Below are positions 1 through 64,000 of a stretch of DNA of 64,000 nt, one piece after another (positions within the stretch are counted from its first letter, which is position 1; each line of letters opens with the position of its first letter). Origin of the DNA: an uncultured Gammaproteobacteria bacterium. Its GTDB lineage: Bacteria; Pseudomonadota; Gammaproteobacteria; Xanthomonadales; SZUA-38. The notes under the pieces were generated by a model. That model did no database searches, had not been told where the DNA came from, and saw only the letters and a program-made list of their open reading frames with translations. The stretch is taken from contig CAYGPO010000006.1 of the NCBI GenBank assembly GCA_964351665.1, positions 4,623 to 68,622 of the forward strand, written 5' to 3'. The position numbers were made by a program, and so were the translations under genes.

Positions 1-992
1 TGGCCAACCAGGGTGGCGGCCGCGTTGGACAGCCCCCAGGCCGGCATGATGGTGAAGATAATGATCCGCAGGCCAATGGTGTAACCGGCCACCGCTGCAC
101 TGCCATGAACGGCTACCAGTCGGGCCAGAAAAATCCAGCTGGTAGTGCCGATGATGAACTGACCGATGCCGCCGGCGCTGACGTTCATTAACCTAGCCAT
201 GACTGGCAGCGATAAGCGCAGATCGCGCCAGCTAACGCGGACTCGCTCGGTGACCCCCATCAGCATCCAGAGCTGATAGGCCACGCCGCAGCCGCGGCCG
301 ATGGTGGTGGCCATCGCAGCGCCCGTTACACCCATTTCTGGAACTGGCCCCAGGCCAAATATCAGCAGCGGGTCCAGCACAATATTGATGCCGTTGGCCA
401 ACCACAGGCTACGCATGGCTATACCGGCGTCGCCGGCACCACGAAAAATGGCGTTAATAATAAACAGCCAGGTGATGGTCAGGGAGCCTCCCATCAGCCA
501 TACGGTGTAGCCACTGCCGATGGCAACTACCTGGTCACTGGCGCCCATCAGGCGCAGGATGTCCTCGGCATACAAAGCCCCCGTGGTGCCGACAATAACG
601 CTGGTTGCCAGGCCTACCCAGAGCGCCTGTCCGGCTACCACCGATGCTTCAGAAAAACGTTTTTCACCCACCCGACGGGCCACCATGGCCGTTGTGCCCA
701 TGCTCAAACCGATGGCAACGGCGTACAGAATGGTGATTGCCGCTTCTGTCAGGCCAACGGCGCTTACCGCATCAGCGCCAAGTTTAGCGACAAAGAAAAT
801 GTCGGTAACCGCAAACACCGACTCCAGCGCCATCTCCAATACCATGGGCACTGACAGCAGAAAAACCGCGGTTCCGATGGGTCCTACGGTGAAGTCTTCG
901 GTTTCGCCGCGAATGGCTTGTTTCCAAAGTGTCCAGCAACGAGACAACAGACCGGATTTTGGCTCGGTTAGGCCATCTTGAGGTGCAGGCAC
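1..992 (-). CDS. MATE family efflux transporter (3' end runs off the left window edge)
   Basis: Absent from the ORF track because it has no in-window stop. My minus-strand translation from GTG at 992 reads VPAPQDGLTEPKSGLLSRCWTLWKQAIRGETEDFTVGPIGTAVFLLSVPMVLEMALESVFAVTDIFFVAKLGADAVSAVGLTEAAITILYAVAIGLSMGTTAMVARRVGEK..., a typical MATE N-terminus. The plus-strand ORFs 301..510 and 520..981 look like antisense artefacts. Confidence 0.75.
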   Translation of the reverse strand, partial: MPAPQDGLTEPKSGLLSRCWTLWKQAIRGETEDFTVGPIGTAVFLLSVPMVLEMALESVFAVTDIFFVAKLGADAVSAVGLTEAAITILYAVAIGLSMGTTAMVARRVGEKRFSEASVVAGQALWVGLATSVIVGTTGALYAEDILRLMGASDQVVAIGSGYTVWLMGGSLTITWLFIINAIFRGAGDAGIAMRSLWLANGINIVLDPLLIFGLGPVPEMGVTGAAMATTIGRGCGVAYQLWMLMGVTERVRVSWRDLRLSLPVMARLMNVSAGGIGQFIIGTTSWIFLARLVAVHGSAAVAGYTIGLRIIIFTIMPAWGLSNAAATLVG

Positions 993-1190
993 TATTCAAT
1001 TCCCAGGCCCAGGTCGGTCGACCTGAGTCAATCAGTGTTTCAGCGGCGCCTGGTCGGCGCAGGAGTGGACCGCTAGTGTGCTATGGACGCTGGTGAGCTG
1101 AACGTCTGGCAGGCATTCAGGGCAGACAGCGGCCATGCGGTCTGAACGATATTTGTGTTGTTCATTGGCAGGCGTCTGCGCCTCTGAACC

Positions 1191-2618
1191 TCAGGTGACG
1201 ATTTCGGCCCGGATCAGGTTCGTCGTGCCGGACACTCCGAAGGGCACACCGGCGGTGATGACGTAGTAATCACCGGGTTTGGCAATACCGGTTCGAGTAA
1301 TGACTTCATTGGCTCGAGAAACCATTTCGTCGGAGTCGTGAATGTCCTCCGCCAGCACCGCATCAATGCCCCAGGACATGGACAGCTGGTTATATGAGGT
1401 GGGGTTGGGAGTGATGGCCAGCACGTACTGGGACACTCGATGTCGCGCCACCCTGAGCGCAGTGCTGCCGGTGGAACTGAAGGTAACAATGACCTGGGCG
1501 TTGATGGCGCTAGCCATTTGACAGGCGGCCGCGGCCACACTGTCGGCCACCGACGCATCCCCGGTGATGCTGCTGTCATTCATGGCTGAACGATAGCTGT
1601 CGTCTGCCTCCACAGCCCGGGCGATCCGATTCATCATTTTGACCGCTTCCACCGGGTATTCACCCACCGCGGTCTCGCCGGACAGCATCACCCCATCGGT
1701 GCCGTCAAAAATCGCGTTGGCAACGTCTGAGGCTTCAGCCCGGGTTGGGGTTGGCGAGTTGGTCATGCTTTCCAGCATTTGGGTGGCTGTTACCACCGGC
1801 TTACCAGCTTCCCTGGACAGTCGGATCAGCTTTTTCTGCACAATGGGCACCTGGTCCGGCGATAGCTCCACTCCCAGGTCGCCTCGGGCGATCATAATTC
1901 CGTCCACCACTTTCAGAATGTCGGGAAAGCGTTCTACAGCGCTGGGTTTTTCGATTTTAGCCATCAGCTTGGCTTTGCTGCCGTGTTTGTCCAGGTAGTG
2001 ACGAGCCAGCAGAATATCGTCTCTGCTGCGGACGAAGCTCATCGCAACCCAATCAACCTTAAGGTCAGCGCCGACTTTGATGTGGGCCGCATCTTGTTCT
2101 GACAGAGCGGGGATTTTCAAATCGCAGCCCGGCACGTTAATGCCCTTGTTATTGGACAATGGCCCGCCGCGCACAACCCGGGTGACAATGGTCTGACCTT
2201 CAATGGCTGTGACCACCAGCTCCAGCCGTCCGTCCGCCAGCAGCAGCGGCTCGCCCACCTTGAGATCTTGGGCTAGTCCCGGGTAGGTAACGCCAACCCG
2301 GTTCACGTCACCGGGAGAATCGTCGTCGCAGGTCAGCCTGAAGGTCTCGCCGTTGACAAGGGTAATAGGGCCATCAGCAAACCGCCGCGTGCGAATTTTA
2401 GGCCCCTGCAGATCCTGCAATATCCCAATTGCCCGCACCGTGCGCCGCTCGGCGGCTCGGATACGCTCCACCACCGCCGCGTGGTCTTCCGGATCGCCGT
2501 GGGAAAAGTTCAGTCGAAATACGTTAACCCCTGCGTCGATCAGCTCCTCGATGGTTGCCTGATCGGAACAGGCAGGACCTACGGTGGCGATGATGGAGGT
2601 TTTTGCATTAGTTTTCAT
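1191..2618 (-). CDS. pyk: pyruvate kinase
   Basis: 475 aa. Motifs IIATVGPA, VNVFRLNFSHGD, LQDLQGPKIR, MIARGDLGVE and TQMLESM are diagnostic. Confidence 0.95.
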   Translation of the reverse strand: MKTNAKTSIIATVGPACSDQATIEELIDAGVNVFRLNFSHGDPEDHAAVVERIRAAERRTVRAIGILQDLQGPKIRTRRFADGPITLVNGETFRLTCDDDSPGDVNRVGVTYPGLAQDLKVGEPLLLADGRLELVVTAIEGQTIVTRVVRGGPLSNNKGINVPGCDLKIPALSEQDAAHIKVGADLKVDWVAMSFVRSRDDILLARHYLDKHGSKAKLMAKIEKPSAVERFPDILKVVDGIMIARGDLGVELSPDQVPIVQKKLIRLSREAGKPVVTATQMLESMTNSPTPTRAEASDVANAIFDGTDGVMLSGETAVGEYPVEAVKMMNRIARAVEADDSYRSAMNDSSITGDASVADSVAAAACQMASAINAQVIVTFSSTGSTALRVARHRVSQYVLAITPNPTSYNQLSMSWGIDAVLAEDIHDSDEMVSRANEVITRTGIAKPGDYYVITAGVPFGVSGTTNLIRAEIVT

Positions 2619-2698
2619 AGCTTGCCTGGGAAGAAGGGAGTCGGTATTTTCTGCAGCGAATATTACAGAAAAATCGTTGATGTTGTTGTGGCTGTGCG

Positions 2699-3109
2699 TT
2701 GGGGTCTATGGCGGGTGGTCAGGGTGACTGGGAGCAGCAACACTATTATCGATTTAGCCAGCCGATTTGTCAGTTCAGGAGCCAGCCGTTGATTATTAAT
2801 TGCCCCGCATGTTCCCAGCGAGTGTCCAATAAACATCCGGCCTGTCCCAAGTGTGGAGCGTCCATGGCAGGCCCCGACGTGCCGGGTCTGCCAGTGGACG
2901 AGGCCCGGCGGCGCCAGCGCCAGCTTCGCCGTGGAAAACTTGAGATGCAGGGTTACCTGTCCATTTTGATTATGGTGAGCGGTGCCAGCTGGATGTATGT
3001 ATCGTCGGATTACCTGCAAACCACCCCGGGTTTCTGGCCAACGGCCACCATGGCCGCAGGCGCTTTGTGGTACCTGGCGATTCGGGTTTACAGCATCTTC
3101 GTGCGTTGA
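2699..3109 (+). CDS. hypothetical zinc-ribbon membrane protein
   Basis: CPACSQRVSNKHPACPKCGA (CxxC-x10-CxxC) followed by two hydrophobic segments (YLSILIMVSGASWMYV, MAAGALWYLAIRVYSIF). Start codon uncertain. Confidence 0.4.
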   Translation: MGSMAGGQGDWEQQHYYRFSQPICQFRSQPLIINCPACSQRVSNKHPACPKCGASMAGPDVPGLPVDEARRRQRQLRRGKLEMQGYLSILIMVSGASWMYVSSDYLQTTPGFWPTATMAAGALWYLAIRVYSIFVR

Positions 3110-3170
3110 GCCACGTCTTTACATGGCTTGGTTCCCATTGGGCACGCCTTTGGCCCACTGGCTGGGTGTG

Positions 3171-3497
3171 TCAGCTGCCTTTATTAAGTTCTTCTTCCCA
3201 CTGGAACTTCCGATCCGTCACAATCGCTTCCAAGGTGGCAATCCGATCTTTCAAATCGATGATTTCGCTAGCCATAGCCTGCTCTCGCTGACTGGGCTGC
3301 TGCTCGCTGTCCTGTTCTTCGTCAACCCACAGGCTTCGCCACCAGTGGCCCGGGCGCCGGACGCGGTCGTCAGTACTGGGCCTGCGGGCCTTACGAGCTT
3401 CATTGCCGGCGGAGACCCTGGACTCCAGGGCATTCATCACCAGGCAGCAGGCCCAGACGAATAATCCAAACAGAAACCATTGAAGGGCGCTTGCCAT
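3171..3497 (-). CDS. hypothetical single-pass membrane protein with PspB-like C-terminal helix
   Basis: N-terminal TM (WFLFGLFVWACCLVMNAL), charged linker, and a C-terminal IIDLKDRIATLEAIVTDR that resembles the PspB RIQALESILD segment. Family assignment is weak. Confidence 0.35.
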   Translation of the reverse strand: MASALQWFLFGLFVWACCLVMNALESRVSAGNEARKARRPSTDDRVRRPGHWWRSLWVDEEQDSEQQPSQREQAMASEIIDLKDRIATLEAIVTDRKFQWEEELNKGS

Positions 3498-3638
3498 GAA
3501 TTATCACTCCTACACAAGATTTATTAGTACCCTACTATGCCATTTCAGGGGCCAGCAGGGTATTGACAAAAGTCATGATCCCAAGCTGAAACATTTGGTA
3601 ACGGGACACCGACTCAGCACTGGGGTATTCTCGGAAAG

Positions 3639-4007
3639 ATGAAAGTTAAACAATTTATTCAGTCCTATCAGAAGGCCTTTGACGCCTTTGATCCCCAGGC
3701 TATTGCTGATCTTTATCACTATCCCAGTCTGATCGCCTCGATGGATCAAAGCCAGGCTCTCCTTAGCCGTGACGACGCGGTTAAATATTTTGCCCGGGTG
3801 TGTGATTCTCACCGTCGCATGAGCTATCACAGAGCCCAGCTGCTAAGCAGCGAGCGCTCTACCTTGACGGAAAATCTGTCCATAGTGACGGTTCGCTGGC
3901 GTTTTGAGACGGCCACAGGGCAGGTCATCGTGGAATTTGACTGCACCTACACCCTGTGCGAGCTGGGCGAGGGTGTGAAGGCGTTTTCTGCCGTCGTTCA
4001 CGGCTGA
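3639..4007 (+). CDS. NTF2/SnoaL-like fold protein
   Basis: 122 aa. N-terminal FIQSYQKAFDAFDPQAIADLYHYPS and the size are typical of SnoaL/DUF4440-like proteins. Confidence 0.5.
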   Translation: MKVKQFIQSYQKAFDAFDPQAIADLYHYPSLIASMDQSQALLSRDDAVKYFARVCDSHRRMSYHRAQLLSSERSTLTENLSIVTVRWRFETATGQVIVEFDCTYTLCELGEGVKAFSAVVHG

Positions 4008-4008
4008 G

Positions 4009-4060
4009 CCTCAACAACGTCGGCGTGGGGCGTGAGCCCCTCGTTGAGGTAACCTTTTTT
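4009..4060 (+). terminator. stem-loop plus T-run after the NTF2-like gene
   Basis: cctcaac (4009-4015) pairs with gttgagg (4043-4049). Inner hairpin ggggc-gtga-gcccc (4027-4040). T6 run at 4055-4060, 5 nt from the stem, so not canonical. Confidence 0.45.
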
Positions 4061-4163
4061 ACCCAACGGCCCAATGGGCGGCGGTTGATCGGCGCAAGCA
4101 GTGACAAAGCGATACACTTTGCCACGCCCACCCCGTGACATCCGGTGACGGGGCCGATACAAT

Positions 4164-4191
4164 ATATCTCTTTATTCGATTGAAGAGATAT
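4164..4191. promoter_or_regulatory. 9-bp perfect inverted repeat in the metK promoter/leader
   Basis: atatctctt (4164-4172) - 10 nt - aagagatat (4183-4191). It lies just after a TACAAT -10-like hexamer (4158-4163) and ends 5 nt before the metK ATG. The right arm covers the purine-rich putative SD. Confidence 0.4.
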
Positions 4192-4196
4192 TTGAC

Positions 4197-5381
4197 ATGA
4201 GCAGCGACCACAGAAGCCACCTGTTTACCTCGGAGTCTGTCTCTGAGGGGCATCCTGATAAAGTTGCCGACCAGATTTCTGATGCCATCTTGGACGAGAT
4301 CATCTCCCAGGACCCGGCGGCACGGGTGGCCTGCGAGACCATGGTCAAGACCGGCGTGGCAATTGTTGGTGGTGAAATTACCACCACTGCCTGGGTTGAC
4401 CTGGAAGAATTGATCCGCGGTGTGATCAACGACATCGGCTACAACTCGTCCGAGGTGGGATTTGACGGATCCACCTGCGCCGTGGTGAATATCATTGGCA
4501 AGCAGTCTCCGGACATTGCCCAGGGAGTAGACCGGGCGGCGCCTGAAGAGCAGGGCGCTGGTGATCAGGGTCTGATGTTCGGATACGCCACCGATGAGAC
4601 CGATGCGCTGATGCCAGCGCCGATCCACTTCTCCCATGAGCTGGTCCGGCGACAGGCCCAGGTGCGGCGCGAACTCAGCGACGGCCAGCAGTTCCTGCGA
4701 CCCGACGCCAAATCCCAGGTGACGTTTCGCTACGAAAATGGCCAGCCGGTGGCCATCGACGCGGTGGTGCTTTCAACCCAGCACAGCCCGGAAATTTCCC
4801 AGAGCAATCTGCATGAACTGGTTATGGAGCAGATTGTTAAGCCGGTTCTGCCCCATCAGTGGCTTTCTGCAGATACCAAGTATCACATCAACCCCACCGG
4901 CAAATTTGAGATTGGCGGTCCGGTTGGCGACTGTGGTTTGACTGGGCGGAAAATCATTGTTGATACCTATGGCGGCATGGCTCGTCACGGCGGCGGTGCA
5001 TTTTCTGGCAAAGACCCTTCCAAAGTGGATCGCTCTGCAGCTTACGCTGCGCGCTATGTCGCCAAGAATCTGGTGGCGGCTGGTCTGGCTAAGCGTTGCG
5101 AGATACAGGTTTCCTACGCCATCGGCGTTGCCCAACCTACCTCGGTGACGGTGGAAACCTTTGGTACTGAAACCGTGCCCGCCGAGCGCATCGAGGCGCT
5201 GGTGGCAGAGCACTTTGACCTGCGTCCCTACGGGCTGATGCAGATGCTCAATTTGATTCGCCCCATTTACCGGCAAACAGCTGCCTACGGGCATTTTGGC
5301 AGAACCTATGACGAGGCCAGCGGTGCCTTCAGCTGGGAGAGCACCGACAAGGCTGCTGACCTCCGGGCCGCCGCCGGCTGA
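4197..5381 (+). CDS. metK: S-adenosylmethionine synthetase
   Basis: 394 aa. Motifs [34 protein letters not shown] and [19 protein letters not shown]. Confidence 0.97.
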
Positions 5382-5437
5382 GTTGGAACTTAGCTAAACA
5401 AAACACGAACTTCACGGATTAACCTTTTAAATTCTGG

Positions 5438-5504
5438 CTGGTGAGAAGCGCTGCAAGCCCTTAGGGCCCAGGCTCACCATGTCATATCGTTTCAACGGCG
5501 CTAA
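5438..5504 (+). promoter_or_regulatory. SAH riboswitch (S-adenosylhomocysteine-responsive, ahcY leader)
   Basis: GGUGAG(5440-45)AAGCGCUGCAAGCCC-UUA-GGGCCCAGGCUCACC(5473-78)...UUCAACGGCGCU(5491-5502). P1 is GGUGAG/CUCACC, P2 is GCCC-UUA-GGGC, the pseudoknot is AGCGC(5447-51)/GCGCU(5498-5502). The conserved AGCGCUGC, AGGCUC and CAACGGCGCU blocks match my recollection of the SAH riboswitch consensus, and it sits directly upstream of ahcY. Confidence 0.75.
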
Positions 5505-5530
5505 CAAGACTTATCAGGAGCATATGTAAA

Positions 5531-6955
5531 ATGAGCGCAGTAATGGAACCTCAGGTAGGACAAGACTATCTGGTGAAAGATATTGAGCTGGCAGCTTGGG
5601 GCCGAAAGGAACTGGATATTGCCGCTTCCGAAATGCCGGGTCTTATGGCCCTTCGGGAAGAGTATGGCGAGTCAAAGCCGCTGACCGGAGCCCGTATCGC
5701 CGGGTCTCTGCACATGACCATCCAGACCGCAATGCTGATCGAAACACTCACCGCCCTGGGCGCTGAAGTTCGCTGGGCATCTTGCAACATCTATTCAACT
5801 CAGGATCACGCAGCGGCGGCCATGGCTGCCACCGGCATTCCTGTGTTCGCGTTCAAGGGTGAAAGCTTGGATGAGTATTGGGAATACACCCACCGCATTA
5901 TGCAATGGCACGATGGTGGTACCCCCAATATGATCCTGGATGACGGTGGTGACGCGACCATGCTTATCACCCTGGGTTCAGCGGCTGAGAAAGATCCATC
6001 AGTGCTGGACAACCCTGGCAGTGAAGAGGAACGTTGCCTGTTCGCCTCCATCCGTCAGCGTTTGGAAACTCAACACGGCTTTTACAGCAACATCCTGAAA
6101 AACATCAAGGGTGTGACGGAAGAAACCACCACCGGTGTCAGCCGTTTGTATCGCCTGGCCGAAAAAGGTGAGCTGCCGTTTCCGGCCATCAACGTTAATG
6201 ACTCAGTGACCAAGTCGAAGTTCGACAACCTTTATGGCTGCCGTGAGTCTCTGGTAGACGGCATCAAGCGCGCTACTGACGTGATGATCGCCGGTAAGAT
6301 CGCCATCGTTGCCGGTTACGGTGACGTGGGTAAAGGCTCGGCCCAGTCTCTGCGTGGTTTGGGTGCCAATGTGTGGATCACCGAAATTGACCCAATCTGT
6401 GCACTGCAGGCTGCCATGGAAGGCTATCGAGTAGTCAATATGGAAGACGACGGCATTGTTGAGCAGGCGGATATCTTTGTCACCGCCACCGGTAACTTTG
6501 ACGTGCTGCGGCAAGATCACATGGCGCGGATGAAGAACGAAGCCATTGTCTGCAACATCGGTCACTTCGATAATGAAATCGACGTCGCGGGTCTGGAAAA
6601 CCTGACCTGGGAGCCGATCAAAGATCAGGTAGACCATATCGTTTTCCCCGACGGCAAGCGCATCATTCTGCTGGCCGGTGGTCGATTGGTTAACCTGGGC
6701 TGTGGCACAGGACATCCGAGCTTTGTCATGTCCAACTCCTTCACCAACCAGACCCTGGCTCAGATGGAGTTGTTCAACAAGCCTGATGAGTACAAAAACG
6801 AAGTGTATGTGCTGCCTAAGCATCTGGACGAGAAAGTCGCCCGGCTGCACCTGGGACGTATCGGCGCCCGCCTGACCGAGCTTTCTGCTGAGCAGGCCGA
6901 GTACCTTGGTCTGCAGGTAGAAGGTCCGTACAAGCCGGATCATTACCGCTACTAA
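5531..6955 (+). CDS. ahcY: adenosylhomocysteinase
   Basis: 474 aa. Motifs [36 protein letters not shown] site and a C-terminal [10 protein letters not shown] tail. Confidence 0.97.
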
Positions 6956-6969
6956 TTCGGCGTAGTCTG

Positions 6970-6995
6970 TTCCCCCGGGCGCTTGCCCGGGGGAA
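6970..6995 (+). terminator. GC-rich intercistronic hairpin between ahcY and metF (no U-tract)
   Basis: ttcccccgggc (6970-6980) - gctt - gcccgggggaa (6985-6995), an 11-bp perfect stem followed by tcaatcc. Confidence 0.4.
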
Positions 6996-7017
6996 TCAAT
7001 CCTGGCATTCAGCGCTG

Positions 7018-7875
7018 ATGTCCAGCGATCATTGGCTTCATCAGACCATGACAAAAATCAGTTTTGAATATTTCCCCCCGCGCAATGATGCGCAACTGGA
7101 ACGGTTTCGCACGACCCACCAGGCGCTGCGACGACTAAATCCAGAATATTTCTCCGTCACCTTTGGCGCCGGCGGCTCGACCCGGGATGAAACCGCTCTG
7201 GCAGTGAAGGAAATTGGCGCCACCGATCTGGTTGCTCCGCACATTTCCTGCCGCGGTGGCAGCCAGCAAAGCATTCGGCAACTGCTTGACCATTACCAGC
7301 AGGAAGGTGTCCGCAGGTTGGTGGTATTGAGGGGAGACCCGACCTCAGGCAGCGTTGGCGGCGACGAGTTTCCCTACGCCTGTGACCTGGTGAGATTCAT
7401 CCAGAAAAATTACCCGGATCAGTTCAACCTGTCGGTGGCCTGCTATCCGGAAGTTCACCCGGAGGCTCAGGGCGCAGCCGCTGATCTTAGCCATTTCAAG
7501 GCCAAGGTGGATGCGGGCGCCAGTGACGCAATTACCCAGTATTTTTTTAACGCTGATGCCTACTTTCGATTCGTTGACTCGGCGTCGGCGGCTGGAATCA
7601 ACGTGCCCATCGTGCCCGGCATCATGCCCATTACTAACTATGCGCAGCTGAAACGGTTTTCCGATGTTTGTGGTGCACAGATCCCGCGTTGGCTGGAGGC
7701 CAGGCTGAGAGATTTTGGTGATGATAAAACGGCCCTGGGTGAATTTGGGCTCGATGTAGTGTCAGATATGTGCGAGCGACTGCTCGCCGGAGGCGCCCCG
7801 GCTCTGCATATCTATACCCTCAATCGGGCTGTTAGTACCACCGCACTAATCCGTCGGTTGGGATTGGGCACCTGA
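7018..7875 (+). CDS. metF: 5,10-methylenetetrahydrofolate reductase
   Basis: Motifs ISFEYFPPRN, FSVTFGAGGS and RGD. The start could instead be ATG at 7048 (MTKISFEYFPP). Confidence 0.9.
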   Translation: MSSDHWLHQTMTKISFEYFPPRNDAQLERFRTTHQALRRLNPEYFSVTFGAGGSTRDETALAVKEIGATDLVAPHISCRGGSQQSIRQLLDHYQQEGVRRLVVLRGDPTSGSVGGDEFPYACDLVRFIQKNYPDQFNLSVACYPEVHPEAQGAAADLSHFKAKVDAGASDAITQYFFNADAYFRFVDSASAAGINVPIVPGIMPITNYAQLKRFSDVCGAQIPRWLEARLRDFGDDKTALGEFGLDVVSDMCERLLAGGAPALHIYTLNRAVSTTALIRRLGLGT

Positions 7876-7955
7876 CCCTGGCTGATGTGACCTTTCTTAC
7901 CGAACGGGCCACTGCCACCGCGTGCATGTAGTTCCAGCAGCGCTCTCATCGACCT

Positions 7956-8159
7956 TCAGAGATAGTGTCGTGCCGCCATCCATTGGCTTACATAGCGGTG
8001 ATCATCAACGTCCGTTGACGCCGGGTCCCAGGGGCTCACGTCTATCAGGCCCAACCCCAGTTCGGCGATGCTTGCAGGGTCAATGGTGTTTTCATCCTGC
8101 AGGTAGGGATCGGTATCATCCCAGCGTAGTTCCGTGTGTGATTCCGTGCTCATTTTCAT
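7956..8159 (-). CDS. small acidic hypothetical protein (67 aa)
   Basis: AAGGA about 12 nt upstream of the ATG, GC-biased third codon positions, strongly acidic sequence (DDTDPYLQDENTIDP...DVDDH). No family recognised. Confidence 0.4.
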   Translation of the reverse strand: MKMSTESHTELRWDDTDPYLQDENTIDPASIAELGLGLIDVSPWDPASTDVDDHRYVSQWMAARHYL

Positions 8160-8358
8160 TTTGACTGATATTCCTTCTTCAATGGCCTATCCTTTGGCCT
8201 GAAACACTGCTGCATCCATTGACGCTACTGTGGGCTTGTTGTCCCAGGTCTGTTTCAGCCTGTAGGGATAGAGTATACGGTCGGCCAGGGCGGCTTATTG
8301 TCAACGAATGTGTGATTGGAGTGAGTGTGTTAACCGATCCAAGGGGTCAAAATTAGCC

Positions 8359-9144
8359 ATGAAAACAGGTTTGTTCAGATTTTTGCCACGGGTCTTTCAA
8401 ACCGCCGCTGTGTTACTTATGGCGGCCACGGCGGGCGGATGTTTTCGACAGCCGGTGCCGGAACTCGATGGCCTGCCGCAACGCCCTGAGTACGATGAAA
8501 CGGCAACGCCTCAAGCTGGCGCTGAAGGCCGCCGTTTTGAAGTGGGGCAGGGGCGGCTGCTGGTCAGGGTTTATCGCAGCGGCTCGATGGCGAGGTTGGG
8601 TCATAACCACACCATAGAGGCGCCTATACACGGCGTGTTTTCACTGCTGGGAAGTGCCGTGACCGCTGAACTTTTTGTAAGACCCGCCGAGCTGGTGGTG
8701 GACCGTCAGGAAACCCGTACATCCCAGGGCGAAGACTTCGCTAAGCCGGTAAAAGCCGCAGACGTTGAGGGCACCCGGGGCAATTTATTGTCGGAAAATG
8801 TTCTCAACCCTCTGCAGCACCCCTTTATTCGAGCCAGCATCGATAGCGCTGTTACTGGGTCTGGATTCACTGCGGTAACCTTTGAACTGGCCGGCAAACA
8901 GTTCACCCGGGAGCTGGAAATCCAAACTCTGGAAGATGACCCCTGTAATCCGCGTTACGCCGGCGAGCTGACCTTGAGTCATGGAGACTTTGGTCTCCAG
9001 CCTTTTTCTATCCTGGGCGGCGCCATCGCAGTAAAAGATGAGTTTGAGGTGGTCTTTGAGTTGACCGGTGTCAGGCAGGATATGGCGTCAGCGGGCTGTC
9101 AGGCCTTGTCTCTGGATTCCAGTAGATCCCAGCGATTACCGTAA
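8359..9144 (+). CDS. YceI-like domain lipoprotein
   Basis: Start chosen at MKTGLF (RBS aagggg at 8341). Lipobox LLMAATAGGC. The block LLVRVYRSGSMARLGHNHTIE...LSENVLNPLQHPFI...ELTLSHGDFGL resembles YceI-like polyisoprenoid-binding domain proteins. Confidence 0.6.
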   Translation: MKTGLFRFLPRVFQTAAVLLMAATAGGCFRQPVPELDGLPQRPEYDETATPQAGAEGRRFEVGQGRLLVRVYRSGSMARLGHNHTIEAPIHGVFSLLGSAVTAELFVRPAELVVDRQETRTSQGEDFAKPVKAADVEGTRGNLLSENVLNPLQHPFIRASIDSAVTGSGFTAVTFELAGKQFTRELEIQTLEDDPCNPRYAGELTLSHGDFGLQPFSILGGAIAVKDEFEVVFELTGVRQDMASAGCQALSLDSSRSQRLP

Positions 9145-9521
9145 AGGTCTTCAAATACGCAGACCATGCCATAAGGTTCGCTGCGCGGCTGCTGGAGGAA
9201 ATTCACACCTCGCTCAGACATGCTGCGATGGCTGGCCCAGAAGTCGGGTGTGGATAAAAACAACCAGACCCTGCCGGCACCCTGATCGCCCACGGCCTGT
9301 CGCTGTCTGGGGCTGGCCGCTTTGGCCAAAATTATCGAGACGCTATCATCAGCAGCGGCCACCCGCACCCACCGCTTGGTTTCACTGATGACGGTATCTT
9401 CCCGCAGTTCAAAGCCCATCTTGTCAACGTAAAACTCGATGGCCTGGTCGTAGTCTTCAACCAGCACAGATACCCCAGTAAGCAAGGCGCCCAGGTTGCA
9501 GTTGCTGTGGTTTTTACGATT
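9099..9521 (-). CDS. VOC (glyoxalase/bleomycin-resistance fold) family protein
   Basis: Start taken at MNRKNH. Motifs VLVEDYDQAIEFYVDKMGFELRED...FLSTPDFWASHRSMSERGVNFLQQPRSEPYGMVCVFEDLYGNRWDLLE are typical of VOC proteins. Confidence 0.7.
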   Translation of the reverse strand, partial: NRKNHSNCNLGALLTGVSVLVEDYDQAIEFYVDKMGFELREDTVISETKRWVRVAAADDSVSIILAKAASPRQRQAVGDQGAGRVWLFLSTPDFWASHRSMSERGVNFLQQPRSEPYGMVCVFEDLYGNRWDLLESRDKA

Positions 9522-9601
9522 CATCAGTTTTTCACCCGCTATTTCCACCCGGTTCTGCTGAAATTGATGTTTAAGGACCAACTTTACCTGGGGAGCTTGC
9601 A

Positions 9602-9954
9602 ATGACCAAAGCCAAAGCAATCGTTATTAACCTGTTTGCGGTACTTATCAGCTTTAGCGCTGTCAGCACGGCCACGACAAGGGGCGCTCAGCTGATCGCC
9701 GAGGGCCCACATCCCGATGCTCCGGCAGAGGTGAAACAATATGGCACTTTGCAGGGTGATTGGAGCTGCGACTCATCGTCCCGTCAAGCCGACGGCAGCT
9801 GGTAGACTATCCCGCGTATTTCGCGAAAATCACGTTCTTCAATATGACCCCATCTCACTTCGACTGGAGCTATGAGGCGACGGCAGTCGGCACCGATATT
9901 GGCTGGGCGCCGTTCAGCCGAATGTCCTGCACCAGGCTGGAGGCCGTTCATTAG
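9602..9954 (+). pseudogene. decayed remnant of a small secreted DUF1579-like protein (internal deletion plus frame change)
   Basis: ORF 9602..9805 gives a signal peptide plus HPDAPAEVKQYGTLQGDWSCDSSSRQADGSW, then a stop. A different frame (9760..9954) carries the family-like C-terminus ITFFNMTPSHFDWSYEATAVGTDIGWAPFSRMSCTR. Only about 25 nt separate the two pieces, so the central part of the domain is missing. Confidence 0.45.
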
Positions 9955-10146
9955 CCCACAGGCGGACCGTCGAAAGACCAGCAGATCCTGGCGTAAGGCT
10001 CGTCCGCAGCCCAGGGCGCGAATCTGCTTATGCAGCGCTCGCCTCGCCTGAGCCCCTCTCTTACCTTATGATCGGTGCTCTATATCGCTCTTGTGATGCT
10101 ATTGGGCGACGTCCGGTGGTCAGCGCGAATCGAATAAGGGGCCGAG

Positions 10147-12183
10147 TTGAGCAAAAGATTTTCCATTCCTATTCTGGGCTGGGTGGCCATAGGCCTTGGG
10201 ATTGTTGGCGCATTGCCCTTTGCCCTTTCCTGGTATCAAATCCACAGCTCCCGGGAAGCCATGGTGGATCAGACCCAGTTGACCCATCTGTTGGTGGCCC
10301 GGGCCAATGCTGACAGCATCGCGGACTATTTGAATCTGCTCGATGGTTTGTTGGCCACCGCCGGCGACCATCCAGACGTATACCTTGAGCCAGCCTCTGA
10401 CTCAGCGCTGGAAATTCTCAAACAAACCCTGGCTGCCCGGGAAGAGATCAAATCTCTGGGGTTGTACTCTCGGTCCCCTGCTACCGATAGCGCCGGAAAC
10501 CAGAGCGCCAACGACGGAGCTGGTAGCAGCAACCCATTCATCACTCAGGAGATTTTTTTGTTGGCCAAGGCGGGCTATGAGCCGGTTGCCCAATCGCTGC
10601 TTGAGCAGCTCATTGAAACCCAAGGGCCGATTAGCGTTGATCGCGGATTAGACAATTATTTGGTGCTGGGCCGGGAGACCGCCCGGCCCGGCGTGTACCT
10701 GATGGCGCTGCTGACCAATCGCCAGATCAATGAACGCTCAGCGCCGCCGGAATTGGGTGATGCCGCGCGGCTGGCGGTGATAAACGGTGGCGGCGAGTTC
10801 GTGGCGGGAGACCAGGACGCTCTGGTGCTGCTGCCCCAGGATTTACTGATTCAGACGCGAGAGGCGCCGGTGCGATCTGACGCCCATCGTTTCTCCCTGG
10901 ATGGAGGGTTTGGCGTTGCTGCCTTTGCCCGCATCACCGGCGCTGACTGGTCGGTGGTTTCGGTCCAACCTGCGCGCCAGGCGGAGCGGGCGACAACCGC
11001 CATGCAGCGCACCGCTTGGCAGGCCTTTGCCGTACTGGCTGCGGTGATGGCGATGCTGATGCTGGGCGCCCATCGGCTGGTGGTCAAACCGGTGCGCCAG
11101 ATGATTGCGGCCCAGCGCAGGCTGCTGGGCAGCGGCGCCAGCGGCGGCAGCGAAATAGCCCAGCTGAAGGCGTCCTTTGAACAGCTGGAACAAGCCATGG
11201 TGGAGCGGGACAGCCTTAGTGAGGTTTTTCTCGATCGCTATCAGATTACCCGCCGCGTAGGCTCCGGCGCCATGGGCACGGTGTATCTGGGCTGGGATCC
11301 GAAACTGCAGCGTCAGGTTGCCCTGAAAACCATCAAACTGGACGCCCAGCTGCCGGCCAAAGAGCGCGAAGAGTTGACCGCCGCGCTGCTGCGCGAAGGC
11401 ATCACCAGTGCCGGTCTCACCCACCCCAACATCGTGACGGTATACGACGTCATGGGCAATGACGACTTCGCCTTCATTGCCATGGAGTTTGTTGACGGAG
11501 AGGGGCTGGATCAACGAATTAGGCGCGAAGTCCGGCTGTCACCGAAGGTGGTGGCTGACGCTGCTGACGCCATTTTGCGCGGCCTGCGAGCCGCCCACAA
11601 TCAGGGTGTCATCCATCGGGACATCAAGCCGGCCAATATTCTGGTGGCCAGCGATGGTTCGATAAAGGTATCGGACTTTGGCATTGCCGGACTGCTTAGT
11701 CGCAGCGGTGAAGGTGAACGGGTTATCATGGGCACGCCGGGCTATTTGGCGCCGGAAACCTATCTGACGGCAGAGTTTGGCGTGGCCACTGACCTGTTTG
11801 CGGTGGGGGTTGTGATGGTGGAGTGTCTGACCGGAACGATGGTTTTTGCCGGTCGCAATACGGCCCAGATTATTACCCGGACCTCGTCCAAGGATGTCAG
11901 TCTGCCGCCGGAAATTGCGGCCCATGTGCCCCGGCCCATGCAGGAGCTGATCACCAGTCTGCTGGAGAAAAAGCCAGCCAAACGACCTGCCAGCGCTGAT
12001 GATGCGCTGCAGCTGCTGGCGCCCATCATCACCCTGTTGGCCAATACACCGGACGACGCCGCTGAGTTGGACAGTGCAATTTTACAGGAGCCTTCCCATG
12101 AACAAGGCAATGAGCGTGGCAATCAACAGCCGACCATTAAAATGGACGGCGCTGTTGCTGATACTCGTCGTATTCAGCGCTGA
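10147..12183 (+). CDS. membrane Hanks-type Ser/Thr protein kinase with N-terminal extracytoplasmic sensor region
   Basis: TTG start with aagggg RBS. TM1 is ILGWVAIGLGIVGALPFAL, followed by a roughly 260-aa extracytoplasmic region and TM2 AWQAFAVLAAVMAMLMLGA. Kinase motifs GSGAMGTV, VALKTI, HRDIKPANIL, DFGIA and GTPGYLAPE are all intact. Confidence 0.85.
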   Translation: MSKRFSIPILGWVAIGLGIVGALPFALSWYQIHSSREAMVDQTQLTHLLVARANADSIADYLNLLDGLLATAGDHPDVYLEPASDSALEILKQTLAAREEIKSLGLYSRSPATDSAGNQSANDGAGSSNPFITQEIFLLAKAGYEPVAQSLLEQLIETQGPISVDRGLDNYLVLGRETARPGVYLMALLTNRQINERSAPPELGDAARLAVINGGGEFVAGDQDALVLLPQDLLIQTREAPVRSDAHRFSLDGGFGVAAFARITGADWSVVSVQPARQAERATTAMQRTAWQAFAVLAAVMAMLMLGAHRLVVKPVRQMIAAQRRLLGSGASGGSEIAQLKASFEQLEQAMVERDSLSEVFLDRYQITRRVGSGAMGTVYLGWDPKLQRQVALKTIKLDAQLPAKEREELTAALLREGITSAGLTHPNIVTVYDVMGNDDFAFIAMEFVDGEGLDQRIRREVRLSPKVVADAADAILRGLRAAHNQGVIHRDIKPANILVASDGSIKVSDFGIAGLLSRSGEGERVIMGTPGYLAPETYLTAEFGVATDLFAVGVVMVECLTGTMVFAGRNTAQIITRTSSKDVSLPPEIAAHVPRPMQELITSLLEKKPAKRPASADDALQLLAPIITLLANTPDDAAELDSAILQEPSHEQGNERGNQQPTIKMDGAVADTRRIQR

Positions 12184-13267
12184 AGCCCAGTCTTACAGCC
12201 TGCTGGAAAAGCTAGGTCTGGCCGACGGTGACTACTGGGTTGCCAGTAACGGGGTGGCCTTGCCGCTGGCCGAATTTGCCGTGCCAGACAGTCAAATCAA
12301 TGAAGTTCTGTTGCTGCGCTTGGCCGAAGGTGGGCTGCAGCCGGTGGGTTGGTATGAGGTCTCCGAAACCGATTTGGCCAATGCGGGCACAAGCCCTGGC
12401 CAGCTCACCCTGGACAGCGAGCCGCCGCAAGCGGAACTTAAGCTCAATGGCCAATGGATTGAGACCGCTGCTGGTTCAACGCTGGCGGCAGCCGACGCAA
12501 AGGTGATGCTGAGCTTCCAGGACCCGGCGGGATTGCGGGACTGGGTGCTTACCGATTCTCACCGGGTTTCTTCGACGGGCAATCAATGGGCCGAGGGTGC
12601 TCATCGGTTGCTTGTTCGGGCTGCTGACGGCCTTGGCAATCAGGGAACCGCTGGACGACTGGAGTTTGAAGTTGATGCCAGCGGACCTGATATGAGCTGG
12701 CAAATCCTGTCCGACAGCCAGGCCCAGGGGCGCGCTGGACCCATTTATGCCCCGCCGGTTTCGGTGCGTCTGAGCGCTTCAGATCCCGCCGGATTGTCCC
12801 TGCTGGAGGTCGATAGTGGCGACGGCTGGCAGGGGGTGAGCGATCAGGCAGTGATCAGCCTTGCGGCCAGCGGACTGCGACTACGCGGCGTTGACGGGCT
12901 GGGGAACACCGCCACCGCTGAGGCGAGCTGGCAATACGATCTGGAGGCGCCACAAATCGTTATCACCGTAGAAGGTCAGGACGTGGCCCAGGATAATGAG
13001 ATAGTGTTGCCGGTGGGCGGGGTTATTGAGATCAACGTGATGGACGACGGCGTGGGTGTGGACAGCGCCACCTACCAATACAATCGACGGCCGCCAAAGG
13101 CCCTGCCCGAGACCATTCGATTTGTTGATAGAGGCTGGTATCAAATGGAGATTCGGGCCCAGGACAAACTCGGTAACCTACGGGTTAGGCATATCGATAT
13201 ACGCACCTCGCCCAGGGCCTATCGGCCGCGACGGGCAGGTGCACCGCCGGTGGGAGTGCAGTGGTGA
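12098..13267 (+). CDS. secreted protein with three Ig-like modules
   Basis: Start at ATG 12098 (RBS caggag 12085-12090). Signal peptide LLLILVVFSAEAQS. Repeated module ends: LLVRAADGLGNQGTAGRLEFEVD, LRLRGVDGLGNTATAEASWQYD and YQMEIRAQDKLGNLRVRHIDI. Overlaps the kinase 3' end by 86 nt. Confidence 0.6.
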   Translation: MNKAMSVAINSRPLKWTALLLILVVFSAEAQSYSLLEKLGLADGDYWVASNGVALPLAEFAVPDSQINEVLLLRLAEGGLQPVGWYEVSETDLANAGTSPGQLTLDSEPPQAELKLNGQWIETAAGSTLAAADAKVMLSFQDPAGLRDWVLTDSHRVSSTGNQWAEGAHRLLVRAADGLGNQGTAGRLEFEVDASGPDMSWQILSDSQAQGRAGPIYAPPVSVRLSASDPAGLSLLEVDSGDGWQGVSDQAVISLAASGLRLRGVDGLGNTATAEASWQYDLEAPQIVITVEGQDVAQDNEIVLPVGGVIEINVMDDGVGVDSATYQYNRRPPKALPETIRFVDRGWYQMEIRAQDKLGNLRVRHIDIRTSPRAYRPRRAGAPPVGVQW

Positions 13268-14622
13268 AGCGCCTGATTGCTGCGCTGTTAGTGTCGGTTA
13301 GCGCCATGGTCCAGTCCCAGGAGAGCGTTGACGACACCCTGGGCATTCACATCGTGAAGCCTGGAGAAAGCCTTTGGACCATCACTCGGCAGTATCTGGG
13401 GGAAGATTTTCTGTGGAAAGAAAACTGGCGTCTCAACCCCGACATCAAAGACCCGAACCGGCTGCGCATCGGCCAACAGCTGACGGTGATTAAAGAACGT
13501 AAGATCACTGCTGACAGCGCGCTGGTCAAAAGCGTTGCCAATGAAGTGGACAAAAATATTCAGCGCAGCGCCTGGGAAACGGCTCAGCCTGGCGATGAGC
13601 TGGCAGAGCGCGACGGCGTTCGGACCCGAGCCAGTTCCTCCGCTGAGCTGCAGTTCACCGACAACTCTCTGCTTCGAGTGGGGGAGTTTTCACAAATTTT
13701 CCTGCAACAAAAAACCACCACCTTAAGAGGCGTAGACAAAGGCCGGATTGAAGTACGACGGGGGGCCGCTGAATTGGTCTTTGCGCCCATGAGTCGGCGC
13801 AAGACCGAGATTGAGCTGGTGGCAGGATCAGCCCTTAGTCGGCCTAAACCTGACGCCTCGGGCCGAGGCCAGATCGCTGCAGGAGCCGATGAGACAGATG
13901 GAACCTCCAGGGTAATGGTTTACGAGGGTAGTTCTGTGGTTGAAGCGGCGGGGGCTCAGGTCTCGCTGCGCCGTGGCACCGGTTCGAAAGTGCCGGCCAA
14001 CGGGCCTCCATCGCCGCCGGAGACCCTGCTAAATTCGCCCCGGGGTTTGCTGCCATTAACCGATTCGGTGTGGAAGGTAGCCAATATGCAGGTGTCCTGG
14101 CAGCCGGTAGCTGGGGCCCATCACTACCGGGTTGAGGTCTGTCGCGATCCAGACTGCGGTTCGCTGCTGCTGCGCAGCGAAGCTCTCAATACGACCCGCT
14201 GGCAGCCAACCCTGAGCGACACCGGCGACTTCTACTGGCGGGTGAGAGGGGTTAGCGCCAGCGGCCTTGACGGCTATGCCAGCGCGCCGGTCCGATTGAC
14301 CCTGGAAACCCTGCGGATTGATAGCCGGCCGCCCAGTGTTGCGGTTTATCCCGCCGGCCCTCACCTGTGGCGGAATCAACAGCTGGTGATCAAACCGGAT
14401 ACGCCGCTGATTTTGACCGCCTTTGATGCAGGCATTGGGCTGGATTTTCTGGAATACCGCTGGGGTGATGGGCCGTGGCAGCGGGTCCCAGACAACACCG
14501 CCATATTGCCAACTCAAAACCAAACAATAGGCCAAAAGGCGAGTCTGCTTGGGCTGCGCGCCGCGGATTTGTTAGGCCAGGTCAGCGACATCGTGGTGAT
14601 CGAATTGGCTGCGGGTCAGTAG
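13261..14622 (+). CDS. secreted LysM + FecR-domain protein with C-terminal FN3/Ig-like modules
   Basis: GTG start with a 7-nt overlap with the previous gene. Signal peptide. LysM: HIVKPGESLWTITRQYLGEDFLW...NRLRIGQQLTV. FecR-like: GDELAERDGVRTRASSSAELQFTDNSLLRVGEFSQIFL. FN3-like: WQPVAGAHHYRVEV...YWRVRGVSASG. Confidence 0.7.
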   Translation: MVKRLIAALLVSVSAMVQSQESVDDTLGIHIVKPGESLWTITRQYLGEDFLWKENWRLNPDIKDPNRLRIGQQLTVIKERKITADSALVKSVANEVDKNIQRSAWETAQPGDELAERDGVRTRASSSAELQFTDNSLLRVGEFSQIFLQQKTTTLRGVDKGRIEVRRGAAELVFAPMSRRKTEIELVAGSALSRPKPDASGRGQIAAGADETDGTSRVMVYEGSSVVEAAGAQVSLRRGTGSKVPANGPPSPPETLLNSPRGLLPLTDSVWKVANMQVSWQPVAGAHHYRVEVCRDPDCGSLLLRSEALNTTRWQPTLSDTGDFYWRVRGVSASGLDGYASAPVRLTLETLRIDSRPPSVAVYPAGPHLWRNQQLVIKPDTPLILTAFDAGIGLDFLEYRWGDGPWQRVPDNTAILPTQNQTIGQKASLLGLRAADLLGQVSDIVVIELAAGQ

Positions 14623-14992
14623 CAGGCTGTTCAATGTGTCCGCCAGGGCGCAGTGGGCAAAGAACACCCAAACCGGCGGTTTTTCCCACGCAGGACTTCT
14701 CCAGGCTACAGTTGGTATGGCTACTGGTTGACATCCGTGACGCCCCATCGGTGTTTTGGTCTGATGCTCACAGTAGCCGATATTTTCAGCCGGCCCCTGT
14801 TGTATTGGCCATCGGATTGGCGGATTGAACAGAGACAGGCAGTACAATTTGCCCACCAGTGGATAAAAATTTGTGTACCATGAGCGCCCTGAGCGGGGCC
14901 AGGCGTGCTAGGGACGCCGGATTGCAGCGACCGGACACTCACGCCGCTGCTGATCAATAATCCCCAATACAACCAATAAGGGAACGTTGCTG

Positions 14993-16672
14993 ATGAAAAA
15001 GCTTCTTGGTCTGCTGTTACTGGCGCCTTTTGCCGCGCTGGCTCAGGGCGAAGGGATTGATGCACGGATCAACAGTCTGGTGCAGCCGATCACCGACGCG
15101 GTTTTCTCTGTAATTTTTTACCCCATCAGCATGTTTGGATCGGCGGTTCCCTTTATTGTGATATGGCTGGTTGTGGGCGCCAGCTTCTTCACCGTGTATT
15201 TTGGCTTTATCAATATCCGTGGATTCCTGCAGGGGTTTCGCTTAATCCGGGGGGATTTTTCAGACCCCAATTCCCCTGGCGAAGTCTCTCACTTCCAGGC
15301 CCTGGCCACGGCGGTGTCCGGCACTGTAGGTTTGGGCAATATCGCTGGAGTCGCCGTGGCGGTGACCCTGGGTGGTCCTGGCGCCACCTTTTGGATGATC
15401 CTGGCGGGTTTGCTGGGCATGTCCACTAAATTTTGTGAGTGCACCCTGGGGGTTAAGTACCGAAGGGTAAATACTGACGGCAGTATTTCCGGTGGGCCCA
15501 TGCATTATCTGTCCAGGGGGCTGGCCGAACGCTCGCCGGCGCTGGCGCCCCTGGGCAAGATCCTGGCCGTCATGTTTGCACTGCTCTGCATTGGTGGTTC
15601 GTTTGGCGGCGGCAACATGTTCCAGGCCAACCAGGCCCACGCCATGGTGGTGTCGGTGACCGGCGGCAACGAAAGCTATCTGGCTGACAAAGGGTGGTTG
15701 TTCGGACTGGTCATGGCCGCCATGGTGGCGGTGGTCATCATCGGTGGAATCAAGTCCATCGCCAGGGTGACGGGCAAGCTGGTGCCCTTTATGGCAGCGG
15801 TTTATATCCTCGCTGCTCTGGTTATCCTGGTGATGAACGCGGGCCAGATTCCGGCGGCTTTCGGCGCCATTGTGACCGGCGCTTTTGCCCCAACCGCGGT
15901 GGTTGGCGGTGCCATAGGAGTGCTGATACAGGGCTTCCGGCGAGCCGCGTTTTCCAACGAGGCGGGCACCGGATCTGCTGCCATTGCTCACTCGGCGGTA
16001 AAAACCAACGAACCTGTTACCGAGGGCCTGGTCGCCCTTTGGGAACCGTTTATTGACACCGTGGTGATCTGCACCATGACGGCCCTGGTGCTGGTGATCT
16101 CCGGCAACTGGCGGGTAGACGCCACCGTTGCGGTGGATACTGCGGCTCTTTACGCCAGCGCCAACGACAGCGCCATGGTGGTTGAGCAGGTTGACCGAGG
16201 GACCGAGCTACGTTTGCTCAGCAGTGCTGAGGGCTGGCATGAAGTATGGAAGGAAGACAGCGACAACCTGTGGGTGCAGGAATCTAATCTGGAGCTGATC
16301 CAGGGTGTGGCAAAAACCAACCGCGCCTTTGCTGACACCATTAGCTGGTTCCCCTACGTGCTGGCGCTGGCGGCGGTGCTGTTTGCCTTCTCCACCATGT
16401 TGGCGTGGTCCTACTACGGGATGAAATGCTGGACTTACTTGCTTGGCGAAAGCGCCGGTAAGGAGGTCACCTATAAACTGATCTTCTGCGTATTTGTGGT
16501 GATCGGTGCTTCGATGAACTTAAGTGCCGTGACCGACTTCTCAGACGCGATGATTTTGGGCATGGCATTTCCCAACATCATCGGCCTGTACCTGCTCGGT
16601 GGGGTGGTGAAACGGGAACTCAAGAGCTATATGGCCCGGATTCGCAGCGGCGAAATTCAGTCATTCAAGTAG
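14993..16672 (+). CDS. alanine/glycine:cation symporter (AGCS) family transporter with inserted SH3-like module
   Basis: ATG 14993 is preferred over TTG 14987 (aaggga RBS 9 nt upstream). Motifs [51 protein letters not shown]. There is an extra roughly 55-aa segment at residues ~386-440. Confidence 0.9.
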
Positions 16673-16714
16673 TTTCGGCATTAGCGGCTAAGGCCGGCTC
16701 GATGGGGCGTTAGC

Positions 16715-17986
16715 ATGATAGGAACTATCGCATCCGGTTTGATGGGGCTGGCAGGCCTGATGTTAATCGCCCTGGCTTTCTCCAGCCATCGCAAGCAGGT
16801 GGACTGGCGGACGGTATTGACCGGGGTATGCCTGCAGATCCTGTTTGGCGCCTTCGTTATTCTGACCCCCTGGGGCGGTAAGTTATTCGACGTTCTGGCA
16901 AATTTCTTTGTTACTTTAATCGGGTTTTTCAGGCCCGGGGCGACGTTTATCTTTGGCCCTCTGTCGGCAGAGAACAGCAACTTCGGCTATATATTCGCCT
17001 TTCAGGTGCTGCCCACCATTATCTTTTTCGCATCGCTGATGGCGGTGCTTTATCACCTGGGCGTGATGCAGAAAATTGTTGGTGCCGTGGCCTTTGTGAT
17101 GCGTCGATTCATGCGCATCAGCGGCGCTGAATCCCTGGCGGTGGCGGCCAACGTGTTTGTGGGACAGACCGAGGCGCCGCTGGTGGTCAGACCCTACATT
17201 GCCCAGATGACCCGCTCAGAACTGTTCACCATGATGGTCGCGGGTATGGCGACCATCGCCGGTGCTGTGCTGGCAGCCTACATTGGCCTGCTGGGTGGCG
17301 ACAGCCCAGAGCAAAAACTGTTTTTCGCCAAACACCTGCTGTCCGCATCCATCATGGCCGCCCCGGCAACCGTCGTAATTGCCAAGTTACTGATTCCGGA
17401 GATCGGCCAGTCTCGAACCCTGGGTCAGGTGGATATGACGGTGGAAAAAACCGCCTTCAACGCCATCGAAGCCGCTGCCAACGGCGCCGGCGATGGCTGG
17501 CGCCTGGCAATGAATGTAGGCGCCATGCTGCTGGCCTTTGTCGCGTTGATCGCGCTGATTAACTGGCCCCTTGAGTGGCTGGGTGAGGTAACTGGCATCA
17601 GCGTCTGGCTGGGCAAGCCGTTGAATCTGGCATTGATCCTGGGCTATCTGCTGGCGCCGCTGGCCTGGCTGATTGGGGTGCCCAGTGCCGATGTGGTCAC
17701 GGTGGGAGGCCTGATTGGTCAAAAGTTGGTGACCAACGAGTTCATTGCCTATGTCGCGTTTAACGAGGTGCAGGGGGAAATGACCGACAAGGCTCGGTTG
17801 ATTACCACCTATGTATTGTGTGGATTCGCTAACTTTTCCTCCATTGCCATCCAGATTGGCGGGATCGGACCGCTGGCACCTGAGCGGCGCAGTGAAATCG
17901 CTTCCCTGGGGCTACGAGCGGTGCTGGCCGGCACCCTGGTGTCGATGATGACGGCCACCATTGCCGGCGTGCTGCACTCGTTCTGA
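16715..17986 (+). CDS. NupC/CNT family concentrative nucleoside transporter
   Basis: 423 aa. Motifs FAFQVLPTIIFFASLMAVLYHLGVMQ, VFVGQTEAPL and CGFANFSSIAIQIGG. Confidence 0.9.
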   Translation: MIGTIASGLMGLAGLMLIALAFSSHRKQVDWRTVLTGVCLQILFGAFVILTPWGGKLFDVLANFFVTLIGFFRPGATFIFGPLSAENSNFGYIFAFQVLPTIIFFASLMAVLYHLGVMQKIVGAVAFVMRRFMRISGAESLAVAANVFVGQTEAPLVVRPYIAQMTRSELFTMMVAGMATIAGAVLAAYIGLLGGDSPEQKLFFAKHLLSASIMAAPATVVIAKLLIPEIGQSRTLGQVDMTVEKTAFNAIEAAANGAGDGWRLAMNVGAMLLAFVALIALINWPLEWLGEVTGISVWLGKPLNLALILGYLLAPLAWLIGVPSADVVTVGGLIGQKLVTNEFIAYVAFNEVQGEMTDKARLITTYVLCGFANFSSIAIQIGGIGPLAPERRSEIASLGLRAVLAGTLVSMMTATIAGVLHSF

Positions 17987-18082
17987 GTATCGTATGCTGA
18001 TACTCCGGGGGGTGTGTGAGTCGGCCCTGCAACGATTTTCTGCCGACCAAAGGTCGCGAAGATAGTCTGAGCGGATGGATCA

Positions 18083-19987
18083 ATGGACGACTCAAGTATG
18101 TCTCAGCAAGCCTCACTAATCCGCCAACGTCGGTTCGGACCCTTTTTTGCCACCCAGGCGCTGGGTGCGTTTAACGACAACGTCTTCAAGCAGGCGCTGA
18201 TTATTCTCATTACCTTCCAGGGGCTAAGCCTGTGGGGGTTGGATTCCGGCCGCCTGGTCAACCTGGCTGCGGTGGTATTTATCCTGCCGTTTTTCTTGCT
18301 CTCAGCCACCGCCGGACAGCTGGCTGACCGCTACCAGAAAGCCGCCCTGATCCGGTATATCAAAGCCTTTGAAATCGGTGTGATGTGCCTGGCCGCAATG
18401 GCGCTGTGGACGGGGTCGGTGTCTTTTTTGCTGCTGGTGCTGTTTCTGGCCGGCGCCCAGTCGGCGTTTTTTGGTCCGGTCAAATACGCCATATTGCCTG
18501 AGGTGTTATCCACCCAGGAGTTGGTGAAAGGCAATGGTCAGGTCAGCATGGGGACCTTTGTTGCCATTTTACTGGGCAGCTTGACCGGCGGCGCCTTGAT
18601 CGCCATTCCCGACACGGGCTGGCAGCTGGTGGTGGCTGTGCTGTTGATTGTGGCGTTTCTGGGCTACGGCTTTGCCCGCGCGATCCCCGATGTACCGGTG
18701 GCCGATGCTAACCTGAAAATTGACCCTAATCTTTTTCGTCAGACGGCCAAAATGCTGGGCCACGCAAGGCATAACCGGGTGGTCTTTCGGTCTATCCTGG
18801 GCGTGTCCTGGTTTTGGTTTTTCGGTTCAGTCATGTTGGCCCAGCTGCCGCCTTTGGTGAAGGATGTTCTGGCTGGCAATGAGGCGGTGGCCATTGGGGT
18901 ATTTACCTTGTTTTCTTTGGGCATCGGGGTCGGCTCGATCCTGTGTGACAAGCTGTCAGCCGGCAGGGTAGAGATTGGCCTGGTGCCCATGGGTGCCTTT
19001 GGTCTATCAGCTTTCGGGCTGGACCTGTATTTCTCAGCTGGCGGCCTCGCCGCTGCCGGTGTTGCACTAGAGCCGGCGGGTTTGGCGTCCTTTCTGGACC
19101 GGCCGGGTTCCTGGCGTTTCATGGCCGACGTGCTGTTGATTGGCCTGTCCGGTGGTTTTTATATTGTTCCCCTGCTGTCATTGATTCAGCATCGCAGTGA
19201 TCCGGAAAAGCGCTCTCGAGTGATTGCCGGCGGCAACGTCTTAAATGCCATGTTTATGGTGCTGGCCGGGCTGTTTTCCATTGCCCTGCTGAGCCTGGGG
19301 CTGAGCGTTGTTCAGCTGATTGGTATTACCGCCGTGCTCAATATGCTGGTGGCAATTTACATCTTTTCCCTGGTGCCGGAGTTTCTGCTGCGCTTTGCCG
19401 CCTGGGTGCTGGTGCGGACGCTGTATCGCGTAAAGGTCAAAGATCTGGACCGGATCCCGTCGGAGGGGCCGGTGCTCATCGTCTGCAATCATGTCAGCTA
19501 TATGGATGCGCTGGTCATTGGCGGCAGCGTCAGCCGGCCGGTTAGGTTTGTTATGTACTACAAGATTTTTCGCTGGCCCATTATTGGCTGGCTGTTTCGC
19601 GCCGCCAAAACCATTCCCATTGCCGGCAGCAAAGAAGATCCTGCGCTGATGGATGCTGCCTTCGACAAGATTGATGCGGAGCTTGCTGATGATGAGGTGG
19701 TATGCATTTTCCCGGAGGGGGCGTTGACCGGTGACGGCAACGTAGCCACCTTCAAACGGGGAGTGGAACGAATTCTTCAGCGCAGACCGGTGCCGGTGGT
19801 GCCAATGGCTTTGGACGGGCTTTGGGGCAGCTACTTCAGCCATTCCGACGGTGGCGCGTTTCGTGGACCCTGGCGGCGTCTATTCAGTCGGGTACGACTG
19901 CGTACGGGAAAACTGGTGGCCGCGGCAGATGCCTCTGCGGAAACATTGCGCCAGCGGGTGCTGGATTTGCTGACCCAGGCTGATTGA
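18083..19987 (+). CDS. MFS lysophospholipid-transporter (LplT-like) fused to a PlsC-type acyltransferase domain
   Basis: The N-terminal 12-TM region (FFATQALGAFNDNVFKQALIIL) resembles LplT. The C-terminal domain has the HX4D motif (CNHVSYMDALV) and FPEG. The start may be ATG 18098. Confidence 0.8.
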   Translation: MDDSSMSQQASLIRQRRFGPFFATQALGAFNDNVFKQALIILITFQGLSLWGLDSGRLVNLAAVVFILPFFLLSATAGQLADRYQKAALIRYIKAFEIGVMCLAAMALWTGSVSFLLLVLFLAGAQSAFFGPVKYAILPEVLSTQELVKGNGQVSMGTFVAILLGSLTGGALIAIPDTGWQLVVAVLLIVAFLGYGFARAIPDVPVADANLKIDPNLFRQTAKMLGHARHNRVVFRSILGVSWFWFFGSVMLAQLPPLVKDVLAGNEAVAIGVFTLFSLGIGVGSILCDKLSAGRVEIGLVPMGAFGLSAFGLDLYFSAGGLAAAGVALEPAGLASFLDRPGSWRFMADVLLIGLSGGFYIVPLLSLIQHRSDPEKRSRVIAGGNVLNAMFMVLAGLFSIALLSLGLSVVQLIGITAVLNMLVAIYIFSLVPEFLLRFAAWVLVRTLYRVKVKDLDRIPSEGPVLIVCNHVSYMDALVIGGSVSRPVRFVMYYKIFRWPIIGWLFRAAKTIPIAGSKEDPALMDAAFDKIDAELADDEVVCIFPEGALTGDGNVATFKRGVERILQRRPVPVVPMALDGLWGSYFSHSDGGAFRGPWRRLFSRVRLRTGKLVAAADASAETLRQRVLDLLTQAD

Positions 19988-20164
19988 GCCGCCGCCCTGT
20001 CGGCCCACTGGCGTTGATGAGAATGACGGTCCTCCCAGGGCCAGGGGTTTTCTGCCCTTGCGGCGCACCGGTGGCTGGGGGACAATTCACGGCTTCAGGT
20101 GGTGCCTGCTGTTTGGGAGAAGCACGGGCCCCGCCACCGCTAACAGAGCCGTGAATAAGAACTA

Positions 20165-22186
20165 ATGCCCGATAGAAAGAAGCTGGCTGATGCCGTCCGC
20201 GCGCTCAGTATGGATGCAGTTCAGGCCGCCAACAGTGGCCATCCCGGTATGCCTATGGGTATGGCGGATATCGCTGAAGTGCTGTGGAATGACTATGTGA
20301 GCCACAATCCGGCGAACCCAAACTGGTTCAATCGAGACCGGGTGGTGGTGTCCAACGGTCATGGTTCAATGCTGATTTACTCAGTTTTGCACCTTGCTGG
20401 CTATGATCTGGACATGGATCAGCTGCGTAATTTCCGCCAGATGGATTCAAAAACCGCGGGCCACCCTGAGTTCGGGGAAACCCCCGGGGTTGAGACCACC
20501 ACCGGGCCCCTGGGGCAGGGCCTGGCCAATGCCGTGGGCATGGCGTTGGCCGAAAGCGTGCTGGCAGCGCGTTTTAATCGCGATGGTCACCCGATTGTGG
20601 ATCACCACACCTACGTGCTGGCCGGGGATGGTTGCCTGATGGAGGGCATTTCCCACGAGGTCTGTTCCCTGGCGGGTACCCTTAAACTTGGCAAGCTGAT
20701 CTGCCTGTATGACGACAACGGTATCTCCATCGACGGTGAAGTGGATGGTTGGTTCACCGACGATACCCCGGCCAGGTTTCGTTCCTACGGCTGGCAGGTC
20801 ATCGACGCCGTTGATGGTCACGACGCCGCTGCCCTGGCCAGCGCGATCAAAAACGCTCGGCAAAACCGTGATCAGCCGACCCTGATCTGCTGCAAAACCC
20901 TGATCGGTTATGGATCGCCCAATAAAGAGGGCACATCGGCCACCCATGGAGCGCCCCTTGGCGATGAAGAGATTGCGGCGACTCGGGTTCAGCTGCAGTG
21001 GGAACACCCACCGTTTGTGATTCCCGAAGATATCTATGCTGGCTGGAACGCCCGCGACAAAGGTAGCAAGGCCCAGAGCCAATGGGAGCAGCGGCTGGCC
21101 GACTACAGCCGGGAGCATCCCGAAGCTGCAGCCGAACTCAGCCGCCGAATCAGTGGTGAGCTTCCGCAAGGCTGGGGGGCGCTGATTGATAACTACATTC
21201 AGGACTGCCAGGCAGGAGCTGCCAACGTGGCTACCCGAAAGGCTTCTGGTATGGCGCTGGAGGCAATAGGTGCGAGCCTGCCGGAGATGATTGGTGGATC
21301 AGCGGACCTGACGGGTTCCAACAATACCCGCCACGGTGCCAGCACCGATGTCACCGCCAGTCAAATGGACGCCAACTACGTGAACTACGGTGTGCGTGAG
21401 TTTGGAATGACAGCCATGGCCAACGGTTTGGCGCTGCATGGTGGCTTTATTCCGTACACCGGCACATTTTTGGTGTTTTCAGACTACGCCCGCAACGCGG
21501 TGCGAATGTCCGCCCTGATTCCCACCGGCGCTATCCATGTCTATACCCATGATTCCATTGGTCTGGGTGAAGACGGCCCAACCCACCAGCCGGTGGAGCA
21601 CGTGGCCAGTCTGCGCCTGATACCCAATCTCGAGCTATGGCGACCCTGCGATACGGTGGAAACCGCCTGGGCATGGAAAAACGCCGTCGAACGTCGGGAT
21701 GGTCCCACCGCGCTGGTGTTGACCCGTCAGGGACTACCCCATCAGGAGCGCGACGCCGACACCCTGGCGTCCGTTGGCCGCGGCGGTTATGTGCTGCGGG
21801 ACTGCGAAGGGGAGCCCGAGTTGATCATGCTGGCCACCGGTTCTGAGGTGGCTTTGGTGATGTCCGCTGCGACGGTGCTGGAAGCTGAAGGCATCGCCAC
21901 CCGGGTGGTGTCATTGCCCTGCACCTCGCTATTTGACCGTCAGCCCCAGGACTATAAAGACTCGGTGCTGCCGCCCTCAGTGCGCGCCCGCCTGGCAGTA
22001 GAGGCAGGCAGCGCTGACTACTGGTTTAAGTACACCGGGCTGGACGGCGACATCATCGGTATGACCAGCTACGGCGCCTCAGCGCCGGCCTCGGAGCTGT
22101 TTACCCATTTTGGCTTTACCGTGGACAACGTTGTCGTCCGCGGCCGGGCCCTGATCCACCCCCTGATACAACCTGATAAAACCTGA
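20165..22186 (+). CDS. tkt: transketolase
   Basis: 673 aa. Motifs [26 protein letters not shown] and [12 protein letters not shown]. Confidence 0.97.
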
Positions 22187-22204
22187 GATAACGGAGAACT
22201 AATC

Positions 22205-23212
22205 ATGGCCGTGAAAATTGCCATCAACGGATACGGACGTATCGGACGCAACGTGTTGCGGGCCATTCATGAGTCCGGTCGTGCCAGTGAGTTTGATGTG
22301 GTCGCCATTAACGACCTTGGTGATCCCCAAACCAATGCTCACTTGACCCAATACGATACGGCCCATGGCCGTTTTCCCGGAACCGTGGAGGTGCAGGGCA
22401 GTGATCTGGTAATTAATGGGGATCGGGTTCGAGTGCTGGCCGAGCGTGATCCGGCCAAATTACCCTGGGGCGAGCTGGGTGTTGACGCGGTGCTGGAATG
22501 TACCGGGATTTTCAGCAGCCGTGATAAGGCCAGCCTGCACCTGCAGGGCGGCGCCAAAAAGGTCATCATCTCAGCGCCCTCCGCGGATGCCGATGCCATG
22601 GTGGTTTATGGCGTCAACCACGATATCTTGAAGCCGGAACACCAGATTGTATCCAACGCCTCATGCACCACCAACTGCCTGTCACCGGTGGTAAAACCCC
22701 TGCATGACGCCATAGGCGTTGAGTCCGGCCTGATGACGACCATTCACGCCTATACCAACGATCAGGTGCTCACCGACGTGTTCCACAAAGATCTGCGTCG
22801 GGCACGTTCTGCCACCATGTCCCAGATTCCTACCAAGACCGGTGCGGCCGGTGCGGTGGGCAAAATTCTGCCAGAACTCAATGGCAAGCTGGACGGCTTT
22901 TCCATGCGTGTGCCAACCATCAACGTGTCGGTGGTTGATCTGACCTTCATCGCCAGCCGCGATACCTCGGTGGAAGAAGTCAATCAAATCATGAAGGCGG
23001 CTGCTGAAGGTCCCATGAGCGCGATCCTTGGCTACAATGAAGCACCCTTGGTATCCATCGACTTTAACCACAACCCGATGTCATCGACCTTTGATGCGGG
23101 CCTGACCAAGGTGATTGGCGGCAAGTTGGTGAAAGTGTTGGCCTGGTATGACAACGAGTGGGGCTTTTCTAACCGGATGCTGGACACCACCCTGGCGGTG
23201 GTTAACGCCTGA
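22205..23212 (+). CDS. gap: type I glyceraldehyde-3-phosphate dehydrogenase
   Basis: Motifs [17 protein letters not shown], catalytic [10 protein letters not shown] and [11 protein letters not shown]. Confidence 0.95.
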
Positions 23213-23255
23213 CGGTTTTGCCCTTTGCAACCAGAACCCGACCGGGAGGCTGAAA

Positions 23256-24437
23256 ATGGATTTTCTGCGCCTTAGTGATGTGAACCTTAACGGCAAGCGA
23301 CTGCTGATTCGCGAGGACCTGAACGTGCCCCTGGGGGACGATGGTGAGGTCAGCAGCGACACCCGGATTCGGGCCGCTATTCCGGCCATTACCATGGCCA
23401 TGGAGGCCGGAGCCCGGGTCATGATTCTTTCTCATCTTGGCCGACCGGTGGAAGGTGAGTTTGATCCACAGTTTTCCCTGGCGCCGGTGGCAAGGCACCT
23501 GACTAAGCTGTTGGGTAAACCTGTGCCGCTGATCAGCGATTGGCTGAACGGGGTTTCCTGTGAACCTGGCCAGGCCGTGTTGTGTGAGAACGTGCGTTTT
23601 AACGTCGGCGAAAAATGCAATGACAAGCAGCTGAGCCAGGCAATGGCGAGCTTGTGTGACGTGTTCGCCATGGATGCCTTTGGCACGGCCCATCGGGCCC
23701 ATGCCTCCACCCACGGGGTCGGGCAGTTCGCCCCCGTGGCCTGCGCTGGTCCGCTGCTGGCCAGGGAGCTTGAAGCTCTGACCAAAGCCACCCTGACCCC
23801 GAAAAAGCCGGTGCTGGCCATCGTTGGTGGGTCTAAAGTTTCCACCAAGTTGACGGTGCTGGAGTCATTGGCCACGCGGGTCGATCAGCTAATTGTTGGC
23901 GGCGGTATTGCCAATACCTTTATCGCAGCCAGCGGCCACAGTGTTGGCCAGTCCCTGTATGAGGCTGATCTGGTCGAGCAGGCCCAAACCCTGATGGCCC
24001 AGGCCAAGGCGGCCGGCGCTGAGATTCCGTTACCCGATGACGTGGTGGTGGCTGACAGTTTCAGCGCCACCGCAGCCTTTCGAACCTGCGATGTGGCTGA
24101 GGTGGCTGAGCACGAAATGATTCTGGATATCGGGCCCCGCACCGCCCAGCGCTATAGCGAAATTATCCGCCGCGCGGGCACGGTGGTCTGGAATGGCCCG
24201 GTAGGGGTTTTTGAATTTGAACCGTTCAGCCAGGGTACCCGCTCTGTGGCCCAGGCGGTGGCCAGTTCTGAGGCCTTCTCCATCGCCGGCGGTGGCGACA
24301 CCCTGGCGGCCATTGAGCAGTTTCAGGTGGCAGAGCAAATTTCTTATATCTCCACCGGCGGCGGCGCCTTTCTTGAGTTTCTCCAGGGCCGTGAACTGCC
24401 GGCGGTGGCGATGCTGAAGGCGCGTTTTGGCCACTGA
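23256..24437 (+). CDS. pgk: phosphoglycerate kinase
   Basis: True start is ATG 23256 (RBS gggagg 23244-23249). The track ORF from 23148 is an N-terminal over-extension overlapping gap. Motifs [15 protein letters not shown] and [13 protein letters not shown]. Confidence 0.95.
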
Positions 24438-24460
24438 TTTTTTGACGTTAAACCATCCGC

Positions 24461-24529
24461 TGCACTGGCGATTGTCAAGGCGACAATCCCGGCGATAGGC
24501 GAGGCGATACCCGGGGCGACTCCCTGCAC
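24461..24529. repeat. array of six GGCGA pentamers bracketed by CTGCACT direct repeats (pgk-fba intergenic region)
   Basis: GGCGA starts at 24466, 24478, 24490, 24497, 24502 and 24514 (spacings 12, 12, 7, 5, 12). An embedded hairpin is gattgtc-aaggc-gacaatc. A TGCACT repeat flanks the array on both sides. Confidence 0.5.
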
Positions 24530-24546
24530 TACTATTGAGGTAAATC

Positions 24547-25566
24547 ATGAACGTAGAAAAACTCACCCAAACCGCCCAGGCCATGGTGGCTGAAGGGAAG
24601 GGTATTTTGGCCATCGACGAATCCACCGGCACGATCAAAAAGCGTTTTGATTTAATCGGCCTTGAAAGCACCGAAGACAATCGGCGCGCCTACCGGGAAA
24701 TGCTGCTGTCCACGCCGGAGCTGGGAAAGCACGTGTCCGGCGCTATCTTGTTTGACGAGACCTTGCGCCAGAGCGCCAGTACTGGCCAGACGTTTGTTGA
24801 GATGATGAAGGCTGCCGGCGTGATCCCGGGTATCAAAGTCGATAAAGGCGCTCAGGATCTGGCGGGTCATCCCGGCGAGAAGGTCACAGAAGGTCTGGAT
24901 GGACTGCGCGCCCGGCTGGCTGAGTACGCGGATCTTGGCGCTGGCTTTGCCAAATGGCGGTCGGTGATCACCATCGGCGAGGCCATGCCTACCAGTGCCT
25001 GCGTTGAAGCCAACGCCCATGGACTGGCGCGCTACGCCGCTCTTTGCCAGGAAGCCGATATCGTGCCCATCGTGGAGCCGGAAGTGATCATGAACGGTGA
25101 CCATGATCTGGACACCTGTTATGAGGTAACCGAAGCCACCCTGAAGAGTCTGTTCTCTTCGTTGTATGAACAGGGCGTATTGCTTGAGGGCACAATTTTG
25201 AAGGCCTCTATGGTGGTTTCCGGCGATCAATGCGGCGAACAGGCCAGCGTTCAGGAGGTGGCTGAGGCTACCCTGCAATGTCTTTACAACTCGGTGCCGG
25301 CCTCCACCGCTGGGGTGGTTTTTCTGTCCGGCGGGCAGAGCGAAATTGTTGCCACCCAGCACCTGGATATGATGAACCGGATTGGACCCCATCCCTGGCC
25401 GCTGACCTTCTCCTACGGTCGCGCACTGCAGCATGGTGCGCTGATGAAATGGGGTGAGGATATCGCTAACAACGTTGGGGCGGGCCAGGCCATTTTGGCT
25501 CACCGGGCGCGCTGCAACGGATTGGCTGCGGTTGGCCAGTACGACGAGTCTGTCGAAGCCGGCTGA
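24547..25566 (+). CDS. fba: class I fructose-bisphosphate aldolase
   Basis: 339 aa. GKGILAIDESTGTIKKRF, AILFDETLRQ and VVFLSGGQS are typical of class I (Schiff-base) FBA. Confidence 0.92.
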   Translation: MNVEKLTQTAQAMVAEGKGILAIDESTGTIKKRFDLIGLESTEDNRRAYREMLLSTPELGKHVSGAILFDETLRQSASTGQTFVEMMKAAGVIPGIKVDKGAQDLAGHPGEKVTEGLDGLRARLAEYADLGAGFAKWRSVITIGEAMPTSACVEANAHGLARYAALCQEADIVPIVEPEVIMNGDHDLDTCYEVTEATLKSLFSSLYEQGVLLEGTILKASMVVSGDQCGEQASVQEVAEATLQCLYNSVPASTAGVVFLSGGQSEIVATQHLDMMNRIGPHPWPLTFSYGRALQHGALMKWGEDIANNVGAGQAILAHRARCNGLAAVGQYDESVEAG

Positions 25567-25580
25567 GTTTGCTGAAATCA

Positions 25581-25622
25581 GTCCCCGGGCTGCGCCTGGC
25601 CGCGCAGCCCGGGGATTGTATT
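25581..25622 (+). terminator. strong stem-loop after fba
   Basis: tccccgggctgcgc (25581-25594) - ctggcc - gcgcagcccgggga (25601-25614), a 14-bp perfect stem followed by ttgtattg. Confidence 0.6.
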
Positions 25623-25713
25623 GACCCCGTTACAGAATTCCATTCAGGGTGTAAGGTGCCAGCTTTAAAGCAAGCACCTGCTGCTTTAGCCCCGAAACCA
25701 CGGAATCCCTTTC

Positions 25714-27993
25714 ATGAGCAAAGATTTGAAAGAACGGGCGCTGGAATATCATCGCCTGCCCACCCCGGGCAAAATCGAAGTTACCGCAACCAAAACCCTG
25801 ACCACCCAGAATGAGCTGGCCCTGGCCTACTCGCCGGGTGTGGCGGCCGCCTGTGAGCTGATCGTCGACGACCCGGCCACGGTTTCCGAGGTCACTTCCA
25901 GAGCTAATCTGGTGGCGGTGGTGACCAACGGCACGGCTGTGCTGGGCCTTGGCGCCATCGGTCCGCTGGCAGCCAAGCCGGTGATGGAAGGCAAAGCGGT
26001 GTTGTTCAAGAAGTTCGCCGGTATTGACGTATTCGATATTGAAATCAACGAAAATGACCCGGACAAACTTGTCGACATCATTGCGTCATTGGAACCCACC
26101 TTTGGCGGAATTAATCTTGAAGACATTAAGGCACCGGAGTGCTTTTTGGTGGAGCAAAAGCTTCGCCAGCGGGTCAACATTCCGGTGTTCCACGATGATC
26201 AACACGGCACCGCCATAATTACCGCGGCGGCACTGCTCAACGCCTTGGAAATGGTGGGCAAGTCCATTGATAAGGTGCGCCTGGCGGCGTCCGGCGCTGG
26301 TGCCGCTGGCATTGCCTGTCTGGATCTGCTGGTTAACCTGGGGCTGAAGCCTGAAAACGTGCTTGTCACCGACCGCTCTGGCGTCGTACATCAGGGCAGG
26401 GATGACCTGATTGAGGGCGATTCCAAATCCCGCTATGCCACCACCGACAGCGCAAGAACCCTGGAAGAAGCGATGGTGGGTGCCGATGTTTTCCTGGGAG
26501 TATCTGCGCCGGGTGTGGTGAATCAGGACATGGTCCGAAGCATGGCGGCTCAGCCTATTATCCTGGCCCTGGCCAATCCGGTACCGGAAATCATGCCCGA
26601 AGAGGCCCACAGCGCCCGGGATGATGTGATTATGGCTACTGGCCGCTCGGATTACCCCAACCAGGTCAATAACGTGCTGTGTTTTCCGTATATTTTTCGC
26701 GGCGCACTGGACGTTGGGGCTACCAGTATTACCGAGCAAATGAAAATGGCGGCGGTCAAGGCGATTGCCGGTTTGGCCCGTATCGAGGCCAGCGACATCA
26801 GCGCCCAGGCCTATGGTGGCGAACTGCCCACCTTTGGTCGAGAGTATTTGATTCCCCAACCCTTTGACCCACGTCTTATCGTTCACGTTGCACCGGCGGT
26901 GGCCCAGGCCGCGATGGATTCAGGGGTGGCTACCAGGCCCCTTAGCAATATGGCCGAGTACCGGGAAAAACTGAATCAGATGGTGTTTCGCAGCACCATG
27001 CTGATGAAGCCCATTTTTGAGCGGGCCAAGGCTGATCCGCGCCGGGTGGTTTACGCCGAGGGAGAAGAAGCCGTGGTGTTGCGAGCGGTGCAGAACGTGC
27101 TGGATGACGGACTGGCTCGGCCAATTCTTGTGGCTCGCCCCAGCGTTCTGGCAATGCGGATTCAGCAGCTTGGGCTGCGGATGGATCCGGAGCGTGATCT
27201 TAAGGTGGTAAATCCTGAAGACGATCCCCGATTTCGCGACTACTGGATGCTCTATTACGAAAAGATGCAGCGCAAAGGGATCACCCCGGCTACGGCCAAA
27301 TACGTGGTCCGAACCCGCAACACCGTTATTGCAGCGCTAATGGTAGAACGGGGCGAGGCTGACGCCATGATTACCGGCGTGGTTGGCAGGTACAACAAAA
27401 AGCTGGCCCACGTGCTGGGTGTTTTGGGGCTGCGTGAGGGGGTCAGGCAAGCCTCCTCCCTGTCGGTTATGGGCACTGCCCAACACAAGGTGTTTGTTTG
27501 CGATACCCACGTTAACCCCGATCCCAGTCCCGAAGATATCGCCCACGCAACCTTGCTGGCCGCAGAGCGGGTCAGGGAGTTTGGCCTTCAGCCCAAGGTC
27601 GCGTTGGTGAGCCATTCAGACTTCGGTAGTCACCAGGATGCCTCCAGTGAAAAAATGCGCCAGGCGCTGGGCCTGATTAAGCAGCTGGATCCGGATCTGG
27701 AAGTGGATGGAGAGATGAAAGTGGACACGGCTCTGGAACCGGAACTGCGCCAGCGTATTGCCCCTCATTCACCCCTTAAGGGCATGCCCAATTTGCTGAT
27801 CATGCCTGACCAGGCCTCTGCCCACATCGCATTTTTCATGACCAAAGTGCTGGCCGACGCGGTGGCGGTGGGCCCCCTGCTGCTGGGCTGCGCCAAACCG
27901 GCCCATGTACTTACCCCCACGGCAACGGTGCGGCGGGTGGTCAACGTGACTGCAATTGCTGTGGTGGATGCCCAGAAGATGTCCCCAAGCTAG
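25714..27993 (+). CDS. maeB: NADP-dependent malic enzyme with C-terminal phosphotransacetylase-like domain
   Basis: 759 aa. [22 protein letters not shown](P) site ASGAGAAG and a long PTA-like C-terminal half. Confidence 0.92.
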
Positions 27994-28169
27994 TCCATCC
28001 CGAGCATGGTCCGCCTGGCAGGGGCCGGGGTATCCGAGTCCCTGCATTGCGTACCCAGCAACTCTGACACGGCAACAGCGAGGGGGGCAGCAAGGGTCAA
28101 TCCTCTGATACCAACCTGCGCTATTTGCCCTGCAGGCCCTATCGCTATCTGTTTCTGAGATGGATGGTT

Positions 28170-28185
28170 GTTATATTGATATAAC
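28170..28185. promoter_or_regulatory. 7+7 inverted repeat upstream of the TonB-dependent receptor
   Basis: gttatat-tg-atataac in an AT-rich patch about 170 nt upstream of the receptor ATG. A GT..AC-ended symmetric site of the kind bound by GntR-type regulators. Confidence 0.3.
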
Positions 28186-28352
28186 GTTAAGGCAATGTTA
28201 AAGTTTCGTCGAGTTCTGGGGGCGGTTAGACGTTGCCGCCAGTGTTTGCAACATAAAACTTAGTGATTAAAGCCGCGCTGCGAGGGCGACAGATCGGACG
28301 ATCAGGGCTTTGGTCATCAACGCGATGTTCCCAATATTTGAGGGGTAAGACG

Positions 28353-30923
28353 ATGAACCGAAAGTTACTGTTGTCAACGTTGATCACGGCCAGCCTTGGT
28401 TTGCCAGCACAGTCAGCATTGGCCCAAGCTGGCAGCGACTCAAACAGTCTAGAAGAGATCTTGGTGACGGCACGGAAGCGGGAAGAGAGCCTGCAAGACA
28501 TTCCTATTGCCATCAACACCGTTTCCGCCGCCGATATTTTAGAGGGTGGATTGACGGGCCTGGAAGATATCTCCAGCCTTTCTTCGGGATTTTACTTCTT
28601 CAACCAGGGCCAGAATCAGCCCGGTCGATATAACACCCAGCTGCGTTTTCGCGGTTTGAACCAGGCCCAGTTCTCCCCCAGCTTTGAAACCGGCGCGTTG
28701 TTCATTGACGGCGTCTACGTCCTCAACGGCGGCACCTCACTATCACTGATGGACATCGAACGGGTAGAGGTCATCAAGGGGCCGCAATCGGCGTACTTTG
28801 GACGCAACACCTTCGGCGGCGCGGTGAACTTTATTACCCGTGATCCTCGGATGGATGAATGGGGTGGAGAGGTGACCGTCAGCGGCACCCACCGCAGTAA
28901 ATTTGACGTCAATGCCTTTGTTGAAGGGCCGCTGATTCAGGATGTGCTGTCAGGTAGCCTGGCGGTGCGGGTTTACGATAAGGAAGGCCATTTTACCGCC
29001 AGTGACGGCGGCCGACTGGGGGATGAGAGTACCGAAACCTTCACCGGTAAACTGCTCTGGAACGTGAGCGATAACCTGACCGTGAAATTTCGCGCATCCT
29101 ATTCAGAAGATGACGACGGTGCGCCGGCTCAGGCCTATATCGCCGGCCGTACCAATGACACCTGCGCCGGTCGCTCGATCACTACCCCGGCCGGGGAAAC
29201 GGTCAACCCAACAAACTTCATTTGTGGCCAGGTGCCTGATAACGATAGCACCATAGCGGTGCTCGGCAGTCGGGTTATCGACGGCAACACCCGCCTGCCA
29301 GCAGGTCTCAACGGCGCGGGCCTAACCATGCGGGAAGTGTTTGGCGCCCAGGCACTGCCAGCAGATGTCCCGTTTCTGGATGACATTGGCCTGTTGCGGG
29401 AAACCCTGCGATTAACAGCCTCTGCCAGCTACGCGCTGCCCAATGACTATTCGCTGGATTTTGTAGTCGGCGTCAATGACCAGAAAACCAACTTTATCCG
29501 TGACTTTGACCTGTCAGGATTTCCCGGCGGATTCTCCAGCGACCCCCAGAGCCTGGAAGACACCAGTTATGAGATCCGCATCACCTCAGGTAGCGACAAG
29601 CGCTACCGTTGGTCTGCGGGTATTAACTACTATGAGCAGGAGTTTATTTCCTCCCTGTCCGGCGGTACCTTCCTGTTCGGCTGCATTGGCACCATACCGG
29701 GCAATGATCAGGCGCCCTGTGTCATGGGAGCAGATGGAAACAATGCACTGCTGGGGCCCTTTCCCAATGGCTTTGGCCAGTCTGACGAAGCGGAGGTGCT
29801 GGGTATTTTCGCCTCCTTTGATTTCGACTTGACCGATCAGATTACCTTAACCGCTGAGGGTCGCTATCAGCAGGACACGGTGATCAAAGGCGGGGTGACG
29901 GGTGAGGGCGGACTGAGCGCCGCAGCCCCGGAATTTGAGTTTAACGAGTTCCTGCCCCGTTTTATCGTTCGCTATCAGCCCTTTGAAAGCACCACGCTTT
30001 ATGCAAGCTATGCGCTGGGAGTTGTACCTGGCGACGTCAACGATCAGTTCCTGAACGCTGACGCCCAGGAGCGTGCCCAGTTTGTAGCCCAGTTCCCAAC
30101 CCTGAGCGAATCATTGCCCCAGGAAGAATTGGATGCCTTTGAAATTGGCCTCAAGCAGACCCTGTTTGACGGCGCCGGCTATTTGAACTTCTCCGCTTAC
30201 TGGAATGAGTGGACCGGTGTAAAGGGCCGCTCAACGGGCTTAATCAATGAGACCTGCACCAGCAACGATGTGGCTATCGGCGCTCCCGGCTGCACCTTCG
30301 ATGGTGTGGTTGGCGATGTCAGCACCCGGATGCTGCCGAACCCGGAAACCGGCGTGCTGGAGATGTTCTTTAACTCCAGAAACGTGCTGCTAGACGGTGA
30401 TGCCGACATCAAGGGCTTTGAGCTTGAAGTGGGTGGACAGATCCAGGACGGCTGGACCGTTGACGCCAGCATGGCTTACGTGGATACCGAGTACACCCGT
30501 TACGTCTTCAACTTCGGTGAAGCCATCTTTGGTTTCTCGGACGTGGCAGGTTTGTCGGTTCCCCGGGTTCCCAAGTGGAGCGGTAATCTGAGCTCAACCT
30601 ACACCTTTGATATTACCGGCGGCATGCAGGGCTTCCTGCGCGGGGACGTGAACTACTTCGGTGAAACCTTCACCGACGAGCGAAACCTGGCTTATACGGC
30701 GGACTACTTCATCACCAACGTGCGGGCAGGCATCGAAACCGACCTGTATCGGATAGAGCTTTTTGTATCTAACCTGTTTGACGAGGACGCCTGGGCCAGC
30801 GGCGCACGGTTCTCCGACACCGCGTTTCCGGTAGACTTTGGCAACTTCTTTGTTCAGCAAGGGGTGAACGTTGCTCCTAATGATCGCCAGGAGTTTGGCC
30901 TACGCGCCACTCTTATGTTCTAA
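28353..30923 (+). CDS. TonB-dependent receptor
   Basis: Start at ATG 28353 (RBS gagggg). Signal peptide ending ALAQA. Plug motifs LEEILVTARKREESLQDIPIAI and IERVEVIKGPQSAYFGRNTFGGAVNFIT. C-terminal ...GLRATLMF. Confidence 0.9.
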   Translation: MNRKLLLSTLITASLGLPAQSALAQAGSDSNSLEEILVTARKREESLQDIPIAINTVSAADILEGGLTGLEDISSLSSGFYFFNQGQNQPGRYNTQLRFRGLNQAQFSPSFETGALFIDGVYVLNGGTSLSLMDIERVEVIKGPQSAYFGRNTFGGAVNFITRDPRMDEWGGEVTVSGTHRSKFDVNAFVEGPLIQDVLSGSLAVRVYDKEGHFTASDGGRLGDESTETFTGKLLWNVSDNLTVKFRASYSEDDDGAPAQAYIAGRTNDTCAGRSITTPAGETVNPTNFICGQVPDNDSTIAVLGSRVIDGNTRLPAGLNGAGLTMREVFGAQALPADVPFLDDIGLLRETLRLTASASYALPNDYSLDFVVGVNDQKTNFIRDFDLSGFPGGFSSDPQSLEDTSYEIRITSGSDKRYRWSAGINYYEQEFISSLSGGTFLFGCIGTIPGNDQAPCVMGADGNNALLGPFPNGFGQSDEAEVLGIFASFDFDLTDQITLTAEGRYQQDTVIKGGVTGEGGLSAAAPEFEFNEFLPRFIVRYQPFESTTLYASYALGVVPGDVNDQFLNADAQERAQFVAQFPTLSESLPQEELDAFEIGLKQTLFDGAGYLNFSAYWNEWTGVKGRSTGLINETCTSNDVAIGAPGCTFDGVVGDVSTRMLPNPETGVLEMFFNSRNVLLDGDADIKGFELEVGGQIQDGWTVDASMAYVDTEYTRYVFNFGEAIFGFSDVAGLSVPRVPKWSGNLSSTYTFDITGGMQGFLRGDVNYFGETFTDERNLAYTADYFITNVRAGIETDLYRIELFVSNLFDEDAWASGARFSDTAFPVDFGNFFVQQGVNVAPNDRQEFGLRATLMF

Positions 30924-30928
30924 AACCC

Positions 30929-30963
30929 CTGATATCCGCCGGGCGCGGCCCGGCGGATATCAG
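30929..30963 (+). terminator. 15-bp perfect hairpin after the TonB-dependent receptor (no U-tract)
   Basis: ctgatatccgccggg (30929-30943) - cgcgg - cccggcggatatcag (30949-30963). Confidence 0.5.
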
Positions 30964-30999
30964 CTGTAACAAGCCTTGAAAGGGTCAAGTCTGAAGGTG

Positions 31000-31788
31000 A
31001 TGCATAGATCCACCGTTGAACAAACCTTAACCGTGCTGCAACCGGAGTGGGATCTGGTCAGCAATGGCGTCATGTCTCGCTCGCCTTTGTATTTCCAGCT
31101 TTATACCGTGCTTCGTAACGCTATTGTTGATGGCAAACTTCAATTTGAATGTCAGATGCCCAGCGAACAGAAGCTGGCCGAGGCCTTCGATATTTCCCGG
31201 ATAACTGCCAAGCGGGCCATGGATGAACTGGCGGAGGAAGGGCTGATCGCCCGGTTCCGCGGCAAAGGTTCTCACGTGATTTACCAATACGCCCCGGCGC
31301 CGGTGCGAGCGCCGCTGGTGGGCATGTTGGAAAACCTGATCGAAATGGGTAAGCACACCAGCGTGCGGGTGCTGTCCCTGGAAAAAAAGCTGCCACCCCC
31401 TGAAATCCGTGAGCAGCTGAAGCTGGCTGGCGATGAGCTGGTCCACGAACTGATCCGGGTGCGCAGCAACGAGCACAAGGAACCCTTTGCCTACTACGTC
31501 AGCTGGACTGCGGGTATTGGAAAGGGATATACCCGCACGAAGCTGGAGAAAACCCCGCGGCTTGAAATTTTCAGGGATAACGGCATGCGGGTAGTAAAGG
31601 TCAATCAGGTGCTCAGTGCTCAGCTGGCATCACCGCTGGTGGCCGCTGAACTGAACATCAATCCAGGCGCGCCGCTGTTGTCAATTCGACGCCATGCAAC
31701 CGTTGAGAGCGGTTCAGTGGTGGATGTGCTGGACTGTCTTTACAACCCTGATCGCTATAACTACGCGATGGAATTAAGCTTAGACTGA
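31000..31788 (+). CDS. GntR family transcriptional regulator (HutC/UTRA-type)
   Basis: wHTH: LYFQLYTVLRNAIVDGKLQFECQMPSEQKLAEAFDISRITAKRAMDELAEEGLIARFRGKGSHV, with a UTRA-like C-terminal half. The start could be TTG 30976. Confidence 0.85.
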   Translation: MHRSTVEQTLTVLQPEWDLVSNGVMSRSPLYFQLYTVLRNAIVDGKLQFECQMPSEQKLAEAFDISRITAKRAMDELAEEGLIARFRGKGSHVIYQYAPAPVRAPLVGMLENLIEMGKHTSVRVLSLEKKLPPPEIREQLKLAGDELVHELIRVRSNEHKEPFAYYVSWTAGIGKGYTRTKLEKTPRLEIFRDNGMRVVKVNQVLSAQLASPLVAAELNINPGAPLLSIRRHATVESGSVVDVLDCLYNPDRYNYAMELSLD

Positions 31789-31804
31789 GGCCCCAGGTTT
31801 ACGG

Positions 31805-32452
31805 CTAACTAGGCTGCAGAAATGCCCAGCCCGTTGAAGCCCGATAGTTAACAATGAACTGATTGATCTGGTCTTCCTGCTGCAGGGTGAAGTCAATGAA
31901 ATCCAGGCCGTTGATCAGCATATGGCGATCCGCCGGATCAATGGAAAATTCAAAGGTCCGGCTGGCATCGTCCTCTGGGCTGACGCCCACGGTGCAGTGC
32001 TGAAGGTCAATCACCAGGGCGCTGTCACCCGCCGTTCGGTCGGACCACATTGCCAGCTTGGCGATAGCCGAGTGCGGAAGATCGATGGCCAGCAGCCCGT
32101 TGCGAGCGCAGTTCATTCGAAAAATGGCCCCAAAGCTCTCGGCAATAATCGCCCTGATGCCAAAGTCTTTCAGAGCCCAAACCGCATGCTCCCGGGACGA
32201 GCCGCAGCCAAAATTCCGACCGCTTAACAAAATCGATGCACCCTGGTAGTGCTGCTGATTCAGTACAAAGTCCTCCACCAGGCCGACTTTGCTGGCGCCG
32301 TCATAGCGATAGCGCAAGCCGGCAAAAAGACCCTCGCCCAGCCCGGTTTTACTGACCCTGGTCATCTCCCGGGAGGGGATGATCTGATCGGTGTCCACGT
32401 TGTCCTGCAAGATGGGGGCGGCAATCCCCGTATGCTGTATGAAGGGATCCAT
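31805..32452 (-). CDS. aconitase-family dehydratase small subunit (LeuD-like paralog)
   Basis: 215 aa. HTGIAAPILQDNVDTDQIIPSREM and GRNFGCGSSREHAVWAL. Confidence 0.85.
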   Translation of the reverse strand: MDPFIQHTGIAAPILQDNVDTDQIIPSREMTRVSKTGLGEGLFAGLRYRYDGASKVGLVEDFVLNQQHYQGASILLSGRNFGCGSSREHAVWALKDFGIRAIIAESFGAIFRMNCARNGLLAIDLPHSAIAKLAMWSDRTAGDSALVIDLQHCTVGVSPEDDASRTFEFSIDPADRHMLINGLDFIDFTLQQEDQINQFIVNYRASTGWAFLQPS

Positions 32453-33864
32453 CAGCAGCTGCTCTCAAGCGTACGTACATCGGCGATCTGTCCGGCAATG
32501 GCCGATGCGGCAACTGACGCGGGACTGGCCAGATGGGTGCGGGTTTGCCGACCCTGTCTGCCGCGGAAATTGCGGTTGGTGCTGGACACCACCCGCTGCT
32601 GAGGGGCAAAACCTTCACCGCCCGCGTTGAAGCACAGCGAGCAACCGGGCTCCCGCCACTCAAATCCCGCGTTCCGAAATATCTGATCCAGGCCTTTGGC
32701 CTCGGCGGCCTGTTTCACCTGCTCAGAGGCCGGCGTACAAATGGCCCGAACTCCCGCTGCCACCCGCTGGCCCTTCAATACATTGGCTGCCGACTCAAGG
32801 TCACTGAGACGGGCGTTGGTGCAGGAGCCAATAAAGGCGCCGCTAATGGGCAAGCCCAGGATTTGCTGGCCGGGTTTAAGACCCATGTAGTCCAGGGCCT
32901 GGTTGAGTTCAGCACGCTGTTCGTCACTGTCGCCAGGGCCCAGGGACGGCACCCGGCCGTCCACCGCAATGGCATGCTGGGGGCTAATGCCCCAGGTGAT
33001 GGTTGGCGATACGTCAGCCACGTCTACCTGGATTATCTTGTCAAATTGCGCGTCATGGTCTGAGCGCAGGTTTTTCCATGCCGCCACCGCTGCCGACCAG
33101 GCCTCTCCCTTGGGCGCATAGGGTCTTCCCTCCAAATAGCTGAGGGTTTTTTCATCCGGCGCGATCAATCCGGTAAAGGCAGAAAACTCTACCGCCATGT
33201 TGCACAGGGTGAATCGCGATTCCATGTCCAGCGCCGTGATGGTGGAACCGCTGAATTCCATCGCATGGGCGGCGGCCCCGGATGCGCTGTATTTGCCGAT
33301 CAGGTGGAGAATCATGTCCTTGGCGGTTACGCCATTGGGCAGCTCTCCGGTGAACTCCACTTTCAGCTGCTTTGGCTTGCGTGCTCGCAGGGTTTCCGTG
33401 GCCAGGGCGTGTTCACAATTGCTGGTGCCTATGCCCCATCCAATGGCGCCCAGGGCGCCCAGGGTGCAGGTGTGGCTGTCGGGACATGCGACCACCAGGC
33501 CGGGCAGGGTAATAGCCTGTTCGGCGGATATAAGGTGGGTAATGCCATGACGGCTGTCACCGATATCAAATAGCGTGATTCCCGCATCATTGGCGGTGCG
33601 TCGCATGGTCTTGATGAAAGTTTCGCCACCGGGCACTTCGGTGGCGTCACCACGCCCCGGATAGGTGTCGAGGATATGATCCATGGTGGCAAACACCTGG
33701 GCAGGATTGCGAATCTTGCGCCCGCTCTCGGCCAGGCTGGTCAAGGCCACGCCGCCGGTTCTTTCGTGTAGGAAAACCCGGTCCACGTAAATCAGCGACG
33801 TGCCGTCGTCCAGATCGGTCACCCGATGCCCATCCCAGATTTTGTCAAACAACGTTTTGGCCAT
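32452..33864 (-). CDS. aconitase-family dehydratase large subunit (LeuC-like paralog)
   Basis: Start at ATG 33864 (MAKTLFDKIWDGHRV). Fe-S ligand context CPDSHT and GSCTNARLSDL. It carries VFLHERTGGVALTSL where canonical LeuC has HLVHEVTSPQAF. Its stop overlaps the small-subunit start. Confidence 0.85.
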   Translation of the reverse strand: MAKTLFDKIWDGHRVTDLDDGTSLIYVDRVFLHERTGGVALTSLAESGRKIRNPAQVFATMDHILDTYPGRGDATEVPGGETFIKTMRRTANDAGITLFDIGDSRHGITHLISAEQAITLPGLVVACPDSHTCTLGALGAIGWGIGTSNCEHALATETLRARKPKQLKVEFTGELPNGVTAKDMILHLIGKYSASGAAAHAMEFSGSTITALDMESRFTLCNMAVEFSAFTGLIAPDEKTLSYLEGRPYAPKGEAWSAAVAAWKNLRSDHDAQFDKIIQVDVADVSPTITWGISPQHAIAVDGRVPSLGPGDSDEQRAELNQALDYMGLKPGQQILGLPISGAFIGSCTNARLSDLESAANVLKGQRVAAGVRAICTPASEQVKQAAEAKGLDQIFRNAGFEWREPGCSLCFNAGGEGFAPQQRVVSSTNRNFRGRQGRQTRTHLASPASVAASAIAGQIADVRTLESSC

Positions 33865-33878
33865 GGTGAGACAGAAAG

Positions 33879-33894
33879 CTAATAGATCTATTAG
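33879..33894. promoter_or_regulatory. 16-bp perfect palindrome in the divergent LeuC-like / MFS promoter region (candidate operator)
   Basis: ctaatagatctattag is its own reverse complement. It sits 15 nt upstream of the LeuC-like ATG in an AT-rich 135-bp divergent intergenic region. Confidence 0.45.
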
Positions 33895-33999
33895 TATAAC
33901 AATATTACTTTTACATCCGACGGCTATTCCATGATGAATTTGGTCAACACTGCATCTATTTCCACGCACCCGATGGCTATGCCTGGTTAGCAATTTCCC

Positions 34000-35235
34000 A
34001 TGTGGCGTGAGCTAAAGGGGTACCCGTTAAAGGCGTTTATTGTATGCCTGCTGGCCTACACCACCGCGCAAATGGATCTGGCGCTGTTTGGTTTCGCCAT
34101 TCCCGCTATTCGGGCCGAGTTCAATCTGAGCCTCTCTGGCGTAATGGCCATTGTTTCCAGCGCCTTTGTGCTGGGTGGGGTAATGATTGTTTGGCTGGCG
34201 CTGCTGGCAGACAGGATTGGCCGCAAGACCTTGTTTCAGTTTTCCCTGGTTGCTTCGTCGCTGCTGGTAGCCCTGCATGGGCTGGCCCTTAATGCCCTCT
34301 CCCTGACCCTGCTGCGCGGTAGCAGCATCGCCGCTGGCGGCCTTTCTTATCCGGTTACCGGGGCGATTATTTCGGAGGAATTTCCGGCCCGTTATCGGGG
34401 CCTGTTTCTGGGCTTTATGCAGATTGGTTATCCCCTGGGATGGGCCCTGGCTTCGCTGTGGGCAGCCTGGCTGCTGACCCACTACAACTGGCGCTGGCTG
34501 TTTCTGACGGGGTTGGTGAGTCTGCCCCTGGTCTGGTTGGTCCGGCGCATCATCCGTGAACCTCCCAGGGCCCGTATGGCCCGTCGCAGCAATCAGCAGA
34601 AGGTGAAGCTGACTGAGCTGCTAGCCCCGGCGATTCGGCGCCGGGCAGCGCTGTTGTTTTGCGCCCAGTTCTTGTTTGTGTGGGCTTATGCCGGTTCGAT
34701 TTTCCTGTTTCCCAGCTACCTGGCAGAACACCGCAGTATGGCGGCGGTGGAGTTTTCCCTGTTGATCGGCGCCGGCAATGCCATTGGCATAGTGGGGTAT
34801 GTGCTTGCCGCCTTTGTTGGCGAATTTGTCTTGACCCGCCGTAACACCGTGGTGATCTGGACCATGCTGGGCGCCATCATGTTTCAGGTGCTGGTATGGA
34901 CTGCCTCCAGCTATTTTCAGATCCTGCTGGCATACGGGGTCATGAGTATGTTTTTTTACGGCAGCGCGGCGGTCAAATTTGCCTATCTGGCAGAGGTTTT
35001 TCCGACCCGCTTGAGGGCCACCGCCATGGCCACCTGTGGTTCGCTGGCGGTGACCCTGGGTTCTGCCGCCGGCCCGCTATCAGCCTCCCTGGCGGTGGAG
35101 AAAATAGGCTGGACCTACGGCTATTCACTGCTGGTAGGCGTGCCTTTGTTTGTTGCCGGACTGCTGTATCTGTTCCTGACCCCGGTGCCGTCGGGGCTGG
35201 AGGTTGAAGAGGTGGAGCGGGTCCTGGCCAACTGA
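34000..35235 (+). CDS. MFS transporter
   Basis: 411 aa, 12 predicted TM segments. MFS signature LADRIGRKT between TM2 and TM3. Confidence 0.85.
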   Translation: MWRELKGYPLKAFIVCLLAYTTAQMDLALFGFAIPAIRAEFNLSLSGVMAIVSSAFVLGGVMIVWLALLADRIGRKTLFQFSLVASSLLVALHGLALNALSLTLLRGSSIAAGGLSYPVTGAIISEEFPARYRGLFLGFMQIGYPLGWALASLWAAWLLTHYNWRWLFLTGLVSLPLVWLVRRIIREPPRARMARRSNQQKVKLTELLAPAIRRRAALLFCAQFLFVWAYAGSIFLFPSYLAEHRSMAAVEFSLLIGAGNAIGIVGYVLAAFVGEFVLTRRNTVVIWTMLGAIMFQVLVWTASSYFQILLAYGVMSMFFYGSAAVKFAYLAEVFPTRLRATAMATCGSLAVTLGSAAGPLSASLAVEKIGWTYGYSLLVGVPLFVAGLLYLFLTPVPSGLEVEEVERVLAN

Positions 35236-35251
35236 TACGAGGAGAGCTTTA

Positions 35252-36256
35252 GTGTTCGGATTTAATGTGAAAACCTTTGGTGGACCAGAACAAATGGTCT
35301 GGGAAGCACTGCCGGATCTGCTGCCGGCAGGCGGCCAGGTGTTGGTGGACGTGTATGCCAGCGGCGTAAATTTTGCCGAAACCCGAATGCGAGCCGGCAA
35401 CTACTCAGGTCAGCCCTTACCTTTTGTGATGGGTATGGAAGGAGCAGGGGTCGTTGTCCAGGTTGCTAACGACGTGACGGACTTCAAACCCGGCGACCGT
35501 GTTTTTGGCAGAGCCAGAGGGACTCACGCCGAGCAGGTGTTGTTTGACAGCGACCATTTGATGCATCTGCCCGAAAATTTGTCCTTTGAAGAAGGTGCTG
35601 CGATACCGGTGGGCTGGCTGACCGCCTGGCACGCCCTGCACACCGTGGCCCAGATAAGCAGCGGTCAACGGGTGTTGGTGGAAGCGGTCGGCGGCAGCGT
35701 TGGCAGCGCCGCTCTGCAGATCGCCAAACAGCAGGGCTGCTGGGTGGCAGGCAGCGCCAGCCGGGACAGTAAGTTGGAGCCTGCCAGGGCCCAGGGTGCG
35801 GATCTGCTGATCAACTATAAAACCCAGTCCATTGCTGAACTGATCAACGCCGCCACCGACAACCAGGGGGTTAACGTGAGCCTGATGACCATCGGCACGG
35901 CAACCTCCCAGGAGCTAATGGACTCCATGGGTATGGATGGGAAAGTGGTTATGTTTGGCAGCACTGGCGGGCGGGATATTACTTTCAACCTGAATATCGG
36001 TGTGAACAATATTCAGCTGCTGTCCATGAGCATTTCCAGCAGCCCGCGGTTTATGCCCGAGACCATGGCAAGCTTTCGCAAATACGCTCTGCCGCTATTT
36101 GCCAGCGGCCAATTTACCCCGGTGGTGGACACGGTGCTGCCCCTTGCTGAGGTGGTGAAATCCCATCAGATGATTGACGACAGAAATCACTACGGCAAGA
36201 TTATTTTGACCCTCGATCGACCCCTGGACGACCGCCCTGGGCCATCGCGCAGCTAA
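35252..36256 (+). CDS. zinc-type alcohol dehydrogenase / NADPH:quinone oxidoreductase family (MDR)
   Basis: GTG start with RBS aggagag (35240-35246). Motifs FGGPEQMVWEALP, VLVDVYASGVNFAETRMRAGNY and VGGSVGSAALQIAK. Confidence 0.85.
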   Translation: MFGFNVKTFGGPEQMVWEALPDLLPAGGQVLVDVYASGVNFAETRMRAGNYSGQPLPFVMGMEGAGVVVQVANDVTDFKPGDRVFGRARGTHAEQVLFDSDHLMHLPENLSFEEGAAIPVGWLTAWHALHTVAQISSGQRVLVEAVGGSVGSAALQIAKQQGCWVAGSASRDSKLEPARAQGADLLINYKTQSIAELINAATDNQGVNVSLMTIGTATSQELMDSMGMDGKVVMFGSTGGRDITFNLNIGVNNIQLLSMSISSSPRFMPETMASFRKYALPLFASGQFTPVVDTVLPLAEVVKSHQMIDDRNHYGKIILTLDRPLDDRPGPSRS

Positions 36257-37406
36257 CGGCGGTAGCCACTAGGGCGACAAAGATCACCAGCGCCATGGGC
36301 AGAAAGCGGCCTTGATAAATCGCCCCTGCCAGCACCGTAAAACTGCCGCCAACCAACAGCCCAACAGCGCTGGACAGGCCTGAGGCGGTGCCGGCAATTT
36401 CCGGGTGTTCTGCAATAGCCCCAGCCATGGCGCCGGGGACGGTGGCACCAGACAGGACCATCATGACTGCCAACGGCGTCAGCAACTGCACCATGGAGGG
36501 TTCGCCGGCAAGGCTGAAAAATACCAGCGCGGCGCCGGCGCCCATACCAATGATGACGCCGCCAGCAACCACTCGTTCAGTGCCGATGATGGGGGTTAGC
36601 CTGGCTCCGGCAGAAGCCCCGACTATATAGGCTATCGCCAGCAGCCCCCAGGTTGTACCAAAGGCCGAAGAGCTGATGGCGTACTGACTGGCAAAATAGG
36701 CAGCGCCGATGGCCATGAAGGAAAAGAACGAACCCTGTACAAAGCCGAACACAAGGGTGTAGCCAACAAAGCTGCGCGATCGCACCAGCATGGCGTAGCT
36801 GGACAGCCAGTCTCTCCAGCGAGGTTGCGGACGGTCTCTGTCCAGGGTCTCAGTCATGTGCCTGAGCATGCCGAATAAGACCAAGCCGCCGATGACCGCG
36901 GTGGAGATGAATATCCAGCGATATCCGCTGCTGGCGTCCAGCCAGCCGCCAATGATAGGCGCGATTACCGGTGCGATGCCCATGGTGGCGGCGATGTAAG
37001 ACATGCCCTGGGCTACCTGATTACCAGAACGAGTATCCCGCAGCACTGCCCGGCTGGCCACGGTGCCTACGCTGACCCCAGCGGCCTGGACGAAACGGGC
37101 GAGGATCAACCACTCAAGGGTTGGGGCTAGCGCACAAAGTACGCTGGCGGCAATGAAGACGCTGAAACCGATCAGCATCACCGGCCGGCGGCCGTAACGA
37201 TCGCAGAGGAAACCGCAGGCAGGTTGGGATACCGCCAAGCCCAGCATATAGGCAGAAACGATGAATTGTACTGACAGGAAATCCGCTGAGAAGTCCGTGG
37301 CCATGCTGCCAAGTGCCGGCACCACAATGGACATGCCAAAAGGCGATAGTCCACTGGCAACGCCCAGCAGCCAGATTGAGGGGATTTTCTGCTCAGCGTT
37401 TGCCAT
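36201..37406 (-). CDS. Bcr/CflA-type MFS drug-efflux transporter
   Basis: 401 aa. FGMSIVVPALGSMATDF...VSAYMLGLAVSQPACGFLCDRYGRRPVMLIGF is the Bcr/CflA pattern. Confidence 0.85.
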   Translation of the reverse strand: MANAEQKIPSIWLLGVASGLSPFGMSIVVPALGSMATDFSADFLSVQFIVSAYMLGLAVSQPACGFLCDRYGRRPVMLIGFSVFIAASVLCALAPTLEWLILARFVQAAGVSVGTVASRAVLRDTRSGNQVAQGMSYIAATMGIAPVIAPIIGGWLDASSGYRWIFISTAVIGGLVLFGMLRHMTETLDRDRPQPRWRDWLSSYAMLVRSRSFVGYTLVFGFVQGSFFSFMAIGAAYFASQYAISSSAFGTTWGLLAIAYIVGASAGARLTPIIGTERVVAGGVIIGMGAGAALVFFSLAGEPSMVQLLTPLAVMMVLSGATVPGAMAGAIAEHPEIAGTASGLSSAVGLLVGGSFTVLAGAIYQGRFLPMALVIFVALVATAVSCAMAQGGRPGVDRGSK

Positions 37407-37428
37407 GGGCCCATGATAGATTATTCAG

Positions 37429-39048
37429 ATGTTAAGCAAGACAGAAAGTTGCCGTCCTGAGCAAAAGCCCGAATCCGAGGCCTGTTCCAGTGAGCAAATT
37501 CGTGCCCTCAAGCTCGGCCTTGAGTCGATTCTTGAAGCCGACCAGGTGGTGTCTGACACCGATCAGCTGCGGACCCTGTCCAGTGACGTGTACAGCGAAG
37601 GCGTGACCGCGGCGCTGGCCATATCACCCACCGGTCGACGGCGGTTGGCCCAGGCCCTGGCGCTGATTTCCTCCCACGGTTTCGCCGTGTTCCCCCGGGG
37701 TGGCGGCATGAGCTATACCGGCGGCTATTTGCCAGACCGGCCCAAGGCTGTGCTGGTGGACATGGCGGGGATGGACGCCATAGTTGAGATCAGCCCAGAG
37801 GACATGACCATCACCGTTGAGGCGGGGGTAACCTGGAAAAGTATTTACGACGCGCTGGATCCCCTGGGGCTTAGGCTACCCTTTTTCGGCACCTTTTCCG
37901 GCATCCGCGCCACGGTGGGCGGCGGCTTGTCCAACGGTGCCCTGTTCATGGGCACCGCCCGTTACGGCACCGGCGCTGAAATTGTCCTGGGTATGGAGGT
38001 GCTGACCGCTGATGGCAGGATCGTCAGCACCGGTCAGGCGGGTTTCAATAACGGCCGGCCCTATTACCGCAGCTATGGTCCTGATTTGACGGGGCTGTTT
38101 GTGCACGACGCCGGCGCTCTGGGCATCAAGACCCTGGTAACCCTTCGTCTGATCAAAAAACCTGCCGCCAGTGACTACGGTTCGTTTGTCTTTGCCAGTG
38201 CCCAACAGGCGGCAGCGGCGCTGTCCGATATCGCCCGCAGCGGCGCTGTTGAGGAGGTGTATGTCTTTGACCCGGAGACCACTCGTCGCAGCATGAGCGA
38301 GGCAGATCTAAAAGCCGATATTCGCCGGCTGGTTAACGTGATTCGCAGTCAAGGGATTAAGGCCGGGGCTGGGGTTGCGATTGCTGGCCGGAATTTGACC
38401 TCAGACCCTGATGTGTTTTCCCTGCATTATGTGTGCGCTGGAAATAGCCAGGCAGCGGTGCGCGAAGATCAATCAGTCTGTCGCCGTTTGGCGGAAAATC
38501 ACGGCGGCGCTGGCATTGCCGATTCGGTGCCGCGAGCCGTGCGGGCCAATTTATTTGAGCCGCTCAACGGCATTCTTGGTGCCGGCGGTGATCGATGGGC
38601 AGCCATCAATTCCAAAATCGCACACCGGGATGCGCCGGCGATCATTGCTGAGGTAAATAAAATCTTTGCCGGACATGCTGAGGCTATGGCGGCCAACCGA
38701 GTGACCTTCAGCCAGCTGTTTGTGGCCATATCCAACCACGTGTTCAGCTATGAACCCGTGCTGCGTTGGTATGACCAATGGCTGCCGCTACACCGCAGTA
38801 TTCCTGAGCCCGGGCACTTGAAGAAGCTGCAGGAACCTGATTCCAATCCAGCGGGGCGGGCGCTGGTGGAGACGATCCGGCAGGAAATTGTGGCGCTGTT
38901 TCAGGCCAAAGGTGTTGCCAGTACCCAGATAGGGCGTACCTACCCCTACTTTGAATCCCTGAAACCCGAGGCGGCAGGCCTGGTCAAAGCGCTGAAACAG
39001 GAGCTGGATCCCAAAGGCCTGATGAACCCGGGGGCGCTGGGTCTTTAA
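37429..39048 (+). CDS. FAD-binding (PCMH/GlcD-type) oxidoreductase
   Basis: 539 aa. FPRGGGMSYTGG, the block MTITVEAGVTWKSIYDAL...GGGLSNGA, GPDLTGLF and a C-terminal LDPKGLMNPG. Confidence 0.85.
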   Translation: MLSKTESCRPEQKPESEACSSEQIRALKLGLESILEADQVVSDTDQLRTLSSDVYSEGVTAALAISPTGRRRLAQALALISSHGFAVFPRGGGMSYTGGYLPDRPKAVLVDMAGMDAIVEISPEDMTITVEAGVTWKSIYDALDPLGLRLPFFGTFSGIRATVGGGLSNGALFMGTARYGTGAEIVLGMEVLTADGRIVSTGQAGFNNGRPYYRSYGPDLTGLFVHDAGALGIKTLVTLRLIKKPAASDYGSFVFASAQQAAAALSDIARSGAVEEVYVFDPETTRRSMSEADLKADIRRLVNVIRSQGIKAGAGVAIAGRNLTSDPDVFSLHYVCAGNSQAAVREDQSVCRRLAENHGGAGIADSVPRAVRANLFEPLNGILGAGGDRWAAINSKIAHRDAPAIIAEVNKIFAGHAEAMAANRVTFSQLFVAISNHVFSYEPVLRWYDQWLPLHRSIPEPGHLKKLQEPDSNPAGRALVETIRQEIVALFQAKGVASTQIGRTYPYFESLKPEAAGLVKALKQELDPKGLMNPGALGL

Positions 39049-39310
39049 GCCGAGCCGCTATTGAGGGGCGGGTATTGGCTGATAGTCAGCAATCTCGTAG
39101 CAGGTCTGCATGTAGCCAGCGACTTGGCCCTGACGTGACAAAAACTGCACCCTTAAGGACGATGATCGGAGCACCCACCGTTGCCGAAAAAGGTGGCTCA
39201 GGCGCCTGATATGCTAGATTACGCCGTAGTTTTTCCATCACAGCTGTGGTTAATTGGTGCTGCAAACAACGCCATCATTGCCACCCTCGCAAAGACTAAG
39301 GAAATCGCCC

Positions 39311-39958
39311 ATGACCCACAGCCAGATTCCCACCTTGATATTGACCACGATAATTTTCGCCGGGGGGTTCAGTTCCGCTGGTCAGGCCCTGGAGTTTGAA
39401 GATTACGATTATTCTCGCTGGTCTCAGGAGGTCACCGAGTGTGACCGGCTGACTTCCCATGGACGTGATCCAGGGCATGTGGCAGACCCAGTCAGTAGCA
39501 GCGGCATGGACAAAGATGCCGCCATCGTAGCCTGCACTATGGCGGTGAAAAACGATCCTGACAACCCACGGCTGAACTACCAGCTGGGCAGGGCTTATGG
39601 ATATTCGGGCCGCGGCGAGGAGGCCATGCCCTACCGGCTGAAAGCCTTGTCCATGAACTATCCCCAGTCCACCTTTGTGATTGGTTACCTGTATCTGCTG
39701 GGTCAGACCATTGAACAAGATATCTGCAAGACCCTTGAGCTGTGGCAACGATCTGCCCGTAACCGACGTCTGGCAGCACTGGTTTCCCTGCCCAGGCACT
39801 ATCTCCGTGGGGACTTTGACCAGTGTAATAAAACCATCAGTGATGCTGATCTGGCTGCCTACCTGGATGAGGCAGACAAGATATCCAGCGACTACTACGT
39901 GGGCATGCTGGTGGAGGACATCCGGCAGGACCTGAAAATGGCCACGGGTGGTGAGTAA
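39311..39958 (+). CDS. secreted Sel1/TPR-like repeat protein
   Basis: Start at ATG 39311 (RBS aaggaaa). Signal peptide. Repeats of the kind NPRLNYQLGRAYGYSGRGEEA...AL and YLYLLGQTIEQDICKTLELWQRSA. Confidence 0.55.
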   Translation: MTHSQIPTLILTTIIFAGGFSSAGQALEFEDYDYSRWSQEVTECDRLTSHGRDPGHVADPVSSSGMDKDAAIVACTMAVKNDPDNPRLNYQLGRAYGYSGRGEEAMPYRLKALSMNYPQSTFVIGYLYLLGQTIEQDICKTLELWQRSARNRRLAALVSLPRHYLRGDFDQCNKTISDADLAAYLDEADKISSDYYVGMLVEDIRQDLKMATGGE

Positions 39959-39964
39959 GCGGCA

Positions 39965-40912
39965 ATGGCTCAGCAGGGGGCGGGCCTTGTTGCCTGGCAA
40001 TGCGTGTCCGTTGGCGTTGCCAACCTGGACCATGCACTGGCGCTGTGGCGCGACACCTTTGGTTTCGAACAGCGCGGGGAGGTCCATGGCCCTGATGCAG
40101 ATCTCGCTGAACTATGGGATATAGACGCTGATGCCATCAGCCGCCAGGTTCTGCTAGGAACTGGCGGCATGGATGTTGGGCGATTGCATTTGGTGCAGTT
40201 TGCGCAGCCGGCGGCGCCGGTGCGCGCTAAGGCCCAGGTGTTTGACCTGTGCCCAAAGAACCTGGACATTTACGTCGATGATCTGCCGCTGCGGTTTGAA
40301 CAACTCAAACGCCGCGGATATCAATTCCGCAACGATCATTACAGCGAAGTGACGGCGCCGGACGGCACTGTATTTCGCGAAATTCATCTGCCTTCCCATG
40401 ACGCCATCAATGTGGTTTTGCTGCAGGTATTGGGGGACAGCCATCCCTATACGCTTAAGGGTTTTGCCGGGATTGGGCCGCTGATTGCGATCGTTAGCAG
40501 CGCTGCTGCCGAGAAGGCCTTTTTTGCCCAGGCCCTGGGCATGGGTATGCAGGCCGATAATCTGCTCAGTGGTCCCGAGGTTGAGAAAATGGTGGGCCTG
40601 CCTCCCGGCGCGGAGCTGGACGTGAGTATTTGGGGCGCCCCCGGTGGCCACTTTGGTCAAATGGAGTTGATTGAGTATCGCGGCGTAAAAGGCGCCAATT
40701 TGTATCCCGCGGCCAAGCCGCCGGCCCTGGGGGTGCTACATGTCAACTACCGCTGCGACAGCCCCCAGATGTACAGTAATTTGGCCGAACGATTGCAGCA
40801 GTTGAACGTGCCGGTTCAGCGCCGAAGGCCGATCCGCAGTCTGGCAGGCAATGGTGAGGTGATGACGGTTTTTACGCCGACAGGTTTACGGCTTGATGTT
40901 TTTTCAGGATAA
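39965..40912 (+). CDS. two-domain VOC superfamily protein
   Basis: 315 aa. VSVGVANLDHALALWRDTFGFEQ starts domain 1. IVSSAAAEKAFFAQALGMGMQ starts domain 2. Confidence 0.6.
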   Translation: MAQQGAGLVAWQCVSVGVANLDHALALWRDTFGFEQRGEVHGPDADLAELWDIDADAISRQVLLGTGGMDVGRLHLVQFAQPAAPVRAKAQVFDLCPKNLDIYVDDLPLRFEQLKRRGYQFRNDHYSEVTAPDGTVFREIHLPSHDAINVVLLQVLGDSHPYTLKGFAGIGPLIAIVSSAAAEKAFFAQALGMGMQADNLLSGPEVEKMVGLPPGAELDVSIWGAPGGHFGQMELIEYRGVKGANLYPAAKPPALGVLHVNYRCDSPQMYSNLAERLQQLNVPVQRRRPIRSLAGNGEVMTVFTPTGLRLDVFSG

Positions 40913-40921
40913 CGGAGAACG

Positions 40922-41854
40922 ATGATGCGCTTAGTGGTTAAAGTGGTTGGGCTTTGCATGGCAGCCTGCCTGTTACCTGCTTCCATGGCTCGGGCTCAGG
41001 GCCAGGACAGTCAGCCTTACGAACGGGATCTGATGGTTATCGCCACGATGCTTCAGGGCAGTTTCGATAACGCCAACCAAAATTATTTTGATCAAAGAGG
41101 CAAACGAAACCGGCGACATCGACGAATCCATCAAACCGTTCAGAAGCTTGAGTTTGCCGATCTTGGTAGTGAGGTTTTTTTGCTTTCCGGCTACTGGGAC
41201 AGTGAGCCGAGTAATGCAACCGGGTCCCAGATATGGTCCCTGAGCGCCGATCCGGTCAGCGAGTCGGTTCGCATGCGAATGTGGTCTGTGCCATCGGCGG
41301 TCAGTGCTTCCAATTTGCCTGATGCCGGCGCGCTGGCAAGCCCCTGCGATCTTTTCTGGGGTCGGGAAGCCGCTCAGTTTCGGGCCCGGGGCGCCGGCAG
41401 CTGTGGCCAGGATTTGCCCATGGAAATTGTCATCAGTGACAAGCAGCTGTGGACCACCTATGTCGAAAGCGGCAAGGACTTTCAAATGCATCGGGTTCGC
41501 CATTTTGATTGTTACGCCGATATCCCCGGCGTGGGTGGCGGCCGGGACGAGCCCTTCGAGCGGTATGAGGGTTTTAAGGTCCATGACCAGGGCGGTGCGG
41601 CATGGTTTACCTCAAAAGCGGGCCGTGAACTGGGCATAAGCCTATTCCTGGTGGACTGGCCGATCAACAACTATGACGGCTTTTTCGCCCGAGATTCTCT
41701 GGTGGTCTACCTAAGCGAGCGTATTGACGGAGAAACCAAAGAGCATGGCTACGCCTTTACCGTTCCCGATGCCGATCGGGTGGGTATTAATCTGAAGTGG
41801 GCGCTGGTCAATTGTCATATGAAGTCCAGCCGCTTTGAGACGCCGTTTATGTAA
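40922..41854 (+). CDS. secreted hypothetical protein with CpcT/CpeT-like N-terminal motif
   Basis: Signal peptide ...ASMARAQG. LQGSFDNANQNYFD resembles the L-x-G-x-F-S-N-x-x-Q motif of CpcT-type lipocalin-like proteins. I do not recognise the C-terminal half. Confidence 0.4.
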   Translation: MMRLVVKVVGLCMAACLLPASMARAQGQDSQPYERDLMVIATMLQGSFDNANQNYFDQRGKRNRRHRRIHQTVQKLEFADLGSEVFLLSGYWDSEPSNATGSQIWSLSADPVSESVRMRMWSVPSAVSASNLPDAGALASPCDLFWGREAAQFRARGAGSCGQDLPMEIVISDKQLWTTYVESGKDFQMHRVRHFDCYADIPGVGGGRDEPFERYEGFKVHDQGGAAWFTSKAGRELGISLFLVDWPINNYDGFFARDSLVVYLSERIDGETKEHGYAFTVPDADRVGINLKWALVNCHMKSSRFETPFM

Positions 41855-41880
41855 TGGGCGCAGCCCGTGAGCCCGGCCCA

Positions 41881-43206
41881 CTAAGCAATGCCTTCGCGCT
41901 CCTGCTTATCAGCCTCCGCCCGATAACGGCGCAGGGCATAGGGGATCAGCAGCAGGGCAGGTATGCCAAAAATGGCCGGCACTGCAGCCACGGCGTAGTT
42001 GAGATTTTCATTCCCAAACACATTGTCGGACAGCCAGCCCACGGTACCGGGTCCCAGCAACAGCCCGGCAAGGCTCATGGTCATGTAATACAGCGCTACC
42101 GTTGATCCGCGGATTTCACTGGGGGTAATGTTGATCAGCGCCGTGACGCCGGTGGCCGACGCCAGGGCGATTCCACAGGTGTTAAATACGATGACCACGA
42201 AGGCTAACACCGGGCTTGGCATCAGCGGCGCAATAATGCCCGTTGGCACTAACACACACACGCCTATGATGATGATCAGCAGCGGCGTTTCCTTTTTGCC
42301 CCGGGCATAAAATTTATCGTTCAGCCAACCGGCAATGTTGACCGTGAGTGGTCCCACCGCCAGCAGCACAAAGGCGTTAACCGTTGCATAGGTTTGTGCC
42401 TCCCAGCCCCAGGTGCGCAGAAACATCGGTGCGTACCAGCCCTGGCTATAAGCAACGATGGTCATCACGCAAACAAAATAAACAAAGCTGGCATAGGTTT
42501 TCCAACGCGAACCCACGTGGGCCAGCATGACGGAGAATTTTGGCGCGACCACGGTCCCGGTGGTGCGCTGCCTGGGTGGTTCACGCAGGGTCAGAATCAG
42601 GGGCGCCAGAAACAGTCCGGGTAGTCCAACGATGATAAAGGTCAGCTGCCAGGGCGCGATGGTTCCAAACAGCGGCACGCTGACCTGATCAACGGACTTG
42701 GCCCAGACCAGGATTCCTGCGCTGAGCAGCGAGGCAATGCCGGCTCCGATGGACAGTGCTGCGGTATAAAATGCAATGGGCCTGCCGCGCTTTTCTCTGG
42801 GGAAGCTGTCAGAGATCATAGACATGGTGCAGGGGTTGAGGGTGGCTTCACCAGCGCCAACGGACATCCGTGCAATAAACATATGCAAAAAATTCTTTGC
42901 CATACCCGATGCAACGGTTGCTGCGGACCAGACCGCAATGCCCGCCGCCACCATTACCGTGCGGCGCTTGCGATCGGCCAGATAGCCAAGGGGTAAACCC
43001 ATGGTGGCGTAGAACAGTGAGAAGGCCAGCCCTAAAAGGTAGCCGATCTGAGTGTCAGTCAGGCCAAGGTCTGCTTTGATGGGTTCGATCAGCAGCCCAA
43101 GTATGTATCGATCAATGAAGGACAGCACGTAGGCAACGGTGAGCAGTATCACCATGTACCAGGCATATCGTGTGCTGGGATACTGACGCTGGATTTGTTC
43201 TGCCAT
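41881..43206 (-). CDS. MFS transporter (Spinster-like subgroup)
   Basis: 441 aa. YAWYMVILLTVAYVLSFIDRYILGLLIEPIKADLGLTDTQIGYLLGLAFSLFYATMGLPLGYLADR. Confidence 0.85.
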   Translation of the reverse strand: MAEQIQRQYPSTRYAWYMVILLTVAYVLSFIDRYILGLLIEPIKADLGLTDTQIGYLLGLAFSLFYATMGLPLGYLADRKRRTVMVAAGIAVWSAATVASGMAKNFLHMFIARMSVGAGEATLNPCTMSMISDSFPREKRGRPIAFYTAALSIGAGIASLLSAGILVWAKSVDQVSVPLFGTIAPWQLTFIIVGLPGLFLAPLILTLREPPRQRTTGTVVAPKFSVMLAHVGSRWKTYASFVYFVCVMTIVAYSQGWYAPMFLRTWGWEAQTYATVNAFVLLAVGPLTVNIAGWLNDKFYARGKKETPLLIIIIGVCVLVPTGIIAPLMPSPVLAFVVIVFNTCGIALASATGVTALINITPSEIRGSTVALYYMTMSLAGLLLGPGTVGWLSDNVFGNENLNYAVAAVPAIFGIPALLLIPYALRRYRAEADKQEREGIA

Positions 43207-43210
43207 CGAC

Positions 43211-43660
43211 TCAGCCCGCCTTGGGGATTTTGTAGATCACCACCAGGTTGCCGTCACCATCAACAATCCCCACTTCCTGGCCAATGCGGCCATCGTGGGT
43301 ATGCAGCTGTTGTTCCGGGTAAACCTTAAGCCCCAGTTTCTCAGCGCCGGCGCAGACCTGCTCCACGTTCCCTACCTCAAGCACGATGGCGGCCCGGCGG
43401 GGAAACGGCAGCGGAGGTAGGTCTGCTGGAACTTCAGTCAGGGCCATTACTCTGACCTGATCTTTGGTGCTGAGAACGGCAAAGCGTATGGCGTGGATGT
43501 GATCAATTTCAAACACCGGGTAGGAGTAGGAGTCTTGGGGTGAATCCTTAATAAAGGCAATCTCAAATCCCAGCACGTCGCGGTAAAATTTCAGCGACTG
43601 ATCAATGTTCTTGACCAGGTAGTTGGCGCGTTGAAAACGAACATAGGGCTGTTCAGACAT
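43211..43660 (-). CDS. VOC (glyoxalase-fold) family protein
   Basis: 149 aa. YLVKNIDQSLKFYRDVLGFEIAF. 4-nt gap to the downstream MFS gene, so probably an operon. Confidence 0.75.
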   Translation of the reverse strand: MSEQPYVRFQRANYLVKNIDQSLKFYRDVLGFEIAFIKDSPQDSYSYPVFEIDHIHAIRFAVLSTKDQVRVMALTEVPADLPPLPFPRRAAIVLEVGNVEQVCAGAEKLGLKVYPEQQLHTHDGRIGQEVGIVDGDGNLVVIYKIPKAG

Positions 43661-43920
43661 GTCAGTTCCTGTCAGTGATTGAGGCTTGCAAAGGCGGTCA
43701 TTTTTCCTGCAAACGTTATTTTGTTATATCATTATGTCATTAAATCGGGGCGTCACTGCAAGCCAAGCCGGCTTCGGCACCGGCCCGCACAAGGTGTTCA
43801 GGAATCCTATTATGCTGCGCGGTCTGACCGTCATTATCCTGCTGTTGCTATCGGCCCGGCCATCCAAGGCTGATTCGGCGGTTAGCGCCGGCTATTATGC
43901 GTCGAAGGCGAGTCCCCAAA

Positions 43921-44733
43921 ATGACAGATGACCGTGGAACAACGCTCCTGGGGCGGAAGTCAGGCAAGGGTTCCAGGGGAGCACTAACGCTGCTGCTGGT
44001 TTTATTGCTGGTAGCAGGGGTCTTTTTACCGCAGGAGCCCGCAGAGGCCGAGGAGAATCGCGTGATTGCAGTGTTAGGAACCGGACGGGTAGGCGATGCC
44101 CTGGGGCCGCGCTTTGCGGCCCTGGGTATGACGGTGATCTATGGCTCCAGAGAGCCACAGCGAGACGATGTTGTAGCGCTGGTTGAAAAAACCGGCAATG
44201 GCGCCGCGGCGGCCAGCAACGCCGAGGCTGCAGCTGATGCCGATATTATTGTTATTGCCACCCCTTACCGTGCCATTGACTCGGTGATTGAGTCCCTGTT
44301 CGGGCTGGAAGGAAAGATCATCCTGGATATCAGCAACGCCCTGGCACCCACCGACGATGGCTTGATGGGCATGGCGTCTGAGACCTCCGCCGGCGAGGAG
44401 CTGCAGGCAGCGTTACCGGATTTGCAGGTGGTCAAAGCCTTCAATACCGTGGGCTTCCACGTGATGGCTAATCCCGCTGCCGCCGGCGGACCGGTGACCG
44501 TGCCCCTGGCCGGCAACAGCGCCCAGGCCAAAGCTAGCATTGCTGAGCTGGTGACAAGCTTGGGTTTTGAAACCATTGACGTTGGGCCTATTCGTCACGC
44601 TCGTTACCTGGAGGGCATGACGGCGCTGTACATGGTTCCGTATTTTCAGGGCCGTCGACAGGAAGCCTTTGAATTTTATTTCCGCCAGGGCGCCAGCCCG
44701 GAGAAAAGTAGCGGCGTTCGGGCCGCCCAGTAG
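43921..44733 (+). CDS. NADPH-dependent F420 reductase-like (NAD(P)-binding Rossmann) protein with N-terminal membrane anchor
   Basis: [32 protein letters not shown] and [10 protein letters not shown] match the family. It is preceded by [16 protein letters not shown]. The start could be ATG 43897. Confidence 0.65.
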
Positions 44734-44789
44734 CGGCGGCTTGGAACCGGCCCACCAACGGTTTCATAGTGATTAACCGCCGCTGGCGC

Positions 44790-45245
44790 TCACCAAGGGC
44801 TTCTAACGTTGGCGTTATAGGCTCGCCGGACAAAGGGCAGGGGGCCCAGCGGGGCTTCGGCGTAGTGGATGAATCGCCACTGTCCATTGCGCCGTTTCAA
44901 AATGCTGCTGACCCGAACGTCAATGCCTACGGGTTTAAAGCCCTGGGCTGCGGCGCCCCGCATGCTGGCGTCCACGTGCATATCAAAGGTGGCCACGGTG
45001 TAGGTGTCGGTGAGGGCTTTGTATTGGGTGTTGCTGACCCACAGCTGGACCTTCTCCACCGTTGCCGCGGTTCGTTCAAAATACGCGCTCACCTGGGGCC
45101 AGCGATACATGGGCTGCTCCATTTCCTCTGCCACGTAGTAAATCTCAGATTCGCTGCTGTCCCACAGTTTGCTCAGGGCGGCGAAATCCATCGCGTTCCA
45201 GGCCGCCGAGTAAGCGTCTATGGTTAGTTCAGGGCTTGTCGGCAT
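44790..45245 (-). CDS. SnoaL/DUF4440-like NTF2-fold protein
   Basis: Start at MPTSPELTIDAYSAAWNAMDFAALSKLWD. C-terminal NGQWRFIHYAEAP. Confidence 0.6.
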   Translation of the reverse strand: MPTSPELTIDAYSAAWNAMDFAALSKLWDSSESEIYYVAEEMEQPMYRWPQVSAYFERTAATVEKVQLWVSNTQYKALTDTYTVATFDMHVDASMRGAAAQGFKPVGIDVRVSSILKRRNGQWRFIHYAEAPLGPLPFVRRAYNANVRSPW

Positions 45246-45708
45246 TGGGTGTGTGCTCCAGGTTAAGGGCTGGGTATCGGACCGCAAAGGTCTCAAAGGA
45301 AATCAAGGTCGAGGCCGTGCAGCTCAAACCAAAGGGCGCAAGCTGGCGGTTAAACCAGGGCAGGTGGCTGTCCTGCCAGACCTTCAGCTGGCGCACCCTG
45401 GGGCCATCAATTTTGGTGTGCTGCTCGGTGATTTTTCCGTAGGGCACGTGCTCGATCTTGACCAGCTGCACGGCAATGGCTGGCTCAGCGTTGGCGTCCA
45501 GCAGCAAGATCCCATCACCCACGGCGGGCCGCTCCCTGCCGGTTTGAGTGTCAACCTCAGGGATGCTGACCGTGCCGGTTTTGTTGCCGCTGGCAATCAG
45601 TCTCAAGATGACGCTATTGAGCTCTGGCTGCAGGCCTATCTGACGGCTGGAATAATGCTGAGGAAGTTGGCTGCAGCTGGCCCGAGCCTGACGCCAGAAT
45701 GTGTCCAT
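45229..45708 (-). CDS. ASCH domain protein
   Basis: My re-translation from ATG 45708 gives MDTFWRQ...ELNSVILRLIASGNKTGTVSI...GDGILLLDANAEPAIAVQLVKIEHVPYGKITEQHTKIDG...LKVWQDSHLPWF...ISFETFAV, which is the ASCH pattern. The track ORF 45229..46047 is an over-extension. 17-nt overlap with the SnoaL-like start. Confidence 0.6.
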   Translation of the reverse strand: MDTFWRQARASCSQLPQHYSSRQIGLQPELNSVILRLIASGNKTGTVSIPEVDTQTGRERPAVGDGILLLDANAEPAIAVQLVKIEHVPYGKITEQHTKIDGPRVRQLKVWQDSHLPWFNRQLAPFGLSCTASTLISFETFAVRYPALNLEHTPNADKP

Positions 45709-45807
45709 GGAACGGCTGTGGCTAGGCTGGTTCAAAAGGCCTCCAGGTGCAATGCTCAGGCTGATAGTAAACCACTGCTGATTCGTTAACGCTAACGGGA
45801 GAACCCC

Positions 45808-46734
45808 ATGAACTACCTTTACGGCCCGCTGATTTCCAGTTCCGACGGCGATTTTCATCAACGTATGTTTGAACAGGTTTTTGAGCTGGAAACCGTTTCC
45901 CAGGCCGCCATGGACTCGGACTCCGTTAGCCGGGTCTTTGGCCTTACTCATTGCTCGGCCACCTTTACCGCGCTGGTCACGCCGGCAACGCGCTATGGCG
46001 TGTGTGTGGTTGAATTTGACCCCGGAGCTAATGAAACCATTCGCCACCGCAGCCGTGGTCTGGTGCCCGGAGCCGCCAAAGTCATCGACTTTTTTGTCCG
46101 GGACCTGGAACAGGCGCTGGCCAGAGCGCGGGATTTTGGTCTGCAGATCAATGACGAGATTGCCACCTATCAGTCACCGGAAGGCACCGTCCGGGAGGCC
46201 CACGCCTGGGTCCTGGATGAGGTGGTCTGCGCCATGATTGATCCGCCACCGGCGATGATGGAAAAATTCTCCTGCGACCTGCAGCGGGCGGTGTCTGAGC
46301 CCCAAAGCATTTCCGGGCCTACCACCGAGCTGGAAGCGTCGGCGGACTTCTTCCATCGCCTGTTTGGCTTTGAGGTGATTTATCGCTATGAGGTTAATGA
46401 CTCAAATTTTGGTGAGATGATCGGCAGCACCGAGCCGGTCAACATCAAGGCGAAAAACGTCGGTTGGAATCTGCGCGCGCCCTATATCGGGATGATTGAT
46501 TACGGTCTGGCCAAGCCGGGGGATGAAACCATCAAGCCTGTGCTTCCGCCGATTCGGGGCCTGCTGGGCGTAATCGTCATTACCGACGAGATGGCGGCTG
46601 TTGTTAGCCGGGCTCCCGATGACGCGGTGCTGGTTCCCCTCTCCCGGGGCGGCCTTCCCGGTCCCTGGGAAACTGCCCAAAGCCTGCTGCTGCGAGCACC
46701 CAACGGCATGGCGCTGCTGGTGATAGAGCCTTGA
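45808..46734 (+). CDS. two-domain VOC superfamily protein (paralog of 39965..40912)
   Basis: 308 aa, with the same two-domain layout. FHQRMFEQVFELE starts domain 1 and SADFFHRLFGFEVIY starts domain 2. Confidence 0.55.
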   Translation: MNYLYGPLISSSDGDFHQRMFEQVFELETVSQAAMDSDSVSRVFGLTHCSATFTALVTPATRYGVCVVEFDPGANETIRHRSRGLVPGAAKVIDFFVRDLEQALARARDFGLQINDEIATYQSPEGTVREAHAWVLDEVVCAMIDPPPAMMEKFSCDLQRAVSEPQSISGPTTELEASADFFHRLFGFEVIYRYEVNDSNFGEMIGSTEPVNIKAKNVGWNLRAPYIGMIDYGLAKPGDETIKPVLPPIRGLLGVIVITDEMAAVVSRAPDDAVLVPLSRGGLPGPWETAQSLLLRAPNGMALLVIEP

Positions 46735-47639
46735 GTCGGCTGGCGGCTACCTTGGCGACGGCCTTGGCGCTGATGGGGCTGGTTCAGCCCTGTGCCGCGT
46801 CGCCCTTTGATCAGGACCGCGCGACCAATTCTTCGGTGGAGATTTCTCGAGGATTTGCCAGAGTTGGCTACGGGCAGCTGCATTTTCGCAAGGCCCAGCC
46901 GGTGCTCCATGAGAACATTGTTCATCGTCCGGTTCTGTGTTTCCACCAGACCCCCAATTCCTCCCAGATCTACATCGAACTGCTGGACCAGCTGGCCACA
47001 GATCGGGTGGTCTATGCCATCGATACCCCCGGCCACGGTGAGTCTGATTTACCGCCAAGGCCGCCGGAGATCGGCGATTATGCCCAGGCGATGGCGGAGT
47101 TTATTCAGCGGATGGGGCTTAAGGAGGTGGACCTTATTGGCTATCACACAGGGGCGTCTATAGCCGTGGAGCTGGCTCGCCGGGACGATACCCGGGTTGA
47201 GCACCTGATGCTGGTGGGCTTAGCCCTGTTTCACGAGCAGGAGCGGCAGGCATTTTTCGCCCAGCCCTGGCCTCGGCCCATCAGCAGAGACGGCAGTCAC
47301 CTGGTGACCGAATGGCAACGTTCCCATCAATGGCGCGGCGCGGGACAAAGCGACGCTTCGGTGATCCGCACCTTCGTGCAGAAACTGCAGGCCGGCGACA
47401 AGGCGTGGTGGGGCGCCAGAGCCGTCATGCGCCACGACCTGGCCGCCGCCCTCGCCGGGCTAAAAACGCCAACAGTGGTGGTCAACTCTGCCGATGATTT
47501 GCTCAAGATCACGCCTCGAGTGACGGCGCTGCGAGCTGATTTTGAATTGATCACCCTGGATCAGTGGGGTTTTGGTCTTTTTGAGGTTGAGCCGGCGCGG
47601 ATGGCTGAGCTGGCCCGCAACCGCTTTGATCGTCCTTAA
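46731..47639 (+). CDS. secreted alpha/beta-hydrolase-fold protein with atypical nucleophile elbow
   Basis: Signal peptide ...LVQPCAAS. VLCFHQTPNSS...AIDTPGHGESD...DLIGYHTGASIAVELA. The elbow reads G-Y-H-T-G, with no Ser, Asp or Cys at the nucleophile position. Confidence 0.7.
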   Translation: MSRLAATLATALALMGLVQPCAASPFDQDRATNSSVEISRGFARVGYGQLHFRKAQPVLHENIVHRPVLCFHQTPNSSQIYIELLDQLATDRVVYAIDTPGHGESDLPPRPPEIGDYAQAMAEFIQRMGLKEVDLIGYHTGASIAVELARRDDTRVEHLMLVGLALFHEQERQAFFAQPWPRPISRDGSHLVTEWQRSHQWRGAGQSDASVIRTFVQKLQAGDKAWWGARAVMRHDLAAALAGLKTPTVVVNSADDLLKITPRVTALRADFELITLDQWGFGLFEVEPARMAELARNRFDRP

Positions 47640-47773
47640 GTCGTTAGCCGGTTTGGCCGCTGTTGCGGCTTGCGACACCAGCCTTGTCAGATATTTAGCA
47701 TAGCTAAGTAATGCGTTTTCCTCTCCCTGCCACTAAACTGGACCCATAAACCCCAGCAGGCGAAGGAAATTTG

Positions 47774-50443
47774 ATGTCCATCGATGAAAAACTGAGCTCC
47801 GATATGGACCCCCAGGAAACCCAGGAGTGGCTGGATGCGCTATCTGCGGTCATTAACGCTGATGGACCCGAGCGGGCCCATTATCTGCTGGAGAAAATGG
47901 TTGATCTGGCCCGGCGGTCCGGTGGTTATCTGCCCTACGACGCCACTACCGCCTACGTCAACACCATCCCTGCGAACCTTGAAAAACGCAGTCCCGGTGA
48001 TGCCGAGTTGGAATGGCGGCTGCGCTGCTGGATACGCTGGAACGCCATGGCGATGGTGGTTCGGACCAACCGCAAAGACAGCAGTTTGGGTGGGCACATC
48101 GCCAGTTTTGCTTCCGCCGCGACGCTCTACGATGTGGGGTTTAATCACTTCTGGCACGGTCCGGACGAAAATCACGGTGGAGACCTGCTGTATGTGCAGG
48201 GCCACTGCGCGCCGGGGATTTACGCCCGCAGCTTTCTTGAGGGCCGGATCAGCGAAGAGCAGATGGACAATTTCCGGCGCGAGGTGGATGGCAACGGCCT
48301 GTCCTCCTACCCCCATCCCTGGCTGATGCCAGACTATTGGCAGTTGCCCACGGTTTCCATGGGCCTGGGTCCTCTGATGGGCATCTATCAGGCGCGTTTT
48401 CTGCGGTATTTGCACAATCGGGAGCTGGCTGACACCGCCAAGCGCAAGGTCTGGGTGTTTTGCGGCGACGGCGAAATGGACGAGCCGGAATCCCTGGGTG
48501 CCATCTCCCTGGCGGGTCGGGAAAAGTTGGATAACCTGGTGTTTGTGATCAACTGCAATCTGCAGCGGCTGGACGGACCGGTGCGGGGCAACGGCAAGAT
48601 TATTCAGGAACTGGAGGGCGTGTTCCGCGGCGCCGGCTGGAACGTGATCAAAGTGATCTGGGGCTCATACTGGGATCCTCTGCTGGCCAAAGACACCAAA
48701 GGACTGCTGCGCCAGCGCATGGAAGAAGCCCTGGACGGCGACTATCAGAACTACAAGGCCCACGGCGGCGCCTACACCCGGGAGCATTTTTTCGGCAAGT
48801 ACCCGGAGCTTAAAGAGATGGTCTCCACCATGTCTGACGAGGACATCTGGCGGCTCAATCGCGGTGGCCACGATCCCCACAAGATTTTTGCCGCTTACGC
48901 CCAGGCCGTCAGTCATGAGGGTCAGCCAACGGTGATTTTGGCTAAGACCGTGAAAGGCTACGGAATGGGTCTTGCCGGTGAAGCGCAGAACACCACTCAC
49001 CAGCAGAAGAAGATGGACATTGAGTCAATTCGGGGTTTTCGCAATCGTTTCAACGTGCCCATAGCCGACGAACAGCTGGAGGAGCTGCCTTACTACAAGC
49101 CGCCGGAAGACAGTCCGGAAATCCAGTACATGCGCAAACGCCGGGAGGCCCTGGGGGGCTCGTTGCCGCGCCGCAATTTCTTTAACCCCGAGCCGCTGCA
49201 AGTCCCGGGAATGGCGCCTTTTGAGGCCCTGACCCAAGACTCTGGCGAGCGGGAAATGTCCACCACCATGGCCTTTGTCCGCTATCTGTCGATCTTGCTG
49301 CGGGACAAAGCCCTGGCGCCGCGTATCGTGCCGATACTCTGCGACGAGGCTCGCACCTTCGGCATGGAAGGGATGTTTCGCCAGCTGGGGATCTACTCCT
49401 CGGTAGGTCAGCTATACGAGCCGGAAGATTCTGACCAGCTGCTGTTTTACAAAGAAGACGTGAAGGGTCAAATTCTTCAGGAGGGCATCACCGAGGCCGG
49501 CGCCATGTCGTCCTGGATTGCCGCAGCCACCACCTACGCCAGCACCGGGATTCAGATGATCCCGTTTTATATTTACTATTCCATGTTCGGCTTCCAGCGC
49601 ATTGGTGATCTGGCCTGGGCCGCCGGCGACCTCAGGGCCCGGGGCTTTTTGCTCGGCGGCACCTCGGGTCGCACAACCCTCAACGGCGAGGGGCTGCAGC
49701 ATGAAGATGGCCATAGCCACCTGCTGGCCGGGGCCATTCCCAACTGCGTGAGCTATGACCCAACCTTCGCCTACGAAGTGGTGGTGATCATTAACGACGG
49801 TATGCAGCGGATGTATGTAGAGCAGCAGGACGTGTTCTATTACATCACCTTAACCAACGAGAACTATCACCAGCCGGCCATGCCCAAGGGCGCTGAGGAA
49901 GGCATCCGTAAAGGGCTGTATTTGCTGCAGAAAGGCGCCAAAGGTGAGCTGAGAGCCCAGTTGATGGGAAGCGGCACGATCCTGCGCGAGTCGGTAGCCG
50001 CGGCTGAGATGCTGGCGGCAGACTTCCAGGTCCAGTGTGACGTGTGGAGCGCCACCAGCATGAACGAGCTGCGCCGTGAGGGTGCGGCGGTGGCCCGTAC
50101 TAATCGCCTTAACCCCTCAGCCAAGCCCACCCCAAGCTATGTGGAAAGCTGCCTGGCCGCCAGCGAAGGGCCGGTGATTGCGGCCACCGACTATGTCCGG
50201 GCCTACGCGGATCAGATCCGGGAATTTGTGCCGCGTAGCTATCATGTGCTTGGCACCGACGGCTTCGGCCGCTCAGACACCCGGCCTAAGCTGAGAGAGT
50301 TTTTTGAGGTCAACCGCAACCACATTGCTTACACCACCATGTATGCCCTGTACCGGGATGGCAAGGTGACCAAGCGCACGTTGAGTGCAGCCCAAAAGAA
50401 ATACGGCATCGACGCCGACAAACCCAACCCGCTGAAGGTGTAA
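47774..50443 (+). CDS. aceE: pyruvate dehydrogenase E1 component (homodimeric type)
   Basis: About 889 aa. DPQETQEWLDALSAVI and GGHIASFASAATLYDVGFNHFW. ATG 47774 preferred over TTG 47771. Confidence 0.97.
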   Translation: MSIDEKLSSDMDPQETQEWLDALSAVINADGPERAHYLLEKMVDLARRSGGYLPYDATTAYVNTIPANLEKRSPGDAELEWRLRCWIRWNAMAMVVRTNRKDSSLGGHIASFASAATLYDVGFNHFWHGPDENHGGDLLYVQGHCAPGIYARSFLEGRISEEQMDNFRREVDGNGLSSYPHPWLMPDYWQLPTVSMGLGPLMGIYQARFLRYLHNRELADTAKRKVWVFCGDGEMDEPESLGAISLAGREKLDNLVFVINCNLQRLDGPVRGNGKIIQELEGVFRGAGWNVIKVIWGSYWDPLLAKDTKGLLRQRMEEALDGDYQNYKAHGGAYTREHFFGKYPELKEMVSTMSDEDIWRLNRGGHDPHKIFAAYAQAVSHEGQPTVILAKTVKGYGMGLAGEAQNTTHQQKKMDIESIRGFRNRFNVPIADEQLEELPYYKPPEDSPEIQYMRKRREALGGSLPRRNFFNPEPLQVPGMAPFEALTQDSGEREMSTTMAFVRYLSILLRDKALAPRIVPILCDEARTFGMEGMFRQLGIYSSVGQLYEPEDSDQLLFYKEDVKGQILQEGITEAGAMSSWIAAATTYASTGIQMIPFYIYYSMFGFQRIGDLAWAAGDLRARGFLLGGTSGRTTLNGEGLQHEDGHSHLLAGAIPNCVSYDPTFAYEVVVIINDGMQRMYVEQQDVFYYITLTNENYHQPAMPKGAEEGIRKGLYLLQKGAKGELRAQLMGSGTILRESVAAAEMLAADFQVQCDVWSATSMNELRREGAAVARTNRLNPSAKPTPSYVESCLAASEGPVIAATDYVRAYADQIREFVPRSYHVLGTDGFGRSDTRPKLREFFEVNRNHIAYTTMYALYRDGKVTKRTLSAAQKKYGIDADKPNPLKV

Positions 50444-50453
50444 GGCAAACAAC

Positions 50454-52166
50454 ATGGCAGAACAAACGGTAGTAAAGGTCCCGGATATTGGCGAGTTTGC
50501 TGACATTGCGGTGGTGGAAGTGCTGGTGGCCCCGGGGGACCAGGTCACCGCTGAACAGTCGCTGATTTCCCTTGAGAGCGACAAAGCCACCATGGAAATC
50601 CCCAGTCCCGGCGCTGGCATTGTGAGTGAGGTGAACGTTGCTGTGGGCGATCGGGTTTCTGAAGGCGATGCGATATTGGTGATGCAGGCCAGTCCAAAGC
50701 CTGAACAAGGCCAGGCGCCTGCCGCCAGCGTCCCATCGCAGCCCGTTGCCGAGCCCGTTGTCCAGACTGAGCCCGCGGCATCATCGGCTGCTCCGGCAGC
50801 AGCGCAGCCATCGGCAACGCAAGAGATTGCGGTAGTGGTTCCGGATATCGGCGATTTTGACAGTGTTGATGTGGTGGAAGTGCTGGTTGCGGTGGGGGAT
50901 GTGGTGGCGGTTGAGCAATCCCTGGTCAGCCTTGAGAGCGACAAAGCCACCATGGAGATTCCCAGCAGCCACGCTGGCACGGTCAGCGCCCTGCATATCA
51001 GCGTTGGTGATAAGGTCGCCGCCGGCGCTCTGGTTGTGACCCTTCAGTCCGAGGCTACGGGGTCAGACAGCTCTGGGTCTGGCAATCAAAGTGTACCGAA
51101 GGCCCCGGCGCAAAGCGCTGCGCCGCCGCCGGCTCAAGTGGCCGAAGCTTCAGGGTCAGCCAACAGCGCCGCGGCCGCATCGGCAGACGATGGTGACCGC
51201 CGGGCGCCGCCGGTGTCCTTTGATGCCAGCACCCGCAAACCCGGTGACGTGCCCCATGCCAGTCCGTCGGTACGCCGTGAGGCGCGCCAGCTGGGGGTGG
51301 ACCTGCAGGAGGTCAGCGGCACTGGACGCAAGGGCCGAATCACCACTGAGGACGTGCGCCAATTTGTGAAGGGCGTAATGAACCGGAAAGGCTCCGGCGC
51401 CCAGGCCACGGCAGCGGCGGCCAACGGTTTGAGTCTATTGCCCTGGCCGAAGGTGGATTTCAGCAAGTACGGTCCGGTGCAAACCCAGCCCTTGTCGCGA
51501 ATCCAGAAAATTTCCGGCGCTAATTTGGCCCGCAACTGGGCCATGATTCCCCACGTGACCCAAAATGAGCAGGCCGATATTACCGAGATGGAGGCCTTTC
51601 GTAAGTCTCAGTCAGAGGTGGCCAAGGCTCAGGGCATCAAGCTGACCCCGCTGGCCTTTTTGATCAAGGCGGTGGTTGCTGCGCTGAAGGCTTTCCCCCA
51701 GTTCAACGCATCCCTGGACGACAGCGGCGAGAACCTGGTGTTAAAGCAGTACTTTCACGTCGGCGTTGCGGTGGATACCCCCGACGGACTGGTGGTGCCG
51801 GTGATCAGAGACTGTGATCAAAAATCCTTGTTTCAGCTGGCCTCCGAGGTGGTGCAAGCCAGTATTAGAGCCAGGGATAAAAAACTGTCAGCAACGGACA
51901 TGAGCGGCGGCTGTTTTTCCATCTCATCCCTGGGCGGCATTGGCGGCACCTCCTTCACGCCCATCATCAATGCCCCCGAGGTGGCCATTTTGGGCGTATG
52001 CCGGTCCGCGACCCAGCCGGTTTGGAACGGCCAGGAATTTGAGCCGCGGCTGATCTTGCCCTTGAGCCTGTCCTATGATCATCGGGTTATCGACGGGGCC
52101 ACCGCTGCGCGCTTCGCCGTCTACTTGGCTGATATGCTGACCGATATTCGTCGCCTGCTGCTGTGA
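50454..52166 (+). CDS. aceF: dihydrolipoyllysine-residue acetyltransferase (E2) with two lipoyl domains
   Basis: Two SLESDKATMEIPS lipoyl modules, a subunit-binding domain (ASPSVRREARQLGVDL) and catalytic SLSYDHRVIDGA. Confidence 0.95.
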   Translation: MAEQTVVKVPDIGEFADIAVVEVLVAPGDQVTAEQSLISLESDKATMEIPSPGAGIVSEVNVAVGDRVSEGDAILVMQASPKPEQGQAPAASVPSQPVAEPVVQTEPAASSAAPAAAQPSATQEIAVVVPDIGDFDSVDVVEVLVAVGDVVAVEQSLVSLESDKATMEIPSSHAGTVSALHISVGDKVAAGALVVTLQSEATGSDSSGSGNQSVPKAPAQSAAPPPAQVAEASGSANSAAAASADDGDRRAPPVSFDASTRKPGDVPHASPSVRREARQLGVDLQEVSGTGRKGRITTEDVRQFVKGVMNRKGSGAQATAAAANGLSLLPWPKVDFSKYGPVQTQPLSRIQKISGANLARNWAMIPHVTQNEQADITEMEAFRKSQSEVAKAQGIKLTPLAFLIKAVVAALKAFPQFNASLDDSGENLVLKQYFHVGVAVDTPDGLVVPVIRDCDQKSLFQLASEVVQASIRARDKKLSATDMSGGCFSISSLGGIGGTSFTPIINAPEVAILGVCRSATQPVWNGQEFEPRLILPLSLSYDHRVIDGATAARFAVYLADMLTDIRRLLL

Positions 52167-52672
52167 GCGGACCGCACAAGCTGGGGCGGGGCATGATGCT
52201 GGTGGCAGCACTGGGTGCACTGGCCTTGCTGACGGTGACCTTTGAGCACCTGATTGAAGGTCAACGCAATCCGAATCAGCAGCCGTTGACCGTTGAAGGT
52301 GATGATTTTGCCGAGGTGACTCTCACCGCCAACCGTCAGGATCATTATGTGGCGGGCGCGCTTATCAACGGCCAGGAAGTGGAGATCATGGTGGACACCG
52401 GCGCCACCCAGGTTGCCATCGCCGATTCGGTTGCTCGCAGGCTGGGTCTACCCCGGGGAGCGCCGTTTACGGTATCCACCGCCAACGGTTCGGCCACCGC
52501 GTATACAACCCGGATCACCTCAATCAGGCTGGGCGCGATAGAAATGCGCGACATCGCCGCGGCCATCGTCCCCAATATGGAGTCGCCAGACGTGCTGCTG
52601 GGGATGAATTTTCTGCGTGAACTGGAGCTGGTGCAGAGCCGGGGGCAGCTGGTGCTGCGTCAAAACCGCTAA
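52163..52672 (+). CDS. membrane-anchored retropepsin-like (clan AA) aspartic protease
   Basis: GTG start overlaps the aceF stop (GTGA); ATG 52193 is an alternative. TM is MMLVAALGALALLTVTF. Catalytic MVDTGATQVAI sits at 52394-52408. C-terminal LLGMNFL. Confidence 0.7.
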   Translation: MSGPHKLGRGMMLVAALGALALLTVTFEHLIEGQRNPNQQPLTVEGDDFAEVTLTANRQDHYVAGALINGQEVEIMVDTGATQVAIADSVARRLGLPRGAPFTVSTANGSATAYTTRITSIRLGAIEMRDIAAAIVPNMESPDVLLGMNFLRELELVQSRGQLVLRQNR

Positions 52673-52696
52673 TCGTATTTTTTACAGGAACCCCCT

Positions 52697-54454
52697 ATGA
52701 GTAATCCGATCACAATCACCGTTCCGGACATTGGAGACTTTGCTGAGATACCGGTGGTCGAGGTGTTGGTCAGCGAAGGCGACCAGGTCGCCGCCGAGCA
52801 ATCTTTGCTCAGCCTTGAGAGTGACAAGGCGACGATGGAAATTCCCTCGCCCCAGGCCGGCACCGTCGGGCGGGTGCTGATTCAGGTCGGCGACAAGGTT
52901 TCTGAAGGTACGCCAATCGTTGAGCTGGCTGCTGCCCAGTTGCCGGCGGAGCCCAGCACTCCCGGCCAGGATAAGCCCGGCGCAGATCAGCACCCTGCAG
53001 ACTCCGCGGCGCCCGCCGGTGCCGCTGTTGACGGGGACGAGGTGGTTGCCCAGGTGGTGGTTCTCGGATCCGGGCCTGGCGGTTACACCGCCGCCTTTCG
53101 GGCCGCCGACCTGGGTTTGAAGACTGTCCTGATTGAGCGGTACCCGGCCCTTGGTGGAGTTTGTTTGAACGTTGGCTGTATCCCCTCAAAGGCACTATTG
53201 CATACCTCAGCAGTGATCGATGAGGCGGCTGCCATGCAGGCTCATGGGGTGACCTTTGGCAGGCCAAAGATCGACCTGAAAAAGCTTCGAGGGTTTAAAG
53301 ATTCGGTGGTCAAACAGCTCACCGGTGGGCTCAAGGGTCTGGCTAAAAAACGCAAGGTTAGAGTCATTGAAGGCACTGGCAGGTTCAGTTCCGCCAATAC
53401 CATTGAGGTTAGCAACGGCGAGACCAGCACCCGGGTGCGGTTTGACAAGGCCATCATTGCGGCGGGATCGAAGGCGGTAAAGCTGCCTGGCATGCCCTGG
53501 GATGATCCCCGGCTGATGGATTCCACCGATGCCCTGGATATGGCGGATATTCCCCGCCGAATGCTGATTATTGGTGGCGGGATTATTGGCATGGAAATGG
53601 CCAGCGTATACGCGGCGCTGGGTTCCAAGATCACCGTTTGTGAGCTGATGGATCAGCTGATGCCGGGAGCCGATCTGGATCTGGTTGGTCCGTTCCATAA
53701 GTTTGTTAGGCCGCGCTATGAAAACATTTTTCTTGGCACTAAAGTCACCTCCATAGTGGCTAACAAGCAAGGCCTGAAAGCCACTTTTGAAGGCGCCGGC
53801 GCGCCGGCGGAAGACACCTTTGACCGGGTGCTGGTGGCGGTGGGACGCAGCCCAAATGGCGCCAAGATCGACGCTGAAAAAGCTGGGGTTGAAGTCACGG
53901 ACCGGGGCTACATCCACGTGGACCACCAGATGCGTACCAACGTTCCTCATATCTTTGCTGTTGGCGACATCGTGGGCCAACCCATGCTGGCCCACAAGGC
54001 AACCCACGAGGCCAAGGTGGCAGCAGAGGTCTGTGCCGGCATGAAATCGGCCTTTGAAGCCCGGGTGATTCCCTCGGTGGCTTATACTGATCCGGAGGTG
54101 GCGTGGGTAGGTCTGACAGAAATCGATGCTAAAGCTCAGGGCATTGCCTTTGAGAAGGGTGTGTTTCCCTGGGCTGCCAGCGGCAGGGCCCTGGGTCTGG
54201 CCCGCAGCGAAGGCATGACCAAGCTGTTGTTTGATCCAGTCACCGAAAGAGTGCTTGGCGGGGGTATAGTGGGCCCTCACGCCGGCGACTTGATTGCTGA
54301 AATCTCCCTGGCCATAGAAATGGGTTGCGACGCCGCTGATATTGGCATGACTATTCATCCACACCCAACGCTGTCAGAAACCGTCGCCTTTTCCGCCGAG
54401 GCGTTTGAGGGCACCATTACCGATCTTTACCTGCCTAAAAAGGCGTCTAAATGA
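52697..54454 (+). CDS. lpdA: dihydrolipoyl dehydrogenase (E3) with N-terminal lipoyl domain
   Basis: N-terminal lipoyl module (SLLSLESDKATMEIPS), Ala/Pro linker, VVLGSGPGGY, redox disulfide GGVCLNVGCIPSK and C-terminal HPHPTLSE. Confidence 0.95.
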   Translation: MSNPITITVPDIGDFAEIPVVEVLVSEGDQVAAEQSLLSLESDKATMEIPSPQAGTVGRVLIQVGDKVSEGTPIVELAAAQLPAEPSTPGQDKPGADQHPADSAAPAGAAVDGDEVVAQVVVLGSGPGGYTAAFRAADLGLKTVLIERYPALGGVCLNVGCIPSKALLHTSAVIDEAAAMQAHGVTFGRPKIDLKKLRGFKDSVVKQLTGGLKGLAKKRKVRVIEGTGRFSSANTIEVSNGETSTRVRFDKAIIAAGSKAVKLPGMPWDDPRLMDSTDALDMADIPRRMLIIGGGIIGMEMASVYAALGSKITVCELMDQLMPGADLDLVGPFHKFVRPRYENIFLGTKVTSIVANKQGLKATFEGAGAPAEDTFDRVLVAVGRSPNGAKIDAEKAGVEVTDRGYIHVDHQMRTNVPHIFAVGDIVGQPMLAHKATHEAKVAAEVCAGMKSAFEARVIPSVAYTDPEVAWVGLTEIDAKAQGIAFEKGVFPWAASGRALGLARSEGMTKLLFDPVTERVLGGGIVGPHAGDLIAEISLAIEMGCDAADIGMTIHPHPTLSETVAFSAEAFEGTITDLYLPKKASK

Positions 54455-55020
54455 GGGCTAGTGTCATGTTGAAGACTGTAAATTTCATGGGTGTTTCAGC
54501 CGTAATGCTGATGGTTTGCGCCTTGGCAGCGTGTTCTGTATCACCCCGGGCCGGCTATCGAGCCGGTCAGCTGGACGACATGACCCAGGAGACCATCTAT
54601 CGCTTTCAGCAGACTGACCCTGGTATTGAACGACTGTTTGAAACTGCCGTGGGCTACGCGGTGTTTCCCACCATCGGTGCCGGTGCTGCCGGGGTAGGGG
54701 GGGCATATGGTCGAGGGCAGGTTTATGAAAACGGCGCCTTTGTGGGCTACTGCGACATGACCCAGGCAAGTGTTGGGGTGCAGTTGGGGGGGCAGGCTTA
54801 CAGCGAAGTGATCTTTTTTAACTCCAATGATGCAATGCAGTGGTTCAAGTCAGGCGAGTTTAGCTTTTCCGGGCAGGCCTCGGCGGTGGCATTGAAGGAA
54901 GGAGTTTCTGCCAACGCTAACTTCCGCAATGGCGTTGCGGTCTACACCCAGGCCAAGGGCGGTCTCATGTACCAGGCCTCCATCGGCGGCCAGAAGTTCC
55001 GCTTTGAAAGTGACCAATAG
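54451..55020 (+). CDS. SYLF (Ysc84/DUF500) domain lipoprotein
   Basis: ATG overlaps the lpd stop (ATGA). Lipobox LAAC. AVGYAVFPTIGAGAAGVGGAYGRGQVY...SVGVQLGGQAYSEVIFF is the SYLF pattern. Confidence 0.65.
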   Translation: MRASVMLKTVNFMGVSAVMLMVCALAACSVSPRAGYRAGQLDDMTQETIYRFQQTDPGIERLFETAVGYAVFPTIGAGAAGVGGAYGRGQVYENGAFVGYCDMTQASVGVQLGGQAYSEVIFFNSNDAMQWFKSGEFSFSGQASAVALKEGVSANANFRNGVAVYTQAKGGLMYQASIGGQKFRFESDQ

Positions 55021-55097
55021 CGCGCAGCGGCTGACCAGGGCTTCGGCGCCGCAGCCCGCGGCCCCGGTCGTCGTGGCTCCTTCCGGTAAAGCTACCC

Positions 55098-55529
55098 ATG
55101 GCTGAAATTCCGGAAAATGCGCGTTGGATTGGTTATATCGGCGCGCTGCCGCTGCTGATTTTTTCGGTGAGTTTTGTTGCCGAAGGCCCAATTTTCCCTG
55201 GCTTTGCCCTGCTTGGCTTTATGATTTATTCCGGCCTGGTGCTGGCATTTCTGGGCGGCATTCGCTGGGGGGCCGGGATGGTTCTGGACCACCTCAAGAC
55301 CCGCGAACTGGTGTTGTCCATGGTGCCAGTGCTGTTAGCGTTTGTGGCTCTGGTGCTCGATCCCCAGGCGGGTGTACTGCTGTTGGGGTTCAGCTATCTT
55401 GCGGCCTGGCTGTTCGGCCTGGTGGCCGAACCGCCAGCGGCACCCCGTTGGTATCCCATATTGCGCACCCAGCTGACGGTTCCTGCGCTGGTTTGCCATG
55501 CCATCTTGGCCTATGGATTGTATTTCTAG
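55098..55529 (+). CDS. DUF3429 family membrane protein
   Basis: 143 aa, four hydrophobic segments, signature FLGGIRWG. Confidence 0.65.
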   Translation: MAEIPENARWIGYIGALPLLIFSVSFVAEGPIFPGFALLGFMIYSGLVLAFLGGIRWGAGMVLDHLKTRELVLSMVPVLLAFVALVLDPQAGVLLLGFSYLAAWLFGLVAEPPAAPRWYPILRTQLTVPALVCHAILAYGLYF

Positions 55530-55633
55530 CCAAACTTGCTGGCTCTGGGGTATTAACAAGAGGCAACTTGCATTAAACAGTAAACCGTCCATATGATGTC
55601 ATTCTGACCCATCCCCTAAAAGGACTAACCGCG

Positions 55634-57799
55634 ATGCGCATTTCAGGGATCCTTCTTGTAATGCTGGTGGTGCTTGCGGGCTGTGGCGGCGGTAGTAATG
55701 CGCCCCAAGCCGTCGACGCACCACCGGTAATCAATGATAACGGCCAACCCACCACGGGTGTTTTAACGGCGGTTTTCGACGCTGCGAACGGGGTGGTACC
55801 TCTGCCCAATAACCTGCTGTTTTCCGGCACCACAGACCTGACGCTGAATCTGCCCATCGCTGATCCCTCAGATCCCGCCGCCTCTCCCCTGGTAGCGATC
55901 AACGCGCTGGACGGCTGGGGAACCACCACGCCCTGGCAGGCAGGCTTTTCCGGCACCATCGATGCCAGCACGGTTTTGCCAGGCCAAACCGTTAGGTTTT
56001 TTGAGGTGTCCCTGGCCCAACCCGCCGGGCCGGTTACCGGACTGCTCAATGAGCTAACGCCAGGTGTGGACTACGTCACCACCGTATCCACCACCAACCC
56101 GTTGGCTCAGTCCATTGTGGTTGTCCCGATTCGGCCGCTGCAGGAGCTGACCAGCTATCTGGCCGTCATTACCCGGGGCGTCACCGATAACGTCGGCAAT
56201 AACGCCACCCCGGACCAAACCTACTTTATTGCCCAGCGCACCAGCCCGCTGGTTGACGACACCGGTGCCAGCACCGATCCCTTATTGCCCGATTCTACGG
56301 CCCAAGCCCTTGAGCCTCTGCGCCAACTGACCAATGCCCAGGAAGCCGCCTTGGCATCTGGCGCCGGCATCAGCTCCGATGACATCGTGGTTAGCTGGGT
56401 CGCTACCACCCAGTCTATTACCCCGGTGTTGAACGCGGTTCGAGGCACCATAGACCCGCAGTTCTCTCAGTTTGGCTTCAGTGGATTGACCACCGCGGCC
56501 CTGGGGCTCAACGGAATTGCGGATATTTATATCGGCGCCATGTCCATGCCGTATTACTTGAATGCGCCCACCGCCACCGACCCCACCGCCATCTTGCGCG
56601 GCAGCTGGGAGGCAGGGCCCGGCGCTTACGTTCCGCCGTTTGACGGACTGGGGCTTGATCCCACCTCAACCAACGTCACCTACTTAAACCCCATTCCCGT
56701 GGTCAAGTCGGTACAAACCATTCCAGTGCTGGCCACCTTACCCAACGCGGCCAGCGGCATGAGCCGGCCTGCTTCTGGTTGGCCGGTGGTAATCTATCAA
56801 CATGGCATCACTCGAAATCGGACCGACGCCCTGGCCATCGCTGAAGCCATGGCGGCCACCGGCTTTGCGGTGGTGTCCATTGACCAGCCGCTGCACGGCA
56901 TAGTGCCTGAGGGTGGCCCCCTGGACGCGCTGTATGTGGAAAACACCCCGTTTGGGCCGCTGGCCAGCGAACGCACCTTTGACGCGGATTTTCAAAATAA
57001 TCTGACCGGCGCCCAGGGGCCCGATGGACAGATCGACCCCTCGGGCAGCTACTTCATCAATCTGCCCAGTCTGTTGACCGCCAGGGACAACAATCGTCAG
57101 GCCCAGGCCGACCTGAGCGTGCTGGCAGTGACCCTGGGCACGATGGACTTTGACGGTGACGCGATCCCTGACCTTGATGCGTCCCAGGTCCGTTTCGTGG
57201 GCCAATCCCTGGGTTCGATCCAGGGAATCCCCTTTCTGGCGGTGGAAGGATCACGCTTTGACAGCGCGGTGCAGACCGGCGTGCTGTCGGTGCCCGGCGG
57301 CGGTATCGTTGGACTGCTGCTCGGCTCAGAGACGTTTTCTAGCGTGATCATTGGCGGCCTTGCCGCCGGTGGCATCAACCCGGGAACAGCCGATTTTGAG
57401 ACCTTTGTGCTGGCCGCCCAGACAGTGCTTGATTCCGCTGACCCCATTAACTGGGCCGCTCTTGCCGCCGCCGTGCAGCCGATCTTGGTGCAGGAAGTTG
57501 TAGGCAGCGCAGGCAGTCTGCCGGATCAGGTCATTCCCAACTCGGTGGTGGGTTTCCCGCTGTCGGGCACCGAGCCGCTGATTGCCGCCATGGGCCTTTC
57601 GCCCATTACCCAGACCGTCCAGGACCCGGATGGGATTCGGGGGGTGACCCGCTATTTGGTGGGGGGTCACGGGTCGTTGCTAAGCCCTGATCCGTCGCCG
57701 GAGGCGACATTCCAGATGCAGACTGAAGCGGCCAGTATGGTGGGCAGCAACGGAACAGTGTTGCAGGTTGTGGTTCCTCAAGTCCTGTTGGGCAACTAA
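55634..57799 (+). CDS. lipoprotein lipase/phospholipase (VolA/Pla-1-like N-terminal domain + alpha/beta hydrolase)
   Basis: Lipobox VLAGC. N-terminal VVPLPNNLLFSGTTDLTLNLPI...INALDGWGTTTPW resembles the bacterial virulence-lipase N-terminal domain. Nucleophile elbow GQSLG at 57200-57214. Confidence 0.65.
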   Translation: MRISGILLVMLVVLAGCGGGSNAPQAVDAPPVINDNGQPTTGVLTAVFDAANGVVPLPNNLLFSGTTDLTLNLPIADPSDPAASPLVAINALDGWGTTTPWQAGFSGTIDASTVLPGQTVRFFEVSLAQPAGPVTGLLNELTPGVDYVTTVSTTNPLAQSIVVVPIRPLQELTSYLAVITRGVTDNVGNNATPDQTYFIAQRTSPLVDDTGASTDPLLPDSTAQALEPLRQLTNAQEAALASGAGISSDDIVVSWVATTQSITPVLNAVRGTIDPQFSQFGFSGLTTAALGLNGIADIYIGAMSMPYYLNAPTATDPTAILRGSWEAGPGAYVPPFDGLGLDPTSTNVTYLNPIPVVKSVQTIPVLATLPNAASGMSRPASGWPVVIYQHGITRNRTDALAIAEAMAATGFAVVSIDQPLHGIVPEGGPLDALYVENTPFGPLASERTFDADFQNNLTGAQGPDGQIDPSGSYFINLPSLLTARDNNRQAQADLSVLAVTLGTMDFDGDAIPDLDASQVRFVGQSLGSIQGIPFLAVEGSRFDSAVQTGVLSVPGGGIVGLLLGSETFSSVIIGGLAAGGINPGTADFETFVLAAQTVLDSADPINWAALAAAVQPILVQEVVGSAGSLPDQVIPNSVVGFPLSGTEPLIAAMGLSPITQTVQDPDGIRGVTRYLVGGHGSLLSPDPSPEATFQMQTEAASMVGSNGTVLQVVVPQVLLGN

Positions 57800-57806
57800 G
57801 GAGTTA

Positions 57807-59633
57807 ATGATGAAGAATGTGAATCGCACTAGCTCCGCCGGCGCTCAATCTACGACACTGATCAGACGCCATATGCCATTGGCGCTCCCGGTGGCATTGG
57901 CCTTCGCTCTTTCAACAGCCCCAGCCGGGGCGGTGGAATTTAGCAACGGCGACTTCCGGGGCACCCTGGATACGACCTTGTCCTACGGCGCCTCCTGGCG
58001 GGTAGAAGACCGCTGCCGCGATTGCGTGGGTAAAGCCAACCTTAATCCGTTAATCAGCCTGCAGCCGCTGGCCGAGCAGATCCAGGCGCCGGGACGTTTT
58101 TCGGTTAACAGTGATGACGGCAATCTGAACTACGACGATGGCGACCTGGTCTCCCACGCGGTCAAGATCACCACCGAGTTCGGGTTTTCCTATAACAACT
58201 TCGGCGGCTTCTTTCGTGGTTCGGCGTTTTACGATTTCGAGAACGAAGACGATTTCCTGGCACCGGATACCGGCGTCTTCGGCGACGCCCGGGACTTTGT
58301 CGGCAGCGACGTAAGACTGCTTGATGCGTTCGTTTACTACGATTTTGATATCGCCGACAAACCAGCCACCTTAAGGCTGGGTCGTCAGGTTGTAAGCTGG
58401 GGTGAAAGTGTCTTTATTCAAGGTGGCATCAACATCATTAACCCGGTGGACGTATCCAAGCTTCGGGTGGCGGGTGCTGAGCTGAAGGAGGCCTTCTTAC
58501 CGGTGGACTCCCTGTGGGGCTCGTTCAGCCTGACGGAGAATCTGTCACTGGAAGCGATTTACCAGTTTGAATTTGAGCAGACCAATCCGGATCCCGCAGG
58601 CAGCTATTTCAGCACCAACGATTTTGGCACCCCCGGCGCGGAATTTGTGATGCTGGGCTTTGGCCTGGTCGACGAGCGCACCCCGGGCCTGACCATTCCC
58701 AGGCAGTTTGATCGCAGCCCCAGTGAGTCGGGCCAATATGGCCTTGCCCTGCGTTACTATTCATCGGAACTGAACGATACCGAGTTCGGCTTTTACTACA
58801 TGAATTATCACAGCCGGCTGCCGCTGCTGTCAGGCGTTGCCGTGACCTCAACGGATCTGGGGTCCGGGCGGTATTTTGTTGAGTATCCCGAAGACATAGA
58901 AATGTACGGTTTCAGCTGGAATACCGAGATTTCCGGCTGGGCCTTTGCCGGTGAGCTTTCCTATCGGGATAACCTGCCCCTGCAGATCGACGACGTAGAG
59001 CTGCTGTTTGCCGCGCTGTCACCGCTGAACGAGGTGATCCCGCAACCGGCTAACCGCTTTATCAGTCAGCTGGGCCAGTTTGCCCCCGGCGAAGAGATCC
59101 GGGGTTGGCAGGAACACGAGGTTTCTCAGCTGCAGTTTGCCGTGTCCAAAATTTTTGGTTCGGTGCTCGGCTCCACCCAGGCGGTTTTCCTGGCCGAGTT
59201 TGGTTTGACCAAGGTCTGGGATCTACCGGCCGCCGATGTGCTCAGATATCAGGGTGATGGAACCGATACCGGCGGCGGTGCTGACGCGCTGACCGGCGGC
59301 GCCCTGCGTAATCCGGTTACCCAGGCTACGGGCTTCCCGACGGAAACCTCCTGGGGCTATCGGCTGGTCAGCCGTTTGGATTACAACTCGGCCTTTGGCA
59401 CGGCTTACAACCTGTTTCCCCGGGTGGCCTTTAACCACGACGTCAGCGGCACCAGCCCGGGGCCCGGCGGCGCGTTTATCGAAGACCGTAAGTCATTGAC
59501 CGTTGCGATGGCAGGCAGCTATTTGGAGAAGTGGGGCGCTGACGTCAGCTACACACGCTTTTTCGGCGCTGGCCAGGCCAACCTGCTGCGGGACCGGGAT
59601 TTTGTTTCACTGTCGGTCAGCTATGCCTTTTAA
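57807..59633 (+). CDS. DUF1302 family outer-membrane protein
   Basis: RBS aaggag (57798-57803). Signal peptide ...APAGA. FSNGDFRGTLDTTLSYGASWRVEDR and a C-terminal ...SVSYAF beta-barrel-like terminus are typical of DUF1302. Confidence 0.8.
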   Translation: MMKNVNRTSSAGAQSTTLIRRHMPLALPVALAFALSTAPAGAVEFSNGDFRGTLDTTLSYGASWRVEDRCRDCVGKANLNPLISLQPLAEQIQAPGRFSVNSDDGNLNYDDGDLVSHAVKITTEFGFSYNNFGGFFRGSAFYDFENEDDFLAPDTGVFGDARDFVGSDVRLLDAFVYYDFDIADKPATLRLGRQVVSWGESVFIQGGINIINPVDVSKLRVAGAELKEAFLPVDSLWGSFSLTENLSLEAIYQFEFEQTNPDPAGSYFSTNDFGTPGAEFVMLGFGLVDERTPGLTIPRQFDRSPSESGQYGLALRYYSSELNDTEFGFYYMNYHSRLPLLSGVAVTSTDLGSGRYFVEYPEDIEMYGFSWNTEISGWAFAGELSYRDNLPLQIDDVELLFAALSPLNEVIPQPANRFISQLGQFAPGEEIRGWQEHEVSQLQFAVSKIFGSVLGSTQAVFLAEFGLTKVWDLPAADVLRYQGDGTDTGGGADALTGGALRNPVTQATGFPTETSWGYRLVSRLDYNSAFGTAYNLFPRVAFNHDVSGTSPGPGGAFIEDRKSLTVAMAGSYLEKWGADVSYTRFFGAGQANLLRDRDFVSLSVSYAF

Positions 59634-59699
59634 CGGCCTGGACGACAGCACTGAATTAGCCCGGCACCACCGGACGTTGTCACGAATTTGGAGTACTGC

Positions 59700-61049
59700 A
59701 TGAAAAATCGACTAGTGATTGCCATTGCCGCAGCCACCTTCAGCGCCGCTGTGCTGGCTGGGGCTAAGCCCGATGAGGTTGCCCGACTGGATGCCGACCT
59801 GACCCCCATGGGTTCTGAGCGCGGGGCCAACGCTGATGGCAGCATACCCGCCTGGGACGGTGGCATTACTTCGGTGCCAGCCGGATACACCAAGGGTGAC
59901 CATCACCCGGATCCCTTTGCCGCCGACCAGGTATCGTTTTCTATCACCGGCGCCAATGCTGATCAGTACGAAGAGTATCTGTCCCCGGGTCAGATGGCGA
60001 TGCTAAAGCGCTACGACACCTACCGATTGGACGTTTATCCCACGCGTCGCTCCGCCAGTTTTCCTGAGCGAATCTATGAGATGACGAAGAAAAACGGCGC
60101 CACCGGCAAGCTGGCTGAGGGCGGCGAGGGCGTGCTGGACGTGGCGGAGGGCTTTCCCTTTCCGTTTCCGGAAAGCCCCTATGAGCTAATGTGGAACCAC
60201 AAGCTCAAGTACAAAGGTACCGGCGGTTTTCGATACAACAACCAGGTAGCCCCTACCGCGGATGGCAATTACACTGCGGTCAAGCTGCGCGAAGAGCTGC
60301 TGGGTCTTTACTACGAAGAAGGCAAAACCGTTGCTGACGTTAACAACATCCTGCTGTATTTTTATCAGGTGGTGGAATCCCCGGCTCGTCTGGCGGGTAA
60401 CGTACTGCTGGTCCACGAGACTCTCAACCAGCTGGAACAAAATCGCCAGGCGTGGATTTATAACCCAGGCCAGCGCCGCGTGCGCCGGGCTCCTAACGTT
60501 GCCTACGATAATCCCGGTACCGCTTCCGATGGTCTGCGTACCAACGATATGACGGATATGTTCAACGGTGCCATGGACCGCTTCAACTGGGAGATGAAGG
60601 GCAAACGGGAAATGTATGTGCCCTACAACTCCTACAAAGCTCACGCCAAAGGTTTGAGCTATGACGACTTTGTTCGACCCGGCCACCTGAATCAGGATCT
60701 TATGCGTTATGAAAAGCATCGCGTATGGGTGATAGAAGGAACCCTTAAGAGTGGTCAGCGACACATCAACAGCCGTCGTACCTACTACCTTGACGAAGAC
60801 AGCTATCAGATTGTGTTGATCGATCACTACGACAATCGTGACGCCCTGTGGCGCTTCTCTGAAGCCCACGGCGTGAACTACTACGAAATTCCCACCTATT
60901 GGAGCACAGTAGAAGTACATCATGATCTGCAGTCCGGCCGTTATGTGGCCCTGGGCCTGGACAACAATGACGACATCAACGTGTTCGATCAGCCGGGCAA
61001 TCCCGGAGACTACACTCCCCAGGCATTGCGAACCCGCGGCCGTCGTTAA
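59700..61049 (+). CDS. DUF1329 domain protein (LolA-like periplasmic protein)
   Basis: Signal peptide. LTPMGSERGANADGSIPAWDGG, GFPFPFPESPYELMWNHKLKY and YEKHRVWVIEG are typical of DUF1329. Confidence 0.8.
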   Translation: MKNRLVIAIAAATFSAAVLAGAKPDEVARLDADLTPMGSERGANADGSIPAWDGGITSVPAGYTKGDHHPDPFAADQVSFSITGANADQYEEYLSPGQMAMLKRYDTYRLDVYPTRRSASFPERIYEMTKKNGATGKLAEGGEGVLDVAEGFPFPFPESPYELMWNHKLKYKGTGGFRYNNQVAPTADGNYTAVKLREELLGLYYEEGKTVADVNNILLYFYQVVESPARLAGNVLLVHETLNQLEQNRQAWIYNPGQRRVRRAPNVAYDNPGTASDGLRTNDMTDMFNGAMDRFNWEMKGKREMYVPYNSYKAHAKGLSYDDFVRPGHLNQDLMRYEKHRVWVIEGTLKSGQRHINSRRTYYLDEDSYQIVLIDHYDNRDALWRFSEAHGVNYYEIPTYWSTVEVHHDLQSGRYVALGLDNNDDINVFDQPGNPGDYTPQALRTRGRR

Positions 61050-61061
61050 CGGCCACTGTCG

Positions 61062-62138
61062 TTGGAGCTGCGTCGATTGAGTTTCCGTGGATTGTTTTGT
61101 CGCTTTTGGCTGGTGCTGGCTGCCTTTGGCGCCAGCGCCCAGTCTGAGCAGGCCAGCTTTGATTCCAGCATCCAGCCCTCGGAGATTATGCCAAGGGCCA
61201 TTGAGTCACTGCTGCTGGATATCGTCGCCACCGATTCCGGCTTTGTTGCGGTGGGGGAGCGCGGCCATGTGCTGCGTTCGGAGGACGGTAACAGCTGGCA
61301 GCAGGTTGCTGGGATTCCGACTCGCTCTACCCTGACATCCGCCACCAGCCGCGGCAACAAGGTTTGGGTGGCTGGCCACGATCAGGTGATCATTTACAGC
61401 CCAGACGGTGGCGTCACCTGGCAACGGCAACATGTTAGCCCGGACGTGTTTGATCCGGTCAGCAACAGCCCGCTGCTGGACATCCATTTCATCAATGATA
61501 CCCAGGGCCTCGCGGTGGGTGCCTACGCGGCGTTTCTGTCCACCATCGACGGCGGTCAGAGCTGGCAGCCCGGTAGTCTAGAGCTGGTTTCCATGGATGA
61601 TGAACTGGCCGACGCTGAGCCAGCGGAAGACGACGGCTACGCTGATGACGGGTTGGATGAAGAATTTGTCGATTACCACCTCAACGCCATCGCCCAGCTG
61701 CCCGATGACAGCCTGTATCTTGCCGCCGAACAGGGCAACGCCTTTCGCAGCAGTGATGCTGGCCAGACCTGGACCCCTCTGATGCTGCCCTATGCTGGCT
61801 CCATGTTTGGGGCCCTGGCCACGGCCGGTGACCAGTTGCTTACCTACGGCCTGCGGGGAAATGTTTTTGTCTCAGGTGACCAGGGCGATAGCTGGCAACG
61901 GTTGGACAGCGGCTCCCTCAATTCCCTTAACGGCGCCGCCGATGTTGCTCCGGGGGTGGTGGTGATGGTGGGGGTCAATGGCGAGGTGCTGGTGCTGCGG
62001 GATAATCGCATCCGCTCCCTGGAGCTGGCCGACGGCAACGACATCGCAGCCGTCATCGCCAGCGGTGAGGGGCTGATCATGGTGGGTGAGGGCGGCGCCT
62101 TTCACTACCCTTTGGACCGAATAATCAATGACCGATAA
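61062..62138 (+). CDS. Ycf48-related / BNR-repeat beta-propeller protein
   Basis: Signal peptide. Repeated S-x-D-x-G-x-T/S-W blades: SEDGNSWQ, SPDGGVTWQ, TIDGGQSWQ, SSDAGQTWT and SGDQGDSWQ. Confidence 0.7.
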   Translation: MELRRLSFRGLFCRFWLVLAAFGASAQSEQASFDSSIQPSEIMPRAIESLLLDIVATDSGFVAVGERGHVLRSEDGNSWQQVAGIPTRSTLTSATSRGNKVWVAGHDQVIIYSPDGGVTWQRQHVSPDVFDPVSNSPLLDIHFINDTQGLAVGAYAAFLSTIDGGQSWQPGSLELVSMDDELADAEPAEDDGYADDGLDEEFVDYHLNAIAQLPDDSLYLAAEQGNAFRSSDAGQTWTPLMLPYAGSMFGALATAGDQLLTYGLRGNVFVSGDQGDSWQRLDSGSLNSLNGAADVAPGVVVMVGVNGEVLVLRDNRIRSLELADGNDIAAVIASGEGLIMVGEGGAFHYPLDRIINDR

Positions 62139-64000
62139 GCAAACCCCGTCTGGCTTTTCGGGCCTGCTGGAGCGCGCCGTTTTCGGCGCCAGGATTCCGC
62201 TGCTGATCCTGTTCGCCATGATCACCGTTGTAATGGGGTATTTCGCCGCAGAGCTGCGAGTGGACGCTGGATTTAAAAAGCAGCTGCCCCTGGGCCATGA
62301 GTACATGCGGACCTTTCTCGACTATGAGTCTGAGTATGGTGGCGCCAATCGGCTGTTAGTGGCGGTGATGGCTGACGATGGCGATATGTTTACGCCAACG
62401 TTCTTCAATGCCATTGAGGGCGTCACCGACGCGGTGTTTTTTGTGCCCGGGGTTAACCGGGCCAGCGTGCGCTCGATCTTCACCCCCAACGTGCGATTTG
62501 TTGAGGTGGTGGAAGACGGTTTCGCCGGCGGCAACGTTATACCGTCAGATTTTGCTCCCAGTCCAGAGATGTTTGAGCGGGTAAGGGGCAATATCGTTAA
62601 ATCCGGGGTTGTGGGCAGACTGGTAGCGGAGGATTTTGGCGGCGCCATGGTCTGGGCCGACCTGCTGGAGGAAGATCCGCTAACCGGCGAAATGCTGGAT
62701 TACAAGCGGGTCGCTGCAGACCTTGAGAAAATTCGCGCGGAATTTGCCGGCCAGGGCCTGAGCGTTCACATCATCGGTTTTGCCAAAATTGTGGGTGATA
62801 TTGCTGAAGGCGCGAAGTCGGTGATCTGGTTTTTCGGCGTTGCGTTTTTGATCACCGGCGTACTGCTATTTCTGTACTCGGGCTCCCTTAAGCTGACGGC
62901 CCTGCCGCTGCTGTGTTCTGCGGTGGCGGTGATTTGGCAGCTGGGTGCGCTGAGGCTGCTGGGTTTCGGCATTGACCCCATGAACATCCTGACGCCGTTC
63001 CTGATCTTCGCCATTGGCGTGAGCCATGGAGTGCAGATGATCAGCGCCTGGAGCAACGAAATCATGTATGGCCAGCTGTCTCCTGCAGCGGGCCAGCAGT
63101 CCTATGGGGTAGATTCGCTGACGGCGGCAAAGCGCACATTTCGCAGTCTGCTCACCCCGGGGGCCATCGCTCTGCTGTCAGACACCATCGGCTTTTTGAC
63201 CATCTTGTTCATTGAGATCCGCATTATTCGCGAGCTTGCCACCACCGCTTCCATCGGGGTTGCGCTGATCATTTTCACCAACCTGGTATTGCTACCGGTA
63301 TTGCTGTCCCTGGTGAAGATCGACAACGTCGACGCCTGGCGTGCCCAGCACGATCAGCGCGGCGTGCGACTGGATGGGATTTGGCACGCCTTGAGCAAGC
63401 TGACCAGCCGTCCTCTGGCAGCCGGAGCGCTGCTGACGGCCGCGGCACTGTTCACCTTTGGTTATTTTAAGGGTCAGGAAATGCAGATCGGCGATTCCCA
63501 GGCGGGGGTGCCGGAACTGCGTCCAGAGTCCCGCTACAACCAGGATGCTGAAGTGATTTCCTCGCGCTTTTCTCTGGGCGTGGATTCGGTCTCGATCATC
63601 GCTGAGGCCAGCGGCCAGGCCTGCACTGAAGACTTTGTTGCGATGGAGAACATCGATCGTTTCGCCTGGCATATGTATAACGTGCCTGGGGTGCAGCAGG
63701 TGATTACCTTGCCCTGGGTAGCCAAGACCATCAACGCCGGCTGGAACGAAGGCAATATGCGCTGGTGGGTGTTGCCCCGGGATAATTTTGTTATGCGTCA
63801 GAACCTGCAGTCCATTGAGACGGATACAGGTTTGCTGAACGCCAGCTGCAACGCCATGCCGGTGATTGTGTTTACTGAAGATCACAAGGCCTCCACCATC
63901 ACTCGGGTGGTAGACGCGGTTAAGGACTATCGACGGGAATTCGACGTAGGTACTGAACGGGAGGTGTCGGCCGGCATCGCCAATCCTGGCCAGACCATCA
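62128..64000 (+). CDS. RND superfamily (MMPL-type) transporter, 3' end beyond the window
   Basis: Not in the track because it has no in-window stop. My translation from ATG 62128 gives MTDKQTPSGFSGLLERAVFGARIPLLILFAMITVVMGYFAAELRVDAGFKKQLPLGHEYMRTFLDYESEYGGANRLLVAV..., and later FLIFAIGVSHGVQM. Overlaps the previous stop by 11 nt. Confidence 0.8.
   Translation, partial: MTDKQTPSGFSGLLERAVFGARIPLLILFAMITVVMGYFAAELRVDAGFKKQLPLGHEYMRTFLDYESEYGGANRLLVAVMADDGDMFTPTFFNAIEGVTDAVFFVPGVNRASVRSIFTPNVRFVEVVEDGFAGGNVIPSDFAPSPEMFERVRGNIVKSGVVGRLVAEDFGGAMVWADLLEEDPLTGEMLDYKRVAADLEKIRAEFAGQGLSVHIIGFAKIVGDIAEGAKSVIWFFGVAFLITGVLLFLYSGSLKLTALPLLCSAVAVIWQLGALRLLGFGIDPMNILTPFLIFAIGVSHGVQMISAWSNEIMYGQLSPAAGQQSYGVDSLTAAKRTFRSLLTPGAIALLSDTIGFLTILFIEIRIIRELATTASIGVALIIFTNLVLLPVLLSLVKIDNVDAWRAQHDQRGVRLDGIWHALSKLTSRPLAAGALLTAAALFTFGYFKGQEMQIGDSQAGVPELRPESRYNQDAEVISSRFSLGVDSVSIIAEASGQACTEDFVAMENIDRFAWHMYNVPGVQQVITLPWVAKTINAGWNEGNMRWWVLPRDNFVMRQNLQSIETDTGLLNASCNAMPVIVFTEDHKASTITRVVDAVKDYRREFDVGTEREVSAGIANPGQTI

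Follow-up and report, generated by a model that had tools for sequence, protein, structure and literature searches.

A receptor Ser/Thr kinase with a dCache-type ectodomain, genetically linked to a secreted LysM-FecR protein, points to an envelope-sensing module built from known parts

We analyzed a stretch of 64,000 nucleotides from an uncultured Gammaproteobacteria bacterium, hereafter the window. Positions 10147-14622 of its forward strand hold a single unit of three overlapping genes, which encode a receptor Ser/Thr kinase, an Ig-repeat secreted protein (ORF2), and a secreted LysM-FecR-FN3-Ig protein (ORF3). The linkage between the kinase gene and the LysM-FecR gene is real and old. We favor, with modest confidence, the interpretation that ORF3 is a peptidoglycan-anchored periplasmic co-sensor that modulates the dCache-HAMP kinase, and that the two belong to a conserved envelope signalling module.

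The linkage was assessed in 59 genomes at species level, each with a gene for a LysM-FecR homologue. These genomes belong to Gammaproteobacteria, Acidobacteriota, Candidatus Multivoradales, and, in the case of one MAG, Deltaproteobacteria. An orthologous kinase was found no more than 7 kb from the LysM-FecR gene in 54 of them, and four of the five misses are on truncated contigs. Since 54/59 loci keep the adjacency, the arrangement is far beyond chance. Synteny in relatives had been set beforehand as a test of the proposal and it held, as the pair of kinase and LysM/FecR genes recurs in at least three phyla with differing flanking genes (for example, in the loci L004-L008). In addition, no conserved neighbour gene other than the kinase was found in the 65 neighbourhoods examined. 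The Ig gene behaves differently from the pair. It lies between the kinase and LysM/FecR genes in 28 of the 59 loci, and some lineages have an Ig module joined to the FecR protein, as in P0017, whose C-terminus carries an ORF2-like module (E 2e-11). The initial annotation had proposed a triad of genes, and Marinicella sediminis F2 is one relative in which all three are present. The core of the module is the kinase and LysM/FecR pair, and the Ig protein is frequent but not universal. As it is missing from about half of the family, the Ig protein is not essential to the core mechanism.

The kinase gene (678 aa, positions 10147-12183) is supported by a Pkinase match, by an identical 678-aa gene call on L001, and by orthologues that are collinear over the full length. 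ORF2 (389 aa, 12098-13267) occupies a listed reading frame of 11999-13267; its start is probably the ATG at 12098, which has a Shine-Dalgarno sequence, AGGAG, 7 nt upstream, and with this start the overlap with the kinase gene is 86 nt. Matches to Big_13 and NF047446, together with orthologue and repeat alignments, support the call. ORF3 (452 aa, 13264-14622) probably starts at the GTG at 13264, in a GTGA overlap with the stop of ORF2, which agrees with the 452-aa database protein P0001 that it matches at 100%. Because the reading frames overlap, co-translation of the three genes is suggested. The initial annotation had reported three genes with overlapping frames and all the features it described were found; the genes stood as called, and the starts of ORF2 and ORF3 were refined as above. 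Its remark that no FHA, phosphatase, or response-regulator gene adjoins the kinase locus agrees with the neighbouring gene lists. The flanks consist of housekeeping genes (ahcY, metF, and transporters), and this context is kept in related MAGs.

The catalytic domain of the kinase (aa 365-621, positions 11239-12009, forward strand like all features below) matched PF00069 in a profile search with 188.7 bits against a cut-off of 31.7 (E 1.7e-55). The motifs GSGAMG (372), VALK (391), HRD (490), DFG (510), and APE (535) are all present and are invariant in seven orthologues. Judged by motifs and profile, the protein is an intact Hanks kinase, in line with the earlier description of a catalytically intact membrane kinase. 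Strong PADLOC matches to the PD-T4-6 and mad6 models, as well as a match to NCBIfam MAD6, raise the alternative of a kinase system for defence against phages, of the PD-T4-6 or MADS type. However, these matches span only the generic kinase catalytic domain (aa ~340-650), and neither partner protein has a PADLOC match. Furthermore, the locus sits among housekeeping genes in a context that related MAGs share, and the kinase is built as a periplasmic sensor. We therefore regard a defence function as next to negligible.

The kinase is ordered as TM helix 1, dCache sensor, TM helix 2, and HAMP-like linker, which is directly followed by the Hanks kinase domain. Its N-terminus is built like that of a chemoreceptor or histidine kinase. 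By hydropathy, two hydrophobic helices enclose approximately 260 aa. The first (aa 4-29, positions 10156-10233) falls within a long helix of the AF2 model (residues 9-73) and contains P24, which is 99% conserved; the second (aa 289-314, 11011-11088) falls within the AF2 helix 277-327. The model has a pLDDT of 91.3 and a pTM of 0.80. The enclosed sensor (aa ~30-288, 10234-11010) had been considered unassignable in the initial annotation. That view no longer holds, as the AF2 model, Foldseek, and PF02743 in orthologues place the sensor in dCache_1. When compared with the PDB by Foldseek, the ectodomain model matched Mlp24 (6iot, E 6e-9), and also PctC, Tlp3, mmHK1S-Z3, and DctB, all at a probability of 1.0; the matches to dCache ligand-binding domains span E 1e-10 to 1e-6. 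The model displays the features of the dCache_1 fold, namely a double PAS-like fold, a long N-terminal stalk helix, and two flanking TM helices. With the sequence profile, PF02743 scored 11.7 bits on the window kinase against a cut-off of 45 (E 0.19), but precomputed PF02743 assignments exist for many kinase orthologues of 31-45% identity.

The linker (aa 315-360, positions 11089-11226) is modelled as a helix-loop-helix, in which helices 277-327 and 336-360 are joined by a Gly-rich connector. Its residues are strongly conserved in orthologues (P315, 100%; E336, 99%; L340 and Q323, at least 98%); a HAMP domain would be expected to have a conserved Pro in AS1 and a Glu where AS2 begins. PF00672 is precomputed in the orthologues P0069 and P0116, whereas the window kinase has no Pfam HAMP match; NCBIfam alignments to the HAMP regions of SiaA and MCP cover the stretch weakly. 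The assignment as HAMP-like draws on the orthologues, the conserved residues, and the AF2 model. We assign the ectodomain as a dCache_1 sensor, after which comes a HAMP-like linker. The predicted fold, the TM-dCache-TM topology, and the putative HAMP-type linker that follows are shared with Mlp24, PctA/B/C, Tlp3, and DctB. The window kinase differs from these receptors in its Hanks kinase output, in a distal pocket that is not conserved, and in its PF02743 score. The sensor region is almost confined to this kinase architecture of about 650 aa, with 167 representatives among 1.84 billion proteins.

Since dCache domains usually bind small molecules directly, the kinase may need no protein partner. 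It could be an autonomous small-molecule sensor in which a soluble ligand occupies the dCache domain, as in Mlp24, PctA, or DctB. The secreted proteins would then be co-expressed envelope or adhesion proteins without a part in signal input, for example structural ones on the output side that are only produced in step with the kinase. The predicted canonical dCache fold is what this explanation expects, and Ig-like, FN3, and LysM modules are frequent in surface and adhesin proteins. Nevertheless, we consider it unlikely, for several reasons. First, co-expression alone hardly explains a near-obligate adjacency that persists across phyla while the flanks change. Second, those CHASE2 kinases whose catalytic domains are the most similar have no FecR neighbour, which indicates that the LysM/FecR partner tracks the dCache sensor and not the related kinase domains. 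Third, the distal dCache module, the usual site of small ligands, varies more among orthologues than any other part of the ectodomain, whereas the proximal module, the stalk, and the HAMP region are conserved; the distal module also carries a lineage-specific low-complexity insertion at aa ~110-130. The poor conservation of the distal module fits protein-mediated input to the kinase. Finally, homologous LysM-FecR proteins accompany CHASE2, another sensor class, which argues for a role at the sensor.

ORF2 has an N-terminus that reads as a signal peptide (MNKAMSVAINSRPLKWTALLLILVVFSAEA followed by QS), then an N-terminal region and three homologous modules of about 90 aa (positions 12413-12673, 12674-12937, and 12938-13207), each closing in D-x-LGN. 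The modules are Ig-like, probably of the Big_13/OmpL47 type, with 23.9 bits for Big_13 against a cut-off of 27 and 40.1 bits for NF047446 (OmpL47-type) against 40. The D..GN motifs are invariant in the orthologue alignment. The signal peptide and the repeat alignment bear out the earlier description of a secreted protein with three such modules, and the C-terminal module of ORF3 can be added to them, giving four mutually alignable Ig-like modules.

ORF3 is a secreted protein. Its N-terminus resembles a cleavable signal peptide, it has no TM segment, and its AF2 model has a pLDDT of 90.3. Profiles and alignments recover the domain composition that had been read from it at the outset (LysM, FecR, FN3-like, and Ig-like). 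The LysM domain (positions 13348-13488) matches PF01476 with 29.6 bits against a cut-off of 20.9 (E 6.7e-7), and the LysM profile of the family is nearest TsaP (6ve2_O, E 6e-14, and 3jc8). TsaP is a peptidoglycan-binding periplasmic protein, so that this similarity fits the earlier suggestion of a wall-tethered partner; peptidoglycan binding by the LysM domain is inferred from family membership only. The FecR beta-sandwich, with a Pfam-matched core at 13618-13842, scored 27.7 bits with PF04773 against a cut-off of 24 (E 3.9e-6). PF04773 is precomputed in many homologues, and the family alignment shows a conserved ERDGVRT...SSAEL.F.D motif in this region. The FN3-like domain (14044-14310) contains two conserved Cys residues (VEVCRDxxCG) as well as a WRV..VSASGLDG motif; W280, Y289, C294, C299, W326, and G335-L336 are invariant in the alignment. 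Foldseek matched it to tandem FN3 structures and a profile search to the Fn3-like 3mpc (E 0.007). The C-terminal Ig-like module (14314-14610), which ends in RAADLLGQ and aligns with the ORF2 modules, is present in only part of the ORF3 family.

The PF04773 match, which lies above the curated cut-off, is shared with the anti-sigma factors FecR, PupR, and FoxR, which have this periplasmic beta domain. It could suggest a FecIRA-like relay, in which the FecR domain takes a signal from an outer-membrane TonB-dependent transducer and passes it to the kinase instead of an ECF sigma factor. We judge this very improbable. Across the 65 neighbourhoods, neither TonB-dependent receptor genes nor ECF sigma genes are conserved, and none lies near the kinase locus in the window; in L001-L008 no such genes were called, apart from an unrelated OMP gene in L004. 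Moreover, ORF3 is secreted rather than membrane-anchored, and no FecR_C/STN-like domain was found in it by profile search.

The FecR domain also bears on the sign of the proposed regulation. The LysM/FecR protein might be a periplasmic inhibitor, an "anti-kinase" that keeps the receptor inactive and is itself titrated away or degraded when the envelope is damaged. Such an inhibitor would resemble CpxP acting on CpxA, or the FecR-family proteins, which retain a sigma factor until they are signalled to let go. This version draws on the same synteny evidence as the co-sensor, and FecR domains occur in regulators with signal-dependent release or proteolysis (FecR, FoxR, and PupR). The data fit activation and inhibition alike. 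However, true FecR proteins have a cytoplasmic anti-sigma domain and a TM segment, and ORF3 has neither. Nor do the 65 neighbourhoods share a conserved protease gene. We hold inhibition to be quite unlikely.

The closest precedent for the locus is an operon with a different output. A LysM-FecR periplasmic protein encoded beside a two-TM CHASE2 histidine kinase sensor has already been described, in the Burkholderia "BiofilmReg" operon with a LysM-FecR protein (COG4254; PA4035-type) and a CHASE2 histidine kinase, an operon type that affects biofilm formation (PMC5192318). Compared with these COG4254 partners, ORF3 shows 27% identity over aa 4-348 (E 7e-11), a span that includes the LysM domain, the FecR domain, and the following beta domain. 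We verified the operon structure in Cupriavidus and Eleftheria, where distant ORF3 homologues have a response-regulator gene on one side and a CHASE2-PAS histidine kinase gene on the other. In BiofilmReg and in the unit analyzed here alike, a secreted LysM + FecR protein is encoded next to a two-TM extracytoplasmic sensor, with overlapping genes. The two loci differ in several respects. The sensor in the window is of the dCache + HAMP-like type and not CHASE2 (no PF05226 match in the kinase), and it acts through a Hanks Ser/Thr kinase instead of HisKA/HATPase with a response regulator. Furthermore, the DUF4136 gene is absent and an extra Ig-repeat protein is present, and the taxa are marine and sediment Gammaproteobacteria and Acidobacteriota rather than Burkholderiales. 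The initial annotation had tied its claim of novelty to the sensor not matching a characterised ligand-binding family, and the dCache_1 match removes part of that novelty. Taken together, the results point to an envelope-sensing module built from known parts, with a pairing principle already known from the operon of LysM/FecR and CHASE2 histidine kinase.

In the co-sensor mechanism that we prefer, the LysM domain of ORF3 would anchor the partner to peptidoglycan. The FecR/FN3/Ig part of ORF3, lengthened by the Ig-repeat protein, would touch the kinase ectodomain. The input may be an altered wall or envelope, or else a ligand that the partner binds, and it would be relayed via the dCache stalk and the HAMP-like bundle. 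This relay would shift the geometry of the kinase-domain dimer and thereby alter autophosphorylation and the phosphorylation of cytoplasmic targets encoded elsewhere. In the LuxP-LuxQ system, a periplasmic partner protein and not free ligand drives a double-PAS/Cache ectodomain. ORF3 could play the co-sensor part that LuxP plays for LuxQ with its tandem-PAS ectodomain, and it might be the Ser/Thr-kinase counterpart of the LysM-FecR proteins beside CHASE2 histidine kinases. LuxP-LuxQ serves as a conceptual precedent without any claim of homology, since the partner here is a LysM/FecR/FN3 protein instead of a solute-binding one, and a Ser/Thr kinase provides the output.

The proposed link to peptidoglycan and the Hanks domain recall the PASTA kinases (PknB, Stk1, and PrkC), whose model NF033483 aligns with aa 360-641. 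The alignment scored 243.9 bits against a cut-off of 450 and involves only model positions 4-279, which correspond to the kinase domain. PASTA kinases carry their extracellular repeats C-terminal to the kinase and TM. The window kinase has no such repeats and its topology is inverted, as the sensor is N-terminal and comes with a pair of TM helices and a HAMP-like linker; it would be another protein that binds peptidoglycan. In plants, CERK1 with CEBiP or LYM1/LYM3 perceives GlcNAc-containing glycans through a kinase-less LysM protein and a transmembrane Ser/Thr kinase. The likeness to these receptor pairs is a functional analogy only, as the lineage is unrelated and the predicted kinase ectodomain here is dCache and not LysM.

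More tentatively, we raise the possibility that LysM-FecR-FN3 proteins constitute a general class of peptidoglycan-anchored periplasmic co-receptors. Such proteins might plug into unrelated two-TM sensors (CHASE2 in histidine kinases and cyclases, and dCache-HAMP in the Hanks kinase family) and report the state of the wall or envelope. If this is true, diderm bacteria would have a counterpart, divided between separate proteins, to wall sensing by PASTA kinases and to the plant pairs of LysM co-receptor and kinase.

Three open reading frames on the + strand fill window positions 10147-14622. The first (10147-12183, + strand) encodes a 678-aa protein with a full Hanks kinase domain (Pkinase match at aa 365-621, E 1.7e-55). 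Its catalytic motifs, GSGAMG (372), VALK (391), HRD (490), DFG (510) and APE (535), were all invariant in orthologues, and two hydrophobic helices (aa 4-29 and 289-314) flank about 260 residues. The second gene, ORF2, is open from 11999. An AGGAG stands 7 nt before ATG 12098, and translation from this codon yields a typical signal peptide ending at AEA|QS; a start at this ATG therefore gives an 86-nt overlap with the kinase gene. ORF2 comprises three mutually alignable modules of ~90 aa, each starting with D-x-x-x-P and ending with R-A/G-x-D-x-L-G-N, and these motifs were invariant in orthologues. Database support for the modules was borderline, with Big_13 just under its cut-off and an OmpL47-type domain just at it.

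For the third gene, ORF3, the most likely start is GTG 13264, which overlaps the ORF2 stop as GTGA; this agrees with its 452-aa database entry (P0001). An exact-sequence look-up of the 453-aa frame found no match; P0001 begins one codon later. LysM (29.6 bits) and FecR (27.7 bits) both exceeded the Pfam cut-offs. The structure model, built with 49 homologues (pLDDT 90.3), begins with LysM and a FecR beta-sandwich, continues with an FN3-like domain in which a Cys pair is invariant (VEVCRDxxCG), and has an ORF2-type module at its C-terminus. The LysM closest to that of ORF3 was found in TsaP (6ve2_O, E 6e-14), a type IV pilus secretin protein that binds peptidoglycan. A whole-chain Foldseek search with ORF3 returned only generic tandem FN3/Ig matches and added nothing to the FecR assignment. 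FecR-domain proteins with other C-terminal additions exist. One, at 3974-6031 of locus L008, is a CarboxypepD_reg/NOMO1-like fusion adjoining an orthologous kinase; on a Skermanella plasmid (L072, 4398-6764), a large PKD-domain protein comes after a 788-aa FecR protein, and no kinase is annotated in the vicinity.

The genes around this triad are ahcY, metF, a glyoxalase-family gene, a Na/Ala symporter gene, nupC and an lplT-type gene; none of the adjacent genes encodes an FHA protein, a phosphatase or a response regulator. The ORF, domain and neighbour data therefore bear out the initial annotation, which had described three ORFs, an intact kinase, LysM plus FecR, and a neighbourhood lacking those three gene types. 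Promoter and terminator scans gave sites no more numerous than in shuffled sequence. In the 527-nt gap between the glyoxalase-family and kinase genes, a signal-peptide-like start (MTKAKAIVINLFAVLISFSAVS...) opens a 67-codon ORF; after its stop, a second frame runs for ~50 codons (9602-9960, + strand). Neither fragment had a Pfam match, and the stretch may be what is left of a small secreted protein after a frameshift. Further upstream, a 278-aa ORF with a hydrophobic N-terminus (8308-9144, + strand) matched no Pfam family; it is conserved at this position in just 7 loci, those of the closest Lysobacterales relatives, and lies outside the kinase module.

The kinase sensor region had been considered unassignable from the sequence alone, a view that the following results overturn. 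The dCache_1 profile gave only a faint hint in the kinase of the window (E 0.19), and the sensor region by itself drew no above-threshold match in a word-index homology search. PF02743 (dCache_1) is precomputed in many kinase orthologues (31-45% identity), and two orthologues carry PF00672 (HAMP). An AlphaFold2 model of kinase aa 1-361, built from an 89-sequence alignment, was confident (pLDDT 91.3, pTM 0.80). The modelled chain begins with a long stalk helix and two alpha/beta modules; a helix then passes through TM2 and is joined by a Gly-rich connector to a second helix, which is predicted to end ~4 residues ahead of the kinase domain. Foldseek against the PDB matched the ectodomain model to dCache ligand-binding domains throughout (Mlp24, PctC, Tlp3, TlpQ, mmHK1S-Z3 and DctB; E 1e-10 to 1e-6, probability 1.0). 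Past TM2, P315 (100%) and Q323, E336 and L340 (≥98%) are conserved, and the motif GSEIAQL recalls the HAMP DEIGxL. From the profile, orthologue, model, Foldseek and linker-conservation data together, we therefore conclude that the architecture is TM, dCache, TM, HAMP-like linker and Hanks kinase. In other words, an input module of the chemoreceptor/histidine-kinase style is mounted on a Ser/Thr kinase. When the sensor region was searched exhaustively with phmmer, 1.84 billion proteins yielded only 167 representatives; almost all of these are 620-700 aa long and of the same architecture.

To define the gene neighbourhood across species, we scanned one genome per GTDB species, using a 15-sequence subset as the alignment since the 49-sequence alignment was too diverse; this yielded 59 loci. 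The gammaproteobacterial loci came from Lysobacterales/Xanthomonadales, Marinicella (including the cultured M. sediminis F2), Alcanivoracaceae and one Oceanospirillales MAG. Acidobacteriota (Thermoanaerobaculia, Vicinamibacteria and Holophagales), Candidatus Multivoradales and one Deltaproteobacteria MAG were also represented. By tblastn, the orthologous kinase lay within 7 kb of the LysM-FecR gene in 54 of the 59 loci; four of the other five are cut by contig ends, leaving a true absence only in L049. An ORF2 homologue separates the kinase and FecR genes in 28 loci, the FecR gene follows the kinase directly in 21, the order is reversed in two, and the two genes are convergent in three. Xanthomonadales MAGs keep the triad in the same ahcY/metF context, and L004 and L005 carry it in unrelated contexts. 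Also in unrelated contexts, the FecR gene directly follows the kinase in a 6.5-Mb genome (L006) and precedes it in L007, and a LysM-FecR-CarboxypepD_reg fusion follows the kinase in L008. The kinases of the compared loci were alignable over their full length, including the sensor region. The functional linkage of kinase and LysM-FecR gene proposed initially is thus strongly supported across phyla.

In addition, some lineages fuse an ORF2-like module to the C-terminus of the LysM-FecR protein, as in the homologue P0017 (E 2e-11), and this classic fusion evidence argues that the Ig and FecR proteins would act together. All-against-all ORF clustering of 65 loci revealed no other conserved neighbour (substrate, phosphatase or regulator); the only conserved clusters were the kinase, the FecR/Ig proteins and antisense shadow ORFs. 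The latter are long frames inside the kinase and ORF3 genes (10843-11514, 11539-11925 and 14056-14535 in the window, all - strand). Their equivalents cluster in most loci because the sense genes are conserved; these frames represent artefacts of coding sequence that is GC-rich and do not count as genes. On the metagenomic contig L005, a second Ser/Thr kinase, with an AAA_16 domain (16381-17401), lies 7 kb downstream of the triad.

We considered whether the FecR partner is tied to the kinase clade rather than to the sensor. The two CHASE2 kinases with the nearest catalytic domains adjoin FHA and metallophosphatase genes, and neither has a FecR gene beside it; therefore, the partner tracks this sensor, and the clade explanation was rejected. 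These CHASE2-domain Ser/Thr kinases come from Zixibacteria and FCB-group MAGs (L068, 4560-8589; L069, 4564-8472). The FHA-domain and metallophosphatase genes precede them in the same order in both, which looks like a separate conserved kinase module.

Related pairings have been described. In the Burkholderia "BiofilmReg" operon (PMC5192318), a LysM+FecR protein (COG4254, PA4035-type) is encoded together with a response regulator and a CHASE2 histidine kinase, alongside a DUF4136 gene, and in Campylobacterota FecR-domain proteins adjoin CHASE2 adenylate cyclases (PMC9239204). ORF3 matched Cupriavidus and Eleftheria replicons by tblastn (27% identity over aa 4-348, E 7e-11), at homologues situated between a response-regulator gene and a CHASE2-PAS-HisKA-HATPase gene. 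Judged from these alignments, ORF3 is a distant homologue of the COG4254 LysM-FecR partners. Given this homology and the BiofilmReg-type operons, the principle of pairing a LysM-FecR periplasmic protein with a two-TM sensor is therefore already known, although not mechanistically characterised. Unlike the CHASE2 histidine-kinase operons, the present module has a dCache plus HAMP-like sensor, a Hanks kinase output without a response regulator, and an extra Ig-repeat component. No published description of this Hanks-kinase version was found in the literature searched. PknB and PknS have the reverse topology; Xanthomonas PknS, with its N-terminal kinase and C-terminal periplasmic TPR region (PMC13147305), was accordingly rejected as the same architecture. 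A defence-system reading was also rejected, the PADLOC and MADS matches reflecting generic kinase-domain similarity only.

The domain composition, predicted topology, translational gene overlap, near-obligate cross-phylum pairing, Ig-module fusions and ectodomain conservation pattern are directly supported. The usual dCache ligand site is in the membrane-distal module. In this ectodomain that module is the least conserved part and holds a lineage-specific insertion (aa ~110-130); the proximal module and stalk are conserved. The main rival explanation, an autonomous small-ligand dCache kinase with bystander neighbours, is disfavoured by this poorly conserved distal pocket and by the strict synteny of the pair. 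In the co-sensor model, the LysM domain would anchor ORF3 to peptidoglycan, and ORF3 would touch the kinase ectodomain, with the proximal module or stalk, both conserved, as the probable contact site, and would modulate the kinase via the HAMP-like bundle. The substrates would be encoded elsewhere. Possible stimuli are wall integrity, muropeptides, exogenous GlcNAc glycans and envelope spacing, and the analogy to PASTA-kinase wall sensing is plausible. A further, less likely rival reads ORF3 as an anti-kinase. A FecIRA-type relay was rejected because a sigma factor, transducer, anti-sigma domain and TM anchor are all absent.

Little is understood of how diderms monitor their own peptidoglycan layer, and an input is known for very few Gram-negative Hanks kinases. 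The module offers a testable pair, defined and phylogenetically robust, plus an optional third component; Marinicella sediminis F2 is one cultured carrier. The pair connects the COG4254 LysM-FecR proteins, themselves uncharacterised, with a second class of sensor and a second type of output chemistry, and so suggests that the co-sensor principle may be reusable. In addition, nature has here coupled a HAMP-like transmitter to a Hanks kinase domain with nothing in between, a junction that helps the study of how four-helix-bundle signalling can control a eukaryotic-like kinase. The module is made of ordinary parts, and its main value is as a clean entry point to peptidoglycan-linked Hanks-kinase sensing in diderms.

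Follow-up and report, generated by a model that had tools for sequence, protein, structure and literature searches.

A TIGR02281-family retropepsin-like aspartic protease gene between aceF and lpd that looks like a passenger of the PDH operon

Within the 64,000-nt stretch of DNA that was analysed (the window), a PDH operon on the + strand contains, between the genes for E2 and E3, a 169-amino acid ORF that encodes a putative membrane-anchored aspartic protease, which raises the question of whether this protease is a partner of PDH or a passenger in its operon. The transcription unit begins with aceE (47771–50443; TIGR00759, 1453.6 bits; Pfam PDH_E1_M), encoding PDH E1 of the homodimeric type, whose start in the ORF list is a TTG at 47771 with an ATG as the following codon (47774). 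It continues with aceF (50454–52166; TIGR01348, 709 bits), encoding an E2 in which Pfam finds two lipoyl domains (Biotin_lipoyl twice), a domain for binding E3 (E3_binding) and the catalytic domain (2-oxoacid_dh). The protease gene (52163–52672) starts with a GTG (52163–52165) that overlaps the aceF stop codon TGA (52164–52166; context ...CTG CTG TGA) in a GTGA tetranucleotide (52163–52166), and its TAA stop (52670–52672) is separated by a spacer of 24 nt (52673–52696) from the ATG of lpd at 52697. The sequence thus agrees with the earlier sequence-only reading, which had described both the interruption of aceE-aceF-lpd with its GTGA overlap and the 24-nt distance to lpd. An AGGA resembling a Shine-Dalgarno sequence for lpd lies inside the spacer (52686–52689), and the length of the spacer ranges from 8 to 55 nt among relatives. 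The lpd gene (52697–54454; TIGR01350, 486.5 bits) encodes a 585-amino acid E3 with an N-terminal lipoyl domain (Biotin_lipoyl, residues 6–77). Its stop codon is in turn overlapped (ATGA) by the start of a SYLF/Ysc84-domain gene from the ORF list (54451–55020; PF04366, 31.2 bits), a second envelope protein gene coupled to a PDH gene; the SYLF translation contains a lipobox-like L-A-A-C and scores 73 bits against NF049970, under the cutoff of 200, which points to a relation to BPSL1445 lipoproteins. No second copy of the protease was found within the window, and an Rfam search of the operon returned no RNA family.

The protease gene is genuine, and purifying selection acts on it. In the genome scan, which used a 7-sequence protease alignment and is biased to close relatives and protease-containing loci, the order aceE-aceF-protease-lpd recurs in 10 related genome loci (L001–L008, L021 and L022), and it was also found in three metagenome loci (L093, L115 and L121). 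The 4-nt overlap with the aceF stop, as ATGA or GTGA, is kept in nine of the 10 PDH-linked genome loci, with ATG as the start codon in L001, L002 and L004. The dN/dS of the protease gene (0.006 for L003 vs. L004, 0.04–0.32 for other pairs) is similar to that of lpd (0.05–0.22), and it is from this similarity that we conclude that the gene is real and selected. The sequence-only reading had named absence or degeneration of the ORF in relatives as grounds for giving it up; instead, the ORF is intact there and constrained. Its GC3 of 0.71 is comparable to that of its neighbours (0.64–0.74), and its codon usage is equal to theirs. The longer order aceE-aceF-protease-lpd-SYLF is kept in L001–L005, L007 and L008, while the L006 sequence ends too soon to show the gene after lpd. 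The arrangement persists across deep divergence, over which the proteases can be as little as about 40% identical; a neighbour-joining tree built from them neither supported nor contradicted one ancestral insertion for the window clade together with L021 and L022.

Judged by its profile matches, the ORF is clearly a member of an already curated, large bacterial protease family, TIGR02281 (NCBIfam; clan AA aspartic protease, DTGA type), whose profile covers a C-terminal domain of 121 positions with a curated cutoff of 57.95 bits. Residues 51–167 match profile positions 1–121 with 101.6 bits (E = 3.1e-29), so that the confirmation by HMM proposed in the sequence-only reading is now at hand, and Pfam gives PF13975 (96.9 bits) and PF13650 (80.8 bits). 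One protein search yielded 316 homologues, among which P0002, 80% identical, is already named as TIGR02281 in public annotation, and the same 169-amino acid gene was called in independent assemblies. The family is described as having an N-terminal part that varies among members and contains a predicted transmembrane helix. A literature search on TIGR02281 returned nothing but an unrelated fungal paper, and the PADLOC anti-phage model PDC-M08B gave no significant match (17.6 bits, E = 7e-4), a resemblance at the level of the fold.

The residues expected of a retropepsin are present. The catalytic motif D78-T-G-A-T (GAC ACC GGC GCC ACC, 52394–52408) lies in a hydrophobic context (M-V-D78-T-G-A-T), and D78, T79, G80 and A81 are invariant in an alignment of 36 homologues. 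The same is true of L145, L146 and G147 (52595–52603), which form the hydrophobic-hydrophobic-Gly (psi loop) motif defined for APRc (PMC4140852). At the end of the anchor helix, an N-P-N motif (residues 36–38; 52268–52276) is conserved in two homologue alignments, and its P37 is invariant among the 36 homologues. In the AlphaFold (AF2) model (pLDDT 92.4), a single helix at the N-terminus leads into a retropepsin fold. APRc ranks first both in a profile search of the PDB (5c9b, E = 6e-27) and in a Foldseek search with the AF2 model (E = 1e-11, target TM-score 0.82), where HIV-1 and EIAV proteases and DDI1 come next (E ~3e-5, probability 1.00). As modelled, the fold is single-lobed, mostly beta and superimposable on retroviral proteases; the clan AA fold and DTGAT motif of the sequence-only reading are therefore borne out by the sequence, TIGR02281, APRc and AF2 together. 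Because each 169-amino acid chain contains one DTG, and by the precedent of APRc, the active site would need two chains paired in a homodimer, as in all retropepsins.

A transmembrane helix had also been suspected at the N-terminus, and both hydropathy and the AF2 helix support it. Residues 13–31 (52199–52255) form a hydrophobic anchor segment with a mean Kyte-Doolittle value of 1.96, visible in the alignment as well, and AF2 models residues 6–35 as a single helix. The layout of an anchor followed by the C-terminal domain is common to the 36 homologues, and the homologue P0115 has a signal-peptide-like N-terminus in place of the anchor. A conserved basic motif, K/R-x-G-R-G-M, precedes the anchor segment, most homologues have basic residues on the N-terminal side of the helix, and the charge flanking the helix of the window protease is +2 on the N side vs. 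−1 on the C side, a modest positive-inside signal. With the helix as an anchor in the inner membrane, the short basic N-terminus would remain in the cytoplasm and the catalytic domain would face the periplasm. However, APRc was reported from the outer membrane (PMC4140852), which argues against placement in the inner membrane.

No Shine-Dalgarno-like purine run was found upstream of the protease GTG, and a promoter/terminator scan of the + strand from aceF to lpd, the 24-nt spacer included, returned no sites, with overall counts at the level of shuffled sequence. The GTGA overlap is a putative site of translational coupling, at which ribosomes ending at the aceF TGA would restart at the overlapping GTG, and such reinitiation would give a steady, low output of protease linked to an operon with constitutive expression. 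A G-rich run precedes an internal ATG at 52193, which could be a second start; it was considered as the true start and set aside, and the GTG was retained because the overlapping start codon, ATG or GTG, is conserved, as is the R-x-G-R-G-M before the helix in the protein. Most likely, then, the product is a periplasm-facing, membrane-tethered, homodimeric protease that is weakly expressed via reinitiation.

A dedicated PDH accessory should co-occur with PDH consistently, and this was not observed at the 80 AceF-anchored metagenome loci that we surveyed, where the protease is present in four, aceF and lpd are adjacent in 49, and other inserts occupy the junction in at least 12. Pfam matches among these other inserts include an MscS-like channel and a CN-hydrolase; FG-GAP proteins follow aceF in L111, and a secreted protein of 215–231 amino acids with no Pfam match lies between aceF and lpd in L116 and L122. 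In Neisseria the junction holds NarE, whose N. gonorrhoeae copy is a remnant, and the operons with lipoyl-bearing E3 in Cupriavidus (a plasmid-borne copy), Variovorax and Defluviimonas have aceF and lpd adjacent with no insert. Conversely, PDH genes are missing within 6 kb of 23 of the 34 protease loci from the genome scan. TIGR02281 genes (AP) follow X in a parE-X-AP-parC arrangement in Pseudomonas and Ventosimonas, and in another lineage one lies directly behind orn (L035–L038). SDR contexts are further surroundings in which TIGR02281 genes were seen. The survey of aceF-lpd junctions that had been suggested thus gave a divided answer: the insertion does recur in relatives, but most such junctions lack an insert and others contain unrelated ones. 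A special tie to central metabolism, on which the sequence-only reading touched by asking about the reason for co-expression, finds no support here, since the family is large and already curated, most junctions are free of inserts while others hold unrelated passengers, the family occurs in other housekeeping operons, and the catalytic domain is predicted to point away from PDH. A literature search that paired aceF and lpd with aspartic proteases or retropepsins yielded nothing relevant.

Taken together, the protease gene looks like a passenger that borrows a housekeeping operon rather than a new part of PDH. The reading that we consider probable, with moderate confidence, is that of a functional, predicted single-lobe TIGR02281 protease of the inner membrane, facing the periplasm, reinitiated after aceF, acting on an envelope substrate and carried as a passenger of the operon. 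The substrate would be one or more envelope proteins and not PDH, while the aceF-lpd junction would tolerate inserts and acquire different, unrelated genes by lineage. To our knowledge, none of the TIGR02281 proteases has a firmly established physiological substrate.

Other explanations start from the same observations. The protease might process or regulate the SYLF lipoprotein, or both might belong to an envelope module with a dosage matched to respiratory metabolism; each gene is joined to a PDH gene by a 4-nt overlap, the five-gene order is kept in L001–L005, L007 and L008, and each product is predicted to lie outside the cytoplasm, the SYLF protein from its lipobox and the protease from its topology. 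However, L021 and L022 have aceF-protease-lpd with no SYLF match found downstream, and the TIGR02281 genes in parE-parC, orn and SDR contexts have no SYLF neighbour, and we regard a SYLF partnership as unlikely. The long persistence of the arrangement, down to about 40% protease identity, could speak against a passenger by indicating selection for co-expression with PDH, either so that the envelope is tuned to respiratory carbon flux or so that an exported or membrane-associated pool of the lipoyl-bearing E3 or of E2 is acted on, with the SYLF lipoprotein perhaps acting together with the protease on the envelope. More broadly, the aceF-lpd junction might be favoured as a docking site by genes of envelope proteins (the protease, the MscS-like channel, the secreted proteins and NarE) that would require steady expression in proportion to PDH. 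We rate such selected co-expression, in all of these forms, as improbable.

That PDH itself is acted on, with the protease trimming the flexible lipoyl-domain linkers of E2 or of the lipoyl-bearing E3, or tethering or regulating the complex at the membrane, gains from the same persistence, from the tight coupling to aceF in nine of the 10 loci and from the fact that all protease-carrying PDH operons have an E3 with an extra lipoyl domain. Yet most operons with a lipoyl-bearing E3 lack the protease (aceF and lpd are adjacent in 49 of the 80 metagenome loci), many TIGR02281 genes are not located near PDH, the predicted 12-residue cytoplasmic tail has a motif (GRGM) that is also present in homologues without PDH linkage, and the catalytic domain is predicted to be separated from PDH by the membrane; a PDH substrate is accordingly very improbable in our judgement. 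Pfam names such as gag-asp_proteas and RVP evoke retroelements, and TIGR02281 genes are found on conjugative plasmids too, which might suggest a decaying or inactive remnant of a mobile element or retroelement, or a pseudo-protease that keeps the fold without catalysis. This idea is largely refuted by the invariance of all catalytic and structural signature residues and by a dN/dS well under 1; in addition, the base composition is host-like, the ORF list shows neither a gag nor a reverse transcriptase or integrase ORF nearby, and APRc, of the same family, has enzymatic activity (PMC4140852), leaving a remnant hardly credible.

TIGR02281 proteases number in the thousands in free-living proteobacteria (7014 clusters at 50% identity match the window protease in another protein search). 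The locus brings no new mechanism. It is a clean, conserved example of putative expression by reinitiation behind a highly expressed housekeeping gene. For annotation, the aceF-lpd junction repeatedly takes in unrelated passenger genes, and gene neighbourhood is therefore unfit here for inferring a PDH function. The locus could further help in choosing a cultivable relative, for example from the Wenzhouxiangellaceae, in which to look for substrates.

Two known systems share the position of the protease gene. NarE of Neisseria lies at the same junction in the same type of operon with a lipoyl-bearing E3, but is an unrelated ADP-ribosyltransferase. Hein and Steinbuechel reportedly described, in 1994, the order pdhA-pdhB-ORF3-pdhL in Ralstonia/Alcaligenes eutropha, in which ORF3 has the position of the window protease, again in an operon whose E3 bears a lipoyl domain. 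For R. eutropha and R. solanacearum, an unnamed gene in this cluster (RSc1602/Q44000) is documented indirectly (PMC2790312), and this mention was all that a literature search on H16_A1376, RSc1602 and Q44000 returned. The secreted protein of L116 and L122 may or may not be of the ORF3 type.

The closest counterpart of known structure is APRc (RC1339) of Rickettsia conorii (PDB 5C9B, 5C9D and 5C9F), which belongs to the same family, its catalytic domain scoring 138.5 bits on TIGR02281, and shares D-T-G-A, L-L-G and the fold. Both proteases are predicted to be membrane-anchored at the N-terminus with the catalytic domain outside, APRc having been predicted as N-in, C-out (PMC4140852). APRc is an obligate dimer, its autoprocessing depends on the catalytic aspartate, its pH optimum is acidic, and it is inhibited by HIV protease inhibitors (PMC4140852), while its physiological substrate is disputed (PMC10414592). 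Whereas the window protease has one helix in 169 amino acids, three transmembrane helices are predicted in the 231 amino acids of APRc, the two are only 21–26% identical in structural alignments, and the host of APRc is an obligate intracellular alphaproteobacterium. We found no report of a PDH gene context for APRc.

RloA and RimB of Pseudomonas are retropepsin-fold aspartic proteases, and RloA proteins are exported and required for envelope-related traits, namely osmotic tolerance, biofilm formation and cell shape (PMC11957051, PMC11957791). These proteases carry signal peptides, where the window protease has an anchor helix, and they cleave glutamate-rich tails; described as a group related to RimB, they are distinct from the window protease and do not seem to belong to TIGR02281. 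PerP of Caulobacter crescentus is reportedly, in work from 2006 by Chen et al., a periplasmic aspartic protease that truncates PodJ, a type of substrate specific to Caulobacter-like bacteria. It has been cited as a bacterial protease of the retroviral type (PMC4140852). By description, PerP is a retropepsin-type protease that is membrane-anchored, faces the periplasm and cleaves a specific envelope or polarity protein, which is the type of job that we propose for the window protease.

The protease ORF (169 aa) occupies positions 52163-52672 on the plus strand in the ORF list, between ORFs of 570 and 585 aa. Curated models name its flanking genes as aceE, aceF and lpd of the pyruvate dehydrogenase (PDH) operon, bearing out the interruption of aceE-aceF-lpd described in the sequence-only reading. 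In the DNA sequence, the end of aceF reads ...CTG CTG TGA GCG..., with the protease GTG at 52163 overlapping the aceF TGA at 52164-52166. The DTGAT motif (GAC ACC GGC GCC ACC, with D78 as its aspartate) lies at 52394-52408 (+), and the protease stop codon at 52670-52672 is followed by the next ATG at 52697, that of lpd, which has its own AGGA seven bases upstream. All coordinates of that reading, including the overlap, the motif and D78, proved correct when checked on the ORF list and the DNA. The lpd in the window belongs to the variety whose product has an additional lipoyl domain at its N-terminus. For aceE, the ORF list gives TTG 47771 with an ATG codon directly next to it, and ATG 47774 may be the true start. 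The sole Rfam family in the window is an SAH riboswitch (RF01057, 5437-5510, plus strand, 44.4 bits versus a gathering score of 37).

The window protease can be assigned with very high confidence to the clan AA aspartic protease family TIGR02281 (101.6 bits, cutoff 57.95), and Pfam PF13975 and PF13650 also match it. The catalytic domain of the Rickettsia conorii protease APRc scores 138.5 bits on the same model, and the window protein therefore falls into one curated family with APRc, the single enzyme that has been characterized biochemically. APRc (5c9b, 5c9d) was also the best PDB match for a profile of 36 homologs (E = 6e-27), with DDI1 and retroviral proteases far behind. The AlphaFold model (pLDDT 92.4) has a single long N-terminal helix (residues 6-35) followed by an all-beta domain. 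Foldseek put the chains of APRc at the top (E = 1e-11, with target TM-scores reaching 0.82), ahead of the HIV-1 and EIAV proteases and of DDI1. The retropepsin-like assignment proposed earlier is thus upheld by both HMM and fold. None of the 36 homologs departs from D78, T79, G80, A81 or the L145-L146-G147 motif. A homolog 80% identical to the window protease (P0002) is publicly annotated as "TIGR02281 family clan AA aspartic protease", and 7014 clusters (50% identity) match at E ≤ 0.001, 1722 of them at E ≤ 1e-10. In four longer homologs (P0144, P0187, P0210, and P0255; 304-366 aa), the query matches in two separate stretches, giving two retropepsin-like domains per chain; such single chains may bear on the origin of two-lobed pepsins.

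The N-terminal transmembrane helix that had been claimed corresponds to a hydrophobic segment at residues 13-31, within the AlphaFold helix. This segment is preceded by a conserved basic motif, K/R-x-G-R-G-M, and the charge is +2 on its N-terminal flank and −1 on its C-terminal flank. A similar bias is seen in most of the 36 homologs; one carries a signal-peptide-like N-terminus instead. APRc is predicted to be N-in, C-out (PMC4140852). We infer with moderate confidence that the catalytic domain sits on a short tether facing the periplasm, which would place it on the membrane side opposite to PDH. Where the anchor helix ends, an N-P-N motif (residues 36-38, window 52268-52276) is conserved in gamma- and beta-type homologs, with P37 invariant in 36 sequences, and could serve as a helix cap, a processing site or an aid to dimer formation.

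The gene is real and conserved. A genome scan with the protease alignment yielded 34 loci (L-numbers, with locus-internal coordinates). The order aceE-aceF-protease-lpd, traced by tblastn with the window proteins, is present in L001-L008 (MAGs labeled Lysobacterales, Gammaproteobacteria or Pseudomonadota; protease identity 63-82%) and in two more distant loci with 41-45% protease identity, L021 and, from Wenzhouxiangellaceae, L022. In nine of these ten loci, the protease start and the aceF stop share an ATGA or GTGA; the overlapping start is ATG in three, which supports GTG 52163 as the true start. Protease dN/dS was 0.006 for L003 versus L004 (dS 0.46) and 0.04-0.32 in other pairs, compared with 0.05-0.22 for lpd in the same pairs, dS being saturated in the most distant ones. 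Codon usage and GC3 equal those of neighboring genes, and this 169-aa gene was also called in independent assemblies. With gene order kept and dN/dS low, the absence or decay in relatives, with purifying selection lacking, that would have spoken against the gene was not found, and it is exceedingly improbable that the ORF is an inactive remnant.

A 4-nt start/stop overlap is the classic layout for termination-reinitiation. No purine-rich ribosome-binding site was seen in the DNA upstream of the protease GTG, and a plus-strand scan between aceF and lpd returned no promoter-like or terminator-like site. Protease translation would depend on ribosomes finishing aceF, and its output would be low and would scale with aceF output. 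Directly after lpd, the gene at 54451-55020 (+) encodes a SYLF/Ysc84-domain protein that carries a lipobox-like L-A-A-C; the ATG of this gene overlaps the lpd stop (ATGA). Because of this overlap and the lack of plus-strand signals in the aceF-lpd interval, the transcription unit is probably aceE-aceF-protease-lpd-SYLF, in which two predicted envelope proteins are probably coupled to two PDH subunits.

An unbiased survey of 80 metagenome loci, anchored on the AceF catalytic domain, placed aceF and lpd directly adjacent in 49. The protease followed aceF in four loci, lying between aceF and lpd in three of them, while at least 12 loci had another insert between aceF and lpd. These included MscS-like channels and a carbon-nitrogen hydrolase (by Pfam), secreted proteins of 215-231 aa with no Pfam family match, and, after aceF in L111, FG-GAP repeat proteins (unrelated genes at L101 3724-4812, L069 3718-4794, L103 3743-4660, L116 3714-4361, L122 3714-4409, and L111 3727-6466). 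Neisseria gonorrhoeae has a 96-aa NarE remnant (Pfam NarE, 132 bits; L044 3684-3974) in a 565-nt aceF-lpd gap, and the junction is without insert in Cupriavidus (plasmid copy), Variovorax and Defluviimonas. Since the survey inserts and the Neisseria NarE are unrelated, the junction looks like a place where unrelated genes, several encoding membrane or secreted proteins, have settled repeatedly.

The family itself is found in other contexts, with no PDH gene within 6 kb in 23 of the 34 protease-scan loci. In Pseudomonas sp. (L039 4001-4528) and Ventosimonas (L009 5887-6498), the topoisomerase IV operon has the order parE, phytase-like gene, protease, parC, with a 4-nt overlap upstream of the protease and at most 8 nt to parC. 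In metagenome or MAG contigs (L035 6001-6600, L036, L037, and L038 6001-6573), the protease lies 8-18 nt behind the oligoribonuclease gene orn (RNase_T family), and there adjoins an M48 peptidase gene of divergent orientation. The gene upstream of the protease in Thiotrichaceae-like genomes encodes a short-chain dehydrogenase. Given these contexts, members of the TIGR02281 family are found again and again within or just after housekeeping genes for cytoplasmic proteins.

The special link to central metabolism that the operon position had suggested is not supported, given the junctions without insert and the other housekeeping contexts. Position implies no PDH function, because the junction takes unrelated genes, the family occurs elsewhere and the catalytic domain is predicted to lie across the membrane; direct action of the protease on PDH, which its place in the operon might suggest, is thus very unlikely. 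That co-expression with PDH was selected for, or that the junction is a docking site for envelope genes, is slightly less improbable. A functional pair of protease and SYLF lipoprotein, with the SYLF gene after lpd in L001-L005, L007, and L008 and no SYLF hit in L021 or L022, is also unlikely, if the least so of these alternatives. We therefore consider, with moderate confidence, that hitch-hiking rather than a metabolic link best explains the gene context. The passenger would be a membrane-tethered, homodimeric, periplasm-facing aspartic endopeptidase, synthesized constitutively at a low level through coupling to aceF and targeting one or more envelope proteins. Mechanism and passenger reading together appear reasonably likely.

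Other arrangements were also observed. In L024, a gammaproteobacterial MAG, the protease (5866-6384) is divergent from aceE-aceF-lpd and about 800 bp from the aceE end (5062, opposite strand), with a 235-aa membrane-protein ORF in between. TIGR02281-like genes occur as tandem pairs in alphaproteobacterial loci (L023 4334-5038 and 5103-5675; L026 5002-5727 and 5761-6363), the upstream copy having a longer multi-helix N-terminus like that of APRc; a phosphoglucomutase/phosphomannomutase gene then follows. Plasmids also carry TIGR02281 or retropepsin-like genes (42 records, including 19 predicted to be conjugative), from Nitrosococcus, Marinobacter, Methylomonas, Acidovorax and other hosts.

We found no literature description of a TIGR02281 protease in the aceF-lpd context. 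In Ralstonia, pdhB and pdhL are separated by an unnamed ORF, on record since 1994. PMC2790312 gives indirect support for this ORF. The closest known system is APRc, which shares family, motifs and fold with the window protease but has three helices rather than one. PMC4140852 reports an outer-membrane location for APRc, and there is dispute over what it cleaves in vivo (PMC10414592). RloA and RimB of Pseudomonas have the same fold and, according to PMC11957051, form a separate group. PerP of Caulobacter, compared by role, is the best functional analogy. The window gene adds a member to a known, widespread family.
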